From Candidatus Eiseniibacteriota bacterium (GTDB lineage Bacteria > Eisenbacteria > RBG-16-71-46), in assembly GCA_963717505.1 (NCBI GenBank), contig OY970342.1, positions 288,001 through 352,000 of the forward strand: a stretch of DNA of 64,000 bases, read 5' to 3'. The position numbers and the translations under genes were made by a program. Position 1 is the first letter of the stretch. Each line of letters starts with the position of its first letter. This document shows positions 1-64,000 of the stretch, piece by piece. The notes beneath the pieces were generated by a model. The model had not been told where the DNA came from, did no database searches, and was given only the letters and a program-made list of their open reading frames with translations.

Positions 1-114
1 GTGATCTTCCGTGGCGAGCGCGTCTCGGGCGCGGCGATCGCCGGCACGGCGCTGGTGTTCACCGGCCTCGGACTGGGGATCGTCGCCGACCGAATGGTTT
101 CTGCTCGGCGATGA
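1..114 (+). CDS. 3' end of a probable EamA/DMT family transporter (partial, runs off window start)
   Basis: Frame 1 reads VIFRGERVSGAAIAGTALVFTGLGLGIVADRMVSARR* with TGA at 112-114. The GE-x-S...G..L...G pattern is typical of the last DMT helix. Confidence 0.6.
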   Translation: MIFRGERVSGAAIAGTALVFTGLGLGIVADRMVSARR

Positions 115-121
115 CCCCGAG

Positions 122-1132
122 CTATTCGAACGCGAACACGTGCTTCCAGTCGTCCTTCATGCTGACGACGATCCAGCCGCTGGCGGTGGCCTCGTCGAGC
201 GCCTTGTCCAGCTTGCCGATGTGCGAGTCGCGGTCATAGGCCCATTCGCGCTCGGCATCGGTGTGGTGGACGATCACGCCCAGTCGCGGCCCTGATCCCG
301 CGGTCGTCCACTGCAGCATCTGCAGATCTCCATCGGAGTTGCCGAAGGCCGCGATCGGCCGGCGTCCGATGAACGTCTGGATGCCGATCGCTTTCCCTTC
401 CTTGTCGTCGACGAACTGAACGTCGGGCAGCTTGACTAGCACCGGCTTGCCGTCGCGCATCTCGAACTTCAACTTGCCCTGGCTGCCGACCACCTGCTCG
501 GGCGGAATGCCGTAGACCGACTCGCTGAAGGCGCGCATGAATTCGACGCCGCCACCGGACACGATGAAGGTCTTGAAGCCGTTGGCGCGCAGGTAAGCCA
601 GCAGCTCGAGCATGGGTTGATAGACCATTTCGTCGTAACCGCGCCCGGTGTTGGGATGCTTGGCGTTACCCAGCCAACCCCCCACGGTCGATGCGAACTC
701 CTCGGTCGTCATCCCCGAGTGCGCGGCCGCCAACACCGCCATCAGCGACTTCTCGCCGCCGGCCATGAACGCCTTCATATCGCCGGCGAGCAGGTGGTTG
801 AACGGCTCCTTGGTTTTCCACTCGGGGTGCTGCGGCGCCATCGCCTTCACGCGGTCGAGCGCGAACTGGAACTGAAAGTAGACCGGCTGCTCGGCCCACA
901 GCGTGCCGTCGTTGTCGAAGGTGGCGATGCGCTCGGCTGGCGGCACGAAGTCCGGGCCCCCCTCGGTGGTCACGCGTGTGACGAACGCAGTGATCGCCTG
1001 CTTGGCGGCGCCGTCATTCCACGAGGCGAGCGGGTCGCCTGGAGCATCCGTCTGGGTGGTGGGCGAAGGACTCGCGCAGCCGAGCACCAAGGACAACAGC
1101 AGGCACGCCGCGAACGCGAAACTTCGGGCCAT
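122..1132 (-). CDS. HAD-superfamily hydrolase / nonspecific acid phosphatase-like lipoprotein
   Basis: Motifs FDNDGTLW, IVSGGG and FGNSDGD. Lipobox LVLGC. GAAAGGAG RBS precedes the ATG at 1132; the longer ORF-track start is an upstream extension. Confidence 0.85.
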   Translation of the reverse strand: MARSFAFAACLLLSLVLGCASPSPTTQTDAPGDPLASWNDGAAKQAITAFVTRVTTEGGPDFVPPAERIATFDNDGTLWAEQPVYFQFQFALDRVKAMAPQHPEWKTKEPFNHLLAGDMKAFMAGGEKSLMAVLAAAHSGMTTEEFASTVGGWLGNAKHPNTGRGYDEMVYQPMLELLAYLRANGFKTFIVSGGGVEFMRAFSESVYGIPPEQVVGSQGKLKFEMRDGKPVLVKLPDVQFVDDKEGKAIGIQTFIGRRPIAAFGNSDGDLQMLQWTTAGSGPRLGVIVHHTDAEREWAYDRDSHIGKLDKALDEATASGWIVVSMKDDWKHVFAFE

Positions 1133-1327
1133 GAGGTTGCTCCTTTCGAGATCAACCATGGTTGTGGGCTGCCCCGTGCGTTCACGCCTCGGCCCGGAAC
1201 TGCAAGGTGGGTTGGCGGTTGTGCGTCCGGGCGGGGCAGGCGCGCAGGATAGCATCCGACCCCCCGAGCGGGTAGAATCCCGCCCACTTTCCAACGACAC
1301 TGACCGGAAAACCACAGGAGCAGCCGG

Positions 1328-1936
1328 ATGAATCAGCCGCCGAGCAGCGATCCCAAAGAACCGCGACCACCGCAACGCAAGCCCATGCTGGACTTCGACG
1401 ATGAGGTCGAGGACAAGGGCAGCCCGTGGATGGCGGTGGGCATGATCGCCGCGATCGTGGTGATCGGCGCGTTCGTCGCGTTCGGCATTGTACAGCGCGG
1501 CAAGCAGGAAGCGAGCGAAGCCGCGGCCGCCGCCGAGCAGCACGAAGAAGAGTCGGCACCGCCCGATTCAGCGGCGTTGGATTCGCTGGCGCAAACCGCA
1601 AGGGCGGAGCGAGAGGCGAGAGAGGCCGAGGCGGCGAAGGCGGCCGCGGAGGCGGCGAAAGCCACCCAGCAGGCCGCCCAGCCGGTGGAGCCTGCAACGC
1701 CCGCAAAATTCGGAATCCAGGTCGGCAGCTACTTGTTCGAGGACAAGGCCAACGAGGTCCTGGCCGCACTGACCTCGTCGGCCTCGGTCGAGGGTAAGGT
1801 GGTTGCGGGCGACGATGGCAGCTTCGCGGTCGTGCTCGGTCCGTTCGACAGCCGGGGTGCTGCGGAAGCGAAGGGCACGTCGTTGCTCGAGTCGGGGGCG
1901 GTCACCGAGAGCCGAGTGGTGCCGATCAAGGAGTAG
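1328..1936 (+). CDS. SPOR domain-containing membrane-anchored protein
   Basis: Single TM helix, Ala/Glu-rich linker, C-terminal FGIQVGSY...AVVLGPFDSRGAAE SPOR pattern. Confidence 0.8.
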   Translation: MNQPPSSDPKEPRPPQRKPMLDFDDEVEDKGSPWMAVGMIAAIVVIGAFVAFGIVQRGKQEASEAAAAAEQHEEESAPPDSAALDSLAQTARAEREAREAEAAKAAAEAAKATQQAAQPVEPATPAKFGIQVGSYLFEDKANEVLAALTSSASVEGKVVAGDDGSFAVVLGPFDSRGAAEAKGTSLLESGAVTESRVVPIKE

Positions 1937-2025
1937 CGGCTGGGCATCAGCGAACCCGCCCGACAAAACCATTCGAGGCGCTGGCCTGTGGCCGGCGCCT
2001 CGATCGTTTCACCAACGCCGAACCG

Positions 2026-4829
2026 CTATCTCACGTAAAGCATCTTCCGCGTTGCGGAAAACGTCTCCAGCCCTTCAGCCGGTAGAAGTAGACCCCAGCT
2101 CCCGCGCCATCGCGCGTCCCTCCGAACGGCGCGCTGTGCTCCCCCGCCTCCTGCCATCCGTGGACCAGCGTCGCCACGCGCCGGCCACGCAGGTCGAAGA
2201 CTTCGAGGGTCACGTCCGACGCCACCGGCAGCGCGTAGCGGATCATCGTCCGGCCGCCGAAAGGATTCGGCGAGTTCTGGAAGAGCGCGAACGCCGACGG
2301 CTGGCCCGGCACGTTGGTGTTGTTGCTACCACGGCCGATCACGGTGACCTGCTGGGTCCCCAGGCCGGTCGCCACCACCGACAGCGTGGCCGTGTCGGGG
2401 CCGGCGGCGAGCGGGTGGTAGAAGACCGTTATCGTGTCGGCCTCGCCCGCAGGAATAGCCAACGCGGTGCGGCTGACCGAAAATTCGGTGTGGTTGCTGG
2501 TGATCGAGGTGATCGACAGCGTAGCCGTGCCTGGGTTCTCGAGGTGCAGGGTGTCGGCGAACGTGAGGCCGGGGATGACCACGCCCATATTGAGCGGGTT
2601 CGGGAACGCGGCGAAGGTCGGCGACAGGATCGTGAACGGGATGTCGCACACGTCGCTCGGGCTGCCGTCCCAGGCATCGCTGATCCGGAGTTCCGCTTCG
2701 TAGGTCGCGTCGCTGGGAATCGTCCAGTCGTAGCCACCGTGGTAACCGGGCACGTCGGCGACGAGTTGCCAGGGATCGGCCGCGCTCTTTCGATACTCGA
2801 TCCGGGCAATCGCGATGTTCTGGTGGCTCCAAACCACCGACCGCACCGACCCGGCAAGCCAGGACTCGCCGCCATTGGGCGAATTGACGTTCACGTACTG
2901 CGCCGAAACCGGCGTGTACGAATAGGTCGGCTTGAGCTTCCAGATTCCCGGTCCGGCTCCGGTTCCGACCAGGCTCTGGGTGGTCAGGATCAGCTCGCGA
3001 TCGCGCGCGTAGAGCCCGTAGTTGGAGCCCGAAACCGTCGAAGCGCCCTGCCAGGTCGAGCCCGCGTCGGTACTCAGGAAGAAGGTCTGGCCCGAGTACT
3101 GGCCGAACATGATCACGTTGGGATCGTCGCGCGCGATGTCGATCCCCCACGCCTGCGGCGAAGGCTGCACCTGCGTCCAGGTCGTGCCATGGTTGGTACT
3201 GCGCACCGTGCCGCCCCCGGCCCACTGCGTGCCGATGGCGACGCCCTTGTTCAGCCGACTGCAGGCCATTCCCGGCATCTCCGACGCGTCCTGCCCGCCC
3301 GGACCCGAGTACATGAGCTGGAACGTGAGCCCAGCGTTGGTCGACTTGTAGACCTGCGCCGGCGGATTGGTGCTGTTGGTGGTGCCGTCGCCGACCAGGA
3401 CGATCTCCGAGCTGTCGGGTACCACGATCAGGTCGCACGGACTGCGGAACGCGCTGTCGGTCGTCCACTCGGCCCAGGTAGACCCGAAGTTGGTCGATCG
3501 CCAGAGCGGCGCGTTGGCCGGTCCAAAGTAGAGTGTGTCGGGCCGGTCGGGGTGCATCTCGAGCGGGATGCCGTATTCGCCGTACGCCATGGTCAGCTGC
3601 GTCGACCAGGAGGCTCCGGCATTGGTCGAGCGCACGATCTGGCCATCGAGTCCGGCGACCGCGGCCACCCACAGGTTCGTATCCTTGGGCGACACCACGA
3701 ACGCATTGGCGCGGGAGGCACCCGGAACGGGTATTCCGACCGGAGACCACGTCTCGCCCTCGTCGAGGCTCTTGTAGGCCTGGGCGCCCAAGAGAGCGAA
3801 CAGCGTGCGCGGGTTCTGCGGATTGAGCGCGATGGTGCTGCCGCGAACCGTGGTCGCGAACGGGATCTCGAGCTTTTGCACGAAAGTGCGCGAGAAGGTC
3901 GCCAACATCGGCATGCCCCACAGGCTGCCGGCGTCCGCGGTGCGGAACACGACGCGATGGCGATCACTGCACAAGTAGAGTCGAGGGCCGAAGCCCGCGA
4001 GGGCACTCGGGCGCGCGAGCATCGTGTGCCGCTGGAACGTCCAGTTGGTGCCGCCGTTGACCGTTCGGCGCACGAACCCGCCGCCGCCCGCGACGTAGAC
4101 GTCGCTGGCCGAGACCACGCGCACGGCGCGCACGTCGGAACGCACGTCGAGCTTCAGGTTGACGTGCGACCAGTTGGCGCCGCCGTTGCTGCTCTTGAGG
4201 CAGGTGCCGAGGACGCCGCCGATCCAGATTTCGGTCCCCGCCTGGTCGATCGCGAGCAGATCGTTGGAGGTCGGGACCAGCGTCGGAGTCCAGTTGGCGC
4301 CGCCGTTGGTGGTGCGCAACACGGTGCCGCCGTCACCCACCGCCCAACCGTTCTGGGCGTCGGTGAAGCGCACGGCGCGCAGCGTGGTTGCGACCCCCGA
4401 GGTCTGTGCACTCCAGGTGACGCCGCCGTCGATCGACTTGCGAATCGTTCCGGAGGAACCCACGGCGTAGGCGGTCCCGAAGACCGGGATCGCGAGTGAT
4501 CGAAGGTCGGGGGCGCCGGCGAGATCCTGAGTCGACCAGGTGCCGCCGAAGTCGGTGGAGCGATAGACCCGCCCGCCGGCTCCGACCGCCAGGGCGACAA
4601 AGCCCGACGAAGCGATGCCGTAGAGCGGGAGTGGAGACGGCCCCGCGGTCAGACGCTGATAGCTGACCCCGGCGTCGGTGCTCAGGTAGATGGCGCTGCT
4701 GTCCCCCGCGGCCCAGACCGCCAGCCCGTCCGGGGTGAACACGGAGTGGAGGCCTTGGGCTGAGCCCAAGCTCGGTATGAGGGCGACTGCGAGGGAAACC
4801 AGGGCTGCGCGGGCGACGGTGCGGATCAT
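2026..4829 (-). CDS. Secreted Asp-box (BNR/Ycf48-like) beta-propeller protein with ASH/Ig-like domain and FlgD/T9SS-type C-terminal domain
   Basis: Signal peptide MIRTVARAALVSLAVALIPSLGSAQ, many S-x-D/N-x-G-x-T/S-W repeats, C-terminal QNSPNPF...VFDLRGRRV...GVYFYRL. Two extra bases in homopolymers (~2070 and ~2082) disturb the last codons; the corrected end is KAGDVSATRKMLYVR* with stop at 2026. Confidence 0.8.
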
Positions 4830-4855
4830 GGTTTCCTGAGCCGCCAACCGGCGGG

Positions 4856-7206
4856 CTAGGGATCGAGCGCGATGCGTGCGCGGGTTTCGATTTCGGCGAT
4901 TCCCACGCGCGGGTGTCCCAACATGTTTCCGGTGCTGCGGAGCGGCCGCACCTCGAGCGCATCGACGCGCGTGCCCCGCATGGGGATGCGGGTTCCGAGT
5001 GGCTTTAGCTCCTGGCGGACCGTCTCGGTTGCGACCGCCTGGCCGCCCCGGTAGAGGGCCACCTCGACTTCGCGCACGTTCAAGTCCGACTCCGGCCAAC
5101 TGCGGCGTAAAGCGTAGAGAATCAAGGTGTCTACTTCAATGGCCGTCTGCCATTCGAGCCGGATCCATTGGCCGGCGTTGGAATCCGCAATCCAGCCGAC
5201 CCGAGCCGGATTGCCCCGCGCACGGCGGTCCACGGCCGCCCGCTCCCCGGCCGTGCCGGCCGCAACGCTCGAGGCGGTGACCCGGGCCGAGGGCGAGGCG
5301 TTGAACCGCAAGGCCGTGGCGTAGTTGTCGGGGACCGGGAGCACGGAGTGTCCGCGGTGGCAGCCCACGCACTGGGTGCCGGCGCCGAACCGGGTGGCGT
5401 TCATTCCGGGCACGTGGGCGGGGCCGTCCTCGACGCGGAGGACCCTTCTTTCGCCCGGTTCGGGGGTCGACTCCTGACCCCGCCCCCCGCTCGACTCCCT
5501 TCCGTGGGCCGAAACCAGCTGCTCGAACATGGGCAGATCCGACGGCATGCTGTCTTCGTGGATGCCGCCGCCGGCCTGGACTTCGGCGTCGCGAACCAGC
5601 ACAGCGGTGTCGCCGCCGGCGTGGCCGGGCCGCGAGAGGGCGGCGAAGAACTGGATGCGCACGTCGCGCTCGAAGGGCGGCGCGTCGGGCGTCGGAAAAT
5701 CGATCGGTCCACTCTCGAACGTGTTCATGCAGTCGAAGCGGAACGAGGCGCCTGCCTGGTAGGCGTCGACCAGCGTGAGCGGCGGCTGGTCCATCGGCAG
5801 AGCGCTCGAGTAGGGACGGAACACCGGCGGGAGTTTGCGCGCGGCGAGGATCGCGGGGTCCAAGTCGTGCATGCCCGGCGTGTCGGCGATCAGCCAGTAG
5901 CCCTTGGGTCCGCTCGTTGCGGCGGCTTCGTCGTCTTCGTCGCCGAGCGCCGCGACGGACGCGAGGTAGATCCCGTAGTCGGGGATGCCCGTGCTCGTGA
6001 AAACGTCATAGCCTGTCCGGACGGCGACCGGCGCCATCGCCATCAGAATGCGGCGGTCGTTGACCGACACCGGTGCGCACGCGCGCATGGGCATTCGTCG
6101 ATCACGTACGCCTTCGCCGGCACCCAGCGTGCGGAGGAGAAACCACCGGGGAACACCTGGAGCCACGGCCAGCGGACCGCAGGCGTGAGCGATGGCGGAT
6201 CGGCGCGCACGCCGATCAGAGTTCCGTCGGCGAGCACACACGGCTGATACGCGATCGTCTCCTCGCGCACGCGGGGATTGCCGCCGGCCAGTTTGCCGCG
6301 ACCGCCGTCGGGGTTGATCGAGATCGCGTGCCACAGGTCGACGGGCTGGTGCGGGACCGCGTCGCCGGCATGGGTCGTGATGCCCGACGGAGTTCGTTCG
6401 CTGGCCAGGAAACGATTGGTCCAGCGACGGGCGAACACGATGTTCCCGGTGCGCGGGTCGACCGTCGGCTCCTCCGCGCCGTGCCGCTCCGACGTGATGC
6501 GCCGCATTCCGGAACCGTCGGCGCCGACCACGAACAAGTTGCTGGCTAGCCCGCCGTCGCCCGCGACCTGCGGGTAGCGCGTGCTGGCGAAGCAGATCGT
6601 GCCGTCCGGCAGCCAGGTCGGGTCGAAGTCGTCGTAGCGCGCGAAGCGATGCGCGTCGCGTCCCCAGCGCGACAGGTCGAGCGCGCGGTCACTGCGCGAC
6701 ACAGGACGCAGGTCGCGACCGCGGTCGTCGGTCATCCAGATCCGCCACGCACTGTCGGGCGCCAGAGTCGCGGCAAAGGCGACGCGCTTGCCGTCCCACG
6801 AAACTGCGGGATCGGCGATATCGAAGAACGGGTTCTCTTGCAGAAACGGCCGGACGTCGCCCTGGCGCGTGCGCAGGTAGAGCGCGCCGCCGACAGCCAG
6901 TGTGCGACCGAGGGGACCGAGACCGGGAATGATCGAGTCGCCGGGTGCGCGATTGCGCGACACGAAGACGATCGCCGGAACCTGCGGAATCCTGCCGCGG
7001 TAGCCACCCGACCACACGCCACCCGGACTCGACCCCGGTTTGGGCCTGATGATCGGCTCCGAAGTGTTGTCGAGCGACGAGGCCTGCGGTGCCCCCTTGG
7101 TGGTCGGCTCTTCTGCGCCGCTTCCAGGTCCGCCGGCGCACAGCGCGACGATACCGGCCGTCATCGCGAGTAGCACCGCCGATGGACCACGAAGCTGGCG
7201 AAGCAC
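4856..7206 (-). CDS. TolB-like beta-propeller plus HzsA-middle-domain-like c-type heme protein with C-terminal discoidin-like domain (one frameshift near 6095)
   Basis: ORF 6043..7359 has DPAVSWDG and DDFDPTWLPDG..FASTR. ORF 4856..6334 has MFEQL and GTQCVGCH. They join with one missing base (IDGMPMRACAPV). The GTG start is approximate. Confidence 0.65.
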
Positions 7207-7219
7207 GTGCGCGCCGCGG

Positions 7220-8749
7220 CTAGCGGACGATCGGAATGCGTCGCGAATGGGTTCCGCCACCGACTTCGAGCAGCGCAAAGTAGAGACCCGAGGGCACCAG
7301 TCGCTGCTCCTCGTCGAGGCCGTCCCAGACGACGCTGTTGGGGCCGGCGGGTGCGGCACCGTCCTCGAGGACCGTGCGTATGCGCGCGCCGGACATGTCG
7401 TAGATCACGAGCCGCACGCGCGAAACCTGGCCGAGCGTGAAGTCGAATGTCACCGGGCCAGCGGAGGGTGACGGGTAGGGCGAACGGAAGTCCACGCTCG
7501 GCGGCGGCGGCGGTGGCGGCGGAGTCGTGGTGGTGTCGGCGACGACGCGGCGAATCTCGCCGCCCTGGTGGCAATACCAGAGCGATCCGTCAGGACCCAT
7601 CGCCCAGTCGGAGACGTTCTGGAAGCCGGTCCCCCAGTTCTGCGCCGACGGCTGACCTGGCACGGCCGGCGCCAGGATCCAGCTGCCACCGCTGTTCACG
7701 AGACGGCGCATGACGCCCGCGAAGTAGTCGGTGTAGAACACACTGCCTTCGTACGCATTCGGCCACGGACGCGAGGCTGCGGCCGGCGAACGGTAGACAC
7801 CGGCGCTGATGATCGATCGCGCGCCGGTGGCGTCGCGATCCAGCTCGGCGATCGGCGCAATGGCCGGACCGACCAGCGGCGAGCCGTTGTCGAAAGGCAG
7901 GCTGCCCTCGAATCGAGGCCAGCCGAAGTTGCGGCCCGGCGCGTCAGCCCAGTCCAGCTCTTCGCGCGCGCTCTGGCCGACGTCGGCGATCCAGAGATCG
8001 CCGTTGGTCGGATCGACCTGGAAGCGGAACGGATTGCGCAGGCCCCACGCCCACAGCAGCCGCGCGTTGAGCCCGCCCGTGGTCGAGAACGGATTGCCGG
8101 GCGGCGTGATCAGGTCGCGGGCCGCCGATCCGGGTCCCGCCGGCAGACGCGACACGTCGAGTCTCAGGATCACGCCACGAAGACTGGTGGTGTCCTGTGC
8201 AGCGCGTGGCGTGGCGTCTTCACCGAGGCTCACGTACAAGTAACCGTCGGTGCCGAAGCGCACCGTGCCGCCATTGTGGTTGCTGGCGGCGTCGGGAATG
8301 TTGGTGATCAGATCGAAGCGCGATGACGCGGCGAAGCTCAGGTCGCCGTTGCCGCTGAAGTCGAGATCGCCCGACGCGGTGAAGCGCGAGATCCGAATCA
8401 CCGCGCCGGACGACGTCGCGTGGATGTAGATGTAGGGGCGCGACGGCCAGCCGGGGTCGATCGCGATGCCGAGCAAGCCGCGCTCGCCGCCGATCGACAC
8501 GCTGGGCACGGTCAGGGCCGGATCGGTCTGGGCGACACCGTTGCCGATCACGGTGCGCACCTGCGCGGTGAACTGCTCGATCACCAGCAGACGGCCGTCG
8601 GGCAGGAACGCCATCCCCACCGGGACGTCGAAGCCGGCAATCACCCGCTCGTCCACGAAACCATCCGGGATGTCGACCTGGGCCGCGGCCGGCAGTGAGC
8701 CGAACCCCACGATCCCTCCAACCGCGATGGCGACGAGCGTGCGATTCAA
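7220..8749 (-). CDS. PQQ-dependent sugar dehydrogenase (GSDH family) with FlgD-type C-terminal domain
   Basis: Motifs GERGLLGIA, NHNGG..FG.DGYLY and GLRNPFR. Pro-rich linker then PSP...IYDMSGARIR...WDG...SGLYF. GGAGG RBS precedes the TTG at 8749. Confidence 0.85.
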   Translation of the reverse strand: MNRTLVAIAVGGIVGFGSLPAAAQVDIPDGFVDERVIAGFDVPVGMAFLPDGRLLVIEQFTAQVRTVIGNGVAQTDPALTVPSVSIGGERGLLGIAIDPGWPSRPYIYIHATSSGAVIRISRFTASGDLDFSGNGDLSFAASSRFDLITNIPDAASNHNGGTVRFGTDGYLYVSLGEDATPRAAQDTTSLRGVILRLDVSRLPAGPGSAARDLITPPGNPFSTTGGLNARLLWAWGLRNPFRFQVDPTNGDLWIADVGQSAREELDWADAPGRNFGWPRFEGSLPFDNGSPLVGPAIAPIAELDRDATGARSIISAGVYRSPAAASRPWPNAYEGSVFYTDYFAGVMRRLVNSGGSWILAPAVPGQPSAQNWGTGFQNVSDWAMGPDGSLWYCHQGGEIRRVVADTTTTPPPPPPPPSVDFRSPYPSPSAGPVTFDFTLGQVSRVRLVIYDMSGARIRTVLEDGAAPAGPNSVVWDGLDEEQRLVPSGLYFALLEVGGGTHSRRIPIVR

Positions 8750-8990
8750 GCGTTTCCTCCTGGGCCTCGGTCCCGCGCAAGGGGGCGAAAAACGCAGGCG
8801 CACGAGCCACGTTACGACATTCGTCGAGGGGCGTCATCCGTCCGAACGCGAGCCGCGTAGAGGGTTCGAGCCGAGCCGCGCCGGCAAGGCGTCTTCTTCG
8901 CGCAGTTCGCGATGGACGGCACGGTGGTCAGCCGGCCCGGCCGGGTTTGCCATTGCGCGTGTCGAGCCGCCTGCGCATACTGCCGCCGTG

Positions 8991-9917
8991 ATGCGCCGCG
9001 AACCCGCTTGGGCCGTTCTACTTCTGACGCTGGCACTGGCCGGCTGCACGAGCCGGAAGGAGCCGGCCACGCCGCCCGCCCCGCTCACGCTCGAAGAACT
9101 CAAGAACGCGACCTATCGCGGCCTCGAGGGTCTCGACCCGATCAAGCTGATGCACGGCCGCTGGGAGGACACGCCGATCGAGGGTGGCGCGCCTCGCTCG
9201 GTGCAATTCGTGCGCGACTTCGTCCGGACCGGGGATCTCGACGGCGACGGCGCCGAAGACGCCGTGGTGTTGCTCGCCGAATCTTCGGGCGGCAGCGGCG
9301 ATTTCCTCCACCTCGCGGTGGTGACCCGCCGTGACACCGTAGCCGTGAACTCGGCCACGACGCTGATCGGCGACCGGGTCCAGGTGCGCTCGGCCACGAT
9401 CGACAGCAATCGCATCGTGCTCGAAGTGGTCCAGTCGGGAACCCTCGACCCCGCGTGTTGCCCGGGCGAGCTGGCGACGCGGACCTGGACCTACGACGGC
9501 GCGACGCTGCTCCCCGGCGAGGACGACGTCGTCACCGGCCGACTGGCGGTGGCGGTCCTGAACGGCTCGGAGTGGGTGCTACGCTGGTGGGACTTTCTCG
9601 AACCGGCGACTGAGGACGTGATCGTCACGATCACCTACCAGGAAGGCCGCGTCGCCGGCAGCAGCGGCTGCAACCAGTATTCGGCCCTGGCCAAGGACGG
9701 CGAGATGCCGGGCGATCTCACGCTCGGCCCCGCGATCGGAACCCGCATGGCCTGCCCGGGACCAGCAATGGAAGTCGAATCGCGCTATCTCAGGAATCTC
9801 GCCGCGGTGAAGAAGATCGGCTTCATGGCCACGTTGCTGGCGATCAGCTACGAGCTGGACGGCCAGTACCGAGTGATGCTGTTCGAGCGCCGCGAACCGA
9901 CCTTGGCCGGAAACTAG
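8991..9917 (+). CDS. META (HslJ-like) domain lipoprotein
   Basis: Lipobox LALAGC; C-terminal GSSGCNQY...TRMACP META pattern. Confidence 0.8.
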   Translation: MRREPAWAVLLLTLALAGCTSRKEPATPPAPLTLEELKNATYRGLEGLDPIKLMHGRWEDTPIEGGAPRSVQFVRDFVRTGDLDGDGAEDAVVLLAESSGGSGDFLHLAVVTRRDTVAVNSATTLIGDRVQVRSATIDSNRIVLEVVQSGTLDPACCPGELATRTWTYDGATLLPGEDDVVTGRLAVAVLNGSEWVLRWWDFLEPATEDVIVTITYQEGRVAGSSGCNQYSALAKDGEMPGDLTLGPAIGTRMACPGPAMEVESRYLRNLAAVKKIGFMATLLAISYELDGQYRVMLFERREPTLAGN

Positions 9918-9920
9918 CGC

Positions 9921-11183
9921 GTGCATCGCGGTTTGTCGGTGCGGATGCTCATCGGCCTGGCCGCGGGCATCCTGCTCGGCGTCGTCGCGCATCTGACCCT
10001 GCACGACACGCCGTTCCTCACCAACTTCGTCCGCTACGTCACGGACCCGGTCGGCAAGATCTTCCTGCGCCTGCTGTTCGTGCTGGTGATCCCGCTGATC
10101 GTGTCGGCGCTGGCGCTCGGCGTCGCCGGGGTCGGCGACATGAGCCGGCTCGGACGCATCGGGCTCAAGACGCTGGCATACACGGTGGTGGTCTCTGCGA
10201 TCGCCGTGCTGATCGGCGTGGCGCTGGTCAATCTGGTGCGACCGGGTGAGGGGCTCTCGCCCGAGATCAAGCAGCAATTGCTGGCGCGGCCGGCGGCGGC
10301 GCTGCCCGCAGCACCCAGCGCCGGCAACAGTGGTATGGACTTCGTGGTCGCCCTGGTGCCGATGAACGCGATCAAGGCGATGGCCGAGGGCGACATGCTC
10401 GCGGTCATGGTGTTCTCGCTGCTGCTCGGCATCGGGCTGACGCTGACCCGCACCGAGCCGGCCCGACGCCTCGAGGAAATGCTCCAGGGGCTCTACGACG
10501 TGGTCATGAAGCTGCTCGGATTGGTGATCCAGATGGCGCCGATCGCGGTCGCCTGCCTGTTGTTCACGCTGACCGCCAACCTCGGCTGGGGAGTTCTGCT
10601 CCAACTCGGCGCTTACGTGCTGGTGGTGGTCACCGCACTCGCGATCCAGCAGTTCGTCGTCTACTCGATAACCGTCTCTTGGCTCGGCGGCATGAACCCG
10701 ATCCACTTCTTCCGATCGATTCGCGAGGCGATGCTGACCGCGTTCTCGACCGCATCGAGCAACGCCACGCTGCCGACCTCGATTCACGTTGCCGAGCAGA
10801 ATTTGAAGCTGCCGCGCCACGTCAGCCGGTTCGTGCTGACCATCGGCTCGACCGCAAACCAGAATGGCACCGCGCTGTTCGAAGGCGTGACCGTGCTGTT
10901 CCTCGCCCAGTTCTACGGCATCGACCTGAGCTTCGCCCAGCAGCTGACCGTGGTGTTCATCTGCATCCTGGGCGGCATTGGCACCGCCGGCGTGCCGGCC
11001 GGATCGATCCCGGTCGTCATCATGATCCTCGGCATGGTCGGCGTTCCGGCCGAAGGCATCGGCATGATCCTCGGCGTCGACCGGTTCCTCGACATGTGTC
11101 GGACGACGCTCAACGTCACCGGCGACCTGGCGGCGGCGGTGGTGGTGTCGCGCGGCGAGGCGATCGAGCCCGAAGGGCTGTAA
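9921..11183 (+). CDS. Dicarboxylate/amino acid:cation symporter (DAACS, GltP-like)
   Basis: Motifs AFSTASSNATLP, TANQNGTALF, GTAGVP and DRFLDMCRTTLNVTGD. Confidence 0.93.
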   Translation: MHRGLSVRMLIGLAAGILLGVVAHLTLHDTPFLTNFVRYVTDPVGKIFLRLLFVLVIPLIVSALALGVAGVGDMSRLGRIGLKTLAYTVVVSAIAVLIGVALVNLVRPGEGLSPEIKQQLLARPAAALPAAPSAGNSGMDFVVALVPMNAIKAMAEGDMLAVMVFSLLLGIGLTLTRTEPARRLEEMLQGLYDVVMKLLGLVIQMAPIAVACLLFTLTANLGWGVLLQLGAYVLVVVTALAIQQFVVYSITVSWLGGMNPIHFFRSIREAMLTAFSTASSNATLPTSIHVAEQNLKLPRHVSRFVLTIGSTANQNGTALFEGVTVLFLAQFYGIDLSFAQQLTVVFICILGGIGTAGVPAGSIPVVIMILGMVGVPAEGIGMILGVDRFLDMCRTTLNVTGDLAAAVVVSRGEAIEPEGL

Positions 11184-11186
11184 CTG

Positions 11187-12830
11187 CTACCGCGTCGTAT
11201 CCGGCGTGGCCGTCAGGTTGCGCAGGTCGTAGACCGAGTACTTCTTCGCTGCGTACAGGAAGTACGGCGCCAGGTCCGGCCGCTCGCCCTTCATCATGTA
11301 GTGCGTCGCGCCGTACTTTTCACGCAATGCGATCAGTTCCGGGATCGATAGGCTGTCGACGTTGGCCTCGAGCTGCTTGCCGATCCGGAAGCCTTTCTCG
11401 GTGAACGCCTCGCCCCGGTTCAAGTCCATCAGGCGTTCGCGCCATTCGATCAATCGGCGATCGAGCGGCGGGTGGCGCATCGACGCGATCTGCGCGCGCT
11501 CGGCGACCGGCCAGAATCCGTAGATGGTCGAGGTCACGAACACGGCGTCCTTCGGCGTGTTGTCGCGGATCCAGTCGAGCAGCTCCTCTTTCTCCTGGGG
11601 TCGCGGCCAGTCGCCGCGCATCACTTCGCCCAGGAATGTGTCGGGGGCATCGAGCGCCTTCTTGAGCACGTCGCGCTTGTACACCATCCAGCCGCCACCA
11701 GCGAGCACCAGGATCCACACCACCCACCCGAATCGCTTGATCGCCTCGCCGCTCGCCATCCACCCGAACAGGAAGATGAAGAAGAATAGCGGCGGCAAGG
11801 CACTCCCCAACTGGCCGGGATAGACCTTGAGCACGGTATCGAGCGCCAGTCGCTGCGCCACCACCGCGATCATGAAAAACCCGATCATCGCCAACACCCA
11901 CGCGCCGACGAATCGCGCCTCGCGCCGCTGCGGCCAGGCGAGGATCAGCAACGGCGCGAGCACGAACACGATGCCGGCGCCGGTCCACCGGTCCTGGCGC
12001 AACATGTAGTAGTCGACGTCGCAGCAGTGCGGCATCGCGAAGCGCACATAGATGTGGTCCATGAGCGCGCGTTCCTGGCTGGTGGCGCCCGAGGAGTGGA
12101 ACAGGACGACCGCGCCGACCAGCGGCACGATGAACGGGGCCGCGGCCGCCAGGAACACGAGGACCTGCCGCAGCGTGTATTCCTTGCGGCGCACCAGCAA
12201 CGTGATTGCCATCGCCAGCAAGGCCCACCCGCCGACGATGATGTGAAACGCTGTACCGAGTCCGGCCGCAGCACCGGCCCATGCCATTCGGCCGCGCAGC
12301 AGCAGCCAGACGGCGAAGAACATCAACGGGTACGAGAACGACTTGGGCTGGAAGCCCTCGAGCATCGAGCCGCACCAAGCCAGGGTCTGCCCCCATACCA
12401 GCCAGACCGCGAAGCCGGCGACCATCGCCCAGGGCCGGATGCGCAGCTCCTTGCAGACCAAGGCGATCGACCACGCGAGCAGCCCCCAGCACAGGAGCCG
12501 GCCGAGGATCACGATCAGGAAGCCGTCGCGGCTCAGTGCCCACAGTGGCGCCAACAGGTAGTCGTAGAGCGCGGTGGTCGCCGGCAGCTTGGCCCAGGTG
12601 AAGTCGTTGGCCAGGAACGACGGGTCGTGCACTCGGCGCGAGCCGATCAGATAGAGCTGCTCGTGGAACGCGACCCGGGTCTCCCAGCAGAAGACCAGCA
12701 TGAACAGGAAGATGAACCCGGCGGCGATCGTGTAGGGGTCGCGCAGAAGACGGAGCACGCCGCCCCCGGGGGGCCTGGCGTCGGTCGAGCGGTCGGTGGG
12801 TGTGTTCGAGGGCTGGGGGTGGACGAGCAT
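11187..12830 (-). CDS. Polytopic membrane protein (DUF6798-like, GT-C-like architecture)
   Basis: DPSFLANDF near the N-terminus, many TM helices, soluble C-terminus WIRDNTPKDAVF...EWRERL...KYGATH. Confidence 0.6.
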   Translation of the reverse strand: MLVHPQPSNTPTDRSTDARPPGGGVLRLLRDPYTIAAGFIFLFMLVFCWETRVAFHEQLYLIGSRRVHDPSFLANDFTWAKLPATTALYDYLLAPLWALSRDGFLIVILGRLLCWGLLAWSIALVCKELRIRPWAMVAGFAVWLVWGQTLAWCGSMLEGFQPKSFSYPLMFFAVWLLLRGRMAWAGAAAGLGTAFHIIVGGWALLAMAITLLVRRKEYTLRQVLVFLAAAAPFIVPLVGAVVLFHSSGATSQERALMDHIYVRFAMPHCCDVDYYMLRQDRWTGAGIVFVLAPLLILAWPQRREARFVGAWVLAMIGFFMIAVVAQRLALDTVLKVYPGQLGSALPPLFFFIFLFGWMASGEAIKRFGWVVWILVLAGGGWMVYKRDVLKKALDAPDTFLGEVMRGDWPRPQEKEELLDWIRDNTPKDAVFVTSTIYGFWPVAERAQIASMRHPPLDRRLIEWRERLMDLNRGEAFTEKGFRIGKQLEANVDSLSIPELIALREKYGATHYMMKGERPDLAPYFLYAAKKYSVYDLRNLTATPDTTR

Positions 12831-12935
12831 CGGCGAGCAACCATAACACCAGCCTGGAGAAACGGATCGGGCTACCGGGAATGATTTGGGGGTGGCGTAG
12901 GGGCGCCACCCCCGGGTGCGGCCTGGAGGACCAGT

Positions 12936-13781
12936 CTAGGCCGCGATACGCGCGCGCTTCTTCCGGAGCACGACCAACCCGACGCCGGCCAGCGCGAAAC
13001 CGAGGAGTGCGATGCTCACCGGCGACTGACCGGGCACGTTGACGGCCCCCTCGGTGTGGCTGGACGACCCGACCGCCGCCGTCGCCGACGAAGGGACATT
13101 CACGATCTTCGTGACATTGTTGGCGCGAATGTTCAGCGTATTTCCGGCCGATTGGTCGATCACGAAATTGCCGGAAGTGAAACCACCCGCGAACGACGCC
13201 GTGGGCACCAGCCCTGGTCTCGACTCGACCCGGATCGTGCCGACGAACACCGCGCCGGCGCCGTTCCCGTCGACATCGGCCTGGGCGGTGGCCGCGTCCG
13301 GATAGACGCGCAGGTTGCTGCTCGTGCCGGTCGAGCGGTTGGACGGGCTCTGAACCCGAAGCAGACCGTTCATGACCACCTGGACCTGAGTCGCGTTGAC
13401 CGGAGTCATGACGATGTCCATCGAGTCGATGACCGTGGTGTCGCCGACGGCCGCCACGCCCGGACCCGCCGTGGCGAGTCCCTTGATGAAGGTGCGGCGA
13501 AAGATGTCCCCATCGGCTGCGCCTGCGCGCGCACTGCCATAGCCAACATTGGCGCCGGCGTTCCCTGAACGGAAGCACACGCGGGCCAGCACACCGCCAC
13601 CCGCGACAGCGAAATCACTACACGGTCCAATGCCACCCGCCGCATCGGCTCCGACGCTGACGTAGCGGAACCCCGGGGCCGAGATGGCCACAGCGTGCGC
13701 TCCGGCCAGGGCGGCAAAGCCCGCCAAGCCTACGGCGGTGAGGAGTGCGACGGCGGCCTGCTTGTGAACGTTTCGAATCAT
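12936..13781 (-). CDS. Secreted hypothetical protein with IPTL-CTERM-like C-terminal anchor
   Basis: Signal peptide. C-terminus VPGQSPVSIALLGFALAGVGLVVLRKKRARIAA is motif + TM helix + basic tail. AGGAGG RBS upstream. Confidence 0.7.
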   Translation of the reverse strand: MIRNVHKQAAVALLTAVGLAGFAALAGAHAVAISAPGFRYVSVGADAAGGIGPCSDFAVAGGGVLARVCFRSGNAGANVGYGSARAGAADGDIFRRTFIKGLATAGPGVAAVGDTTVIDSMDIVMTPVNATQVQVVMNGLLRVQSPSNRSTGTSSNLRVYPDAATAQADVDGNGAGAVFVGTIRVESRPGLVPTASFAGGFTSGNFVIDQSAGNTLNIRANNVTKIVNVPSSATAAVGSSSHTEGAVNVPGQSPVSIALLGFALAGVGLVVLRKKRARIAA

Positions 13782-13851
13782 CGTGTTTCCTCCTGTCCCG
13801 TCGACCAAACCGGCCGGCGGCACGTATGGGATGGGAGGCTGCGAGCCCATG

Positions 13852-13911
13852 AACAAAAAGAAACGAGCCGGCCCCTCAATGGTGAACTTCGACCGAGAGG
13901 GGCTCGGCTCG
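13852..13911 (-). terminator. Probable intrinsic terminator downstream of the ATP-grasp gene
   Basis: On the minus strand: CGAGCCGAGCCCCTC...GAGGGGCCGGCTCG stem followed by TTTCTTTTTGTT. Confidence 0.6.
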
Positions 13912-13982
13912 ATGCGCGGAATTATGCGCCCGACGATCGGAAAGTCAACGACTTGTTTCGGGGTCGGGTTTCGCCGCGAATT

Positions 13983-15020
13983 CTAGGGTGTTTGCGGCCG
14001 GTTCCCGTTGCCGTAGCGGGTCATCGCCAGCTCGACGATTCCGTTGATCAGCCCGGGGTAGTCGCGGCCTGACTCCTGGGCCGCCATCGCGAACTCGGCG
14101 CCGGGCAACAGGTGCGGGTTGGGGTTGACCTCGAGCACGTGCACCGTGCCGTCGCTCGCCACGCGAAAGTCGATGCGGCCGTAGTCGCGCAGCTCGAGCG
14201 CCTGGAACGCCTGGACCGCGGTCTGCTGGAGCTTGGCGGTCAGCTCCTCATCGAGATCCTTGGGGAAGAACGGCTGCGTGATCTTGTACGCCTCGGTGTC
14301 TTCCTCCCACTTCACTTCAGTGCCCGCGATCTTGGGCGTGCCCTTCGGCAGCTTGGACAGATCCAGCTCGACCACGGGTAGCGCCTCGGCGCGCTCGTTG
14401 CCGATCACCGCGACGTAGAACTCGCGGCCCTCGATGTACTCCTCGATCAGCGCCGGCGTATCGAAGTGCGCGTGGATGTAGTCGATGCGCTCCATCAGCT
14501 CCTTGATCGACCCACACACGGCACCAAACTGGATGCCGATCGAGCCGTCCTCGCGCGCCGGCTTGACGATCACCGGGAACGAGATGTCGTGCGCGTGCTC
14601 GGTGCGGCCGCGGAACACCAGGGCGAAGGTCGGCGTGTGGATACCGTGGAACTGGAAGATCTTCTTGGCCAGGGCCTTGTCCTGCGCCAGGTAGAGACCG
14701 TGGGACCCGGCGCCGGTGAAACGCCGGCCGAGCAGCTCGAGATACGCGGCGACGTTGGTGTCGTAGCCGTCGTTGCCGCCGAACGACTCGACCAGGTTGA
14801 AGATCAGGTCGGTCTCGGTCTCGGCCAGCTCCTTGAGGCAATCCGGCGTGCCGTCGAGCCGCAGGAAGATGGGGCTGTGCCCGACTTCCTTGAGCGTCTC
14901 GTAGATCTTCTGGATGTCGTCGTCGGGCGACTGGCGCTTGGGGCGCGGACGTTCGCCGTCACGCGCCTCGTCTTCGTCCCACCAGTAGTCGTAGAGCACG
15001 CCGATGCGGAGCTTGGCCAA
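13983..15020 (-). CDS. D-Ala-D-Ala ligase-like ATP-grasp enzyme
   Basis: FNLVE, FTGAG, QDKALAK, IVKPAREDGSIGI, EEYIEGREF, YGRIDFR and LEVNPNP. It lacks the N-terminal GG.S.E motif of canonical Ddl. Confidence 0.85.
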   Translation of the reverse strand: MAKLRIGVLYDYWWDEDEARDGERPRPKRQSPDDDIQKIYETLKEVGHSPIFLRLDGTPDCLKELAETETDLIFNLVESFGGNDGYDTNVAAYLELLGRRFTGAGSHGLYLAQDKALAKKIFQFHGIHTPTFALVFRGRTEHAHDISFPVIVKPAREDGSIGIQFGAVCGSIKELMERIDYIHAHFDTPALIEEYIEGREFYVAVIGNERAEALPVVELDLSKLPKGTPKIAGTEVKWEEDTEAYKITQPFFPKDLDEELTAKLQQTAVQAFQALELRDYGRIDFRVASDGTVHVLEVNPNPHLLPGAEFAMAAQESGRDYPGLINGIVELAMTRYGNGNRPQTP

Positions 15021-15072
15021 TGGATGCCTCCCGCCCCTGGGAACTCGGGGACCCCTTCCGTGGGTTCCGGGC

Positions 15073-16086
15073 TCAGCTCAGGACGAATCTCCCCCGCGTC
15101 AGGTAGTTCATCGCCATCGTGGTGCCGTACGCGGTCAGCTCCACGAGATATTCGCCCTCCCGGGTGGTCGCGGCCTGGAGCCCGAGTTCCCGGCAGGTGC
15201 GGATGATGCGCTCGACCAGCGCGCGCACGACCGGGCGCTTGACCCCGGTCCAGTAGGTGATCTTGTCGGTCAGCGTCTCGCGGTGCGCCTGTAGAAGATC
15301 GGCCGCCGGGCGCACGTTCTTGCGCCGGCGTCCGGCCGGAATGAACAGATCGGCAAGGTCGCTTTCCAGCGCCACGTTCACGCCTGCCCCGTTCTGGCGA
15401 ATCAGCCGCCGGTAGAACTGCGCCACCGTGAGCTTCATGTCCTCGACCGTGATGTCGAAATCTCCAGTCGACACCGCCGGATCCTGATCGCGGACCGAAC
15501 GTACGACGCGGTCAACATACCGCAGCTTGATGAGCGCTGGCCAGAGCTTGTACTTGTGCCGCCAGTTGGAACGCGGCGTCAACCACACCGCAAACGTTTC
15601 GGCGAAGTCTTCGTCGGGGTGCTTCTGCGCGTACCAGCCCGCAATGTGCCGCACGTACTTGCGGCTGAACGGCACCGGACGGTAGTGGTCGCGATAGCGT
15701 CGGTTGTAGGGGCCGAACAGCTTGCGCCACTCGGGCGTCGCATACAGACGATACGCGTAGTTGAACGCGTGGCCGGCCTCGTGACGCAGGTACATCATGA
15801 TCTCCTGCGCGTCTTCGAGGTCGTTCATCTGGCGTTCGAGTCGGGCGAGCTTGGGATCGGCGAGATAGAACGGAATCCCGATTACCGGCTGTCCGTCGGG
15901 ACAGCCCCACTCGTCGGTCAAGTAGCACACCGGCCGAAATTTCTTGAGCCCCTTGCGCTCCAGCTCGCGATAGAGCTGATGGACGAAGTGCTCGACCGGC
16001 GAACCCTCGAGCCGCAGTCCGAGCTGGCTGATGCGCTTGCCGAGCAGCTCCTGAACGTCGGGCGGGGTTTTCTCGAAGTCGGTCAT
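15073..16086 (-). CDS. Putative zinc-binding metallopeptidase (zincin-like)
   Basis: LRHEAGHA (HExxH) and YAQKHPDEDFAETFAVWL. ATG at 16086. Confidence 0.8.
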   Translation of the reverse strand: MTDFEKTPPDVQELLGKRISQLGLRLEGSPVEHFVHQLYRELERKGLKKFRPVCYLTDEWGCPDGQPVIGIPFYLADPKLARLERQMNDLEDAQEIMMYLRHEAGHAFNYAYRLYATPEWRKLFGPYNRRYRDHYRPVPFSRKYVRHIAGWYAQKHPDEDFAETFAVWLTPRSNWRHKYKLWPALIKLRYVDRVVRSVRDQDPAVSTGDFDITVEDMKLTVAQFYRRLIRQNGAGVNVALESDLADLFIPAGRRRKNVRPAADLLQAHRETLTDKITYWTGVKRPVVRALVERIIRTCRELGLQAATTREGEYLVELTAYGTTMAMNYLTRGRFVLS

Positions 16087-16184
16087 GGTTCCGGATGAGG
16101 GTCGAGGGGCTGAGGCAGCCGCTGATGCTATCCGGCCCCTCGGGGGGCGACAAGCGCTGCGCGGTTCCGCTAGATTGGGCGGGA

Positions 16185-16889
16185 ATGTCGGCAAAGACGC
16201 GACCTCGCGAACCACGTCACTGGGTGTGGCGCATTTTGACGATGCTGGCTCTGCTCGCGGGGCTCTACGATCCGGCGTGGGCGCAGTCCGACCCGGCGCC
16301 GGCGCCGCCCAAGCTCGCACGGCCACGCTCGGTGGTCCCCACCTGAAGTGGTTGACCCGGCGAGGGGGCGCCGCTCCGGGGGAGCGGACTTCATACTCCG
16401 TGGACCATGTCGTTGCGCTGGGTGGACTTCGAGGTCGAGCGCGCGCGCTGGCGGGCGACTGCGGCTTATCGGATCCTGCACACCGTTCAGCTCGGCGTTG
16501 AGTACAATATCGCCGCCAACGAGTTGGCGCCGCTCGCGACCTGGTTCCTGATGACCGAGGACGATCGCCGGCCGGCGGTGTTCCTGGGGACCAGCTCCGA
16601 TCGGATCGGTTCGCCGGAAGGCACGCAGTCGTACTACCTGACCGCAGCCAAGGCGTTCCCGGTCGTGCGCACGGCGCCCTACGTGACCATCAACTACTCC
16701 GAATGGGATTCCGGATGGAACATCCCCTTCGGGGCCAACGTCGACCTAGGTGGCGGGTTCTCGGTGCTGCCGATGTACGATGGCGAGCGCGGGCATCTCA
16801 CCGGCAGCTGGTCGAACGACCGAATGAGCGTCACGGCGCTTTGGGTGTGGTTCGAACATTTCGGCGTGGCCGCGGCCGTGGGATTCTGA
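16185..16889 (+). CDS. Candidate double-selenocysteine (UxxU) exported beta-barrel-like protein with two in-frame TGA codons
   Basis: ORFs 16095..16346 and 16407..16889 share one frame. The only stops between them are TGA 16344-46 and TGA 16353-55 (VVPT-U-SG-U-PGEGAPLRGSGLHTPWTMSLRW). Signal peptide ends AWA|Q. The C-part has amphipathic beta strands and terminal Phe. Start could instead be 16224 or 16242. Confidence 0.7.
16358..16387 (+). promoter_or_regulatory. SECIS-like stem-loop(s) directly 3' of the in-frame TGA codons
   Basis: CCGCTCC-GGG-GGAGCGG is a perfect 7-bp stem (16371-16387). CGGCG-AGGGGG-CGCCG (16358-16373) is an overlapping alternative. Both have G-rich apical loops at bacterial-SECIS-like spacing. 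Confidence 0.6.
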
Positions 16890-16911
16890 ACTCTCGAAGG
16901 AGATCGATGTC

Positions 16912-17604
16912 ATGAGATTCGCGATGATCGCGTTGCTCCTGTGCCTGGGGGTGTCGACGGCGTCGGCCGGCGAGCCCGCGGCCGCGGCGAGCGACAAGGC
17001 CTCCAGCGATGCGCCGGCGCTGCAGACTGCGGTCTGCCCGGTGTGCCGGCTCAACGGCGAAACCGAGCCCGAAGCGGTGAAGGCGACGCGCATCTGGAAC
17101 GGAACCACCTACGGGTTCTGCTCCGACAAGTGCGCGCAGACCTTCGACGCCAATCCCGCCGCCTACGTGCTCGGCGAACTGCCGTACACCGCACCCGCGC
17201 TCGCGGCCAAGGGGCTGGACGGCAAGCCGGTCACCCTCGAGAAGCATGCCGGCCAGATCGTGCTGGTCGACTTCTGGGCGACCTGGTGTGCGCCCTGCAT
17301 CAAGACCATGCCCGAGCTGCAGAAGCTGCACGATCGCTACGCGTCGCAAGGTGTGGTGATCCTCGGACTGTCGGTCGACGAGGATCCCAAGAAGGTCACC
17401 AAGTTCCTCAAGGGCAAGAAACTCACCTACCCGATCGCCCTCGATGCCGGCGAAACGCCGGCGTTCCAGACCTGGGGTGTTCAGGCCGTCCCGGCCGCGT
17501 TCCTGGTCGACCGTAGCGGCAAGGTGGTGGCGCGCTGGCTGGGTCGCACGGACCCGCGCGCCGTCGAGGAGGAAATCGAACTCCTTTTGAAAGCCGGCTC
17601 CTGA
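16912..17604 (+). CDS. Exported TlpA-family thioredoxin-like protein with N-terminal YHS-like metal-binding domain
   Basis: Signal peptide, CPVC...YGFCSDKC..TFDANP (YHS), LVDFWATWCAPC, cis-Pro motif AVP. GAAGGAG RBS. Confidence 0.88.
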   Translation: MRFAMIALLLCLGVSTASAGEPAAAASDKASSDAPALQTAVCPVCRLNGETEPEAVKATRIWNGTTYGFCSDKCAQTFDANPAAYVLGELPYTAPALAAKGLDGKPVTLEKHAGQIVLVDFWATWCAPCIKTMPELQKLHDRYASQGVVILGLSVDEDPKKVTKFLKGKKLTYPIALDAGETPAFQTWGVQAVPAAFLVDRSGKVVARWLGRTDPRAVEEEIELLLKAGS

Positions 17605-17753
17605 CCGAATTGCCGAATACCGGGCTTTGGCCCGGCTTCGGTCAAGGTCCGGACAAGATTACGCGACCTCCTGCAATTCCGTGGGACAACACACATCTCA
17701 ACCGGTAGCCTGTCGACTCTGGTTCCCGTCCTCCCTCTGAAAGGAGCAACTTC

Positions 17754-18407
17754 ATGAAGCGCGTACTCATGCTGGCGGCAATGGCCCTGGCCGCGACGGC
17801 GTCGCTGGTCGGCGCCGAGCCCGCCCCCTACAAGATCGACGTGACCCACTCGGAAGTCGGCTTCCGGATCCGCCACTTCTTCTCGAAGACGCCAGGCCGG
17901 TTCAACGACTACGCCGGCACGATCATGTTCGACGACAAGAACCTCGCGAACTCGTCGGTGGACGTGACCATCCAGACCGCGAGCATCTACACCAACAACG
18001 AGAAGCGCGACGGCCACCTGAAGAGCGCGGACTTCTTCGACGCCGAGAAACACCCGACGCTCACCTTCAAGAGCACCAAGATCGAGCCGGGCGAAGGCGG
18101 CAAGTTCAAGATCCACGGCGACCTGACCATGCGTGGCGTGACCAAGCCGGTGGTGCTCGATGCCGAGCTGGTCGGCAGTGGCAATCTAGGCCAGATGGGC
18201 ACGCGCGCCGGGTTCGCCGCCTCGACCATGGTCAATCGCAAGGACTACGGCATCCTCTGGAACCGGACGCTCGACCAGGGCGGCACCATGCTCGACGACA
18301 ATGTCACGATCGAGATCCAGATCGAGGCGATCAAGGTGGATCCGGCCAAGGAAGCAGCCGCAAAGGAAGCGGCGAAGCCGGCGGCGCCGGCCACGACTTC
18401 GAAGTAA
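17754..18407 (+). CDS. YceI family protein
   Basis: YKIDVTHSEVGFRIRH, RDGHLKSADFFD, GDLTMRGVTKPV and NRKDYGI. Signal peptide; AAAGGAG RBS. Confidence 0.92.
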   Translation: MKRVLMLAAMALAATASLVGAEPAPYKIDVTHSEVGFRIRHFFSKTPGRFNDYAGTIMFDDKNLANSSVDVTIQTASIYTNNEKRDGHLKSADFFDAEKHPTLTFKSTKIEPGEGGKFKIHGDLTMRGVTKPVVLDAELVGSGNLGQMGTRAGFAASTMVNRKDYGILWNRTLDQGGTMLDDNVTIEIQIEAIKVDPAKEAAAKEAAKPAAPATTSK

Positions 18408-18430
18408 CCCTTCGCCGTCTCGGCAAAGCA

Positions 18431-18465
18431 AACGGCCTCCCGTCACCGGGAGGCCGTTCTGTTTT
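18431..18465. terminator. Intrinsic terminator between convergent genes
   Basis: AACGGCCTCCCG-TCAC-CGGGAGGCCGTT stem followed by CTGTTTT. Confidence 0.75.
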
Positions 18466-18515
18466 CGCTACGGTAGGCCGCCGCCGCTTCCTCGCTCGAC
18501 GCGGGGCGGGTGCGA

Positions 18516-19130
18516 CTAGGGCTTGGTCTGGCTGGTTTCCGATGCCGAGCCTTCGACTGCCTTCGCACCAGTGCCGGCTTCCGCATCGGGGTGCGCGGCG
18601 ACCCACGTGTCGATCGCGGTCTTGAGTGCCGCGTGCTCTTCGGTGGCGCGCAGGCGCTCGAGTTGCGCGAGCTGCTCGCGAGCGCCCACCAGGTTGCCCA
18701 TCGCCAGGTGGGTTTCGCCCAGGTACTCGCGCGCCGGCGCATAGTCGAACTTGATTTCGAGGCACTTCTCGTACGCGGCCAGCGAGCGTTTGTAGTCGTT
18801 CAAGTTGCGCGCGGCGTAGCCGACCAGGTTCCAGGCTTCGAAGTACTTCTCGTCGAACTGGGTCGCGCGCTCGGCGCGGTCGAGTGCTTTGCGGAACTTC
18901 TTCTCGGCGTTCTTGGTCTTGCCCTTGGCCAGATCCTGCTTGGCCTTGCCGATCTCCTCGTAGGCCCCGGCGTAACTCAGCTCGGCTTCCTGCCGCGGGG
19001 TCTTGGCCTCGTTCGAACTCTCGGGCAGCGAAGAGGGCGTCGAGGGCGGTGAGGGCGGCGGCGAACCCCCATTGGCGTACGCGCTGCCAGCCACCAGCAG
19101 CAATGCGGGAATCAGCTTTCGAACGTTCAT
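18516..19130 (-). CDS. Secreted tetratricopeptide repeat protein
   Basis: Signal peptide; TPR patterns EAWNLVGYAAR and AREYLGETHL. Confidence 0.8.
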   Translation of the reverse strand: MNVRKLIPALLLVAGSAYANGGSPPPSPPSTPSSLPESSNEAKTPRQEAELSYAGAYEEIGKAKQDLAKGKTKNAEKKFRKALDRAERATQFDEKYFEAWNLVGYAARNLNDYKRSLAAYEKCLEIKFDYAPAREYLGETHLAMGNLVGAREQLAQLERLRATEEHAALKTAIDTWVAAHPDAEAGTGAKAVEGSASETSQTKP

Positions 19131-19246
19131 GACGGACCTCACGGTTACGGCCGGGACATCGCCCGTCTACCCGCTCGCAGGTTCGACGCGGCTGGGCGCT
19201 CGTCCGAATTCTGCCACGGTTCCCACCGCGGTGGTAGTCTGCACCC

Positions 19247-19888
19247 ATGCCGACCCGACGAGGATCACGGCCGAGTCCGCGACGGTCCGCGACAAAACGA
19301 CGCAAGACGGTGCGTCCCAAGTCCATCGCCGCTCGTTCGAGAGCGACCGCCGCCGGGCCGGCACGCCGCAAGGCCGTCGCCGCACGCCCCACCCCCGCCC
19401 AGGACTCGATGTACCGATTGCGCATCGTCGAGATGCTGTCGGGAGGCAACGCTCACGTCACGTTCGCCGGCGCGATCGCCGAGTTCCCCGTGGAGTTGCG
19501 CGGCCAGCTGCCTCCGGGTGCAGCGCACACCCCATGGCAGGTGCTCGAGCACATGCGCATTACCCAATGGGACATCCTGGAATTCAGCCGCGACCCGGCT
19601 CATGTGTCGCCCAAGTTTCCGGATGGCTACTGGCCGGTCGAGGGCACACCCCCCGACGCCCGCGCGTGGGACCGTTGCATCGCCAAGTTCAACGCGGACC
19701 TCGATGCCATGAAGAAGTTGGTCGCTGACCCGCGGCGCGACCTGCACGCGCGCCTGATCCATCCGGACGCCAAGCCGCATCACACGCTGGCGCGCGAGGC
19801 CCTGGTGCTCGCGGATCACAACTCCTATCACCTTGGCGAGCTGATCCTAATCCGCCGCCTGCTCGGCGCGTGGCCCCGGACCCGGTAG
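19247..19888 (+). CDS. DinB family protein
   Basis: GGNAH, WQVLEHMRITQWDIL and DHNSYHLGE. The basic N-terminal extension and start are uncertain. Confidence 0.85.
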   Translation: MPTRRGSRPSPRRSATKRRKTVRPKSIAARSRATAAGPARRKAVAARPTPAQDSMYRLRIVEMLSGGNAHVTFAGAIAEFPVELRGQLPPGAAHTPWQVLEHMRITQWDILEFSRDPAHVSPKFPDGYWPVEGTPPDARAWDRCIAKFNADLDAMKKLVADPRRDLHARLIHPDAKPHHTLAREALVLADHNSYHLGELILIRRLLGAWPRTR

Positions 19889-19938
19889 CCGCACACTCGC
19901 CCCGCGGCGTTCGCGGCTGCCTGGGTCGGTAGCCGACC

Positions 19939-21297
19939 ATGCGCCTGCCCAACCTGCTCGCGACGCGCAAAGGTCGTCTCGCTGCGTTCTTCGCGCTCTA
20001 CCTGACCGAGGGTATCCCACTCGGCTTCACCGCGACCGCGATCGCCACCCAGATGCGCCGGCAGGGCCTGGGGCCGGCCGAGATCGGCGCCTTCGTCGGC
20101 TCGCTCTATCTGCCGTGGGCCATGAAGTGGGCGGTCGGGCCGTTCGTCGACGTCTTCTCGTCGGAGCGCTTCGGCCGGCGCCGGCTGTGGATCCTGCTCA
20201 TGCAGTTCGCGATGGTCGGGTCGTTGATGGCGACGCTGCCGGTCAACTTCACCACCGAGCTCAAGCTGTTCACGCTGCTCATCCTGATCCACAACGCGTT
20301 CGGAGCGACGCAGGACGTGGCGATCGACGCGCTCGCGGTCAACTCGTTGCACGAGAACGAGCGCGGACTCGCGAACGGACTGATGTTCGGCGGCGCCTAC
20401 CTGGGTCAGGCGATCGGCGGCGCCGGTGTTCTGTTCCTGACGCCCTACGTCGGCTTCCAGAACACCTATTGGTTCGTGGCCGCGTGGATCCTGGCGGTCA
20501 CGTTCTTCGTAGCGCTGCCGATGCGCGAAGCGGCGAGCCCTCCCCAACCGCCGCGAACCAAGGGCGCGCTGGTCACGGCGATGCTCCAGGTCTGGCAGTT
20601 CATGAAGGACACGTTCATCGCCTTCGTCGGGCAGCGCGGCGCCCTGCTCGGCCTGCTGCTCGCTCTGCTACCGGCCGGGGCTTATGCCCTCGGACTCGCG
20701 CTCCAGTCCAACCTCGCGGTCGAGCTGGGCCTGGACGACACCCGGGTTGGGGCGCTCAACTTGTGGTCGACCGTGATCTCGGCGATTGGCTGCGTGGTCG
20801 GCGGCTGGCTGTCGGATCGCTTCGGCCGGCGCCGCACACTCGCGCTCTACTTGATTGGCACAGCGATTCCCACGGCCTACCTCGCCTGGGTCATGCAGCA
20901 AGTGGGGTGGATCATGCCGATCGATCCCCAGGCGGCCAATCGCCCGGTGCCACCCGAGGCATTGGTCGGCACGTTCTGGGCGATGGTGCTCGTCTACTCC
21001 GTGTTCCAGGGGCTGATGTACGGCACGCGCTCCGCGTTGTTCATGGACGTGACCACGCCCAAGGTCGCGGCCACCCAGTTCACCGCGTACATGGCGCTGC
21101 TCAACTTCGCGATCGCCTACTCGGCGCGCTGGCAGGGCCTGGCGGTCGAGCGGTGGGGCTACCCGATCACGTTGCTGCTCGATTCGGTCGCCGGAATCGT
21201 GTGTATCGCCGTGTTGCCGTTCATGGGTCGGCTGACCACACGCGATTCGCGCACGGTGCCGGTCGGAAGTGCAGTGCCCGAAGCGATCGGGCCGTGA
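19939..21297 (+). CDS. MFS transporter, AmpG-like
   Basis: LY..EGIP.GF, LPWAMKW..GPFVD, ATQDVAIDALAV and ATQFTAYMA. Confidence 0.85.
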   Translation: MRLPNLLATRKGRLAAFFALYLTEGIPLGFTATAIATQMRRQGLGPAEIGAFVGSLYLPWAMKWAVGPFVDVFSSERFGRRRLWILLMQFAMVGSLMATLPVNFTTELKLFTLLILIHNAFGATQDVAIDALAVNSLHENERGLANGLMFGGAYLGQAIGGAGVLFLTPYVGFQNTYWFVAAWILAVTFFVALPMREAASPPQPPRTKGALVTAMLQVWQFMKDTFIAFVGQRGALLGLLLALLPAGAYALGLALQSNLAVELGLDDTRVGALNLWSTVISAIGCVVGGWLSDRFGRRRTLALYLIGTAIPTAYLAWVMQQVGWIMPIDPQAANRPVPPEALVGTFWAMVLVYSVFQGLMYGTRSALFMDVTTPKVAATQFTAYMALLNFAIAYSARWQGLAVERWGYPITLLLDSVAGIVCIAVLPFMGRLTTRDSRTVPVGSAVPEAIGP

Positions 21298-23051
21298 AGC
21301 TGGCGTCGCCAGCCCTGAGCACATTGGCGCGCCGGTGTTGGATGGCGACGTTGGCGCTGGCCGCACCGGCGTTGGCGGCCGATCGATCGCCCAACTTCCT
21401 CAACATCAACCCCGCCTGGTCGCCCGACGGCACGCGTATCGCGTTCGAATCGCGCCGCGACGGGCAGGCCGAGATCTACGTCATGAACGCCGATGGCTCG
21501 GGGCAATGTCGTCTGACCTGGACGCCGGCCGACGACACGCATCCCTCGTGGTCGCCCGACGGTCGCCGCATCGTGTTCGACTCGAATCGCGACGGCGTCT
21601 GGAACCTCTACGTGTTCGACCCCGACGGCACGAACATCCGGCGGATCACCCACCAAGGAACCGCCACCGGCGAGGAGTTCGGACGCCATCCGTCGTGGTC
21701 GCCCGATGGCCGACACATCGCGTTCGACTCCGATCGCAACGGCAACCACGAGATCTACGTTTGCGAGCCGGACGGCTCGGACCCGGTGCGGGTGACGCGC
21801 GATCCGGGGTCGGACAACCACGCGTCGTGGTTTCCCGACGGCAGCCTGGTGTTCAACTCGAACCGCAGCGGCGACCAGGAGATCTACCGCGTCGGCGTTG
21901 ATGGTTCGCGCCTCACACGTCTGACCACGAGCCCGGGCGACGATGCCGGCGCCAAGGTCTCCCCCGACGGACAGCGCATCGGCTTCTTCTCGGCGCGCAC
22001 CGGTGGCCAGACCGACCTCTACGTGATGAACGCCGACGGCTCGGCACCGGTTCCGCTGGTCCCCGGGCCCGACACGGTCTACGAGCTGAGCTGGTCGCCC
22101 GATGGCAAGCAGATCGCGTTCTACTCCGACCGCGACCAGCGCTTCGAGATCTTTGTGATGAATGCGGTGATGGACGCCGAAGCCCGTGCGATCACGAACT
22201 CCGGCTTCGACAGCGTGTGGCCGGCCTGGTCGCCCGACGGCGAGTATCTGACGTTCTGCTCGAACCGCACCGGCGACATGGAAGTGTGGACCATGCGCCC
22301 CGACGGCTCGAGCGCCGAACGTTTGACCCACACGCCCGGGCGCGACGCTCACCCGGCGTGGTCGCCCGACGGCAAGCGCATCGCCTTCCAGTCGCCCCGC
22401 GACTTCGCCGTGCCGGAGCAGGTCGAGCTGTACGTGATGAACGCCGACGGCACGAGTCAGACGCGACTCACTCGGCTGCCGGGCTTCACCGGGGTTCCCG
22501 CGTGGTCGCCCGACGGCATGCGCATCGCGTTCCAGTCGCACGACGCCAAGCTCGACCGCTGGCGGATCTGCGTGATGAACGCTGACGGCACAGGCATAGG
22601 GACGATCACTCCGGGCCGGGCCAACGACCAGGTGCCGCACTGGTCGCCCGACGGGCGGCGGCTGCTCTTCTTCTCGGACCGTGCGGGCAAGAATCAGCTG
22701 TTCGTCATGGACTCGAGCGGCGCCAACGTGCGACCGTTGACCCGAGATACCACCGAGGCCTTCGCGGGTTCCTGGTCGCCCGAGGGCTCCCGGGTCGCGT
22801 TCATCTCGGGTCGCGGAGACTCGACCGAAGTCTTTATCATGAACGCCGACGGCACCGGCCGCGTGCCCCTGACTTCGGGGGCCCGCGCTACGGGGCAGCC
22901 GGCGTGGTCGCCCGACGGGAAGCGGTTGGCATTCCACTCGGCGGCCGCCGGCCGGAACGACATCATCATCATGCATGCCGACGGCTCGGAGTCGGTGCGG
23001 ATCACGCGCGGCGCCGAAGGCTGGCGTCACTGGAGTCCGGCAGCACCCTGA
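21294..23051 (+). CDS. TolB-like PD40-repeat beta-propeller protein
   Basis: About 12 repeats of P(A/S)WSPDG..IAF.S. The GTG start overlaps the upstream stop (GTGA). Confidence 0.85.
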   Translation: MKLASPALSTLARRCWMATLALAAPALAADRSPNFLNINPAWSPDGTRIAFESRRDGQAEIYVMNADGSGQCRLTWTPADDTHPSWSPDGRRIVFDSNRDGVWNLYVFDPDGTNIRRITHQGTATGEEFGRHPSWSPDGRHIAFDSDRNGNHEIYVCEPDGSDPVRVTRDPGSDNHASWFPDGSLVFNSNRSGDQEIYRVGVDGSRLTRLTTSPGDDAGAKVSPDGQRIGFFSARTGGQTDLYVMNADGSAPVPLVPGPDTVYELSWSPDGKQIAFYSDRDQRFEIFVMNAVMDAEARAITNSGFDSVWPAWSPDGEYLTFCSNRTGDMEVWTMRPDGSSAERLTHTPGRDAHPAWSPDGKRIAFQSPRDFAVPEQVELYVMNADGTSQTRLTRLPGFTGVPAWSPDGMRIAFQSHDAKLDRWRICVMNADGTGIGTITPGRANDQVPHWSPDGRRLLFFSDRAGKNQLFVMDSSGANVRPLTRDTTEAFAGSWSPEGSRVAFISGRGDSTEVFIMNADGTGRVPLTSGARATGQPAWSPDGKRLAFHSAAAGRNDIIIMHADGSESVRITRGAEGWRHWSPAAP

Positions 23052-23081
23052 GTCGACGTTCGAGGAAGAGGAGTCACACCC

Positions 23082-23321
23082 ATGGAATTCTTGCTTGCCC
23101 CGATCGTGGCGGTGATCGTCGTAGCCGCCATCTCCTGGTTCGCAGTGACCCTTCACCGCCGGACGCGACTGCAGGCGCCCCAACGCCAGCTCGAGCGCAT
23201 GGTGGGCCCCGAAGCGGCGGAACGGCTGACCCGCTTCGAACGCGAGCGCGACCCGAACCTGCCGGCGGCTGAGGCGGCGCGCCGAGCGCTCGAGCGCGCG
23301 GAGTACGACCGGGGTCGCTGA
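23082..23321 (+). CDS. Small membrane-anchored hypothetical protein
   Basis: GAGGAG RBS, N-terminal TM helix, host-like codon usage. Confidence 0.65.
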   Translation: MEFLLAPIVAVIVVAAISWFAVTLHRRTRLQAPQRQLERMVGPEAAERLTRFERERDPNLPAAEAARRALERAEYDRGR

Positions 23322-23551
23322 ACGCAGCTCGGCGCGCGAGGGCGCCGGGCAACCTCAGTAGTGTCCCTGAGGTGAGTCGCTACGCGAAGCCATTCGGCAG
23401 CAACAGGATCAGTCCGTAGATGATTTTCTTGTTGACCCGTTCCAGTGGCGGCGTATTGTCGGCTGTGCTCTAGCAGTTCCCCTTCCGCCGGAGATTCCCC
23501 CGCGTCAACCATGGACCGGGAAGGTCTATCGGGCCGCGCAGGGAGAATCCC

Positions 23552-26316
23552 ATGTCGAATCCAGTGTTGTCCCGCGTTGACTTGTTCATCACCAGGGACA
23601 AGTCCGCAGCCGATCGATCGCAGATCCCGCTCCCCAGTGCTCGGGTCGAGTTCTACGGTCAGGGAGCGACAGTGGCGGACGATGTCACCGTTCCGGGTTC
23701 CGGTTCGGAAGATGTCGACGTCTACGATCCCGGCGATCTCGAAGTCGGAAGCACACTTCGAGCGAACGGTTCGGGACCCGAACTCACCGTCACGGCCATT
23801 ACGACAGTACCTGCGTTTCCGGGGGTAACGCAGGTCACCCTCTCCAACGGCGGAGCCTCGGACCTCGATCTGACCACGGGAATGCGTCTGATCATTACCT
23901 CCAACCGGCCGACGCTCTACAGCGATCCGCTTGGGACGGTCGACCTCGGCAACCCATACGTAACCGCCGACAACGACAGTCGAGTCCTCGCCTACATCAA
24001 TCGTCGTCGGTACGACTACACGATTCCCGGCAAGGTCTACGCTCAGGTGACCTCGAACGGCACCTTGGCGGGTGGGAACGTGCTGTCGTGGAACCACAAC
24101 GACACCAACATCACGGCTCCCAACCGAATGGTCCTGGTCGGAATTTCGTGGCAGGGCTCGGTCGGCGGTGAGACCATCGACTCCGTCACGTACGGTGGAG
24201 TCGCTATGTCGTTGGTGGGCCAAACTAGCCTGACATCGGTCTACAAGCTTGCGAACCCACCGACCGGGCTGCAGACGGTGGTCGCGAACTTTGGAGCGTC
24301 GTCGCCGCCGGCGGTAGTTTACGCCGTCGGAGGAGCGGTCACCTATTCCGGCGTAGACGCCCTCTTGCCACTCGGCTCGGCATCAACGGCAACCGGGACC
24401 TCGACGGCACCCAGCGTTGGTGTCGGGACGACGTACGCAGATGGCCTAGTGTTCGACACAATGAGCGCGGGTGGCACCACCACGGCCAGCGCCGGCAGCG
24501 GGCAGACGCCGCAATGGAATCAAGCCTCGGGTGGAATCACCGTCCGCGGATGCGGCTCCCTGGAAGACGGAACGGGCTCCTCGGTGACCATGAGCTGGAC
24601 GTTGGGCACGAGCCGACCCTGGGGGATCCTGGGCGTAGGGCTCAAACCTGCGCTGCGAATTCATGTCGACGCGTTGGGAGGCACCCAGCGGTCACCATCA
24701 TGGCTCAACGCGAGGGATTTCGAGAGCATTCAAGTCGCGATCGACACCCTCCCGCCAGCAGGCGGAGTTGTCTACATCCCAGGCGGCGAGTACGAAGTCT
24801 TCGGCGAGGTTGACACCGTTCCAGGCCTCTTGATTCCGCCGGGGAAGGCAGTACATCTGCTGGGCGATGGGGCGGATCGAACGATCATCTTCTGCAGCGA
24901 CAAGAACGTCGACGTGATCTGGGTCCAGGGCTCCTACTCGACAATCGAGAACCTCACAATCCGTGGCGTTCCGGAAGTGCCAGATGGGGCGACGGAGGAG
25001 ATTCGGAGGCGAAGAGGACGCGGGATCGTCGTGGGTCAGGTCGGTGGGGCGGCCGAAGTAATGCGCCGGATCTCCATTCTCGGCTGCCGCATCATCGACA
25101 CCGCAAGTTGGTGCCTCTTCTTCTTGGACGAGGACGAACCGAATGGAGAGGCGGAGAAGACCCTGACGATTTGGGTCCACGTCGAGCGATGCGAGTTTCG
25201 CAATAACATTGTCGCCGGCGTACTGGGCCTTGGCAAAGGCTGCTTTCAGCACCTCTACGTAAGTTGTGGGTGGGAGTTCTTCAGAGGCTTCGCGGTGAGC
25301 GCCATAGGAGCCGAGGGAGTTACATTCCAGACCTGCACACTCGAGGATCGGCGAAGCGTGCCTGAGACGGTTATTGCGCCAGAGGACGAGTTTCCATATG
25401 TCGCATTCGATGGATGCAAGAATATTCGCGTCTTGTGCTGCTGGTTCGAGTCACATGCGACCAGCGCGGGTGACAACGAACACGACACCAAGTGGAGGTT
25501 CATCAACGTCGGCCCGACGTTAGCGTGTGAGGACGTGACAGTGGATAGTTGCCGGTTCGTCAGGCACGCAGGCAACTTTCCTAGGCTCATGAAGGTCAAG
25601 AACGCTTCCAAGGCCATCTCTCTGATCAACCCAACCTGCACACTCCTTGATACTTTGACGACAATAGGTTCACATCAACAGACCCTAATGACCTCGATGT
25701 CGTGGCAGAGGAAGGTAGCGAAGGCGAGATCGGGAGCGAGGTCTACCTCTCCGGAGGCATAGCTCACGCAGCGTCTGGAGAGATCAATTCCGTTGCCCTC
25801 TTCCTACCGAGCGTGAAGGGTCTCTCCATCTTCGCGTCGGGCCCCAGGGTAACGCCGCCTAGCGTGTCATCGGACGATCGGGACAGTACCCAAAGCCTGG
25901 CTCTAGACGCGAAGCAGGGAGACATGATTTTCAACACCACGACCGACCGTCCGGAGGTCCGCATCGGTGCCAGCTGGCAGCAGATTCCAAGTCGAGCAGC
26001 GTCGGCGGAGTTTGTGGACGACACCAGCATGTCGACTCCAGAAGACCTAATTTCGGATGGAGTTGCCGGTTTCTACCGGATCTCAGTGTACCTCGAGAAA
26101 GTGACAAGCGGCGCCGGCACTGTTCAGGCCGATGTAACGTGGACCGACGACGCAACGCAACGCACTCGTTCAGTGTCGGTGACCGACTCGGGGGCGAACG
26201 TGCTCGCCAGCGACGAATTCCCGATCTACCTCGCCGCTGGCGAGTCCATCGCATACCAGATTCTGACCCCCCAGAGTCATCAGGCGAGGGTACGATTGCA
26301 GGTAGAGGTAGCATAG
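23552..26316 (+). CDS. Phage tailspike-like protein with pectate-lyase-3-type beta-helix (probably one gene, frameshift near 25655)
   Basis: TLYSDPLGTVDLGNPYVTAD, SVTYGGVAM, and WLNARDF..IQVAIDTLPPAGGVVYIPGGEY...LLGDG. Adding one T to TTT at 25654-56 fuses ORF 23552..25762 with 25702..26316. No signal peptide; lower GC. Confidence 0.6.
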
Positions 26317-26318
26317 CA

Positions 26319-27716
26319 ATGAATTCTCCTTGGGGCTGTGGTCTGTTCCGTCATACGAGCTTGGCCATGGCCCTGGGGGTCACATGTCTTGTGCGTCCGG
26401 TGGCCGCCCAGCTGACGTTTGATTCACCTCTTCGGTATCCTGCGAACGACGCTTATGTTGTTACCTTCCTTCATTTCGACGGCGACCAAGCGCTCGATCT
26501 AGCAGTTCTTCAGGACGGTGAGGGTACTTTCGACGACTCTCTACTGGTCTTCTTGAACGACCGGGCAGGCAGCTTCGTCGCCGGCCCGGCGTTTCCCTGT
26601 AGCGCAGGCGTCGGGCGCATTGCGGCTGCTGACCTAGACCATGAAGGGCAGGATGATCTCGTAGTTACGTGCGTCTATGGAGATGTGATGGTCTTCTTGA
26701 ACAAGCCATCCGGCATCATGGTGACCACTTACCAGGTGCTCTCGAATCCAGGCTACGTCGATGTCGTCGACATCGATCATGATAGTGACATGGACTTGGC
26801 GATTGCCATCAATGGGTCGAACGGCATTCAATTGCTGACGAACAGTGGCAACGGCCAGTTTACATTTGGTCAACGACTAACTGGGATAGGGGTAATTGGT
26901 CAGATTGATTCTGCAGACTTCAACGAAGATGGCCACGTCGACATCGTTGTCGGCGTCGAAAATTCATCACGGTTAAACATCCTCTACGGGGATGGCGCGG
27001 GCAACTTCACACGAACGTGGTTCTCTTGGAACCCGCAATTTGCAGTGGCATCGGCGGACTTCGATGATGACGGCCATGCAGATATTGCCGCACGGGATGG
27101 GTCCCTGCGGTTCTTCTGGGGTGATGGTCAGGGTGGGTTCAGCGGGCCGACGTCAGTGTCGACTTTTGGGGCCGGGCTGTTGACGGTTGACGATTGGAAT
27201 CGGGATGGCCTTCCGGACTTAGCCGTGTCGTCCTACCTGAACCAATCGTACCAGACGTTTGTTGAGAATTTGGGCGCCCGCGGCTTTTCTGCCCAACCCT
27301 ACGACCTTGGTGGCTTCGGCACTGCGAGACTCGCGTCTGGAGATGTCGATGGGGATGGCTGGCCGGATCTTGCGGGAGGCAGCAAGTCCGCTTCGATCGT
27401 GTCGGTTCTTCGGAATGCCAATGCCCCAGCTACAGGGGTAGAGAGGTCACCACCAGCGGTCCGTCTGACCATCGCTCCGAATCCCGCGCAGCGTAGATTC
27501 ACCGCGGCGTTCGATCTGTCCGGAGCAGCCACCGCGACCCTGGAGCTCTGGGACGTGCAGGGTAGACGCCTGGACCGGCGTGACGTCGGCTCGTTCGGTC
27601 CCGGCCGCCACCAGATTGCATTCGGGAACAGCCGCCGACTGGCGCCTGGGATCTATCTCGTCCGACTGATCCAGGGAGATCGAGTGACCACCGCACGCGC
27701 CTGCCTGATTGAGTAG
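26319..27716 (+). CDS. FG-GAP/VCBS repeat protein with T9SS-type C-terminal domain
   Basis: Repeated D(F/L)(N/D)xDGxxD(I/L) motifs; C-terminal IAPNPA...WDVQGRR...PGIYLVRL. Confidence 0.82.
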   Translation: MNSPWGCGLFRHTSLAMALGVTCLVRPVAAQLTFDSPLRYPANDAYVVTFLHFDGDQALDLAVLQDGEGTFDDSLLVFLNDRAGSFVAGPAFPCSAGVGRIAAADLDHEGQDDLVVTCVYGDVMVFLNKPSGIMVTTYQVLSNPGYVDVVDIDHDSDMDLAIAINGSNGIQLLTNSGNGQFTFGQRLTGIGVIGQIDSADFNEDGHVDIVVGVENSSRLNILYGDGAGNFTRTWFSWNPQFAVASADFDDDGHADIAARDGSLRFFWGDGQGGFSGPTSVSTFGAGLLTVDDWNRDGLPDLAVSSYLNQSYQTFVENLGARGFSAQPYDLGGFGTARLASGDVDGDGWPDLAGGSKSASIVSVLRNANAPATGVERSPPAVRLTIAPNPAQRRFTAAFDLSGAATATLELWDVQGRRLDRRDVGSFGPGRHQIAFGNSRRLAPGIYLVRLIQGDRVTTARACLIE

Positions 27717-27821
27717 CAGACTAACAGCGGCCCGAGCGCCTGCCCGGCGAAGTTGCCGGCTACCAGCCGCTGGTCGCACGCCTCGGAAGGCCTCGAGCGG
27801 GTGCTTCGGTAGCGTTCAGAA

Positions 27822-30590
27822 TCACGGCACGAACGCGACACGCGCGGTCGCAGACTCGGCGCCCTGCGACACGCGCAGCCAGTAGATTCCCGGGCGCTCC
27901 GGGCGGTCGCGCAGCGTCACCACGTGACTCCCGGCGCCGAGTGAGCCGACGTTTTCGGTGGCGATCCGCCGCCCGGTGACGTCGTAGAGCGAGATCGTCG
28001 CCTGCCCATCGCCCGGAAGCGTGAACGAGACTCGGATCTCTTCTCGCGCTGGGTTCGGCAGAACCATGTGGATCGTGATCCCGTTGGCGGCGGCCGACGT
28101 CCCGCCTCCCACCGCCGGACCGCTCACCCGCACTGTCATGCCTTCCGACGGCACGCCCTGGTCGTCGACCACGAACAGCATGTAGTGGCCCGGCAGGCAG
28201 CGGGCGGAGTCGACCGGCACGGCGACGTTGAGCCCGCCCGGCACCAGGGTGAACTCGACCGGCACGATGCGTTGGTTGGCGTCCCACGCGTGGGTCACTG
28301 AGCCGTGGCGCATGAGGCGAACCGCGGTGATGTTGGCGGGATCGTGGACTTGGACGTGGAACGTCTCGCCAAACCTTACTGCTGCCGGCGCCGCGTGGAT
28401 CATGGGTCGCGTCCCGCGAAACAGGTAAGGCGGCGAGAACAACTCGGCATCGCGACGGTTCAGGTGGCCGCGCGGCGACGGCGCGCCGCCGCCGGCGCTC
28501 ATCACGCGCCCGTCGGGAAGCAGCAGCGCAAGCGAATGGTAGAGCCGGGGCACGGTCATCGATGAGAGGGTCGTCCAGCTCCCGGTCGCGGGGTTCAGCA
28601 GCTCGGCGGCGAGCACGGCGCCGACCGGGTTGTTGCTTCCGAGACCGCTGGTGCCGCCGGTCGCGAGCACAGTGCCGTCGGGCAGAAGCGTCGTGTTTAG
28701 GTGCCGGCGCGGATAGGCCATGGGCGCACCGGCGATCCACTGCAGAGCGGGATCGTCGAGATCGATCCCCTCGGTGGATGCGGTCGGCGTGATGGTCGGC
28801 GGAACGGCGGTGTCGTAGGAGCTGCCACCGATCACCAGGATCTTCCCGTGCTCGAACATCACGGACGAGCCGTACTCGCGATACCCGAAGCTCGTGGCCG
28901 TTGGGTTCGTCCACGCGCCGGTGCCGCGAGGATCGAGGTACCACGATTCCCCCTGCCAGCCGGCACAGAAGACGCTGTCCTCCCCGATCACATACATCCA
29001 CGGGTAATAGCGCCAGAGCAGCGGTTCACCGAGCCGCGCGTCGGTCAGATCGCGCCAGGCGTGCGCTCGCACGTCCCAGACCTGCGGCAAGTCGTTCATG
29101 AGGGTCTGTGAGATCGACCCCGCGGTCACCAATAGATCGCCGTTCGGCAGGACGGTGTTGGTCGGATACCAGCGGCCGCCGTTCATGTCGGGCAGGTGTT
29201 CCCACGTGTTGGTCACCGGATCGTAGAACGCGGCGTTCGGCAGGCCCTCGGCCTCGGCGATGTGCCCGCCAGTGACGAACACGCGGCCGTCGGCGGCCAG
29301 CGTGTGGCCCGAACAGAAGAGATCGAAGCCGGCCTGGGCGATGCCGTGGACCATGCCGCCCATCGGATCCCAGCGGACCGGATGGTCGCCGCCGTTGCCG
29401 CCGATGTGCTGTTCCTCGCCCGGCCACATCATGACTTCGCCGCTCGGCAGCAGCGTTGCGTGGATCGCGACGATGGGCAGGCACACGGGATCGCTCCAGT
29501 GGCCGAGCGCCCGCGCCTGCTCGTCGTCGACGATCGTCACCAACGCTTCCGCCGGTCCGGCGATCGCAACCGGGCCGCCCACATCGAGCAACTGGACGCT
29601 GAACGCGTCGTCGCCTTCGGTGACGGCGTCGTCGTGGATCGGAATCGGTACGACCTTGGCGGTCTCTCCGGGACCGAATGCGATGAGCGTCGAGGTTGTG
29701 TCGTAGTCGGCCAGAGTCGCGGACCCGGGCGTGGTTCTGACGCGCACCTGAACCGAGCTCTGCAGACCGCCGACGCGATCAATCCGGACCCCCGCGGCGC
29801 CGTCGGTCTCGACCGGCGAGTACTTGGCCGCGGAGAAGCTCAGCACGCTGGTCAGCGAATCGACGAACTGAACCCGCACGTTGTCGAGATCGTGAAGTGC
29901 CGTCTGGCCGCCCGAGCGTGCCATGAAGTGGACGCGCGACTCGTAGGGCGCGAGCCCGGGAACGGCGAAGCGATCGACCACGGTGATCGGCGGTCCGCTG
30001 CATGGCGTCAGGATCACCGTGACGTCGGGCGGGTTGTGCGCCGGCCGGGCAATCACGCGCGCGTGGTTGAAGTAGCCATTCGCGAGGTCGATCTCATGCG
30101 ACAGGTCGAACTCCGCGAGCTTGGTGGTGTTCCAGTGAACCGAGACGTGGTCGGCGCTGATTTCCCCCGCGCCCTGATTGATGTCGAAGCCGATGCCCAG
30201 CGAGGCGTCGAGGTCGGCCTCCTCGGACTCGCCGCCGATCGCGCCGGTAGTGTCGAACAGTGCCGTGCTCGCCAAGGTGAAGCCAAAGCCGTCGGCGCGG
30301 CTGACCGCCGACTGCGGCGTCATGCGGAAGTCGAAGTCGGCGACGATGACGTCGTGCGCCCCGGGGTCACTCAAATCGAACGCGATCGAGTTGACGTTGG
30401 CGAGCGTGGTGTCGGCGAGGCGCAGGAAGTTGCCGCTCGGCCCGGCGAGGCACCCCGGCGCGGGCGGAACGCCGAACGATCCAAACGTGAAGGGCGTTCC
30501 AGGCGTGTCGCAGTCGTGCACGGTGGCCGCGCCGGCGGGCGATCGCCACGCCAGAGCGATGAGTGCGGCCAGGATCAACCGGTGACGCAT
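27822..30590 (-). CDS. Galactose oxidase-like (AA5) copper radical oxidase with lectin-like and Calx-beta domains and T9SS-type C-terminal domain
   Basis: FCSGH, RWYPT, RLYHS, ELFSPPYLF, SVTH...NQR and PGHYMLF. Lectin-like ADGFGF. Calx-beta F.PGET.K...I.DD...EGD. Confidence 0.85.
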   Translation of the reverse strand: MRHRLILAALIALAWRSPAGAATVHDCDTPGTPFTFGSFGVPPAPGCLAGPSGNFLRLADTTLANVNSIAFDLSDPGAHDVIVADFDFRMTPQSAVSRADGFGFTLASTALFDTTGAIGGESEEADLDASLGIGFDINQGAGEISADHVSVHWNTTKLAEFDLSHEIDLANGYFNHARVIARPAHNPPDVTVILTPCSGPPITVVDRFAVPGLAPYESRVHFMARSGGQTALHDLDNVRVQFVDSLTSVLSFSAAKYSPVETDGAAGVRIDRVGGLQSSVQVRVRTTPGSATLADYDTTSTLIAFGPGETAKVVPIPIHDDAVTEGDDAFSVQLLDVGGPVAIAGPAEALVTIVDDEQARALGHWSDPVCLPIVAIHATLLPSGEVMMWPGEEQHIGGNGGDHPVRWDPMGGMVHGIAQAGFDLFCSGHTLAADGRVFVTGGHIAEAEGLPNAAFYDPVTNTWEHLPDMNGGRWYPTNTVLPNGDLLVTAGSISQTLMNDLPQVWDVRAHAWRDLTDARLGEPLLWRYYPWMYVIGEDSVFCAGWQGESWYLDPRGTGAWTNPTATSFGYREYGSSVMFEHGKILVIGGSSYDTAVPPTITPTASTEGIDLDDPALQWIAGAPMAYPRRHLNTTLLPDGTVLATGGTSGLGSNNPVGAVLAAELLNPATGSWTTLSSMTVPRLYHSLALLLPDGRVMSAGGGAPSPRGHLNRRDAELFSPPYLFRGTRPMIHAAPAAVRFGETFHVQVHDPANITAVRLMRHGSVTHAWDANQRIVPVEFTLVPGGLNVAVPVDSARCLPGHYMLFVVDDQGVPSEGMTVRVSGPAVGGGTSAAANGITIHMVLPNPAREEIRVSFTLPGDGQATISLYDVTGRRIATENVGSLGAGSHVVTLRDRPERPGIYWLRVSQGAESATARVAFVP

Positions 30591-30642
30591 TCGGCACTTC
30601 CCTGTGTCGGCCTTCGAACTGCGAGAATCCGAAGCTCGGCCG

Positions 30643-32667
30643 CTAGACTCCGAACTTCTCCGGCTCCCACTCGAGCCCGAGGTCGCCGGGCGGCCCCATG
30701 TAGCCGAGCAGTGCGCTTGCCGCCACCACCGCCGGGCTCGCCAGGTAGCCTTCCCCACCCACACCCATGCGGTTCGTCCAGTTTCGGTTGAACGACGTGA
30801 TCGCGCGCTGTCCCGCGGTCAGGGCATCCGGGCCCTGGCCGAAGCACGGCCCGCACCACGACTCTCGGATCTCGCCGCCGACCGAGCGGAAGACGTCAGC
30901 GATCGAAGCACCGCCCAGACGAGGATCGGCGCTTTCGATCTGGCGCTTCACGCCGCCCGATCCCGGGAAAATGATGAACGGCTTGGCGACCTCGCCGCGC
31001 CGCGCGGCGTGGATCACCAGTGCCGCCGACAGCAAGTCGTCGTAGCCGCCGTTGGTGCAGGAGCCAATCATGGCTTTGTCGAAGGTGAGTCGCTCCTTGG
31101 CGATCTCCTCGGCCGGGAACGCGTTCCCCGGGCTGAACGGCCGGGCGATCATCGGCACGACCTCGGGCAGATCGAGCGCCTCGTCGATCTCGTAGCGGGC
31201 GTTTGCGCCGGGCGCGATCCGCGGGTAGGGCAGCTCGTTCATGCCCTTCTTGCGATACCACTCATAGGTGATGTCGTCGGCCGCGAAGATGCCGTTCATC
31301 GCCTCGCCTTCGGCCATCATGTTGCAGATGGTGTTGCGGAAGGCGACCGGAAGTTGTTTGCCGGCGTCGATGAATTCGACCGACATGCCCTGCGATTGCT
31401 TGGCGCCCCAGCGCTTGAGCAACGCGAGCACGATGTCCTTGCCTGTGACCCACGGCTGGAGCTTGCCGGCGAACACCACGCGCCGCTGCTTGGGCACCGT
31501 GAAGTAGATGTAGCCGGTCGACCAGCCGAAGCCGAGCGTGGTCGAGCCGACCCCGATGCCGATCGCACCGTAGGCGCCGTAGGCGCGGCTGTGCGAATCG
31601 GCCCCGGGGATGAACTGCCCCGGCATCACCAGGCCCTGCTCGGGAAAATAGAAGTGGAAGATGCCGTCGCCCGGTGTGGCGTAGTAGGGCTTCTCGATTC
31701 CGTGGTGCTTCGCGAACGCGCGGCCGATCGCGGTCTGGCGATCGTCGTCGGCCTTGCCGGTGAACACGAAGTGATCGTTGGCGACCGCGATCTGGCGCGG
31801 GAAGATGGCGTCGCCGCCCGTGATCTGGTTGAACGTGTGGATCGAGAACGGTGCGGTGCCGTCAGAAGCCGGAAGTAAGTCTGCAAATACCCGCAGCGTC
31901 GCCCCCGGCTCGACCCGCGCGTCCTTGTCGACTCGATGCGCCCACACGATCTGCTCGGTTGTGGTCAGGTTGCGCGCGACGTCGGCGCCGGCCCAGACGA
32001 CCTCCGGCTTGCGCCGCACCGCCTCGGGAAATTCGCGGCGGCCGACGGCGAAGATGCCGCCGGTGCGCCGGATCTCGTCTTCCTTTGGCGTCAGCGCCAC
32101 CGGCTCGTAGGTCTTGCCGCGCGTCGTGTTGGTCAGCCGCCGGCTCACCGGATCGAACTCGAACGCGTCGCCCTCTTGCGCGTCGGCCACGGCCTCGGGG
32201 CTCTGAACGACCTGGAGCCCGAGATTGAGCGCGTTGCGTCGAAAAATGTCGCCCATGTTGTTGCCGCACACCACGACCATCTCGAGGCCGGCCTCTTCGG
32301 CGACACCTTTAAGCCCGGCCGGGCTCATCTCGCGCGAGCTGCCGATCGCGAACCGGTCGCCCGCGATCAGGAACGACTCGCCGCGGTGGACGCGGGCGCG
32401 AAAGTCGGGCATCAGGTGGCGGAACGAGCCGGCTTTCCAGCGTTCGTCCAACGTTTCCAGGCTCTCGGACACGCAGTCGGAGGCTGGCGTGATCTGGTCG
32501 GTGTCGATCGCGTCGAGTTTGTGGCCGGGGCGCTTGGGGTCCCAGAAGATCAGAGCCTTGCCGCGCAGGATGCGCGTCGAACCTGCGGCAGCGGGTCCGG
32601 CGGACTGCGCGGAGGGGGCGTCGAGAACGGCACCGGGCTTCACGCGGGCGGGCTGGATGGTGTGCAT
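30643..32667 (-). CDS. Aconitase-superfamily hydratase/isomerase with N-terminal swivel domain fused to the large Fe-S domain
   Basis: IDTDQI, F.IGSSRE and IFRRNA (LeuD-like) precede NDH, GADSHS, GSCTNG, CGPCFG, FNRN and YLASP (LeuC-like). Confidence 0.85.
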   Translation of the reverse strand: MHTIQPARVKPGAVLDAPSAQSAGPAAAGSTRILRGKALIFWDPKRPGHKLDAIDTDQITPASDCVSESLETLDERWKAGSFRHLMPDFRARVHRGESFLIAGDRFAIGSSREMSPAGLKGVAEEAGLEMVVVCGNNMGDIFRRNALNLGLQVVQSPEAVADAQEGDAFEFDPVSRRLTNTTRGKTYEPVALTPKEDEIRRTGGIFAVGRREFPEAVRRKPEVVWAGADVARNLTTTEQIVWAHRVDKDARVEPGATLRVFADLLPASDGTAPFSIHTFNQITGGDAIFPRQIAVANDHFVFTGKADDDRQTAIGRAFAKHHGIEKPYYATPGDGIFHFYFPEQGLVMPGQFIPGADSHSRAYGAYGAIGIGVGSTTLGFGWSTGYIYFTVPKQRRVVFAGKLQPWVTGKDIVLALLKRWGAKQSQGMSVEFIDAGKQLPVAFRNTICNMMAEGEAMNGIFAADDITYEWYRKKGMNELPYPRIAPGANARYEIDEALDLPEVVPMIARPFSPGNAFPAEEIAKERLTFDKAMIGSCTNGGYDDLLSAALVIHAARRGEVAKPFIIFPGSGGVKRQIESADPRLGGASIADVFRSVGGEIRESWCGPCFGQGPDALTAGQRAITSFNRNWTNRMGVGGEGYLASPAVVAASALLGYMGPPGDLGLEWEPEKFGV

Positions 32668-32748
32668 GGGCCCCGCGATCCTACGCGTTCCCGCACGCTC
32701 GGCAAACTCGGGAGGACGGGGCCGTAACGGCGCCCGCCCCGCGGGAAT

Positions 32749-33261
32749 CTAGTTCCGGGGTAGGTCCCGGACCGCGACCGGCTGCGGCGAGGGCGCGAGC
32801 AGACGCACCGCGCGCACCTGGGACTTGTTCACCAGCGCCGCGCCCTGGGTGGCGCGCATCGGGAAGAAGTCGTCGGGCAGGTTCAGGAAGTCCGAGACCC
32901 GGTTCATGCCTTCGGGCTGCTCCATCTGCACCAGGCCGACCATGGTGCGGCCGTCCCGGAACGTGATGTGCACGGTTTCCTCGTTAGTCACCAAGTAGTT
33001 CGGCGGACAGACCAGCTCGGGTTTGACCTCGCGCGTGGCCATGACCCAGTTGACGTCGAGGCGGTTGAGCAGCACCACCTCGGATCGCTCGGGCACCACC
33101 AGCGGCACGATCCGGCTGCCGGAGTTCAACAGCTCGAACAGGGTCTCCGGGCCGAGATGATCGCGCGACTGGGGCAGCAGCCAGCAGTGGCCGGGCTGCG
33201 ATTCCTCGCCTGACATGCAGACGCTGATCTCGACCGCGATCTTCTCGATGTACTCGAACAT
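32749..33261 (-). CDS. Hypothetical protein (two DUF6812-like repeats)
   Basis: GGAGG RBS before MFEYIEK. Internal repeat: ETLFELLN...LLNR..V and RVSDFLN...LVNK.QV. Confidence 0.55.
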   Translation of the reverse strand: MFEYIEKIAVEISVCMSGEESQPGHCWLLPQSRDHLGPETLFELLNSGSRIVPLVVPERSEVVLLNRLDVNWVMATREVKPELVCPPNYLVTNEETVHITFRDGRTMVGLVQMEQPEGMNRVSDFLNLPDDFFPMRATQGAALVNKSQVRAVRLLAPSPQPVAVRDLPRN

Positions 33262-33360
33262 GCGCTCGCCTCCGGGTTCGGTCCGGGTATCGGTCCTCGA
33301 GGGCGGCGTCTTGAGCGGACTCCAGATTTCGCCGAGTCCGGCCGAAAACTCAGGCACGCC

Positions 33361-34437
33361 ATGGCACGCATCGACGCGATCCTCAAGCTGGTCAAGGACC
33401 AGGGTGCTTCGGATCTCCATCTGAGCGCCGGGGCTCCGCCCATGGTCCGGATCCACGGCGAGATCACTCCGATCCCGTACGAGCAGCTGACCGCCGAGGT
33501 CTGCGAGCTGCTGATGTTCGAGATCATGGACGCGCAGGTGCGAGCGCGTTACGAGCAGAATCGCGACGTGGACTTCTCGTACGAAGTCCCCGGCGTGATC
33601 CGGGTGCGTTGCAACGTGTACGAGCAGCACAAGGGGGTTTCGGGCGCATTCCGTTTGCTCCCCGGAGCGGTCCCGACCTTCGAGGACCTGGGCCTGCCGA
33701 CTTCGCTCGCGCGCCTGACCGAGTTGCCGCGCGGCCTGGTGATCGTCACCGGCCCCCCCGGCACCGGAAAGTCGAGCACGCTCGCGGCGATGATCGACCA
33801 CATCAACCGCACGCACCGGAAGCACATCCTGACCATCGAGGACCCGATCGAGTTCCGCCACATCAACCACCAGTCGCTGGTCACCCAGCGCGAGATCGGG
33901 CGCAACACGCCGAGCTTCGTCCAGGCGCTGCATGGCGCCCTGCGCGAGGACCCGGACGTGATCATGGTCGGCGAGATGCGGGACGCCGAGACCATGTCGC
34001 TGGCGCTGACCGCGGCGGCCACCGGCCAGCTCGTGTTCGGCACGCTGCACACGATGAGCGCGATGCAGACGGTCGACCGCATCCTCGACTCGTTCGACGG
34101 CGAACGGCAGATGCAGGTGCGTCTGATGCTCTCCGAGTCGCTGCGCTGCGTGCTCGCCCAGCGCCTGCTCAAGCGGCGCGACGGCAGCGGCCGTGCGCTG
34201 GCGCTCGAGATCCTCATGGGCACCCAAGCGGTGTCGGCGCTGATTCGCGAGCGGAAGACGTTCCAGCTCTCGTCGGTGGTTCAAACCGGGCGCAAGGAAG
34301 GCATGCAGACCATGGACGAATCGGTCATGAACCTGGTCCGCACCGGAGTCGTGTCGCCCGAGATGGCGGCGGCGCACGTGACCAACCGCGACTTGCTGCG
34401 CGCCGCGCCCGGCGACGCTGGCCTGATGGCCGCATGA
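33361..34437 (+). CDS. pilT: Type IV pilus retraction ATPase PilT/PilU family
   Basis: ASDLHL, GPPGTGKSSTL, TIEDPIE, LREDPDVIMVGEMRD, GTLHT, SALIRE and GMQTMD. Confidence 0.9.
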   Translation: MARIDAILKLVKDQGASDLHLSAGAPPMVRIHGEITPIPYEQLTAEVCELLMFEIMDAQVRARYEQNRDVDFSYEVPGVIRVRCNVYEQHKGVSGAFRLLPGAVPTFEDLGLPTSLARLTELPRGLVIVTGPPGTGKSSTLAAMIDHINRTHRKHILTIEDPIEFRHINHQSLVTQREIGRNTPSFVQALHGALREDPDVIMVGEMRDAETMSLALTAAATGQLVFGTLHTMSAMQTVDRILDSFDGERQMQVRLMLSESLRCVLAQRLLKRRDGSGRALALEILMGTQAVSALIRERKTFQLSSVVQTGRKEGMQTMDESVMNLVRTGVVSPEMAAAHVTNRDLLRAAPGDAGLMAA

Positions 34438-35732
34438 CCTCGATGGCCACGCGCGCGGGCTCTTTCAGCGGCGAGCTGGGCGTCGTCGGCCTGTTCGACC
34501 TGGGCCACCTGCTGATGCTCAATCGCGCGAGCGGCACACTGACCGTCACCGCGGAGGGCCGCCGCTCGACGCTTTCGATTCGCGAGGGCAAGCTGGTGAA
34601 CGCGGTCGACGACCGGCGCAAGCAGGGTCTGGACGCCGCCTATCGGGTGTTCATGATCCGCGCCGGAATGTTCGAATTCCGCCCGGGCAAGCCCGCGGGC
34701 GAAGAAGCGATCGACGCAAGCATCGAGGCCATCATGCTCGAGGCTGCGCGCCGCATGGACGAGGAATCTGGCGACACCGGCGCGACGCGCCTGCTGCTGG
34801 TGCGCCAGACCCAGTTCGACGCCCTGCGCGACGAGTTCCATCGCGTGACCAGCGAGGCCGTCTCCGAAGCGCGCCGCGCGCCGTCGTGGAGCGATCCCTG
34901 GCTCGATTCGCTGCAGGTGATGGAGGATCGTCTGCTGTTCCGGCCCGAGGCGGAGCCACGGCTGTTCCGTCAAGGCCGTTGGGATCCACCGCAGGCGGAG
35001 GAAGCACCGCTCGATGTTCAGGCCTACGAAGAGCTACGCGTCAGCCTGATGTCCGGCGTCGCGCTCGAAAATCTGGCGGAGGACGTGAGGCGCCGCGTGG
35101 TCAGTCATCGCGGCAGGCGCTACGGCATCACCTGGATCAGCGGCCTGAACGAAGCCATGTGGGTGAGCCTCGCCGACGTCGATGCCGGCGTGGTGGCCGG
35201 CAAGTGGGAAGCGTTGGACGCGGTGCTCGACGAACCATCGGCAACCATCTTTGCCGCCGCGCCGACGCTGGACGAAGCCAATCGGCTGCTGCGGATGCTG
35301 GTCGCGCGCGTCGCTTCGCGTCGCGGCACGACGCTGGTGGTGATCACCGAGGATGCCTCGATGGCCGACGACAAGGGCACCGGCCTCGTGCTCGCCGTGA
35401 GCGCCGCCGAATCGGAGCGTGTGATTCGCGCCGCGCGCCCGGGAATCGTGGCGTTGGATGCCGCGTGCCCGCTGGGTGCGGTGATCCTGCCGGCACTGTC
35501 GGCAGCACCGTTCGTGCTCGCGGGTGTCGTGGCCCCGACCCCTGAAGCCGTGATTGCCCGCTGGCTCGTGCGCTTTCCGTCGGCCGAGCTGCCGCGTGCG
35601 ACGACGCTTGTGTCGTCGGCGCCCGCGGCCGTGATGATGGCCAGCCGAGCGGCCGGCACCAGTGCGCTGTCGTTCACCGTGCACCGCGTGACGCCGCCGA
35701 CCGGGGCGCTGTCGATCGATCTCGTTCGATAG
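34434..35732 (+). CDS. DUF4388 (PatA-N-like) domain fused to a degenerate PilT-like domain
   Basis: N-terminus FSGEL....LFDL..LL...RASGTL...G.FEF...[11 protein letters not shown]. The C-part aligns by eye with the adjacent PilT but lacks Walker motifs. ATGA overlap with pilT. Confidence 0.65.
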
Positions 35733-35854
35733 GAACCAACTTTCGCCGCATCGGAGTGCGGCAATCGGTCGCGTGTTCGTGCCGCCCTGACGATCTCCTG
35801 ACGTTGGACGAGCCGCGAAGCCTTTTGCGGGCACTCTGCATCCAATGCGGCGCC

Positions 35855-36871
35855 ATGCCCGATCAGGAACGTGTACCAGAAGGGCTGAACTCCGACGCCC
35901 ACAGCACTGACGCCGAGCTGCTCGACGCTTACTCGCGCGCCGTGACCTCGGCGGTGGACCTTGTCGGACCCGCGGTGGTCCGGATCGAGGTCGAGCACGG
36001 CTCTTCCCCCGGCCAGATTTCCCTACCTGGGCGCCGTCGCGGCGGCAGCGGCTCCGGGTTCGTGTTCACCCACGACGGCCTGGTGCTGACCAACAGCCAC
36101 GTGGTCCATGGCGCAACCGCGATCCGGGTGATCCTGCAGGACGGCCGCGAGTTGGCGGCCGACCTTGTGGGTGACGATCCCGACACTGACCTCGCGATCG
36201 TGCGGGTCACGGCACCGGACCTGGTGCCCGCGACACTCGGCGACTCGAGCGCCTTGAAGCCCGGCCAGCTGGTGATCGCGATCGGCAATCCCTTTGGCTT
36301 CCAGACCTCGGTGACCGCCGGCGTGGTCAGCGCGCTCGGGCGCACGCTGCGCTCGCGCTCGGGCCGGCTGATGGACAACATCATCCAGACCGACGCGGCG
36401 CTGAACCCCGGCAACTCGGGCGGGCCGCTGGTCAGCTCGCGCGGCGAGGTGATCGGCGTCAACACCGCGGTGATCCTGCCGGCGCAGAACCTGTGCTTCG
36501 CGATTCCCTCGAACACCGCGATCCAGGTGGCGACGCTGCTGATTCGCTCGGGGCGCATCCGCCGCGCGTACCTCGGAATCGGCGGTCAGCACGTGCATCT
36601 CCATCCGCGCATCCTGCGCGCCTACGGCATCGGATCGCAGGACGCGCTCATGGTGGTCCAGGTCGAGCCCGGCAGCCCGGCTCAGGCAGCGGGCTTGAGG
36701 GACGGCGACATCGTCGTGGCCTTCGAGGACCAGCCGATCGAGTCGGTCGACGACATGCACCGCCTGCTCTCCGAGGAGCGGATCGGCGCGCGGTCGCGCC
36801 TGACGGTGCTCCGGCGCGGGCAGAAGCTCGATATCGAGGTCGTGCCGGCCGAGTCGTCGCCGCGCGACTAG
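35855..36871 (+). CDS. S1C (HtrA/DegP-like) serine protease with one PDZ domain
   Basis: GSGSGF, LTNSHVV, DLA and [16 protein letters not shown]; C-terminal PDZ. No evident signal peptide. Confidence 0.92.
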
Positions 36872-36971
36872 GGCGAAATCGCGCAGCCGCCCCCGCCGTG
36901 CACCAAGGCCGGGTCCAGTGCTCGACCGACGCGGCCGATAACTCTCGGAACGCCAACCCCGGGAGACCATC

Positions 36972-37355
36972 GTGCCTGATTGGATCTGGATCGCCATCGC
37001 TGCCACCGTCATCATCGACGTCGTGGTGATCACGCTGGTCCTGCGGCAGAAACTCGGGAACTCCGGGGTCGACTTTGCGCGCCTCGCCCAGCTCACCAAG
37101 CTGATCCACGAGGCGGTCGGCGAGCACATGCGGGCCAATTACAGCGGCAACGTCAGCCAGCTGCCGTCAGCGCTCGAGGGCCTGATGCCGGTGGTCGAGA
37201 GTGTCATCCACCACGGCGGCCACAAGCTCGACGACGACACGCTGCGGCTCCTGGTGGTGACCTCGGTGACCTCGCACCGGCTCGCCCCGCGGACCGACGT
37301 CCAGCGGGCGATGGAGCAGGTGCCGCGGCGCAACTCGCTCGAGCGAGCGGCATAG
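36972..37355 (+). CDS. Membrane-anchored hypothetical protein
   Basis: GGGAG RBS, N-terminal TM helix, GC3-rich codons. Confidence 0.6.
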   Translation: MPDWIWIAIAATVIIDVVVITLVLRQKLGNSGVDFARLAQLTKLIHEAVGEHMRANYSGNVSQLPSALEGLMPVVESVIHHGGHKLDDDTLRLLVVTSVTSHRLAPRTDVQRAMEQVPRRNSLERAA

Positions 37356-37371
37356 CTCCGACCCGTGGCCA

Positions 37372-37410
37372 ACTGTCCGCACGGACAGTAGGTGTCCCCG
37401 GGGACACCTA
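37372..37410. repeat. Two abutting palindromes
   Basis: ACTGTCCG-CA-CGGACAGT (37372-37389) and the perfect 22-bp TAGGTGTCCCCGGGGACACCTA (37389-37410). Confidence 0.85.
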
Positions 37411-37482
37411 GTTCGTTGATCCCACTGCCGGCGGCTCCCCTCCTTTGTCGGACCTGGGCGCGAGTGCGATTGTTCAGGGGCG

Positions 37483-38637
37483 ATGAGCCCCGCCAAGATC
37501 GACTCCGCCGCCACGACGCGCAGCACGCCCAGCGCGCCCGCCGATCGCCTGCTCGCCGCTGAACAGATCGTCACCAGCCCCGAGACCCGGCTCAGCTACC
37601 GGATCGAGCGTTTCCTCGGCCAGGGCGGGTTCGGCCAGGTCTACCTGGCGCGCCGCCTCGGCCGATCTTCCAAGATCGCCGAAACCGTGTGCATCAAGAT
37701 CAGCGTGCACATCGACGGCTGGCTGCGCGAAGCCTACTTCGGACAGCTCCTCGACGATCACCCGCGGGCGATCCGCGTGTTCGACACGTTCCCCCTGCTG
37801 ACCGCCGACGGCCAGGTGCGCTATTGCCTGGCGCTCGAGTACGCGCGCCATGGCGACCTGCGCATGTACCTGCGCCGCGCCGGCAAGGGCTGGCCCGAGC
37901 GCACCGTGCGCCGCGAGATCGCTGGCATTCTCGAAGTGCTGGGCAAGCTGCATCGAGGCCAGATGCTCCACCGCGACCTCACACCGCTCAACGTGTTCGT
38001 GTGCGAGGGGCCGACCCTCAAGCTCGGGGACTTCGGTATCGTCCGCCAGCAGAGCGACCGCCGCGGAATCACCGCGCGCACGCTGAATCCGTTCACCGCG
38101 CCGAGCGACATCCTGGCGGGTGCGGTGCCCAAGTGGCAGGCGCGCGACGACGTCTATCAAGTCGGGCAGTTGCTGGGCATGCTGGTCAAAGGCGATGCCG
38201 ACGCCCGGATTCGCCAAGGCGAGATCCGCCGCCTCGCGTGCACCGACCACCTGAAGGAGATCGTCTACCGGTGCATCGGCGAGCGGCGCAAGCGCTACGA
38301 GAGCGCCGACGAGCTGATCGATGCCCTGCGCAATCCGCCGGCGCCGCTCAAGATCGGCGTGCTCCGGTCGCTCAAGGGCGTCCACCTGGCGTTCACCGGT
38401 ACGCTCAGCAAACCCCGCATCGTGGCGGCGCGCGCCGCGCGCCGGGCGGGCGCCATCGTTCACGGCGCGCCGTCCGCGCAGACGACGGTGGTGGTGCGCG
38501 GGCGGCCGAACGCGCTCCAGGCCGCCGGCAAGGACGCGGGGCTCAAGCTGATGGAGATCAAGCGCCTGCGCGAGAAAGGGCACAAGATTACGCTGCTCAA
38601 CGACGCCCAGTTCTGGCGGCTGGTGCGCAAACGCTGA
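37483..38637 (+). CDS. Cytoplasmic Hanks-type Ser/Thr protein kinase with C-terminal BRCT domain
   Basis: LGQGGFGQVY, CIK, HRDLTPLN and DFG. C-terminal LKG..LAFTGTL...AGA.V....S..TT.VV.G resembles the NAD-ligase BRCT. Confidence 0.8.
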   Translation: MSPAKIDSAATTRSTPSAPADRLLAAEQIVTSPETRLSYRIERFLGQGGFGQVYLARRLGRSSKIAETVCIKISVHIDGWLREAYFGQLLDDHPRAIRVFDTFPLLTADGQVRYCLALEYARHGDLRMYLRRAGKGWPERTVRREIAGILEVLGKLHRGQMLHRDLTPLNVFVCEGPTLKLGDFGIVRQQSDRRGITARTLNPFTAPSDILAGAVPKWQARDDVYQVGQLLGMLVKGDADARIRQGEIRRLACTDHLKEIVYRCIGERRKRYESADELIDALRNPPAPLKIGVLRSLKGVHLAFTGTLSKPRIVAARAARRAGAIVHGAPSAQTTVVVRGRPNALQAAGKDAGLKLMEIKRLREKGHKITLLNDAQFWRLVRKR

Positions 38638-38656
38638 AAGCTGTTTGGCGAGCGAC

Positions 38657-39016
38657 CTAGCTCCGAGTTCGGGCCGACCTCGGATTACGCGCCGCGATTG
38701 CATACGCGTCGAAATATCTTTGCAGGGAGATCTCAGTTGAGCCGTACTCGTTCGAGCCATGAAGAAAGTCCACGACGACTTCCCGAGCCCGGGCGATTTC
38801 GCGGAGGCGGGCGACGGAGCCGCGAAGCCGCGGATCCGTAAGTGTCAGATCCAGGAGCTCCAAAGCTCGTTCCAGCGCGCCCTCGGCCAGACGCTCATTC
38901 CGCCCTTTCCACCGCGATGCCCGGCTCACTTCGCTGCCGATGTTGCCAAGCTGCTCGAAGAGCGTCAGTTCATGCCACCGACCCGCGGCCAGATCACGAT
39001 GACGAGCGCCGCTCAT
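38657..39016 (-). CDS. Conserved hypothetical helical protein
   Basis: RW..LTLFEQLGNIGSEVSRA...RALELLDLT...LREIARARE. ATGA overlap with the upstream gene. Confidence 0.7.
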   Translation of the reverse strand: MSGARHRDLAAGRWHELTLFEQLGNIGSEVSRASRWKGRNERLAEGALERALELLDLTLTDPRLRGSVARLREIARAREVVVDFLHGSNEYGSTEISLQRYFDAYAIAARNPRSARTRS

Positions 39017-39360
39017 CGCTGCACGAGGCGCCGGACCAGTTCTACAATGCGGTTCCGAGTCGCCGCATCGTCTACGGCTCGAGAGCGATTCCCGAGCGAT
39101 GGCCGCAGGTTGATCATCGAGTCGAACTCGAGCCACTCCTCCTCGGGAAGGTCGGGATACAGGTTGATGCCCCAGAGATCCTGCTGACGAGACCCGTCCG
39201 CGAGGAACATCGCTTCCTCGTCAGAATGCATTTCGGCATCTACCAGCATGATCCCCTGCTCCACGTCGACCACGGCCTTCACGAGTTCCCCGAAACCAGC
39301 GACTGCCATCTCTCTGAGTTCCGCCAGGGATATCGGGGTCTGCAAAGTCACTTTTTTCAT
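39013..39360 (-). CDS. DUF5674 family protein
   Basis: VKAVVDV...EMHSD.E..L..GS.Q.DLWGINLYP...EFDSMINLRPS..NRSR. Confidence 0.8.
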   Translation of the reverse strand: MKKVTLQTPISLAELREMAVAGFGELVKAVVDVEQGIMLVDAEMHSDEEAMFLADGSRQQDLWGINLYPDLPEEEWLEFDSMINLRPSLGNRSRAVDDAATRNRIVELVRRLVQR

Positions 39361-39425
39361 TGGCAGTCTCGTTCAGGGGCGGGTCCGGAGAGCTGGAGCG
39401 GCAACAGGTAGGGACGTTGTGGCCC

Positions 39426-40868
39426 TTACGCCCCCGGCGGCACCTTGGTGTGCCAGTCGGTCCGCTCCTGGTAGATCCGTCCGAGGTCGACCAGATCGCG
39501 CTCCGAGAGTGCCGCGCCCATGAACGTGATCGACGTCGGCAGGTCGTTCTCACCGAAGCCGTTGGGCATACACAGCGCCGGCAGGCCGCACAGGTTTGCG
39601 GCCGGAATCAGCGGCGGCCCGCCCATGATGCCCGGGTAGGAGTCCTCGAAGTTCTTGTCGATCGGGTAGGCGACCGTGGCGCGTGTCGGTGACGCGATGA
39701 CGTCGAAACGATCGAACAACGCCGACACCGCGCGCTTCATCGGCGCGCGCAGACGCATGGCCTGCAGGTAGTCCACGGCCGGAATCAGCGTCGCGGCGTA
39801 GCCGCCGTGCCGGTCGCGCGGGCAGCGCAGCTCTTTCACCTTGCCGGCCTCGATCAGGTCAATGAACGCGGCCGCACCCTCGGCGCCGACGATCGCGCCG
39901 ATCGACGGGCCCCACGGGAACTCGGGCCACTCGACGTCGCGGGTCACGACTACCCGATCGCCCAGCACTTCGAGCGACTTCTCGAAGTTGTCGCGCACCT
40001 CGGGCTGCACCTTCTCGGTCACGCCCTTGGGGACGCCGACTCGGAACTTGCGCCCAGACGACATCGGGTCGGCGTGCTGGTAGGTGCCCTCGAGGCTGCT
40101 GGCGTCGTGCGGGTCCCTGCCCGCGATCGCGCCGAGCACAATGCTGCAGCAGTCGGCGCTACGCGCCATCGGCCCCAACTTGTCGAGCGTCCAGGAGAGC
40201 GCCATCGCACCGTGACGGCTGACCAGCCCGTAGGTCGGCCGCAGCCCGGTGACGCCCGAGTAGGCGCACGGTGTCAGGATCGAGCCCGACGTCTCGGAGC
40301 CGATCGCAAACGGCACGAGCCCCGCGGCCACCGCCGAGCCGGGACCACTCGACGAGCCGCCACTCCAGAACTTGTCGTTCCACGGCGTGATTCCAGGGCC
40401 GGTGAACGAGGCGTCGGCGTGGTTGTAGCCCATGCCGCCCGCCAGCTCGACCATCGCCAGTTTGGCGACCAGCACCGCGCCGGCCTCGCGCAGGCGGGTG
40501 ACCACCGTCGCGTCGTAGTCGAATACCTGCTTGCGATAGGGCGTCGCGCCCCACGTGGTCGGCACGCCCTTGGTCGCCACCAAATCCTTCGCGCCGTAGG
40601 GAATCCCGTGCAACGGACCCCGCCAGCGACCGGCCTTGATCTCCTTGGCAGCGGCGTTGGCCTCGCGACGCGCCGAGTCGGCCATCATGGTGACCACCGC
40701 GTTGTAGCGATCGCCGAGTCGGCGCAGGCGCTCGAGCGACAGCTCGGTGAGCGCGACCGGCGAGAGCTTCTGGTCGCGGATCTGCTGCGACAACTCGCGC
40801 AGCGTGAGGAACGTGTTCGCCGAGGCGGAAGCCTTGGCGGCGCCGGTCGCGGCCTTGGCCGGGCTCAT
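39426..40868 (-). CDS. Amidase-signature family enzyme
   Basis: GPLHGIPYGAKD, SGGSSSG and AIGSETSGSI (Ser-cisSer-Lys triad). Confidence 0.9.
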   Translation of the reverse strand: MSPAKAATGAAKASASANTFLTLRELSQQIRDQKLSPVALTELSLERLRRLGDRYNAVVTMMADSARREANAAAKEIKAGRWRGPLHGIPYGAKDLVATKGVPTTWGATPYRKQVFDYDATVVTRLREAGAVLVAKLAMVELAGGMGYNHADASFTGPGITPWNDKFWSGGSSSGPGSAVAAGLVPFAIGSETSGSILTPCAYSGVTGLRPTYGLVSRHGAMALSWTLDKLGPMARSADCCSIVLGAIAGRDPHDASSLEGTYQHADPMSSGRKFRVGVPKGVTEKVQPEVRDNFEKSLEVLGDRVVVTRDVEWPEFPWGPSIGAIVGAEGAAAFIDLIEAGKVKELRCPRDRHGGYAATLIPAVDYLQAMRLRAPMKRAVSALFDRFDVIASPTRATVAYPIDKNFEDSYPGIMGGPPLIPAANLCGLPALCMPNGFGENDLPTSITFMGAALSERDLVDLGRIYQERTDWHTKVPPGA

Positions 40869-41254
40869 GCGCGGAACACCGTGTCCGGCTCGTCGCTGTT
40901 CAGAAGCTTGGCCTCGCGCAGCGCCTTCCCGGCGCGCAGCCGGCCCTGCAGGTCACGCTCGAGGGTGGCGAGCTGCTCGGCGCTCAGGTGCTTGCCGTAG
41001 CGTCGCTCGAGGATTCCCACAAGCGCCTTGGCGTCAGCCGCGATCTCGGGCGGAACTTCCGGTTGGGCCGGAGCCGCCGGTGCCGGCGGGGTGACCTTCG
41101 CGGTGTCGGGCTTTGCCGCGGTCTGGGCCAGGGCGATCTGGACTCCGCCCATCGCGGTCGTTGCGCTGGCCAGGGCGGCGAGCTTCAAGAATCGGCGACG
41201 CTCACGCGAGAGCGTTGTGCGCTGGGCGCCGGTGCGGCTGCGGGAACGCGGCAT
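40865..41254 (-). CDS. Small Tat-signal protein, probable amidase partner
   Basis: SRERRRFLKLAALASA...ALA|Q twin-arginine signal. C-terminus LREAKLLNSDEPDTVF. ATGA overlap with the amidase start. Confidence 0.7.
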   Translation of the reverse strand: MPRSRSRTGAQRTTLSRERRRFLKLAALASATTAMGGVQIALAQTAAKPDTAKVTPPAPAAPAQPEVPPEIAADAKALVGILERRYGKHLSAEQLATLERDLQGRLRAGKALREAKLLNSDEPDTVFRA

Positions 41255-41419
41255 GGCGGGAAATGTCGCGCAATCGCGACCCGCCGGCAAATGACAGCGC
41301 CGCGGGTTCCCCGCGGCGCGTCGTCTCGGCGTTCGGTTTATGGGGGGCCGGGTGGCTCCCACCCCCAGCGGGTGGCGCGTCACGCGCGTCGCTCGCGGGC
41401 GGTTCGGCGTCCGGTGACG

Positions 41420-41623
41420 TCAGGCCTTGTTCGTGCGAATCCGGCAGGCGCCGTAGATCGGGCAGAATCCTACTATGCCCGTGATCAAGGACACGAAACC
41501 AAGCACCTTGAGTATCGTCGCCAACGCTCCGGAAACCACCCCTCCCCATCCGAGGTACAACAGGACCACACCCAATAACCCCCTAAGGATGCGATCCCAA
41601 CCGGCTTCGTTCAGCCGGAACAT
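41420..41623 (-). CDS. DUF2892 (YgaP-like) membrane protein
   Basis: NEAGWDRILRG..G...TGIVGFCPIY; GGAGG RBS. Confidence 0.88.
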   Translation of the reverse strand: MFRLNEAGWDRILRGLLGVVLLYLGWGGVVSGALATILKVLGFVSLITGIVGFCPIYGACRIRTNKA

Positions 41624-41671
41624 GGCACCACCTCCGTTCCAGCTATCGCGGCCCCTCGACCCGGTTATTTC

Positions 41672-41687
41672 AGCATCGGTCGTGCCA
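41672..41687 (-). promoter_or_regulatory. Putative sigma-54 (-24/-12) promoter of the DUF2892 gene
   Basis: Minus strand TGGCACGACCGATGCT against consensus TGGCACGNNNNTTGC, about 50 nt upstream of the ATG. Confidence 0.6.
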
Positions 41688-41867
41688 GGGCGGAGATGCC
41701 GGCAAGTCGTTGGAACGACAAGGTCCGGAATCCCGATCGCCGGCGGCGGATATGCCCCGGTGTCATGGGCAGCGCCAGGTTGGCAGGAAGCCGAGGAAGC
41801 CATGCGCTCGGTCGGAGTCCAGTCTTGGGCGGTTGCGCCCCGGCCGTGCCCGCCCCAGAGTGCCGCC

Positions 41868-42326
41868 ATGCGCGACCGCACGGCACCGGCCGATCCCGAC
41901 TACGCCGATCGGGTGCATGCGAGCTTTGCGCGCCAGACCGTCATGGCCACCCTCGGCGTCCGGCTCGACCGGGTGGAGCCGGGCGTGGTCGATCTGTCGT
42001 TTCCGTTCCGGGCCGACTTCACCCAGCAGCACGGTTTCATCCACGCCGGCATCCTGGCTACGGTGCTCGACAGCGCCTGCGGCTACGCCGCCTTCTCGTT
42101 GATGCCTGCCGACTCGGCCGTGCTGTCGGTCGAGGTCCGCATCCACTTGCTGGCCCCCGCCGACGGCGAGCGCTTCGTGGCGCGCGGTCGGGTGATTCGC
42201 GCCGGCCGCAACCTGACGGTCACGCAGGCCGACGGGTTCGCGATTCGCGACGGCGCCGAGCACCACGTCGCGATGATGACCGGAACCATGATGTGCGTCC
42301 GGGATCGACCCGGCCTCAAAGGATAA
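41868..42326 (+). CDS. PaaI family thioesterase
   Basis: TQQHGFIHAGILATVLDSACGYAA hotdog-fold motif. Confidence 0.9.
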   Translation: MRDRTAPADPDYADRVHASFARQTVMATLGVRLDRVEPGVVDLSFPFRADFTQQHGFIHAGILATVLDSACGYAAFSLMPADSAVLSVEVRIHLLAPADGERFVARGRVIRAGRNLTVTQADGFAIRDGAEHHVAMMTGTMMCVRDRPGLKG

Positions 42327-42399
42327 GATGGTCGCGCGCATCACCCGGCGTGTCGGCCCGAGTTTGGACCGTATGGCCTTTCCCAGGAGGGAACTTTCG

Positions 42400-43182
42400 A
42401 TGAAGCGCCTGCTACCCGCCGTTCTGTTGGCCGCGTTGCCCCTGATTACCGGCTGTGCCGCGGTGCCCGCCGAGCACATCGGGGTGATCGAAGTGTTCGG
42501 CGCCGTCCAGCCCAACACCTGGCCACCCGGACTCCACGCATGGGGTCCGTGGTTCGGTGTCCACCGCATCAACTGCCGCACCCAGCAGTTCGAGGAGAAG
42601 ACTCAGACCCCGACCAACGAGGGTCTGGTGGTGGGTCTCGATGTCAGCGTGGTGTTCCACATCGACCCCAAGTTCGCGAAGGACGTCTACGCACGCTACG
42701 GCGGGATGGACGGGCTGATCGAGAACGTTCTGATGCCCGAGTTCCGGTCGTCCATCCGCGACGTCACTGCAGGGTTCAACGCCTCGGACCTCTATTCCAG
42801 CCGCCGCAACGAAGTCACTACGAAGATGCAGGATGAGCTGAGCACTCGACTCGAGGGCCGGGGTGTTGTCCTCGAGGCTCTCCTGCTGCGCGGGATTACG
42901 CTGCCCGAGCAGGTCGCCAACGCGGTGCAGGCCAAGCTGGCCGCCGACCAGCAGGCGCAACAAATGGAGTTCGTGCTCAAGAAGGAGCAGCGCGAGGCCG
43001 AGCGCAAGCGGATCGAGGCGCAGGGCATCGCCGACTACCAGCGCATCGTCAGCTCGGGCCTCACCGAATCGCTGTTGCGCTGGAAGGGGATCGAGGCGAC
43101 GGCCAAGCTGGCCGAATCGCAGAACGCGAAGGTGGTGGTCGTGGGAGGCAAGGACGGCCTGCCGTTGATCCTGAATCCGTAG
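42400..43182 (+). CDS. SPFH/prohibitin family lipoprotein
   Basis: LITGC lipobox; EAERKRIEAQGIADYQ; GGKDGLPLIL. Confidence 0.9.
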   Translation: MKRLLPAVLLAALPLITGCAAVPAEHIGVIEVFGAVQPNTWPPGLHAWGPWFGVHRINCRTQQFEEKTQTPTNEGLVVGLDVSVVFHIDPKFAKDVYARYGGMDGLIENVLMPEFRSSIRDVTAGFNASDLYSSRRNEVTTKMQDELSTRLEGRGVVLEALLLRGITLPEQVANAVQAKLAADQQAQQMEFVLKKEQREAERKRIEAQGIADYQRIVSSGLTESLLRWKGIEATAKLAESQNAKVVVVGGKDGLPLILNP

Positions 43183-43226
43183 AGGCCCTGGCCAACGCAC
43201 CGCACGCAGCGGCGCAAGCGTCGCGA

Positions 43227-43916
43227 TCAGCGCCAGCGGCGCTTGACGCTGCCCCACGTCGCCGCCTGAACCGGCGTCAGGAAGTCGGCGACGCTGTCGA
43301 GCGTCGTGTAGATGAAGTCCTTGCCCGGGTCGAACGTGCCGTCTGCGGCGTTGGCAGCGGCCGCGAAATACACGGTTCCCGCTCCCACGGTTGGCGCCTG
43401 CCACTGGAACTGCCAGGTGACCGGGCCGGCGACGCCGGTCTGGGTGCCGAGGAACTGGTGTTCGACGTAGCTCCGGGATTCCCAGGGCCCTGGCTCTCCC
43501 TCGACGACCTGCAGCTCGTTCAGGTTCGTGACGCTGAACGCGCCCGCGCCTTGGCCATTCGAGGCCAGGAACGCCGTCATCTGGAAACCCCATTTGCGGC
43601 CCGGTATGAATGCCGTCGAGTCGCTCCACACCCGCACCTCGATGGGATAGGTCTGCCCGCCCACGTAGGTGCCGGGCAATACCAACTCGATCGCGCCACC
43701 CGGAAGATTCACGTTGGGCACGCGGTTTCCGAGGTCGTCGTAGGTCTGGTGGCACTGCCCGCAGATGCTCTCCGCGGGCACGCTGCCTACCGCCGGGGCG
43801 CCGGTCATCGACGGCGGCGGGCCGGTAGAAAAGCGGCTCGAGGCGACCGCGACCCCGGCGGCAAGGGTCAGGAAGCTCAGGAGGTAGGGGATCGAGGGCT
43901 TCATCGAGCGATTCAT
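43227..43916 (-). CDS. Secreted Reeler/choice-of-anchor V-like protein with TWGxxK tail
   Basis: TGAP...CGQCH, WGFQMT, WQFQWQAP and AANAADG....D.IY. Ends TPVQAATWGSVKRRWR. Confidence 0.75.
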   Translation of the reverse strand: MNRSMKPSIPYLLSFLTLAAGVAVASSRFSTGPPPSMTGAPAVGSVPAESICGQCHQTYDDLGNRVPNVNLPGGAIELVLPGTYVGGQTYPIEVRVWSDSTAFIPGRKWGFQMTAFLASNGQGAGAFSVTNLNELQVVEGEPGPWESRSYVEHQFLGTQTGVAGPVTWQFQWQAPTVGAGTVYFAAAANAADGTFDPGKDFIYTTLDSVADFLTPVQAATWGSVKRRWR

Positions 43917-44007
43917 GGGTCGGGTTCGCCGAATGGCGAAACAGAATTGTATCGGACGAAACCGTGTCCGAGGAGTAGAATGTCGGGTCTTGTACGGAGC
44001 TACCCCC

Positions 44008-46179
44008 ATGGTCCGTGTGTTCTCCATTGCTCTCCCATCCCGGGGCCTACTCCTGAAGGTGCTGCCGGTGGCCTGGGCCCTGGTCCTCATTGGGCCCGCG
44101 GCCGGCGCCGACGTACCGCCCGGGTACCTCTACGTCTCGCCCACGCCTGGGTCCCGCTACGTCTCTCCGCACAACAACGTGGCGATTCGCGGCGACCGGC
44201 TGCTGGATCGCGGGTCGTTGGGCGCCCGGACGATCGTGGTCGTCGGGTCGGCCAGCGGCGAACACACCGGAGCTCTTGACCTCTCGGATGACGGCCGAAC
44301 ACTCGTGTTCGTTCCCGACCGGCCCTATCGCCTGGGGGAACGGATCTCGGTGACCGTCGCGCCCGGCGTGCGAGCGACGGATGGTTCGCCGCTGCCACCC
44401 CTCGATTTCGAGTTCTTCGTCGGGTCGGTGGACCCACGGGCCCAGCCGTGGCGAAACCGAGTGTTGGACCCGTTCGATGCACGCGCCTCGCGCGGGTTCG
44501 AATGGCCGCTGGCGGCGACTCCGGTTGCAGTCGCGGTCGGCGACAGCCTGCCCGCCTCCTATCCGCCGATCTACGTGATCTACTCCCGGGATCCCGAGCC
44601 CGGGCATCTGTTCATGACCCCCAACCCCCCGGGACAGCCGGTCCAGGGGAACCTGGTCATCATGGACAACTTCGGTCAGCCGCTCTTCTACCGGCGCATG
44701 CCAGGGCGCACGACCGACTTCAACAAGCACGCCAACGGCCGGCTGAGCTTTTTTCACGACGAGACCTTTCGCTACTACTTGCTCGATGCCAACTACTCGG
44801 TGGTCGACAGCTTCGAGACCGGCAACGGCTACCAGACCGACAACCACGAACTGCAACTCCTGCCCAACGGCCACGCGCTCATGATGGCCTACGACGACCA
44901 GCCGGTCGGCATGGACACGGTGATCGCCGGCGGCAACCCGAACGCGCTGGTGACCGGCCTGATCATCCAGGAAGTCGATGCGGCCAAGAACGTGGTGTTC
45001 CAGTGGCGGAGCTGGGACCACTTCGGCATCCTCGACGAGAACTCCTGCACGGTCGACCCGCTGGCCGCGACCGTGGACTACGTGCACGCCAACTCGATCG
45101 AGCTGGACCACGACGGCAACCTGTTGATCTCCTCGCGCCACCTGAACGAGATCACCAAGATCGACCGCCAGACCGGCGAGGTCCTCTGGCGCATGGGGCA
45201 AAACGCGCTCAGGAACCAGTTCACCTTTGTCGGCGACACGCGCGGATTCTCGCACCAGCACGACGCGCGGCGCCTGCCAAACGGAAACCTGATCCTGTTC
45301 GACAACGGCAATTGCATGGACACGCTGTATTCGCGGGCGATCGAGTACCAGCTCGACGAGGTGAACAAGGTGGCGACCCGGGTGTGGCAGTACCGGGACT
45401 CCCCGGACGTTTACGGGCGGGCGACCGGCGGCGTGCAGCGTCGAGCGACCGCCAGCACGCTGGTCGACTGGGGCTTCGGCTGCAAGGTAACCGACCTGCA
45501 CCCGGACGGCACCAAAGCTTTCGAGGTGTTGTTTGGGGTCCTGAACATGCAGACCTACCGCGCCTACCGATACCCCTGGACCACGACCCAGTTTGCGCTG
45601 GATGCCGAGCTCATCGACTTCGGCCAAGTCGCGGTGGGCGACTCGATGACCTGGCCGCTGCGAGTGACCAACACCTGGAATCAGCCGATCGAGATCGGTG
45701 CCTTCGTCAGCACCGAGCCGAGGTTCCGTGTGCTGAATCCCGTCCCGGTGACCATTCCGGTCGCGGGATTCGCGACCGTGGACGTCGTGTTCACGCCGGT
45801 GGCTTCGGGTCCGGTTCGTGCCATGCTGTACGCTCGCGCGGTGAACGACACTGAACTGGTCGCGCAATCCGTCGAGCTGCGCGGCACCGGTCCGACCGCG
45901 TCGGTCGAGCGTCCCGATCACGATCTTGCGTTGTCGGTCTGGCCCAGTCCCAGTCGCGGCGCGACGCGCTTGGCTTTCACCCTGCCGCGCACGGATCACG
46001 CGCGGATTCGCGTCCTCGACGTTCAAGGCCGGGTGCGCGCGGTGCTGGCCGACCGCTCCTTCCCGGCCGGCCGTCACGAGCTGGCGTGGAGCGCCGGGTC
46101 CTCGCCCGCGGGGCTCTATCTCGTTCAGTTCGAGAGTGGCGGGCGGAGCACGATCCGGAAGCTGGCCATCATTCCATGA
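44008..46179 (+). CDS. Aryl-sulfate sulfotransferase family protein with Ig-like and T9SS-type domains (copy 1)
   Basis: DNHEL, IQE.D...VVFQW, DYVHANSI, SSRH, FSHQHDAR, FDNG and YRAYR. Confidence 0.85.
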   Translation: MVRVFSIALPSRGLLLKVLPVAWALVLIGPAAGADVPPGYLYVSPTPGSRYVSPHNNVAIRGDRLLDRGSLGARTIVVVGSASGEHTGALDLSDDGRTLVFVPDRPYRLGERISVTVAPGVRATDGSPLPPLDFEFFVGSVDPRAQPWRNRVLDPFDARASRGFEWPLAATPVAVAVGDSLPASYPPIYVIYSRDPEPGHLFMTPNPPGQPVQGNLVIMDNFGQPLFYRRMPGRTTDFNKHANGRLSFFHDETFRYYLLDANYSVVDSFETGNGYQTDNHELQLLPNGHALMMAYDDQPVGMDTVIAGGNPNALVTGLIIQEVDAAKNVVFQWRSWDHFGILDENSCTVDPLAATVDYVHANSIELDHDGNLLISSRHLNEITKIDRQTGEVLWRMGQNALRNQFTFVGDTRGFSHQHDARRLPNGNLILFDNGNCMDTLYSRAIEYQLDEVNKVATRVWQYRDSPDVYGRATGGVQRRATASTLVDWGFGCKVTDLHPDGTKAFEVLFGVLNMQTYRAYRYPWTTTQFALDAELIDFGQVAVGDSMTWPLRVTNTWNQPIEIGAFVSTEPRFRVLNPVPVTIPVAGFATVDVVFTPVASGPVRAMLYARAVNDTELVAQSVELRGTGPTASVERPDHDLALSVWPSPSRGATRLAFTLPRTDHARIRVLDVQGRVRAVLADRSFPAGRHELAWSAGSSPAGLYLVQFESGGRSTIRKLAIIP

Positions 46180-48323
46180 GTCACAAAGCCTGGGCGTGGT
46201 CGATCGTCCTAGGCGCGGCGGTCGGAATCGCGAGCGCGGCCCAAGGCTCGATTCCTCCCGGGTATACGTACGTCTCACCGGCGCCCGGGTCTCGGTACGT
46301 TTCCCCTGGCAACAACGTTGCGCTGCGCAGTGCGCGGGCCCTCGATCCGTCCTCGCTCGACACTCGGCTCTTCTCGGTCGTCGGATCGCTGAGCGGACCG
46401 CACGACGGGCGGCTCACGCTCGCAGACGATGGGCGCACCCTGATGTTCGTGCCGAGCCATCGCTTCGCCTTCGGCGAGCGGGTCACCGTGACCCTGAGCT
46501 CCGGCCTGCGCACGGCGTCGGGCGAGACCCTGCCGCCTCTCGATTTCGACTTCGCGATCGCCGTAGAGCGCCCGACCACCGGGTCGCGAACGTCGATCGA
46601 ATCGGACGAGAGCCCCGGCGATGCACTCCTGTCTTCGATCCCATCGCTGCCGTCGTCGCCGACCGCGGTCGGCCCGGTGCCTCCGAGCTATCCCCCGATC
46701 ATCATCCAGAGTCTGAACGACCCCGAGCCCGGCCACCTGTTCATGACCCCGAACCCGCTGCCGCCCACGGTCCACGGCAATCTGGTGATCGTCGACAACG
46801 AGGGCGAGCCGATGTTCTACCGCCGGAACCCGCAGCGCGTTCAGGACTTCAAGATGCAGCCGAGCGGACTCCTCACCTACTTCGACAACACCCCGAGCAG
46901 GTTCAAGTTCTACGGGCTCGACAGCACCTACACCGTGGTCGACAGCTTCGACGTCGGCAACGGCTACGACCTGCCGGATTTCCACGAGCTGCAGGTCCTG
47001 CCCAACGGGCACGCGCTGATGATGATCTACGACCCGCAGCCGGTGCGCATGGACTCCGTGGTCGCCGGCGGCAATCCGAACGCAGTGGTCACCGGCCTGG
47101 TCCTGCAGGAGATCGACGCGTCGAAGAACGTGGTGTTCCAGTGGCGGAGCTGGGACCACTTCGAGATCACCGACGCCGATGCCTGCACGGTCAATCTGAC
47201 CAGCGCGACAATCGACTACGTGCACGGCAACGCCATCGAGCTGGACCACGACGGCAACTGGCTGATCTCGTCACGCCACATGAACGAGATCACCAAGATC
47301 GATCGCGAGACCGGGAACATCATTTGGCGCTTCGGTTTCAACGCCCGCAACAACCAGTTCTCGTTCTTCGGCGACACGCGCGGCTTCTCGCATCAGCACG
47401 ACATCCGGCGGCTGCCCAGCGGCAACATCACGCTCTACGACAATGGCAACTGCCTCGACCCCGAGTACTCGCGCGGGCTCGAGTACGTGCTGGACGAGAC
47501 CAAGAAGGTCGCGACCCTGGTCTGGGAGTACCGGGACTCGCCCGACACGTACGGGCGCGCCACCGGAAACGTGCAACGCCGCCCGAGCGGCGGCACGCTG
47601 ATCAACTGGGGGTTTGGCCGCAAGGTGACCGACCTCCACCCCGACGACACCAAGGCCATCGAGGTGGTGTTCGGCGTCACCAACATGTCGACCTACCGCG
47701 CGTTTCGGTTTCCCTGGAGCACGAGCCAGTTCGCGCTCGACGCCACGGAGTTGGATTTCGGTCAGGTCGAGCTCGGCGACTCGACTACCTTACCGCTCAC
47801 CGTGCGCAACCGATGGAACCGCCCGATCGAGATCGACGCGTTCGCGAGCACCAGCGATTGGTTTCGCGTCTGGGATCCGCTGCCGTTGACCGTGGCCCCG
47901 GGCGCCACCGCGACCGTGAACGTCGTGTTCAAACCGCTGGGCACGGGTGCGGTCGAGGGCACCCTCTACGCGCGAGCGATCAACGACACCGAGTTGGTCG
48001 CACAGCGAGTCGCGGTGCGCGGTCGTGGACCGACGGCATCGACCCCGAGCCCACCCCTGGGCGCGATCGCGTTCGCCGTCCACCCGAGCCCGAGCCACGG
48101 ACCGACGCGCGTGACCTTCGACCTGACCACCGCCGACCAGGTCCGCATCCAGGTGCTGGACGTCCAGGGGCGCGTGCGCTCGACGCTCGCGGATCGCGAG
48201 TTCCCGGCCGGACGTCACGAGCTTCCGTGGAACGCCGGTTCGCTGCCAGCCGGGCTCTACTTCGTGCGCCTCGAGCGCCCGGAAGCGACTCATCTCGTGC
48301 GCCGGGTCGCAATGGTCCCCTAG
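46176..48323 (+). CDS. Aryl-sulfate sulfotransferase family protein (copy 2, tandem paralog)
   Basis: Same motifs and domain order as copy 1 (DFHEL, DYVHGNAI, FSHQHDIR). ATGA overlap. Confidence 0.85.
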   Translation: MSHKAWAWSIVLGAAVGIASAAQGSIPPGYTYVSPAPGSRYVSPGNNVALRSARALDPSSLDTRLFSVVGSLSGPHDGRLTLADDGRTLMFVPSHRFAFGERVTVTLSSGLRTASGETLPPLDFDFAIAVERPTTGSRTSIESDESPGDALLSSIPSLPSSPTAVGPVPPSYPPIIIQSLNDPEPGHLFMTPNPLPPTVHGNLVIVDNEGEPMFYRRNPQRVQDFKMQPSGLLTYFDNTPSRFKFYGLDSTYTVVDSFDVGNGYDLPDFHELQVLPNGHALMMIYDPQPVRMDSVVAGGNPNAVVTGLVLQEIDASKNVVFQWRSWDHFEITDADACTVNLTSATIDYVHGNAIELDHDGNWLISSRHMNEITKIDRETGNIIWRFGFNARNNQFSFFGDTRGFSHQHDIRRLPSGNITLYDNGNCLDPEYSRGLEYVLDETKKVATLVWEYRDSPDTYGRATGNVQRRPSGGTLINWGFGRKVTDLHPDDTKAIEVVFGVTNMSTYRAFRFPWSTSQFALDATELDFGQVELGDSTTLPLTVRNRWNRPIEIDAFASTSDWFRVWDPLPLTVAPGATATVNVVFKPLGTGAVEGTLYARAINDTELVAQRVAVRGRGPTASTPSPPLGAIAFAVHPSPSHGPTRVTFDLTTADQVRIQVLDVQGRVRSTLADREFPAGRHELPWNAGSLPAGLYFVRLERPEATHLVRRVAMVP

Positions 48324-48364
48324 CGCACGCGCCGTCCGGCGGAGATCGCCTTCGACTTCGACCG

Positions 48365-52669
<4,305 letters not shown>

Positions 52670-52827
52670 GTCGCGTCCTTTCCGGTGCGAAGGCACACAG
52701 GGCCTTCGGGGAGAACGGGGGACACACAGGGTCCCTGGAACGGTTTCTACTCTACTCCTATCGGCACCCCCGGCGAAAGATCCAAAGGTGGGCTAGAATG
52801 TCAGCCCACTCCGGAGTCGGAGGCCGA

Positions 52828-54486
52828 ATGGTGATCCGGGTTTTCCTCGCGCTGCAAACGGTCGTCGCGCTCCTCGCCTGGCCCGTTTCGAGCGCCGCCC
52901 AGCCAGTCCACCGCGGTGGTCGAGTGCCGGCTCCGGCGCCGGGGGTCAACTGCATTCCCGCCGATCCCGCGCCCCCTCCCGGCACCGAAGCGCATCGCCC
53001 GCCGCCCGAAGGCGCCGGACTCATTCTCTACGCCGACCCGATGGGCAACGGCGGGATCAACAGCTTCGGCCAGACGCTGGTGAATTACGTCGACCTGTCG
53101 CCGACCACCTCGATCCAGGACTGGAGCTGCGGCAGCACGGCGTACGACGGACACGGCGGCTGGGACATCGAGATCCCGAGCTTCTATCACATGGACGAGA
53201 TGAACACGGCCGTGCTCGCCGCGGCGCCGGGCACCGTGATCCAGGCGCACGACGGCGAATTCGACCGGCGCGCCGCGTGGCAGAGCGGTGCGGCTGCCAA
53301 CTACGCGATCGTCGCCCACGCCGACGGATCCCAAGCGTGGTATTGGCACTTCAAGAACGGTTCGGTCCGCGTGTCGCCCGGCCAGCCTGTCGCGACCGGC
53401 GACACGCTCGGCTTCGTCGGCAGCTCGGGCTTCTCGAGCGGACCGCACCTGCACTTCGAGACGCGCGACCCCGGAGTGGTCGACCCGTCGACTGGAACAT
53501 GCAACGCCGTGTCTTCGCGCTGGATCTCGCAGGCGCCCTACGTGTGGAATCTGCCGTTCCAGTTGTTCGGCCACGGCCTGACCACACTGCCGATCACCTG
53601 GCCGACGCTGCTCGAATGGCCACCGTCGTCGACCCACGTCACCGCCAGCAGCACGATCTATTCGTGGATCCGCCCGCGCAATCTGACAACCGCCAATCTG
53701 ATGACGTTGAATCTCTACGCCAACGGGGCGCTGTGGGGCACGTACAACTGGAATGCGAGCGGGAGTTATTCGTCGAGCTGGTGGTACGTCACCTGGACGC
53801 TGCCGGTGAACCCGTCGCTCTACGGAAACTGGCGCGCCGACGTGCTGCGCGACGGCGTGGTCGTCTCGCAAGATTTCTTCACCTACGACGCGGCGGCGAA
53901 CCAGGCGCCGATGATGGCGCGTAATAACTTCGTGCTCGAGACCAACAGCAGCCTGACCGCCGATTTCCCGTCGTCCGATCCGGACGGCTCGGTGTTCTGG
54001 AACGAGGTCACCATCCCGCCGACGCACGGCACGATCCAGTTGTTGGGTGGTCGCAAGCGCAAATTCAAGTACACGCCCCCGCCGGGCTTCGTCGGGATCG
54101 ACTCCATCTATGCGCGGGCCCAGGACAACCAGGGTCTCTTTGGGGGCCCGGTGCGGCTCAAGTTCGCGGTCGGCCTGCCGCTCGACGTGCCCATGACTGA
54201 CGCAGCACCGCGCATCGCGCTCTCGCGTCCGGCGCCCAATCCGGTGTCGTCCCGGACCGAGATCAGCTACTCGCTGCCCAGGGCCACCACCGTCTCGCTC
54301 GAAGTCTTCGACGTGACCGGCGAGCGCGTGGCGATCCTCGATTCGGGGGAACGCCCGGCCGGCGACCGACACGTCACCTGGACGGTTCGGCGCTACGACG
54401 GGGGCCGGCTCCCGGCCGGCATCTACTTCCTCACCCTGATCGCCGATGCCGAACGCGTGACCCGCAGGATCGTCGTCACGCACTGA
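52828..54486 (+). CDS. M23 family metallopeptidase domain protein with Ig-like and FlgD-type C-terminal domains
   Basis: YDGHGGWD, V.AAAPG.V, G.SG.SSGPHLHFE; C-terminal PNPV...VFDVTGERV...GIYF. Confidence 0.85.
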   Translation: MVIRVFLALQTVVALLAWPVSSAAQPVHRGGRVPAPAPGVNCIPADPAPPPGTEAHRPPPEGAGLILYADPMGNGGINSFGQTLVNYVDLSPTTSIQDWSCGSTAYDGHGGWDIEIPSFYHMDEMNTAVLAAAPGTVIQAHDGEFDRRAAWQSGAAANYAIVAHADGSQAWYWHFKNGSVRVSPGQPVATGDTLGFVGSSGFSSGPHLHFETRDPGVVDPSTGTCNAVSSRWISQAPYVWNLPFQLFGHGLTTLPITWPTLLEWPPSSTHVTASSTIYSWIRPRNLTTANLMTLNLYANGALWGTYNWNASGSYSSSWWYVTWTLPVNPSLYGNWRADVLRDGVVVSQDFFTYDAAANQAPMMARNNFVLETNSSLTADFPSSDPDGSVFWNEVTIPPTHGTIQLLGGRKRKFKYTPPPGFVGIDSIYARAQDNQGLFGGPVRLKFAVGLPLDVPMTDAAPRIALSRPAPNPVSSRTEISYSLPRATTVSLEVFDVTGERVAILDSGERPAGDRHVTWTVRRYDGGRLPAGIYFLTLIADAERVTRRIVVTH

Positions 54487-54528
54487 CCGTCGAGCCTTTG
54501 CGGTTCGCCAAAATTTCGCAAAGAAAAA

Positions 54529-54543
54529 CGGCCCGGTCCTTGC
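54529..54543 (+). promoter_or_regulatory. Possible sigma-54 promoter
   Basis: CGGCCCGGTCCTTGC (GG-N10-GC with TTGC), preceded by the inverted repeat CTTTGCG...CGCAAAG. Confidence 0.35.
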
Positions 54544-54606
54544 GCATGGTTGCGGCAGATCCCGCAGCGTGGTCTGACCCTGCAACCGGAAAACGCACCC
54601 AAAGCC

Positions 54607-55902
54607 ATGCGCACCGTAACGATAGGCCTCTCGGCCGCAATCCTGCTGACTTCCACCCAACTTGCGTTCGGCCAGACGCTCGACGCAAGACGCATGGGAA
54701 TGGGTGGCGTGGTCCTTGCGGGGCAGCCCGACAACGTCGCCTACCGCGCGGTGCCGCCGGCCCCCGGACGCTCCACCGGGTTCACGCTGCCACTCGGTCT
54801 GATGACTCTGGTCGACGATCCGCCCGAGTTCGACCCCGACAGCCCGGGCTTCAACGTCTTCGAGATCGCCGAGCTGGCGCTCAACCCACCCTGGCACCTT
54901 CAGCTCAACGAGCCCGATCCGCCCTCGACCGATATCGTGGTGTCGCTCGGCCGTGACTATCTGTCGGTCGACTTGGGCGAAGTCGGGGACTACTTCGAGC
55001 AAGGCAGCCGCATCGCGTCCTCGTACGCGCTGACGCCGGGCGCGGTCAAGATTGGCCCGGTGTTCGGCAGCATGTCGCTGCTCACCACATACGAGAACCG
55101 GTTCGAGCTGGGACCCGAGCTGAAGCAGGCTCTGGATAGCGGCGAGTTCCAGCCCAACACCCAATACACGCTGACCGACGTCGGCGAGGGCCACGTGATG
55201 GCGACGGCGGATCTCGGCTGCGCCATGCCGCTGCTCCCGGGTTCGGGCGAGCAAGCTACCCGGGTGTTCGGCGGCGCCCGCATCCGTCTGTTCCGGGGCC
55301 TGGGCTACGGCGACATGCGCACCGACGCCGGATTCGCGACCGACGACACGATGTTCGCGAGCATCCCGGCCGAGTTCGACGTGGTCGGCACCTTCCGCGA
55401 CGCCGGGCTCTCGGGCGGCGGCTGGGGCGCGGGTCTCGATCTCGGCACCGTCGTCCAGTGGCGCGGGTTCGAATTCGGCGCCAGCGTCCAGAACCTGGGC
55501 GCCACCATGACCTGGCGCGTGCGCGAGCAGATCGTGACCAGCGACTCGACCGGCAACTACGAAATGACCACGGTCGCGGACAACGTCGAGTACACGTCGC
55601 GCGTGCCGATCAACGTCACCGCCCACGTCGGCCGCGCCATGGGCCCTTGGCTGCTGGCTGCCGACGTCACCCACTCGATGGACGCGACGCAGACCCACGT
55701 CGGCGTCGAGCGCTGGATCGGTTGGTTCGCGCTGCGCGGCGGCGTGCGGCTCGACGAACAAGTGAACATCCAGGGCGGCACCGGCCTGGGTGCTCGCTTC
55801 GGTCCGGTCGGCGCCGATCTGGCGCTCGCGACCCACAACCGCCACCTGAACGGTGAACGCGGCCTCGAGCTGGCCGCGGGCATCTCGTGGTATCCGAAAT
55901 GA
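54607..55902 (+). CDS. Outer-membrane beta-barrel protein (FadL/TraF/PorV-like)
   Basis: Signal peptide, ARRMGMGG plug motif, G.GLDLG, GVE.W....ALRGG, aromatic C-terminus. Confidence 0.65.
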   Translation: MRTVTIGLSAAILLTSTQLAFGQTLDARRMGMGGVVLAGQPDNVAYRAVPPAPGRSTGFTLPLGLMTLVDDPPEFDPDSPGFNVFEIAELALNPPWHLQLNEPDPPSTDIVVSLGRDYLSVDLGEVGDYFEQGSRIASSYALTPGAVKIGPVFGSMSLLTTYENRFELGPELKQALDSGEFQPNTQYTLTDVGEGHVMATADLGCAMPLLPGSGEQATRVFGGARIRLFRGLGYGDMRTDAGFATDDTMFASIPAEFDVVGTFRDAGLSGGGWGAGLDLGTVVQWRGFEFGASVQNLGATMTWRVREQIVTSDSTGNYEMTTVADNVEYTSRVPINVTAHVGRAMGPWLLAADVTHSMDATQTHVGVERWIGWFALRGGVRLDEQVNIQGGTGLGARFGPVGADLALATHNRHLNGERGLELAAGISWYPK

Positions 55903-56507
55903 GATCCTTTGACCTGCGAGCCTTCGTCCTGCGCGTCGCCTTCGTCGTGATCGCGCTGATCACCGCGGTCACCGTCGCGCTGGCGCTCGCCGGCTGCGGC
56001 GACCGCAACCTGATCCTGAACGTGGACGTGCTCAGCTACCTGAGTCCGACCCAGTCTGAAGCGGGCTTCGGTCCGATGCCCGCCGCACCCGGTGGACTCG
56101 CGACCGGCGAGCAGCCCCTGGTCGACAACATGACCATCAACCTGGTCGACAATCTGGGCAACGTGCTCGAGGTGCGCTCGGTAAGGCTTCTGGTCACTGC
56201 CGAGTGCGACGCTTGGACCGGCGACGGCAGCGATACGCTGCGCATGTACCTGGGTGGACCGGGTAGCGATCCGCGCACCACGACCCCCGCGTTTGAGATG
56301 GCGCTGCCACTGACCGGCGGCGTGATCAATACAACAAGTGGCGACTTCCAGGGCGACACGCGAGTGCTCGACCTGTTCGACCAGCGCCAGGTGCAGCTCA
56401 GCATCACCAACGCCTTCCGCGGCCCCAGCTCGGGCCCGCCCCTCGAAGGCGAAGTTCGACTGACCAAGATCCAGGCGATCGTGGTCGCTGGACGCTCGGG
56501 GCTCTAG
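55899..56507 (+). CDS. Hypothetical lipoprotein
   Basis: Lipobox LALAGC; ATGA overlap with the barrel gene. Confidence 0.7.
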   Translation: MRSFDLRAFVLRVAFVVIALITAVTVALALAGCGDRNLILNVDVLSYLSPTQSEAGFGPMPAAPGGLATGEQPLVDNMTINLVDNLGNVLEVRSVRLLVTAECDAWTGDGSDTLRMYLGGPGSDPRTTTPAFEMALPLTGGVINTTSGDFQGDTRVLDLFDQRQVQLSITNAFRGPSSGPPLEGEVRLTKIQAIVVAGRSGL

Positions 56508-57403
56508 GCCCCCAGATACGCCAGCAGCGGCGTCAGCGTCAGCGGGCTCAAGAGCGTCGTCACCACCACCACCGACGTGACGAACTCGGGCTCCAGGTCG
56601 TACTCGGTCGCGAGGATGGTGCAGATCACGGCCGACGGCATCGCCGCCTGAAGGATTCCGGCCTGGCGCGCGGGACCGACCAGCCCGAACAGGGGCGCCA
56701 GCGCAATCCCCGCGGCGGCGCCACCCAACAAGCGCAGGGCCGAGACCCCGAGCACCGGTCGCCACGGTGCGCGCACGCCACGCCCGTAGAGCTGGATGCC
56801 CAGGATCGCGATGAAGGTCGGCACGCACGCGCTCGACAGCAGGTCGACGGCACGCTGCGCGGGCAACGGCAGCGACCACCCTGTCGTGTTCACGATCAAC
56901 GCTGCAACCACCGCCCAGACCGACGACACTCGGATCAATCCGCGGGCCGCGACCAGGGGGTGCGTGTTCCCGCTCGAGGCGATCAAGACACCGACCGTGA
57001 ACGTCAGCACCGACGAGGACGCGAAGAACAATCCCGCGTTAGCGACTCCGGGCTCGCCGAAGGCGAACAAGTTTGCCGAGAGTCCGAAGTTGCCGGCGTT
57101 CGGCAGCATCACCACTAGGGCCGCCGCGGCAACGGTCTTGCGTGGCCAGCCGAGTGCGCGGCCGATGAGTGCAGTGATCGCGGCGAGGATCAGCAGCGTG
57201 GCGAACGCGAAGCCCATCATGCGCAAGAGCGCAACCGAGTCGCCGTTGCGCGTGATCACGTCGAACACGAAGCACGGCGCCAGCAGGTTGAACGCCAGTG
57301 AGGTGACTGGCTTGGCGTCGAGCCGCGTGCGCCACGCGAGCAGCCAGCCAGCGCCGGCCACCAGGAGGACCGGCAGCAGGTTGTCGGCGAAGAGCCGGAG
57401 CAC
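56504..57403 (-). CDS. AEC (auxin efflux carrier) family transporter
   Basis: PNAGNFGL, QAAMPSAV and V.VTTLLS.LTL; about 10 TM helices. Confidence 0.88.
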   Translation of the reverse strand: MLRLFADNLLPVLLVAGAGWLLAWRTRLDAKPVTSLAFNLLAPCFVFDVITRNGDSVALLRMMGFAFATLLILAAITALIGRALGWPRKTVAAAALVVMLPNAGNFGLSANLFAFGEPGVANAGLFFASSSVLTFTVGVLIASSGNTHPLVAARGLIRVSSVWAVVAALIVNTTGWSLPLPAQRAVDLLSSACVPTFIAILGIQLYGRGVRAPWRPVLGVSALRLLGGAAAGIALAPLFGLVGPARQAGILQAAMPSAVICTILATEYDLEPEFVTSVVVVTTLLSPLTLTPLLAYLGA

Positions 57404-57419
57404 GTTAGGGCGAGGTTCG

Positions 57420-59253
57420 CTAGGGTCGGGTCGCGCCGGCGCCCTGCTCTTCGGACGCCATCCAGATCTCGATCTGCTGCCTCAACACCGGCAGCGCCAC
57501 CGCCCCGTTGCTTGAGCACGGCGTCGTGGAAGCGGCGGATGTCGAACTTGTCGCCCAGCCGCTTCTTCGCCTCCTCGCGCAACGCCAGGATCTCGAGCTG
57601 GCCGCACTTGTAGGCCAGAGCCTGCGCCGGCCAGGCGATGTAGCGATCGACCTCGTTCTCGATGTTGTTCCTCGCCAGCACCGAGTTCTCGAACATGTAA
57701 TCGATCGCTTGCTGGCGACTCCAGCCCATCTGATGGATTCCGGTGTCGACCACCAGGCGGCACGCACGCCACGCGTCGTAGGACAGCATGCCGATCCGGT
57801 CGATGTCGCTCGAATAGAGACCCATCTCGTCCGACAACCGCTCGGTGTACAGCGCCCAGCCTTCGACGTAGGCGGTCACGCCCGAGTACTTGCGGAACTC
57901 GGGGATGTCCTGCAGCTCCCCGGCGATCGCGATCTGCAGGTGGTGCCCCGGAATCGCCTCGTGGAACGCCAGGGCTTCGGCTTCGTAGCGCGGCCGGGTC
58001 TCGGGCTTGTAGGTGTTGATCATGTAGTAGCCGGGCCGCGTGCCGTCGGCTGCGGGTTCCCGGTAGTAGGCGATCGTCGACTGGGGCGCTTCGTGCATGC
58101 CCATCACCTTCACTTCGCAGTCGGCCTTGGGCAGGATGCCGAACCATTCGGGGATCGCCTTGCGCGCCCGTTCCAGGGACTCGCTCGCCTTGTGCTCGAC
58201 TTCCTCGGCTGTGGCGAACTGCATCTTCGGGTCTTCGCGCAGCATTTTCTGGATGGTCGCGACGTCGCTGGTGCCGAGCGCTTTCTGGCCGAGCGCGCTC
58301 AGGTCGCGCCGAAACTTCGCGACCTCCTCGAGACCCAGCTGGTGCAGCTCCTCGGGCGTGCGATCGAGCGAGGTCTGCGCCCGGATGCGCACCTGGTAGC
58401 ACTCATTGCCGTCGGGAATCCACGAGAGCCCCGGCTGCTCGGTGGAGCGCGCGACCGGCAGCACCTCCTTCTCGAGGAATTCCCGGTAGCGCTTGAACGA
58501 CGGCGCCACCACCTGGGTCACCGCTTGCGTCAGCTTCTCCGTGAAGCGGTCGCGATCGCGCAACGACCACGCATCGCGGCGAACCTTGGCCGGCGACATC
58601 AACGCCCAGTCGGCGATCGGCGTGGCTTCGATCGACTTCAGTTGATCGATCGACTTCTGCACGCCGGCGATGCTCGAGGTGCGCTTCGAGGCCAAGCCGC
58701 GCTTCAGGTTCGCGATGTGCTGGTCGACGTACGGACCCATGGCGCGACAACGGGTCACGTACTTGTCGGCGTCCTTGGGCGTCTCGATCCGCGTCAGATC
58801 GGGCAGGTTGAAGAACTCGAGGTGGGGTCCGTTCATCGGGTCGACGGTCCATTCCTCGAAATGACACTTCATGCTCGACAGTTCGCTCTCGACTTCCTCG
58901 ATCAGTACCGCGCGCGTCAGCCGGTCGACGCTCGACAGCGCGTCCACCGGAACGGCCTTCACCCGCTTGAGGATCGTTTCGAGACGGCGTTGGTCGTCGA
59001 GCAGCCCCTGGGGCGAGTTGTTCTCCAGCCGGTCGTCGTAGCGTCGATCGCCCAGCGTGGTCGCCATGGTCGGGCGGGCGCGCAACACGCCTTCCCAATA
59101 GTCGCGGCAGACCGCAGACATCTCCTGCGCGGCGCGCGTGGCCGTCTGTGCGCTCACTTGCGAATGAGTGGAGGCGTCATCGGCGGACGAGCCTTCCGGC
59201 GCCAAGGCGATCAGCATCGCGATCGCGACCCAAAACCGTTCGACGGCGACCAT
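57420..59253 (-). CDS. DUF885 family protein (one-base frameshift near 57510)
   Basis: FHEAIPGHHLQ, EGWALY.E, RACRLVVDTGIH, EVDRY..WP.QAL.YK.G and FHDAVL, then NGAVALPVL in the shifted frame. Confidence 0.88.
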
Positions 59254-59280
59254 CGAATTTCCCCCGGTTGTGAAATGCAC

Positions 59281-60024
59281 TCATGTGTTCGGGGGTCGAT
59301 TGCGGGCGCTCCCCCGGCCCCAGCGCGTCCAGGCGAACCACGTCGATCCAGCTACCAGAATGACAGCGATCGCGAACCATTGCACGGCGTATCCGAGGTG
59401 CAGGCCCTCGTTCAGGGGTGCTTCGAGGGTGCGCTTCGGAAGCGCAGGCACGCCGGGGCCGGCATGCTGGTGAATGAAGAACCCGGCGACCGGATACGGG
59501 AACACCCGGGTGAGCGAGTCGCGATTGAGCCGGGCCGCGGAAAACACTTGGGGACCGTCGCCGGGAAGCCGGTACGGCGCGCGTCCCTGGGTCTCCAAAG
59601 CTCGGGCCATTCCCTCGACTTCGACCGGCCCCGGCTCGGGATACTCCTGAGGCCGTGCAGTCAGGGCGTCCTCGGCTGGCAGCCAGCCGCGTTCGATCAG
59701 CACCCACTCGCCGGTGAGCGTCTGGAGCGGCGTGACGACGCCCACGCCGGGCTCGCCCTCGTGCATCCGCCCACGCAGAAGGATCTGGCGGGTTTCGTCG
59801 TAGGTGCCGCGGACCCTCACCCGCCGGCCGATTACGGCCGCATCGCCCGTACCGGCGGCGGGCCATTCGACCGGGGGCGCCGACAGCGATGCCGCGCTGG
59901 TCGCGTTGAGAGTGTGTTTCGCTTCGAGGCGGGCGAGCTGCCAAAAGCCGAGGCGCACGCACACGGCCGCGGCCGCGAGCACCGCGACCGCCGCGAGCGC
60001 GCCGAGTACTTTCCCGCGCGTCAC
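59281..60024 (-). CDS. SURF1 family protein
   Basis: LGFWQLAR, VVTPL, LIERGW and HLGYAVQWF. Confidence 0.88.
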   Translation of the reverse strand: MTRGKVLGALAAVAVLAAAAVCVRLGFWQLARLEAKHTLNATSAASLSAPPVEWPAAGTGDAAVIGRRVRVRGTYDETRQILLRGRMHEGEPGVGVVTPLQTLTGEWVLIERGWLPAEDALTARPQEYPEPGPVEVEGMARALETQGRAPYRLPGDGPQVFSAARLNRDSLTRVFPYPVAGFFIHQHAGPGVPALPKRTLEAPLNEGLHLGYAVQWFAIAVILVAGSTWFAWTRWGRGSARNRPPNT

Positions 60025-60254
60025 GGCGCCGGCTTGGGCGCCGGCAGGTCGAACGCGATCAACTGCGATTGGAAGCCGCAGGTTTTGTGGGTGCCGTCGC
60101 AGAACGGTTTGTTGGACGACTGCCCGCAACGACACAGGGTGACGCGCTGGCGACCGGCGAGCCCGAAGGACCTGCCCTCCTGGTCGACGATCTCGAAGTC
60201 ACCCTCGACGCGCAGCGAGCCGTTGTTCATGACGGTGATCTTGGTGACAGCCAT
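60021..60254 (-). CDS. CDGSH iron-sulfur domain protein
   Basis: LCRCGQSSNKPFCDGTH; AGGAGG RBS. Confidence 0.92.
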   Translation of the reverse strand: MAVTKITVMNNGSLRVEGDFEIVDQEGRSFGLAGRQRVTLCRCGQSSNKPFCDGTHKTCGFQSQLIAFDLPAPKPAP

Positions 60255-60303
60255 GTTCGTTCCTCCTGGTCGCGTATGCCGGCCCGGCGTCGGGTCGGAA
60301 AAG

Positions 60304-61386
60304 CTAAGGCGCGGTGCGCATGTAGGGCGGGCGCGTCGCGCGCAGCTCGTAACAGGTGCGCCCGATGCCGTGACTCCAGAAGCGCGGCGGATCGCCGGAG
60401 CGCGGATCGGGCATCGAGTCGGCGCCGGCAAATACCGCGCACAGCACGAAGCGCACGGAATCGATGGTTCGGTATTCGTAGGGCACCCCGGTGACCGGGT
60501 CGGTGATCGAGGTCAGACCGGTGCGCGGCTCTCGGATCAGCGCATCGAGCGAAGCCGGCAGCGTCGAGTGCTCGCCCCAGTGGACGTCCACCGCGTCGGC
60601 GATCGCGCGCAGCTCGCTCACCCGGCGCGTATCGAGCTGGCGGTCGCGCTCGCGCCCGGGCGAGCCCACGAACCAGAGTCCGACCGCCATGCTGACCACG
60701 GCGCCGGCAATGCCGAGCCGCCCGAGGACCTGGCGCCGGGCTCGTGCGGTCGTGCCTTCGGTTTCGTCGCGGCGCAGGTCGGCCAGGTAGTGGCCGAACA
60801 CCACACCGGCGATCGCGAACACCACCGCGACCTTGAGAACAAATCTCGGCGCGACCTCGCCGCCGAGCACCGCGGTGACGAGCACGATCAGGTCCCCGAT
60901 CATCACCAGGGCGGCGAGGAACAGCGTCAGGTAGGTGAGCCACTTGCGAATCCGCGAGCTGCGCTTTTCCGGGTCGCCGGCCATCGTGCGGCCGATCACT
61001 CGCCCGACGAACAGGAACACCGGCAGCCCGATCACCAGCGACGCGACCGCACTCCGGGCGGCGTTCGCAAGCGGGATGCGCGTGGAATACATCTGCGTCG
61101 GGTCGTGCAGGCTCCAGTTGATCAGCGCGAACCAGATGGCGCCGACGTTGAACGCGATGACGTACAGAGTCGCGAACAAGACCAGGTGGAGAAACGCCTC
61201 CCGGGCCGACAGGTAGGGCCGGCGCCGGGGCACCGGGACCGGGAAGTCGACCTCGGCCCAGGAGCCGAGGGCCGAGTCGGCCTCCTCGGGCGGCCAGCCG
61301 GCCTTGAGCAGGGCCTCTCGAATGGCGGCTCGCGGAACCCCGCGGGCGAGCGAATCTCGAACAAACGTATGGAGTTCGGCGTTCAT
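60304..61386 (-). CDS. DUF5671 domain membrane protein
   Basis: L..AGWP, SAREAFLHL, RKWLTYLTLF and D..RV..L..I...DPVTG.PYEY. Confidence 0.75.
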   Translation of the reverse strand: MNAELHTFVRDSLARGVPRAAIREALLKAGWPPEEADSALGSWAEVDFPVPVPRRRPYLSAREAFLHLVLFATLYVIAFNVGAIWFALINWSLHDPTQMYSTRIPLANAARSAVASLVIGLPVFLFVGRVIGRTMAGDPEKRSSRIRKWLTYLTLFLAALVMIGDLIVLVTAVLGGEVAPRFVLKVAVVFAIAGVVFGHYLADLRRDETEGTTARARRQVLGRLGIAGAVVSMAVGLWFVGSPGRERDRQLDTRRVSELRAIADAVDVHWGEHSTLPASLDALIREPRTGLTSITDPVTGVPYEYRTIDSVRFVLCAVFAGADSMPDPRSGDPPRFWSHGIGRTCYELRATRPPYMRTAP

Positions 61387-61574
61387 GGCCTGGGGACGCT
61401 AGCCGCCGGCCGCCCCCGGGTCCAGTCCGGCGCCCAGGCGCCAGCTACCGCCGTGCAACAGCGGGCCAGGCCATACGTAGAATGGTTCGTGCCTGGCCCG
61501 TTTTCGAGGTCCGCGCGACGGGCGCCGGAGCGGCTCCTGTCGCGTCGCGGGTCGGTTCGAAAGGAGCGGTACAG

Positions 61575-61877
61575 ATGCTCGAAGGTTTCTGGGGTGTTCT
61601 CGCGCTCGTGGCGATTGCCTGCCTGGTCGCGCTGGGGCTGCTCTGGTGGATCTTCACGTTGCCGTTCCACTTCCTCGGCTTCCTGTTGACCGGGCTCGGC
61701 GTCGCCCTGGTGGTCACGTTCCTGGTCGTCGCGGGAATCGTGGCGCTCGCCGGGCTGGCCCTGGCCGGCGTCCTGATCCTGGTGCCGATGATCGTGATTC
61801 CCCTCCTTCCGGCAGTCATGGCCATGATGCTTCTCTGGTGGCTGTTCTTCCGGAAGCCCCACGCGAAGACCGCATGA
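61575..61877 (+). CDS. Small hydrophobic membrane protein
   Basis: AAAGGAG RBS; almost entirely hydrophobic; overlaps the lepB start (ATGA). Confidence 0.65.
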   Translation: MLEGFWGVLALVAIACLVALGLLWWIFTLPFHFLGFLLTGLGVALVVTFLVVAGIVALAGLALAGVLILVPMIVIPLLPAVMAMMLLWWLFFRKPHAKTA

Positions 61878-62467
61878 CCCGGCCCTGGTCCCAGCGCATT
61901 CGCGAGTATTTCCCGGGTGCGCTGGTCATTCTGTTGCTGCTGGCGGCGCGCTCGTCGCTGGCGGACCACTACGTGGTTCCGACCGGATCGATGGAGTGGA
62001 CGCTCGAGCCCGGCGATCGCGTGGTCGCGGACAAGCGGGCCTTCGGCCTGCGGGTTCCGTTCACGTCGTTCGAGCTGATTCCCGGAGAGTCTCCGGCGCG
62101 CGGCGATCTCGTGGTGTTCGATGCGCCCGACAACGGCATGCGACTCATCAAGCGCGTGGTCGCCGTCTCGGGCGACCACGTCGCGGTGCGCGACGGCCAC
62201 GTCTGGATCAACGGCGCGCCGCTCGAGGCCGGAGCCGAATTCGAACGCTACGGCTCGCGTGTCGCGCACCTGAATCTGGGATTCGGGGGCGGACCCGACG
62301 TCCCTCCGACCGAGGTCCCGCGCGGGCAGGTTCTGGTCCTGGGGGATGCTCGGGGCAACAGCCGAGACGGCCGCTTCTTCGGGTTCGTGCGCGAGGATGA
62401 GATCTACGCGCGAGGCGTGGGCGTCTACTATCGAGCTTCCCGCGGGCTGGTCTGGCTCCCGCTTTAG
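61874..62467 (+). CDS. lepB: Signal peptidase I
   Basis: VPTGSMEWTL..GD, RGDLVVF, LIKRVVA..GD and LGD.R.NSRDGRFFG. Confidence 0.88.
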   Translation: MTRPWSQRIREYFPGALVILLLLAARSSLADHYVVPTGSMEWTLEPGDRVVADKRAFGLRVPFTSFELIPGESPARGDLVVFDAPDNGMRLIKRVVAVSGDHVAVRDGHVWINGAPLEAGAEFERYGSRVAHLNLGFGGGPDVPPTEVPRGQVLVLGDARGNSRDGRFFGFVREDEIYARGVGVYYRASRGLVWLPL

Positions 62468-62536
62468 CGGGGGAAATCTCCTCTTCCGTGCAGTAGACTC
62501 GGGGCGCCAACCCAAACCCGCGCCGCGGGAGGGAAT

Positions 62537-62935
62537 ATGCGTTCCGTGCCGAGACTGCTCTTGCTCGCCCCGCTCCTGCTGTTCGTGGCCGGCTGCACGT
62601 CGGGGCTCAAGAAACCGATCACCACCGCCGAGATCCAGCCCGACAGCCAGGGGATTCAGCGCGTCGAGCTGAACATGCACAGCTACTACTTCGAACCCAG
62701 CCGGATCGTGGTCCACACCGGGCTTCCGGTGGAGCTGGTGCTCAAGAACCGGGCGAAACTCGTGCCCCACAACGTGACCTTCGTCGACACCTCGTTCGCC
62801 AAGAGCGAGGGCGCGTGGCTCGGAACCGGTCACCTGAAGTTCACTCCGCAACGGCAGGGTGAGTTCGAGTTCTATTGCAAGGTCGACGCCCACGCGAAAA
62901 AGGGAATGACTGGCGTGCTCGTCGTGGTGCCATGA
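62537..62935 (+). CDS. Cupredoxin-domain lipoprotein
   Basis: FVAGC lipobox; PHN...YCKVDAHAKKGM type-1 copper ligands. Confidence 0.85.
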   Translation: MRSVPRLLLLAPLLLFVAGCTSGLKKPITTAEIQPDSQGIQRVELNMHSYYFEPSRIVVHTGLPVELVLKNRAKLVPHNVTFVDTSFAKSEGAWLGTGHLKFTPQRQGEFEFYCKVDAHAKKGMTGVLVVVP

Positions 62936-64000
62936 TCCCGCGGCTGGTGGCGCTGGCCACCGCCGTTCCCCCCCACGTCGTCGGCCAGGACGAAGCGCGC
63001 GAGTTCTCGCGCAACCTCTTCCGCGAGGTGCTGACCGAGGACAAGGACCGCCTGCTCGCGATCTTCGACAACGCTGGAATCAAGAACCGAAACGTGTGCG
63101 CGCCGCTCGAGTGGTACGCGCACGACCACAGCTTCGCCGAGAAGAACGACCTCTACATCGAGAACGCCGTTCGCCTCGGCGCCCAGGTCGCCCGGGACGT
63201 GATGGCGAAGGCCGGGCTCGGCCCCGGCGACGTCGACCATCTGGTGTTCGTGTCGTCGACCGGAATCGCCGCGCCCAGCGTCGACGCGCGGCTGGCCAAC
63301 GAGCTGGGATTCCGCAGCGACTTCAAGCGCACGCCAATCTGGGGACTCGGGTGCGCGGGCGGCGCGGCCGGGCTGGCGCGGGCGCGCGAGTTCGCGCTCG
63401 CTGATCCCGGGTCGCGAGTTCTCCTGATCGCGCTCGAGCTGTGCAGCATCACCTTCCAGCGCAACGATCTCTCCAAACGCAACCTGGTCGCGGCGTCCTT
63501 GTTCGGCGACGGCGCGGCGGCGGCTTTAGTGGTGGCCGACGACGGCGCCCCGCACAACGGCCACCGGCCGCTCGATCTGGTCGCGACCTCGAGCACGTTC
63601 TGGTCGGACACGCTCGACGTCATGGGCTGGGACGTGGACGGCACCGGGCTGCACGTGATCTTCGCCCGCGACATTCCGACCATCGTCCACGAGCGCGTGC
63701 GGCCGGGGCTGGAAGAGTTTCTGGCCCGTCACGACCTGACCCTCGCGAAACTCGACCATCTCGTCGCGCATCCGGGCGGCACTAAGGTGCTGGCCGCGTA
63801 TCAGGAGGCTCTGGGCTTGCAGCCCGATGCGCTCGACCACGCGCGCGAGGTGCTGCGCGACCACGGGAACATGTCGTCGCCCACCTGCTTGTTCGTGCTC
63901 GAACGCTTCATGCGGTCGGAGTCGATACGGGCGGGCGAAACCGCGGTCCTCTCCGCGCTCGGCCCCGGCTTCTGCGCCGAGTACGTCCTGCTGCGCGGGG
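62932..64000 (+). CDS. Type III polyketide synthase (partial at window end; absent from the ORF track)
   Basis: Frame from ATG 62932: MIPRLVALATAVPPH...WGLGCAGG...LFGDGAAA...HPGG...HGNMSS...LGPGF (Cys-His-Asn triad). Confidence 0.9.
   Translation, partial: MIPRLVALATAVPPHVVGQDEAREFSRNLFREVLTEDKDRLLAIFDNAGIKNRNVCAPLEWYAHDHSFAEKNDLYIENAVRLGAQVARDVMAKAGLGPGDVDHLVFVSSTGIAAPSVDARLANELGFRSDFKRTPIWGLGCAGGAAGLARAREFALADPGSRVLLIALELCSITFQRNDLSKRNLVAASLFGDGAAAALVVADDGAPHNGHRPLDLVATSSTFWSDTLDVMGWDVDGTGLHVIFARDIPTIVHERVRPGLEEFLARHDLTLAKLDHLVAHPGGTKVLAAYQEALGLQPDALDHAREVLRDHGNMSSPTCLFVLERFMRSESIRAGETAVLSALGPGFCAEYVLLRG

Follow-up and report, generated by a model that had tools for sequence, protein, structure and literature searches.

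The window, i.e., the whole stretch of 64,000 nucleotides that was analyzed, harbors at positions 16185 to 16889 of the forward strand a gene of 234 codons plus a TGA stop for a presumptive selenoprotein with selenocysteine (Sec) at residues 54 and 57 of the precursor; all window features described below lie on the same strand. The frame from the ATG at 16185 to the TGA at 16887-16889 is broken solely by two further TGA codons, at 16344-16346 (Sec54) and 16353-16355 (Sec57), around which the read-through translation is T-U-S-G-U-P. They are followed by a candidate SECIS hairpin at 16371-16387 and by a predicted 12-stranded transmembrane beta-barrel domain (residues 40 to 201 of the mature protein; 16401-16886), which ends in Gly-Phe. 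The next gene (16912-17604) starts 22 nt 3' of the stop of the barrel gene with an ATG preceded by GGAG, and its profile hits assign it to a secreted protein combining a YHS domain with a TlpA/ResA-like thioredoxin fold that bears the motif WCAPC. No hairpin is present 3' of the true stop codon, and a promoter and terminator scan at the locus found none.

Searches of 61 related genomes returned 20 match rows, 18 of them full-length, and each of these 18 has exactly two in-frame TGAs. The further public loci (n = 80, kept out of 141 relatives found) showed TGA at both sites in 81 of 81 copies. Removal of duplicates left 85 unique copies from independent assemblies and about ten phyla, e.g., Eisenbacteria, Poribacteria, Latescibacterota, Gemmatimonadota, and Acidobacteriota, and Cys was found at neither site in any of these UGA-type copies. 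The residues flanking the TGAs on both sides are invariant among the homologs. Cys-containing relatives exist as a separate group: the full-length database proteins P0013, P0016, P0034, P0033, P0065, P0018, P0037, and P0152 read PT-C-AG-C at the same columns, and in a quick tree they form the sister group of the Sec type (support of 95 for the Sec group and 99 for the Cys group). The homologs keep TGA at both codons (85/85 unique copies), and the sister group carries Cys at both, a pattern among those that the original prediction had named as worth looking for. Since both Sec are retained in all unique copies across so many phyla, sulfur apparently cannot replace selenium within the UGA-type group. 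The database entry P0011 shows C...W at the two sites and could represent a CxxU variant whose call was based on a different code.

Translation is likely to start at the ATG at 16185; the ATG at 16242 (Met20) could also serve but is the less likely choice. The N terminus of the precursor resembles a signal peptide (residues 1 to 33; 16185-16283), in which a basic stretch is followed by ILTMLALLAGL and by AWA, with the predicted cleavage, placed by eye, between this motif and the following Q. An upstream in-frame start and a hydrophobic stretch of the signal peptide type are present in 82 of the 85 unique copies, and the ATG of Met 16407, from which gene callers start their 160-aa table-11 product with its C-terminal GF, was found in just three. 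At the other end, 78 of 81 copies share their end point, which lies 181 residues from the first Sec, with TGA, TAG, or TAA as the stop. The original prediction had read two ORFs of one frame that are split just by the TGA pair, a downstream part without a signal peptide of its own, and a gene that automatic callers would divide. The translated window frame, the conservation upstream of Met 16407, and databases that contain just the split product bear this out, and the downstream part proved to lack a conserved start as well.

A small ORF for a secreted peptide that stops at 16346, next to an independent 160-aa gene, or a frame broken by mutation or misassembly, would match the gene-caller annotation, but this is very improbable given that the same TGA pair, three codons apart, recurs in every unique copy across the phyla sampled, that residues on either side of it are invariant, that the downstream part has neither a conserved start nor a signal peptide, and that the Cys forms run uninterrupted through the site. 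Four public sequencing runs provided short, low-depth contig fragments, including one 56-base piece over the TGA/SECIS region with three differences; the best public DNA run contained 0.29 of the sampled words, and no RNA run was among those listed. Judged from the comparative sequence data, the region from 16185 to 16889 is one genuine gene and not two.

The genome encodes the complete set for Sec insertion that the original prediction had proposed to look for, namely selA (565.9 bits), selB (345.5 bits), selD (346.7 bits, with one TGA inside), and a tRNA-Sec (67.1 bits, anticodon tca), all four above the curated cut-offs. Since selA was found in 58 of the 61 related genomes, its co-occurrence with the barrel gene does not discriminate. 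In one of the 17 genomes with the barrel gene, G009 (94% complete), selA was not found. TGA is the commonest ordinary stop of the host: of 3243 open frames with 400 codons or more, 2050 end in it. A variant genetic code in which TGA specifies Trp or Gly would agree with the database entry P0106, which has W at both sites, most likely as a consequence of the code setting of its gene caller, but the probability of such a reassignment is close to nil in view of these many long frames ended by TGA, the termination of the barrel gene itself by TGA right after the conserved Gly-Phe, and the complete Sec machinery. Taken together, the gene almost certainly encodes, as far as sequence comparison can tell, a real two-Sec selenoprotein.

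The hairpin 3' of the TGAs consists of a 7-bp stem (16371-16377/16381-16387) and a GGG loop (16378-16380), i.e., CCGCUCC-GGG-GGAGCGG with a minimum free energy (MFE) of -11.5 kcal/mol. The published criteria for bacterial SECIS elements specify a loop of 3 to 9 nt, a stem of 4 to 16 bp, a G in the first two loop positions, a distance of 16 to 37 nt from the UGA, and an MFE of -7.5 kcal/mol or lower, and the window hairpin lies within these limits in every respect. Its loop begins 31 nt 3' of the first and 22 nt 3' of the second UGA, a spacing that suits both codons, so that a single SECIS element can serve the pair. An MFE of -7.5 kcal/mol or lower was obtained for 83 of the 85 unique copies; the loop always has 3 nt, with GGG in 71 copies and GUG in 14.

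In a set of 18 sequences, 98.4% of the stem cells were paired versus 31 to 71% with slid partners, with one compensatory pair; in the 85 unique sequences all seven stem pairs are at least 98% paired. The covariation is limited to two of them: pair 39-45 (C-G in 67 copies, U-A in 17, U-G in one), in which the two changes are at third codon positions and synonymous, and pair 36-48 (G-C in 70 copies, G-U in 13, A-U in one, broken in one). These figures do not fully separate constraints on the RNA from those on the protein, because the hairpin also encodes the invariant A-P-L-R-G-S-G. The 86-nt region as a whole folded no better than shuffles (z = +1.0), and an Rfam search of positions 16000 to 17000 returned one chance-level row and nothing else. 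RNAalifold favored an alternative structure in which the UGA region pairs with downstream bases; it lacks covariation and was rejected, and the 7-bp hairpin is preferred on account of its compensatory changes and its fit to the published model. The perfect hairpin pointed out originally is of the SECIS type, with covariation at synonymous sites.

The two-Sec barrel represents a widespread family, of which we could not find a description in the literature searched. Pfam at E values up to 0.1 assigned no family to the read-through protein (the sole row, DUF1459 with 13.3 bits where the cut-off is 23, is a chance-level match) and returned no matches for eight relatives without YHS; NCBIfam release 20.0 at the same E value limit yielded zero families for the read-through protein and none for ten relatives. 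The catalogue of 119 prokaryotic selenoprotein families (PMC13188914, 2026, Table 1) contains no small barrel with a UxxU motif, and the suspicion that the protein stands outside the classic families agrees with all three resources; the supplementary candidate lists of selenoproteome papers could include this barrel family. For the Sec form, databases hold only a shortened "hypothetical protein," and a cluster of 1,183 members in the ESM Atlas likewise corresponds to the shortened 160-aa form. Automatic ESM Atlas names for the barrel, i.e., DUF3570, TonB-like, and BcsS/YjbH, were taken as no more than leads, none of them being confirmed by Pfam.

The AlphaFold2 model (pLDDT 79.5, pTM 0.76) comprises 12 to 13 strands, with a pLDDT of 84 to 90 over the barrel and of about 50 in the N-terminal tail. 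The barrel is preceded by this flexible tail of about 40 residues, which includes Pro-Thr-Sec-Ser-Gly-Sec-Pro-Gly-Glu-Gly and places the U-x-x-U motif about 16 residues ahead of the first strand. The top structural matches are all 12-strand outer-membrane barrels, with FapF (Z 16.3), KdgM (Z 16.0), the COG4313 channel (Z 15.6), and the NalP translocator (Z 15.4) in the lead. Of 81 copies, 78 have F or W as their C-terminal residue (list read by eye). The initial reading as an outer-membrane beta-barrel is in line with the 12-stranded model, its Z scores of 13 to 16 to solved 12-strand barrels, and the GF end, and on the strength of the model this localization is very likely. Similarity to FapF, KdgM/NanC, the COG4313 channel, and autotransporter translocators (Z 13.7 to 16.3, rmsd 2.5 to 2.9 over 151 to 170 residues) extends, for FapF and the autotransporters, to a pore-associated N-terminal segment, but sequence identity is 5 to 12% and there is no family match. 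To our knowledge, none of these 12-strand barrels is a selenoprotein or has a tail motif of the CxxC type.

The YHS-thioredoxin partner lies directly downstream of the barrel gene in 76 of 96 loci and is its constant neighbor in most phyla. The 20 loci without a partner match are mostly from Poribacteria, and the Poribacteria copy that was examined stands alone, without a partner. Pfam scores for Redoxin (87.5 bits), AhpC-TSA (86.1), and Thioredoxin_8 (57.3) are all above the cut-offs, and that for YHS (PF04945; 31.3 bits versus 30.3) is marginal. The assignment to TlpA/ResA holds at the family level only, since the NCBIfam equivalog cut-offs were not reached (ResA, 100.7 bits against 170; TlpA, 69 against 230). 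All 67 full-length partners keep the CxxC of the YHS part and WCxPC, and none of the four residues C42, C45, C70, and C74 varies among 40 partners. The Cys-type loci encode a YHS-YHS-CxxC-barrel fusion and, next to it, a thioredoxin on its own, and the fused YHS domains score 43.5 to 54.8 bits (PF04945). Because YHS is fused to the barrel in this sister group, the barrel, YHS, and thioredoxin modules can be regarded as one system, and barrel and YHS-thioredoxin, judged by gene order and motif conservation, very probably form a functional unit.

Beyond the partner, conservation of the neighborhood ends. The three other window neighbors of the barrel gene each recur in one of the 96 loci, no metal-resistance or metal-uptake gene was found as a conserved neighbor among these loci, and clustering of all flanking ORFs, with spurious high-GC ORFs in the clusters, revealed no further neighbor shared beyond single lineages.

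Overall, the combination of these data is best explained by a genuine two-Sec outer-membrane barrel whose selenolate/diselenide site would be serviced by the YHS-thioredoxin, and we consider this explanation probable as a whole. In outer-membrane barrels with an even number of strands, both ends lie on the periplasmic side, and the UxxU tail would accordingly be located in the periplasm, although at its low pLDDT the barrel lumen or the cell surface may also be considered. The two selenols might bind a soft metal or work as a diselenide switch, and the YHS-thioredoxin would keep this site reduced, give a metal ion to it, or take one from it, while the route through the outer membrane would be provided by the barrel itself. 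The UxxU site would most likely handle a soft metal, e.g., copper, with a redox relay as the other option. Several leads point to metal: related YHS/TRASH hits are described by Pfam as metal-binding domains, and some Cys-type members have a His-rich loop insertion. In addition, the N-terminal region of PcoB is reported to be required for copper efflux, and an iron-uptake cluster of Campylobacter comprises a YHS and CxxC protein together with periplasmic thioredoxins. The redox potential of a diselenide is much lower than that of a disulfide, and a TlpA-type thioredoxin may therefore reduce a diselenide poorly, which would speak for a site that binds metal or stays reduced permanently, or else for another role of the partner. 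We place metal handling rather than pure redox chemistry at the UxxU site just short of an even chance, and copper specifically is unlikely enough to be named only tentatively.

The strongest competitor accepts the two-Sec barrel but takes UxxU as purely redox, i.e., as a selenol/diselenide relay that is fed electrons by the TlpA-like partner, without metal transport; such a relay would reduce an oxidant or substrate at the outer membrane or protect the envelope. It is consistent with the thioredoxin fold and WCxPC of the constant partner, with the absence of a conserved metal-gene neighbor, and with the catalogue, in which most UxxC, CxxU, and UxxU selenoproteins are thought to be redox proteins (PMC13188914). 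However, it leaves unexplained why YHS is always part of the system, with the thioredoxin or the barrel as its fusion partner, it does not account for the His-rich loop insertions of some Cys-type members, and a channel-type 12-strand barrel would be an odd scaffold for a mere anchor. We regard a purely redox function as doubtful, though a serious contender.

Less probable still, and indeed rather unlikely, is a model-based reading in which the two-Sec tail acts as a redox-operated plug, whose diselenide would enter or leave the barrel lumen and gate the channel, with the partner resetting it. The best matches include barrels with an N-terminal segment in the pore (FapF, autotransporter translocators), structural alignments reach residues 12 to 24 of the model, i.e., the tail, and the motif is just about 16 residues away from the first strand; but the pLDDT of the tail is about 50, and its modeled placement therefore means little.

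For the serviced two-Sec channel, the working analogy is the copper channel PcoB/CopB, a small outer-membrane beta-barrel behind a disordered N-terminal region with metal-ligand residues; in PcoB, this metal-binding region is reported to be needed for function. The structural match to PcoB (PDB 7pge; Z 8.9, rmsd 4.3 over 152 residues) is weaker than those to other 12-strand barrels, and Pfam at E values up to 0.1 revealed no sequence relationship of PcoB/CopB to the two-Sec barrel. The ligands of PcoB are His/Met-rich and poorly conserved, whereas the two-Sec barrel has one invariant U-x-x-U, and the operon partner of PcoB is a multicopper oxidase instead of a YHS-thioredoxin.

Two Sec in CxxC spacing also occur in the eukaryotic SelL. 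Among prokaryotes, the catalogued UxxU families are a Prx-like thiol:disulfide oxidoreductase, the MerA-like metal-binding NF041115, and the FmdB-family TIGR02605, which share the spacing with the barrel and of which one is annotated as metal-binding (PMC13188914); in contrast to the protein described here, which has no NCBIfam match, they adopt soluble folds (thioredoxin-like or small metal-binding/zinc-ribbon-like) and include no barrel. Outer-membrane selenoproteins have been catalogued as well, i.e., the TonB-dependent receptor of the FCYXU type NF049945 and the GSU2204/MtrB-PioB-like barrel NF041027 (PMC13188914), but these are large barrels with a single Sec from other families, without an NCBIfam match to the present one.

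With respect to the partner, relays of the TlpA-ScoI/CoxB type provide a precedent, in which a periplasmic thioredoxin-fold protein services the metal site of a Cys motif in its partner. Scs thioredoxins are reported to connect copper and redox homeostasis. The system described here differs from both in the extra YHS domain of the partner and in its presumed client, an outer-membrane protein with Sec.

Among the known selenoproteins of prokaryotes, soluble redox enzymes with a single Sec predominate, and most have close relatives with Cys. The two-Sec barrel family, in which both Sec are retained in all unique copies, lends itself to the question of which tasks Sec can perform and Cys cannot, and its one hairpin for two UGAs at a distance of nine bases offers a compact natural setting in which to examine the reach of a SECIS element. 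The family is systematically mis-annotated, and many genome annotations would be put right by a model for it. The location of the Sec site, i.e., on an outer-membrane barrel of the channel type that has its own partner, points to an undescribed metal or redox system in the envelope of the phyla named above. It is conceivable, with a likelihood somewhat below even, that these proteins constitute a new family of obligate two-Sec outer-membrane channels that use one SECIS for two UGAs, are serviced by a YHS-thioredoxin, and move a soft metal or reducing power. If so, the two-Sec barrel would be the first among small porin-like barrels for which a diselenide/selenolate center is known and would represent a new selenium-dependent route across the outer membrane in many uncultured phyla.

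The region at window positions 16185-16889 (+) reads as one gene rather than two. With TGA translated as selenocysteine (Sec, U), it forms a single frame of 234 residues that begins with a basic segment, a hydrophobic stretch, and AWA|Q, continues through a Pro/Arg-rich linker into the motif T-U-S-G-U-P with the first and second Sec codons (TGA at 16344-16346 and 16353-16355, both +), and runs on for about 180 residues to a terminal Gly-Phe and a third TGA (16887-16889, +), the stop. Under translation table 11, the same DNA yields an 83-aa open reading frame (ORF) and a 160-aa ORF starting at ATG 16407; the frame reading bore out the original prediction that both lie in one frame and are parted by the TGAs of the motif. 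Conservation upstream of Met 16407, which that prediction entails, was found as well: among 85 unique copies, a start codon with a signal-peptide-type hydrophobic stretch lies in frame upstream of the first TGA in 82, the ATG at 16407 is present in only 3, and only 18 have any ATG in the 45 codons that follow the second TGA. Without read-through, the encoded barrel would lack both an export signal and a conserved start.

When 61 related genomes were searched in all six frames, the UxxU gene was detected in 17, the window's own genome included. Full-length rows make up 18 of the 20 matches; those from the other genomes are 50-65% identical to the query, and each row has exactly two in-frame TGAs; the remaining two are partial matches in a single genome. 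One row among 18 relatives, L023 of genome G038, is unpublished, and no claim depends on it. In a scan with one genome per species, from which the best 80 loci of 141 relatives were taken, TGA occupies both sites in 81/81 copies, and the distance from the first Sec to the end is 181 residues in 78 of these 81. Among the best 80 of 141, Eisenbacteria/Eiseniibacteriota are closest (up to 66% identity), which makes this phylum the probable home of the window's organism, and the other labels are Acidobacteriota (Thermoanaerobaculia), Poribacteria, Latescibacterota, Krumholzibacteriota, Gemmatimonadota, Calditrichia, Bacteroidota, and a few others. Some contigs are common to both searches, and the removal of duplicates left the 85 unique copies. 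The motif P-T-U-[SAVT]-[GA]-U-P-G-E-G-A-P-L-R-G-S-G is nearly invariant across homologs, and alignments A1 and A4, which cover 53 of the 85 unique copies, are free of indels from 12 residues ahead of the first Sec through to the C terminus. Genome G047 carries tandem UxxU barrel genes with two TGAs each (L034:1501-2079 and L034:2689-3267 [-]), one ending in GF and the other in GW. In genome G040, an extra, more divergent partial barrel match (L040/L041, C144:27588-28069; 37-42% identity) is found some 7 kb away from the intact UxxU copy; one of its pieces has an in-frame TAG and the other no stops, and it may represent a decayed or motif-less paralog.

A profile search over 1.84 billion cluster representatives (E <=0.001) returned 220 matches, most of which start just past the second TGA and are thus truncated gene calls, in line with the expectation that gene callers split the gene. 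The window's 160-aa product is in the collection, under a cluster representative that bears just the name "hypothetical protein"; a near relative is called "Uncharacterized protein." The database proteins P0013, P0016, P0034, P0033, and P0065 read PT-C-AG-C-AGEAR across the motif, the longer P0018, P0037, and P0152 have N-terminal YHS domains fused before the same Cys motif and barrel, and the motif is absent from the more distant barrels P0025, P0009, P0107, P0124, P0133, and P0141. Homologs with TGA at both codons stand beside others with Cys at both, and such Sec/Cys pairing is the usual mark of a true selenoprotein. A quick maximum-likelihood tree with a midpoint root only (65 rows: 53 Sec-type, 6 Cys-type, and 6 motif-less, omitting P0065, P0152, P0011, P0106, and loci L122-L128) placed the Sec forms on one side of a branch (support of 95) and the Cys forms on one side of another (support of 99); the two groups fall together (support of 89), with the motif-less forms outside. 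This topology agrees with the UxxU form having arisen once. A His-rich insertion in one loop of P0033, P0018, and P0037 (alignment A3, columns 287-312) is absent from Sec-type proteins. At the two Sec positions, the database entry P0011 reads C...W and P0106 W...W, which probably reflects gene calling under a TGA=Trp code; P0011 may be a mixed CxxU form.

From the second TGA to codon +13, synonymous positions hardly vary, and inside this stretch lies the predicted hairpin, the candidate SECIS element CCGCUCC-GGG-GGAGCGG (16371-16387, +), with a 7-bp stem and a GGG loop. In the 18-sequence alignment, 98.4% of cells are paired, compared with 31-71% when the 3' partners are slid by 1-3 columns. 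Across the 85 unique sequences, all seven stem pairs are at least 98% paired and the loop reads GGG in 71 sequences and GUG in 14; covariation is limited to two pairs, 39-45 (C-G 67, U-A 17, U-G 1), with changes at synonymous third positions of a Leu and a Gly codon, and 36-48 (G-C 70, G-U 13, A-U 1, broken 1). The hairpin also encodes invariant residues, so that RNA and protein constraints overlap. The whole 86-nt region folds no better than shuffles, and RNAalifold favors a different structure, without covariation. Section 5 of PMC13188914 gives the bacterial consensus as a 3- to 9-nt loop, a 4- to 16-bp stem, a G in the first two loop positions, 16-37 nt from UGA to loop, and a minimum free energy of <= -7.5 kcal/mol, and the window hairpin agrees with every one of these published values. 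Its energy is -11.5 kcal/mol (<= -7.5 in 83/85 copies), and its loop follows the first UGA at 31 nt and the second at 22 nt; since both spacings fit the consensus, one element can serve both codons.

The genome assembly, a single contig of 4.16 Mb with 67.7% G+C, contains the full set of Sec genes that was to be expected: tRNA-Sec (selC; 67.1 bits, ARAGORN anticodon tca), selA (565.9 bits), selB (345.5 bits), and selD (346.7 bits). By this gene content, the organism is able to insert Sec. The selD gene (L018:1501-2424, contig C1 at ~3.02 Mb, outside the window) is itself a selenoprotein form with one in-frame TGA and adjoins the tRNA-Sec gene (L001:1501-1598), ~170 bases upstream of it; a GTPase-like match to the selB model (63.8 bits) lies ~700 bases beyond the tRNA gene. 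A reassignment of TGA was ruled out, since TGA closes 2050/3243 open frames of at least 400 codons, as well as the UxxU gene. The UxxU gene is almost certainly a genuine two-Sec selenoprotein gene, and its coding mechanism is standard.

The AlphaFold2 model (alignment A1; pLDDT 79.5, pTM 0.76) combines a low-confidence segment at mature residues 1-39, motif included (pLDDT ~50), with 12-13 strands at residues 40-201 (pLDDT 84-90). The top matches by Foldseek and by a Foldseek-independent search are 12-stranded outer-membrane barrels; structural matches comprise FapF (Z 16.3), KdgM (Z 16.0), the COG4313 channel (Z 15.6), the NalP translocator (Z 15.4), NanC (Z 13.7), a designed 12-strand barrel (Z 13.2), and PcoB (Z 8.9). 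[quoted passage not shown] No Pfam or NCBIfam family matches the window protein or ten relatives, and in the ESM Atlas the 160-aa form belongs to a 1,183-member cluster with no Pfam family in common.

The partner gene (16912-17604, +) starts 22 nt after the UxxU stop, with GGAG ahead of its ATG, and its secreted product joins a YHS domain to a TlpA/ResA-like thioredoxin fold (WCAPC). The partner gene lies directly downstream of the barrel gene in 76/96 loci, some of which are duplicates or end at contig edges, and the YHS Cys pair and WCxPC are kept in 67/67 full-length partners. The 20 loci without a partner match are mostly from Poribacteria, and the UxxU barrel gene stands alone in the single Poribacteria locus examined. 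The window's three other neighbors each recur in 1/96 loci; this includes the divergent upstream gene (15073-16086, -), a putative zinc metallopeptidase (Peptidase_Mx, 35.1 bits), which is hence not a conserved neighbor. Four of the five long Cys-type metagenome loci examined encode, in this order, a small Cys-rich ORF, a YHS-YHS-CxxC-barrel fusion (~415 aa), and a stand-alone thioredoxin (160 aa, WCxxC). This joint travel of YHS, (U/C)xx(U/C) barrel, and thioredoxin in alternative fusions is good evidence that the UxxU barrel and the YHS-thioredoxin work together. The small secreted ORF (L126:3887-4336, L122:4158-4625, and L128:4027-4428) has many Cys-Cys pairs and CxxxC motifs and no Pfam family, and could be another metal-binding component; a two-component system adjoins one Cys-type locus. 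Public contigs show a depth spike at 17234-17341, the thioredoxin active-site region, and continue from there into unrelated sequence, so that the spike reflects WCxPC conservation across organisms and not abundance of this genome.

The protein would be exported through the Sec translocon and then inserted in the outer membrane, for which the C-terminal Gly-Phe is a fitting signature. In an even-stranded outer-membrane barrel, both ends lie on the periplasmic side; the two selenols of the tail would then be in the periplasm, where the secreted YHS-thioredoxin could reach them. At neutral pH, selenols are ionized; they bind soft metals with very high affinity and readily form a diselenide on oxidation. 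The reading that accounts for the largest number of facts is a putative selenolate metal site tethered to a channel, with the YHS domain as a putative donor or acceptor of the metal and the thioredoxin holding the site in the reduced state. A pure redox relay is a live but less probable alternative, and redox gating of the channel by the tail a less probable one still. Two analogies back the metal reading: PcoB, whose disordered, ligand-rich N-terminal region is needed for copper efflux, and a Campylobacter iron-uptake cluster, in which a YHS plus CxxC membrane protein occurs together with thioredoxins of the periplasm.

The 2026 catalogue of 119 prokaryotic selenoprotein families (PMC13188914) records UxxU for no family other than a Prx-like oxidoreductase, a MerA-like metal-binding protein, and an FmdB-family protein, and places only a TonB-dependent receptor and an MtrB/PioB-like barrel in the outer membrane (Table 1). 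None of the families in that table matches the UxxU barrel protein, in line with its placement outside the classic families, and the open-access main texts searched contain no description of it either. The family is uncatalogued in the sources searched, is large and present in many phyla, retains both Sec residues throughout the copies examined, and combines an unusual location with a conserved partner. With its function inferred only, what is new is the UxxU family itself, its architecture, and the system that it forms with its partner.
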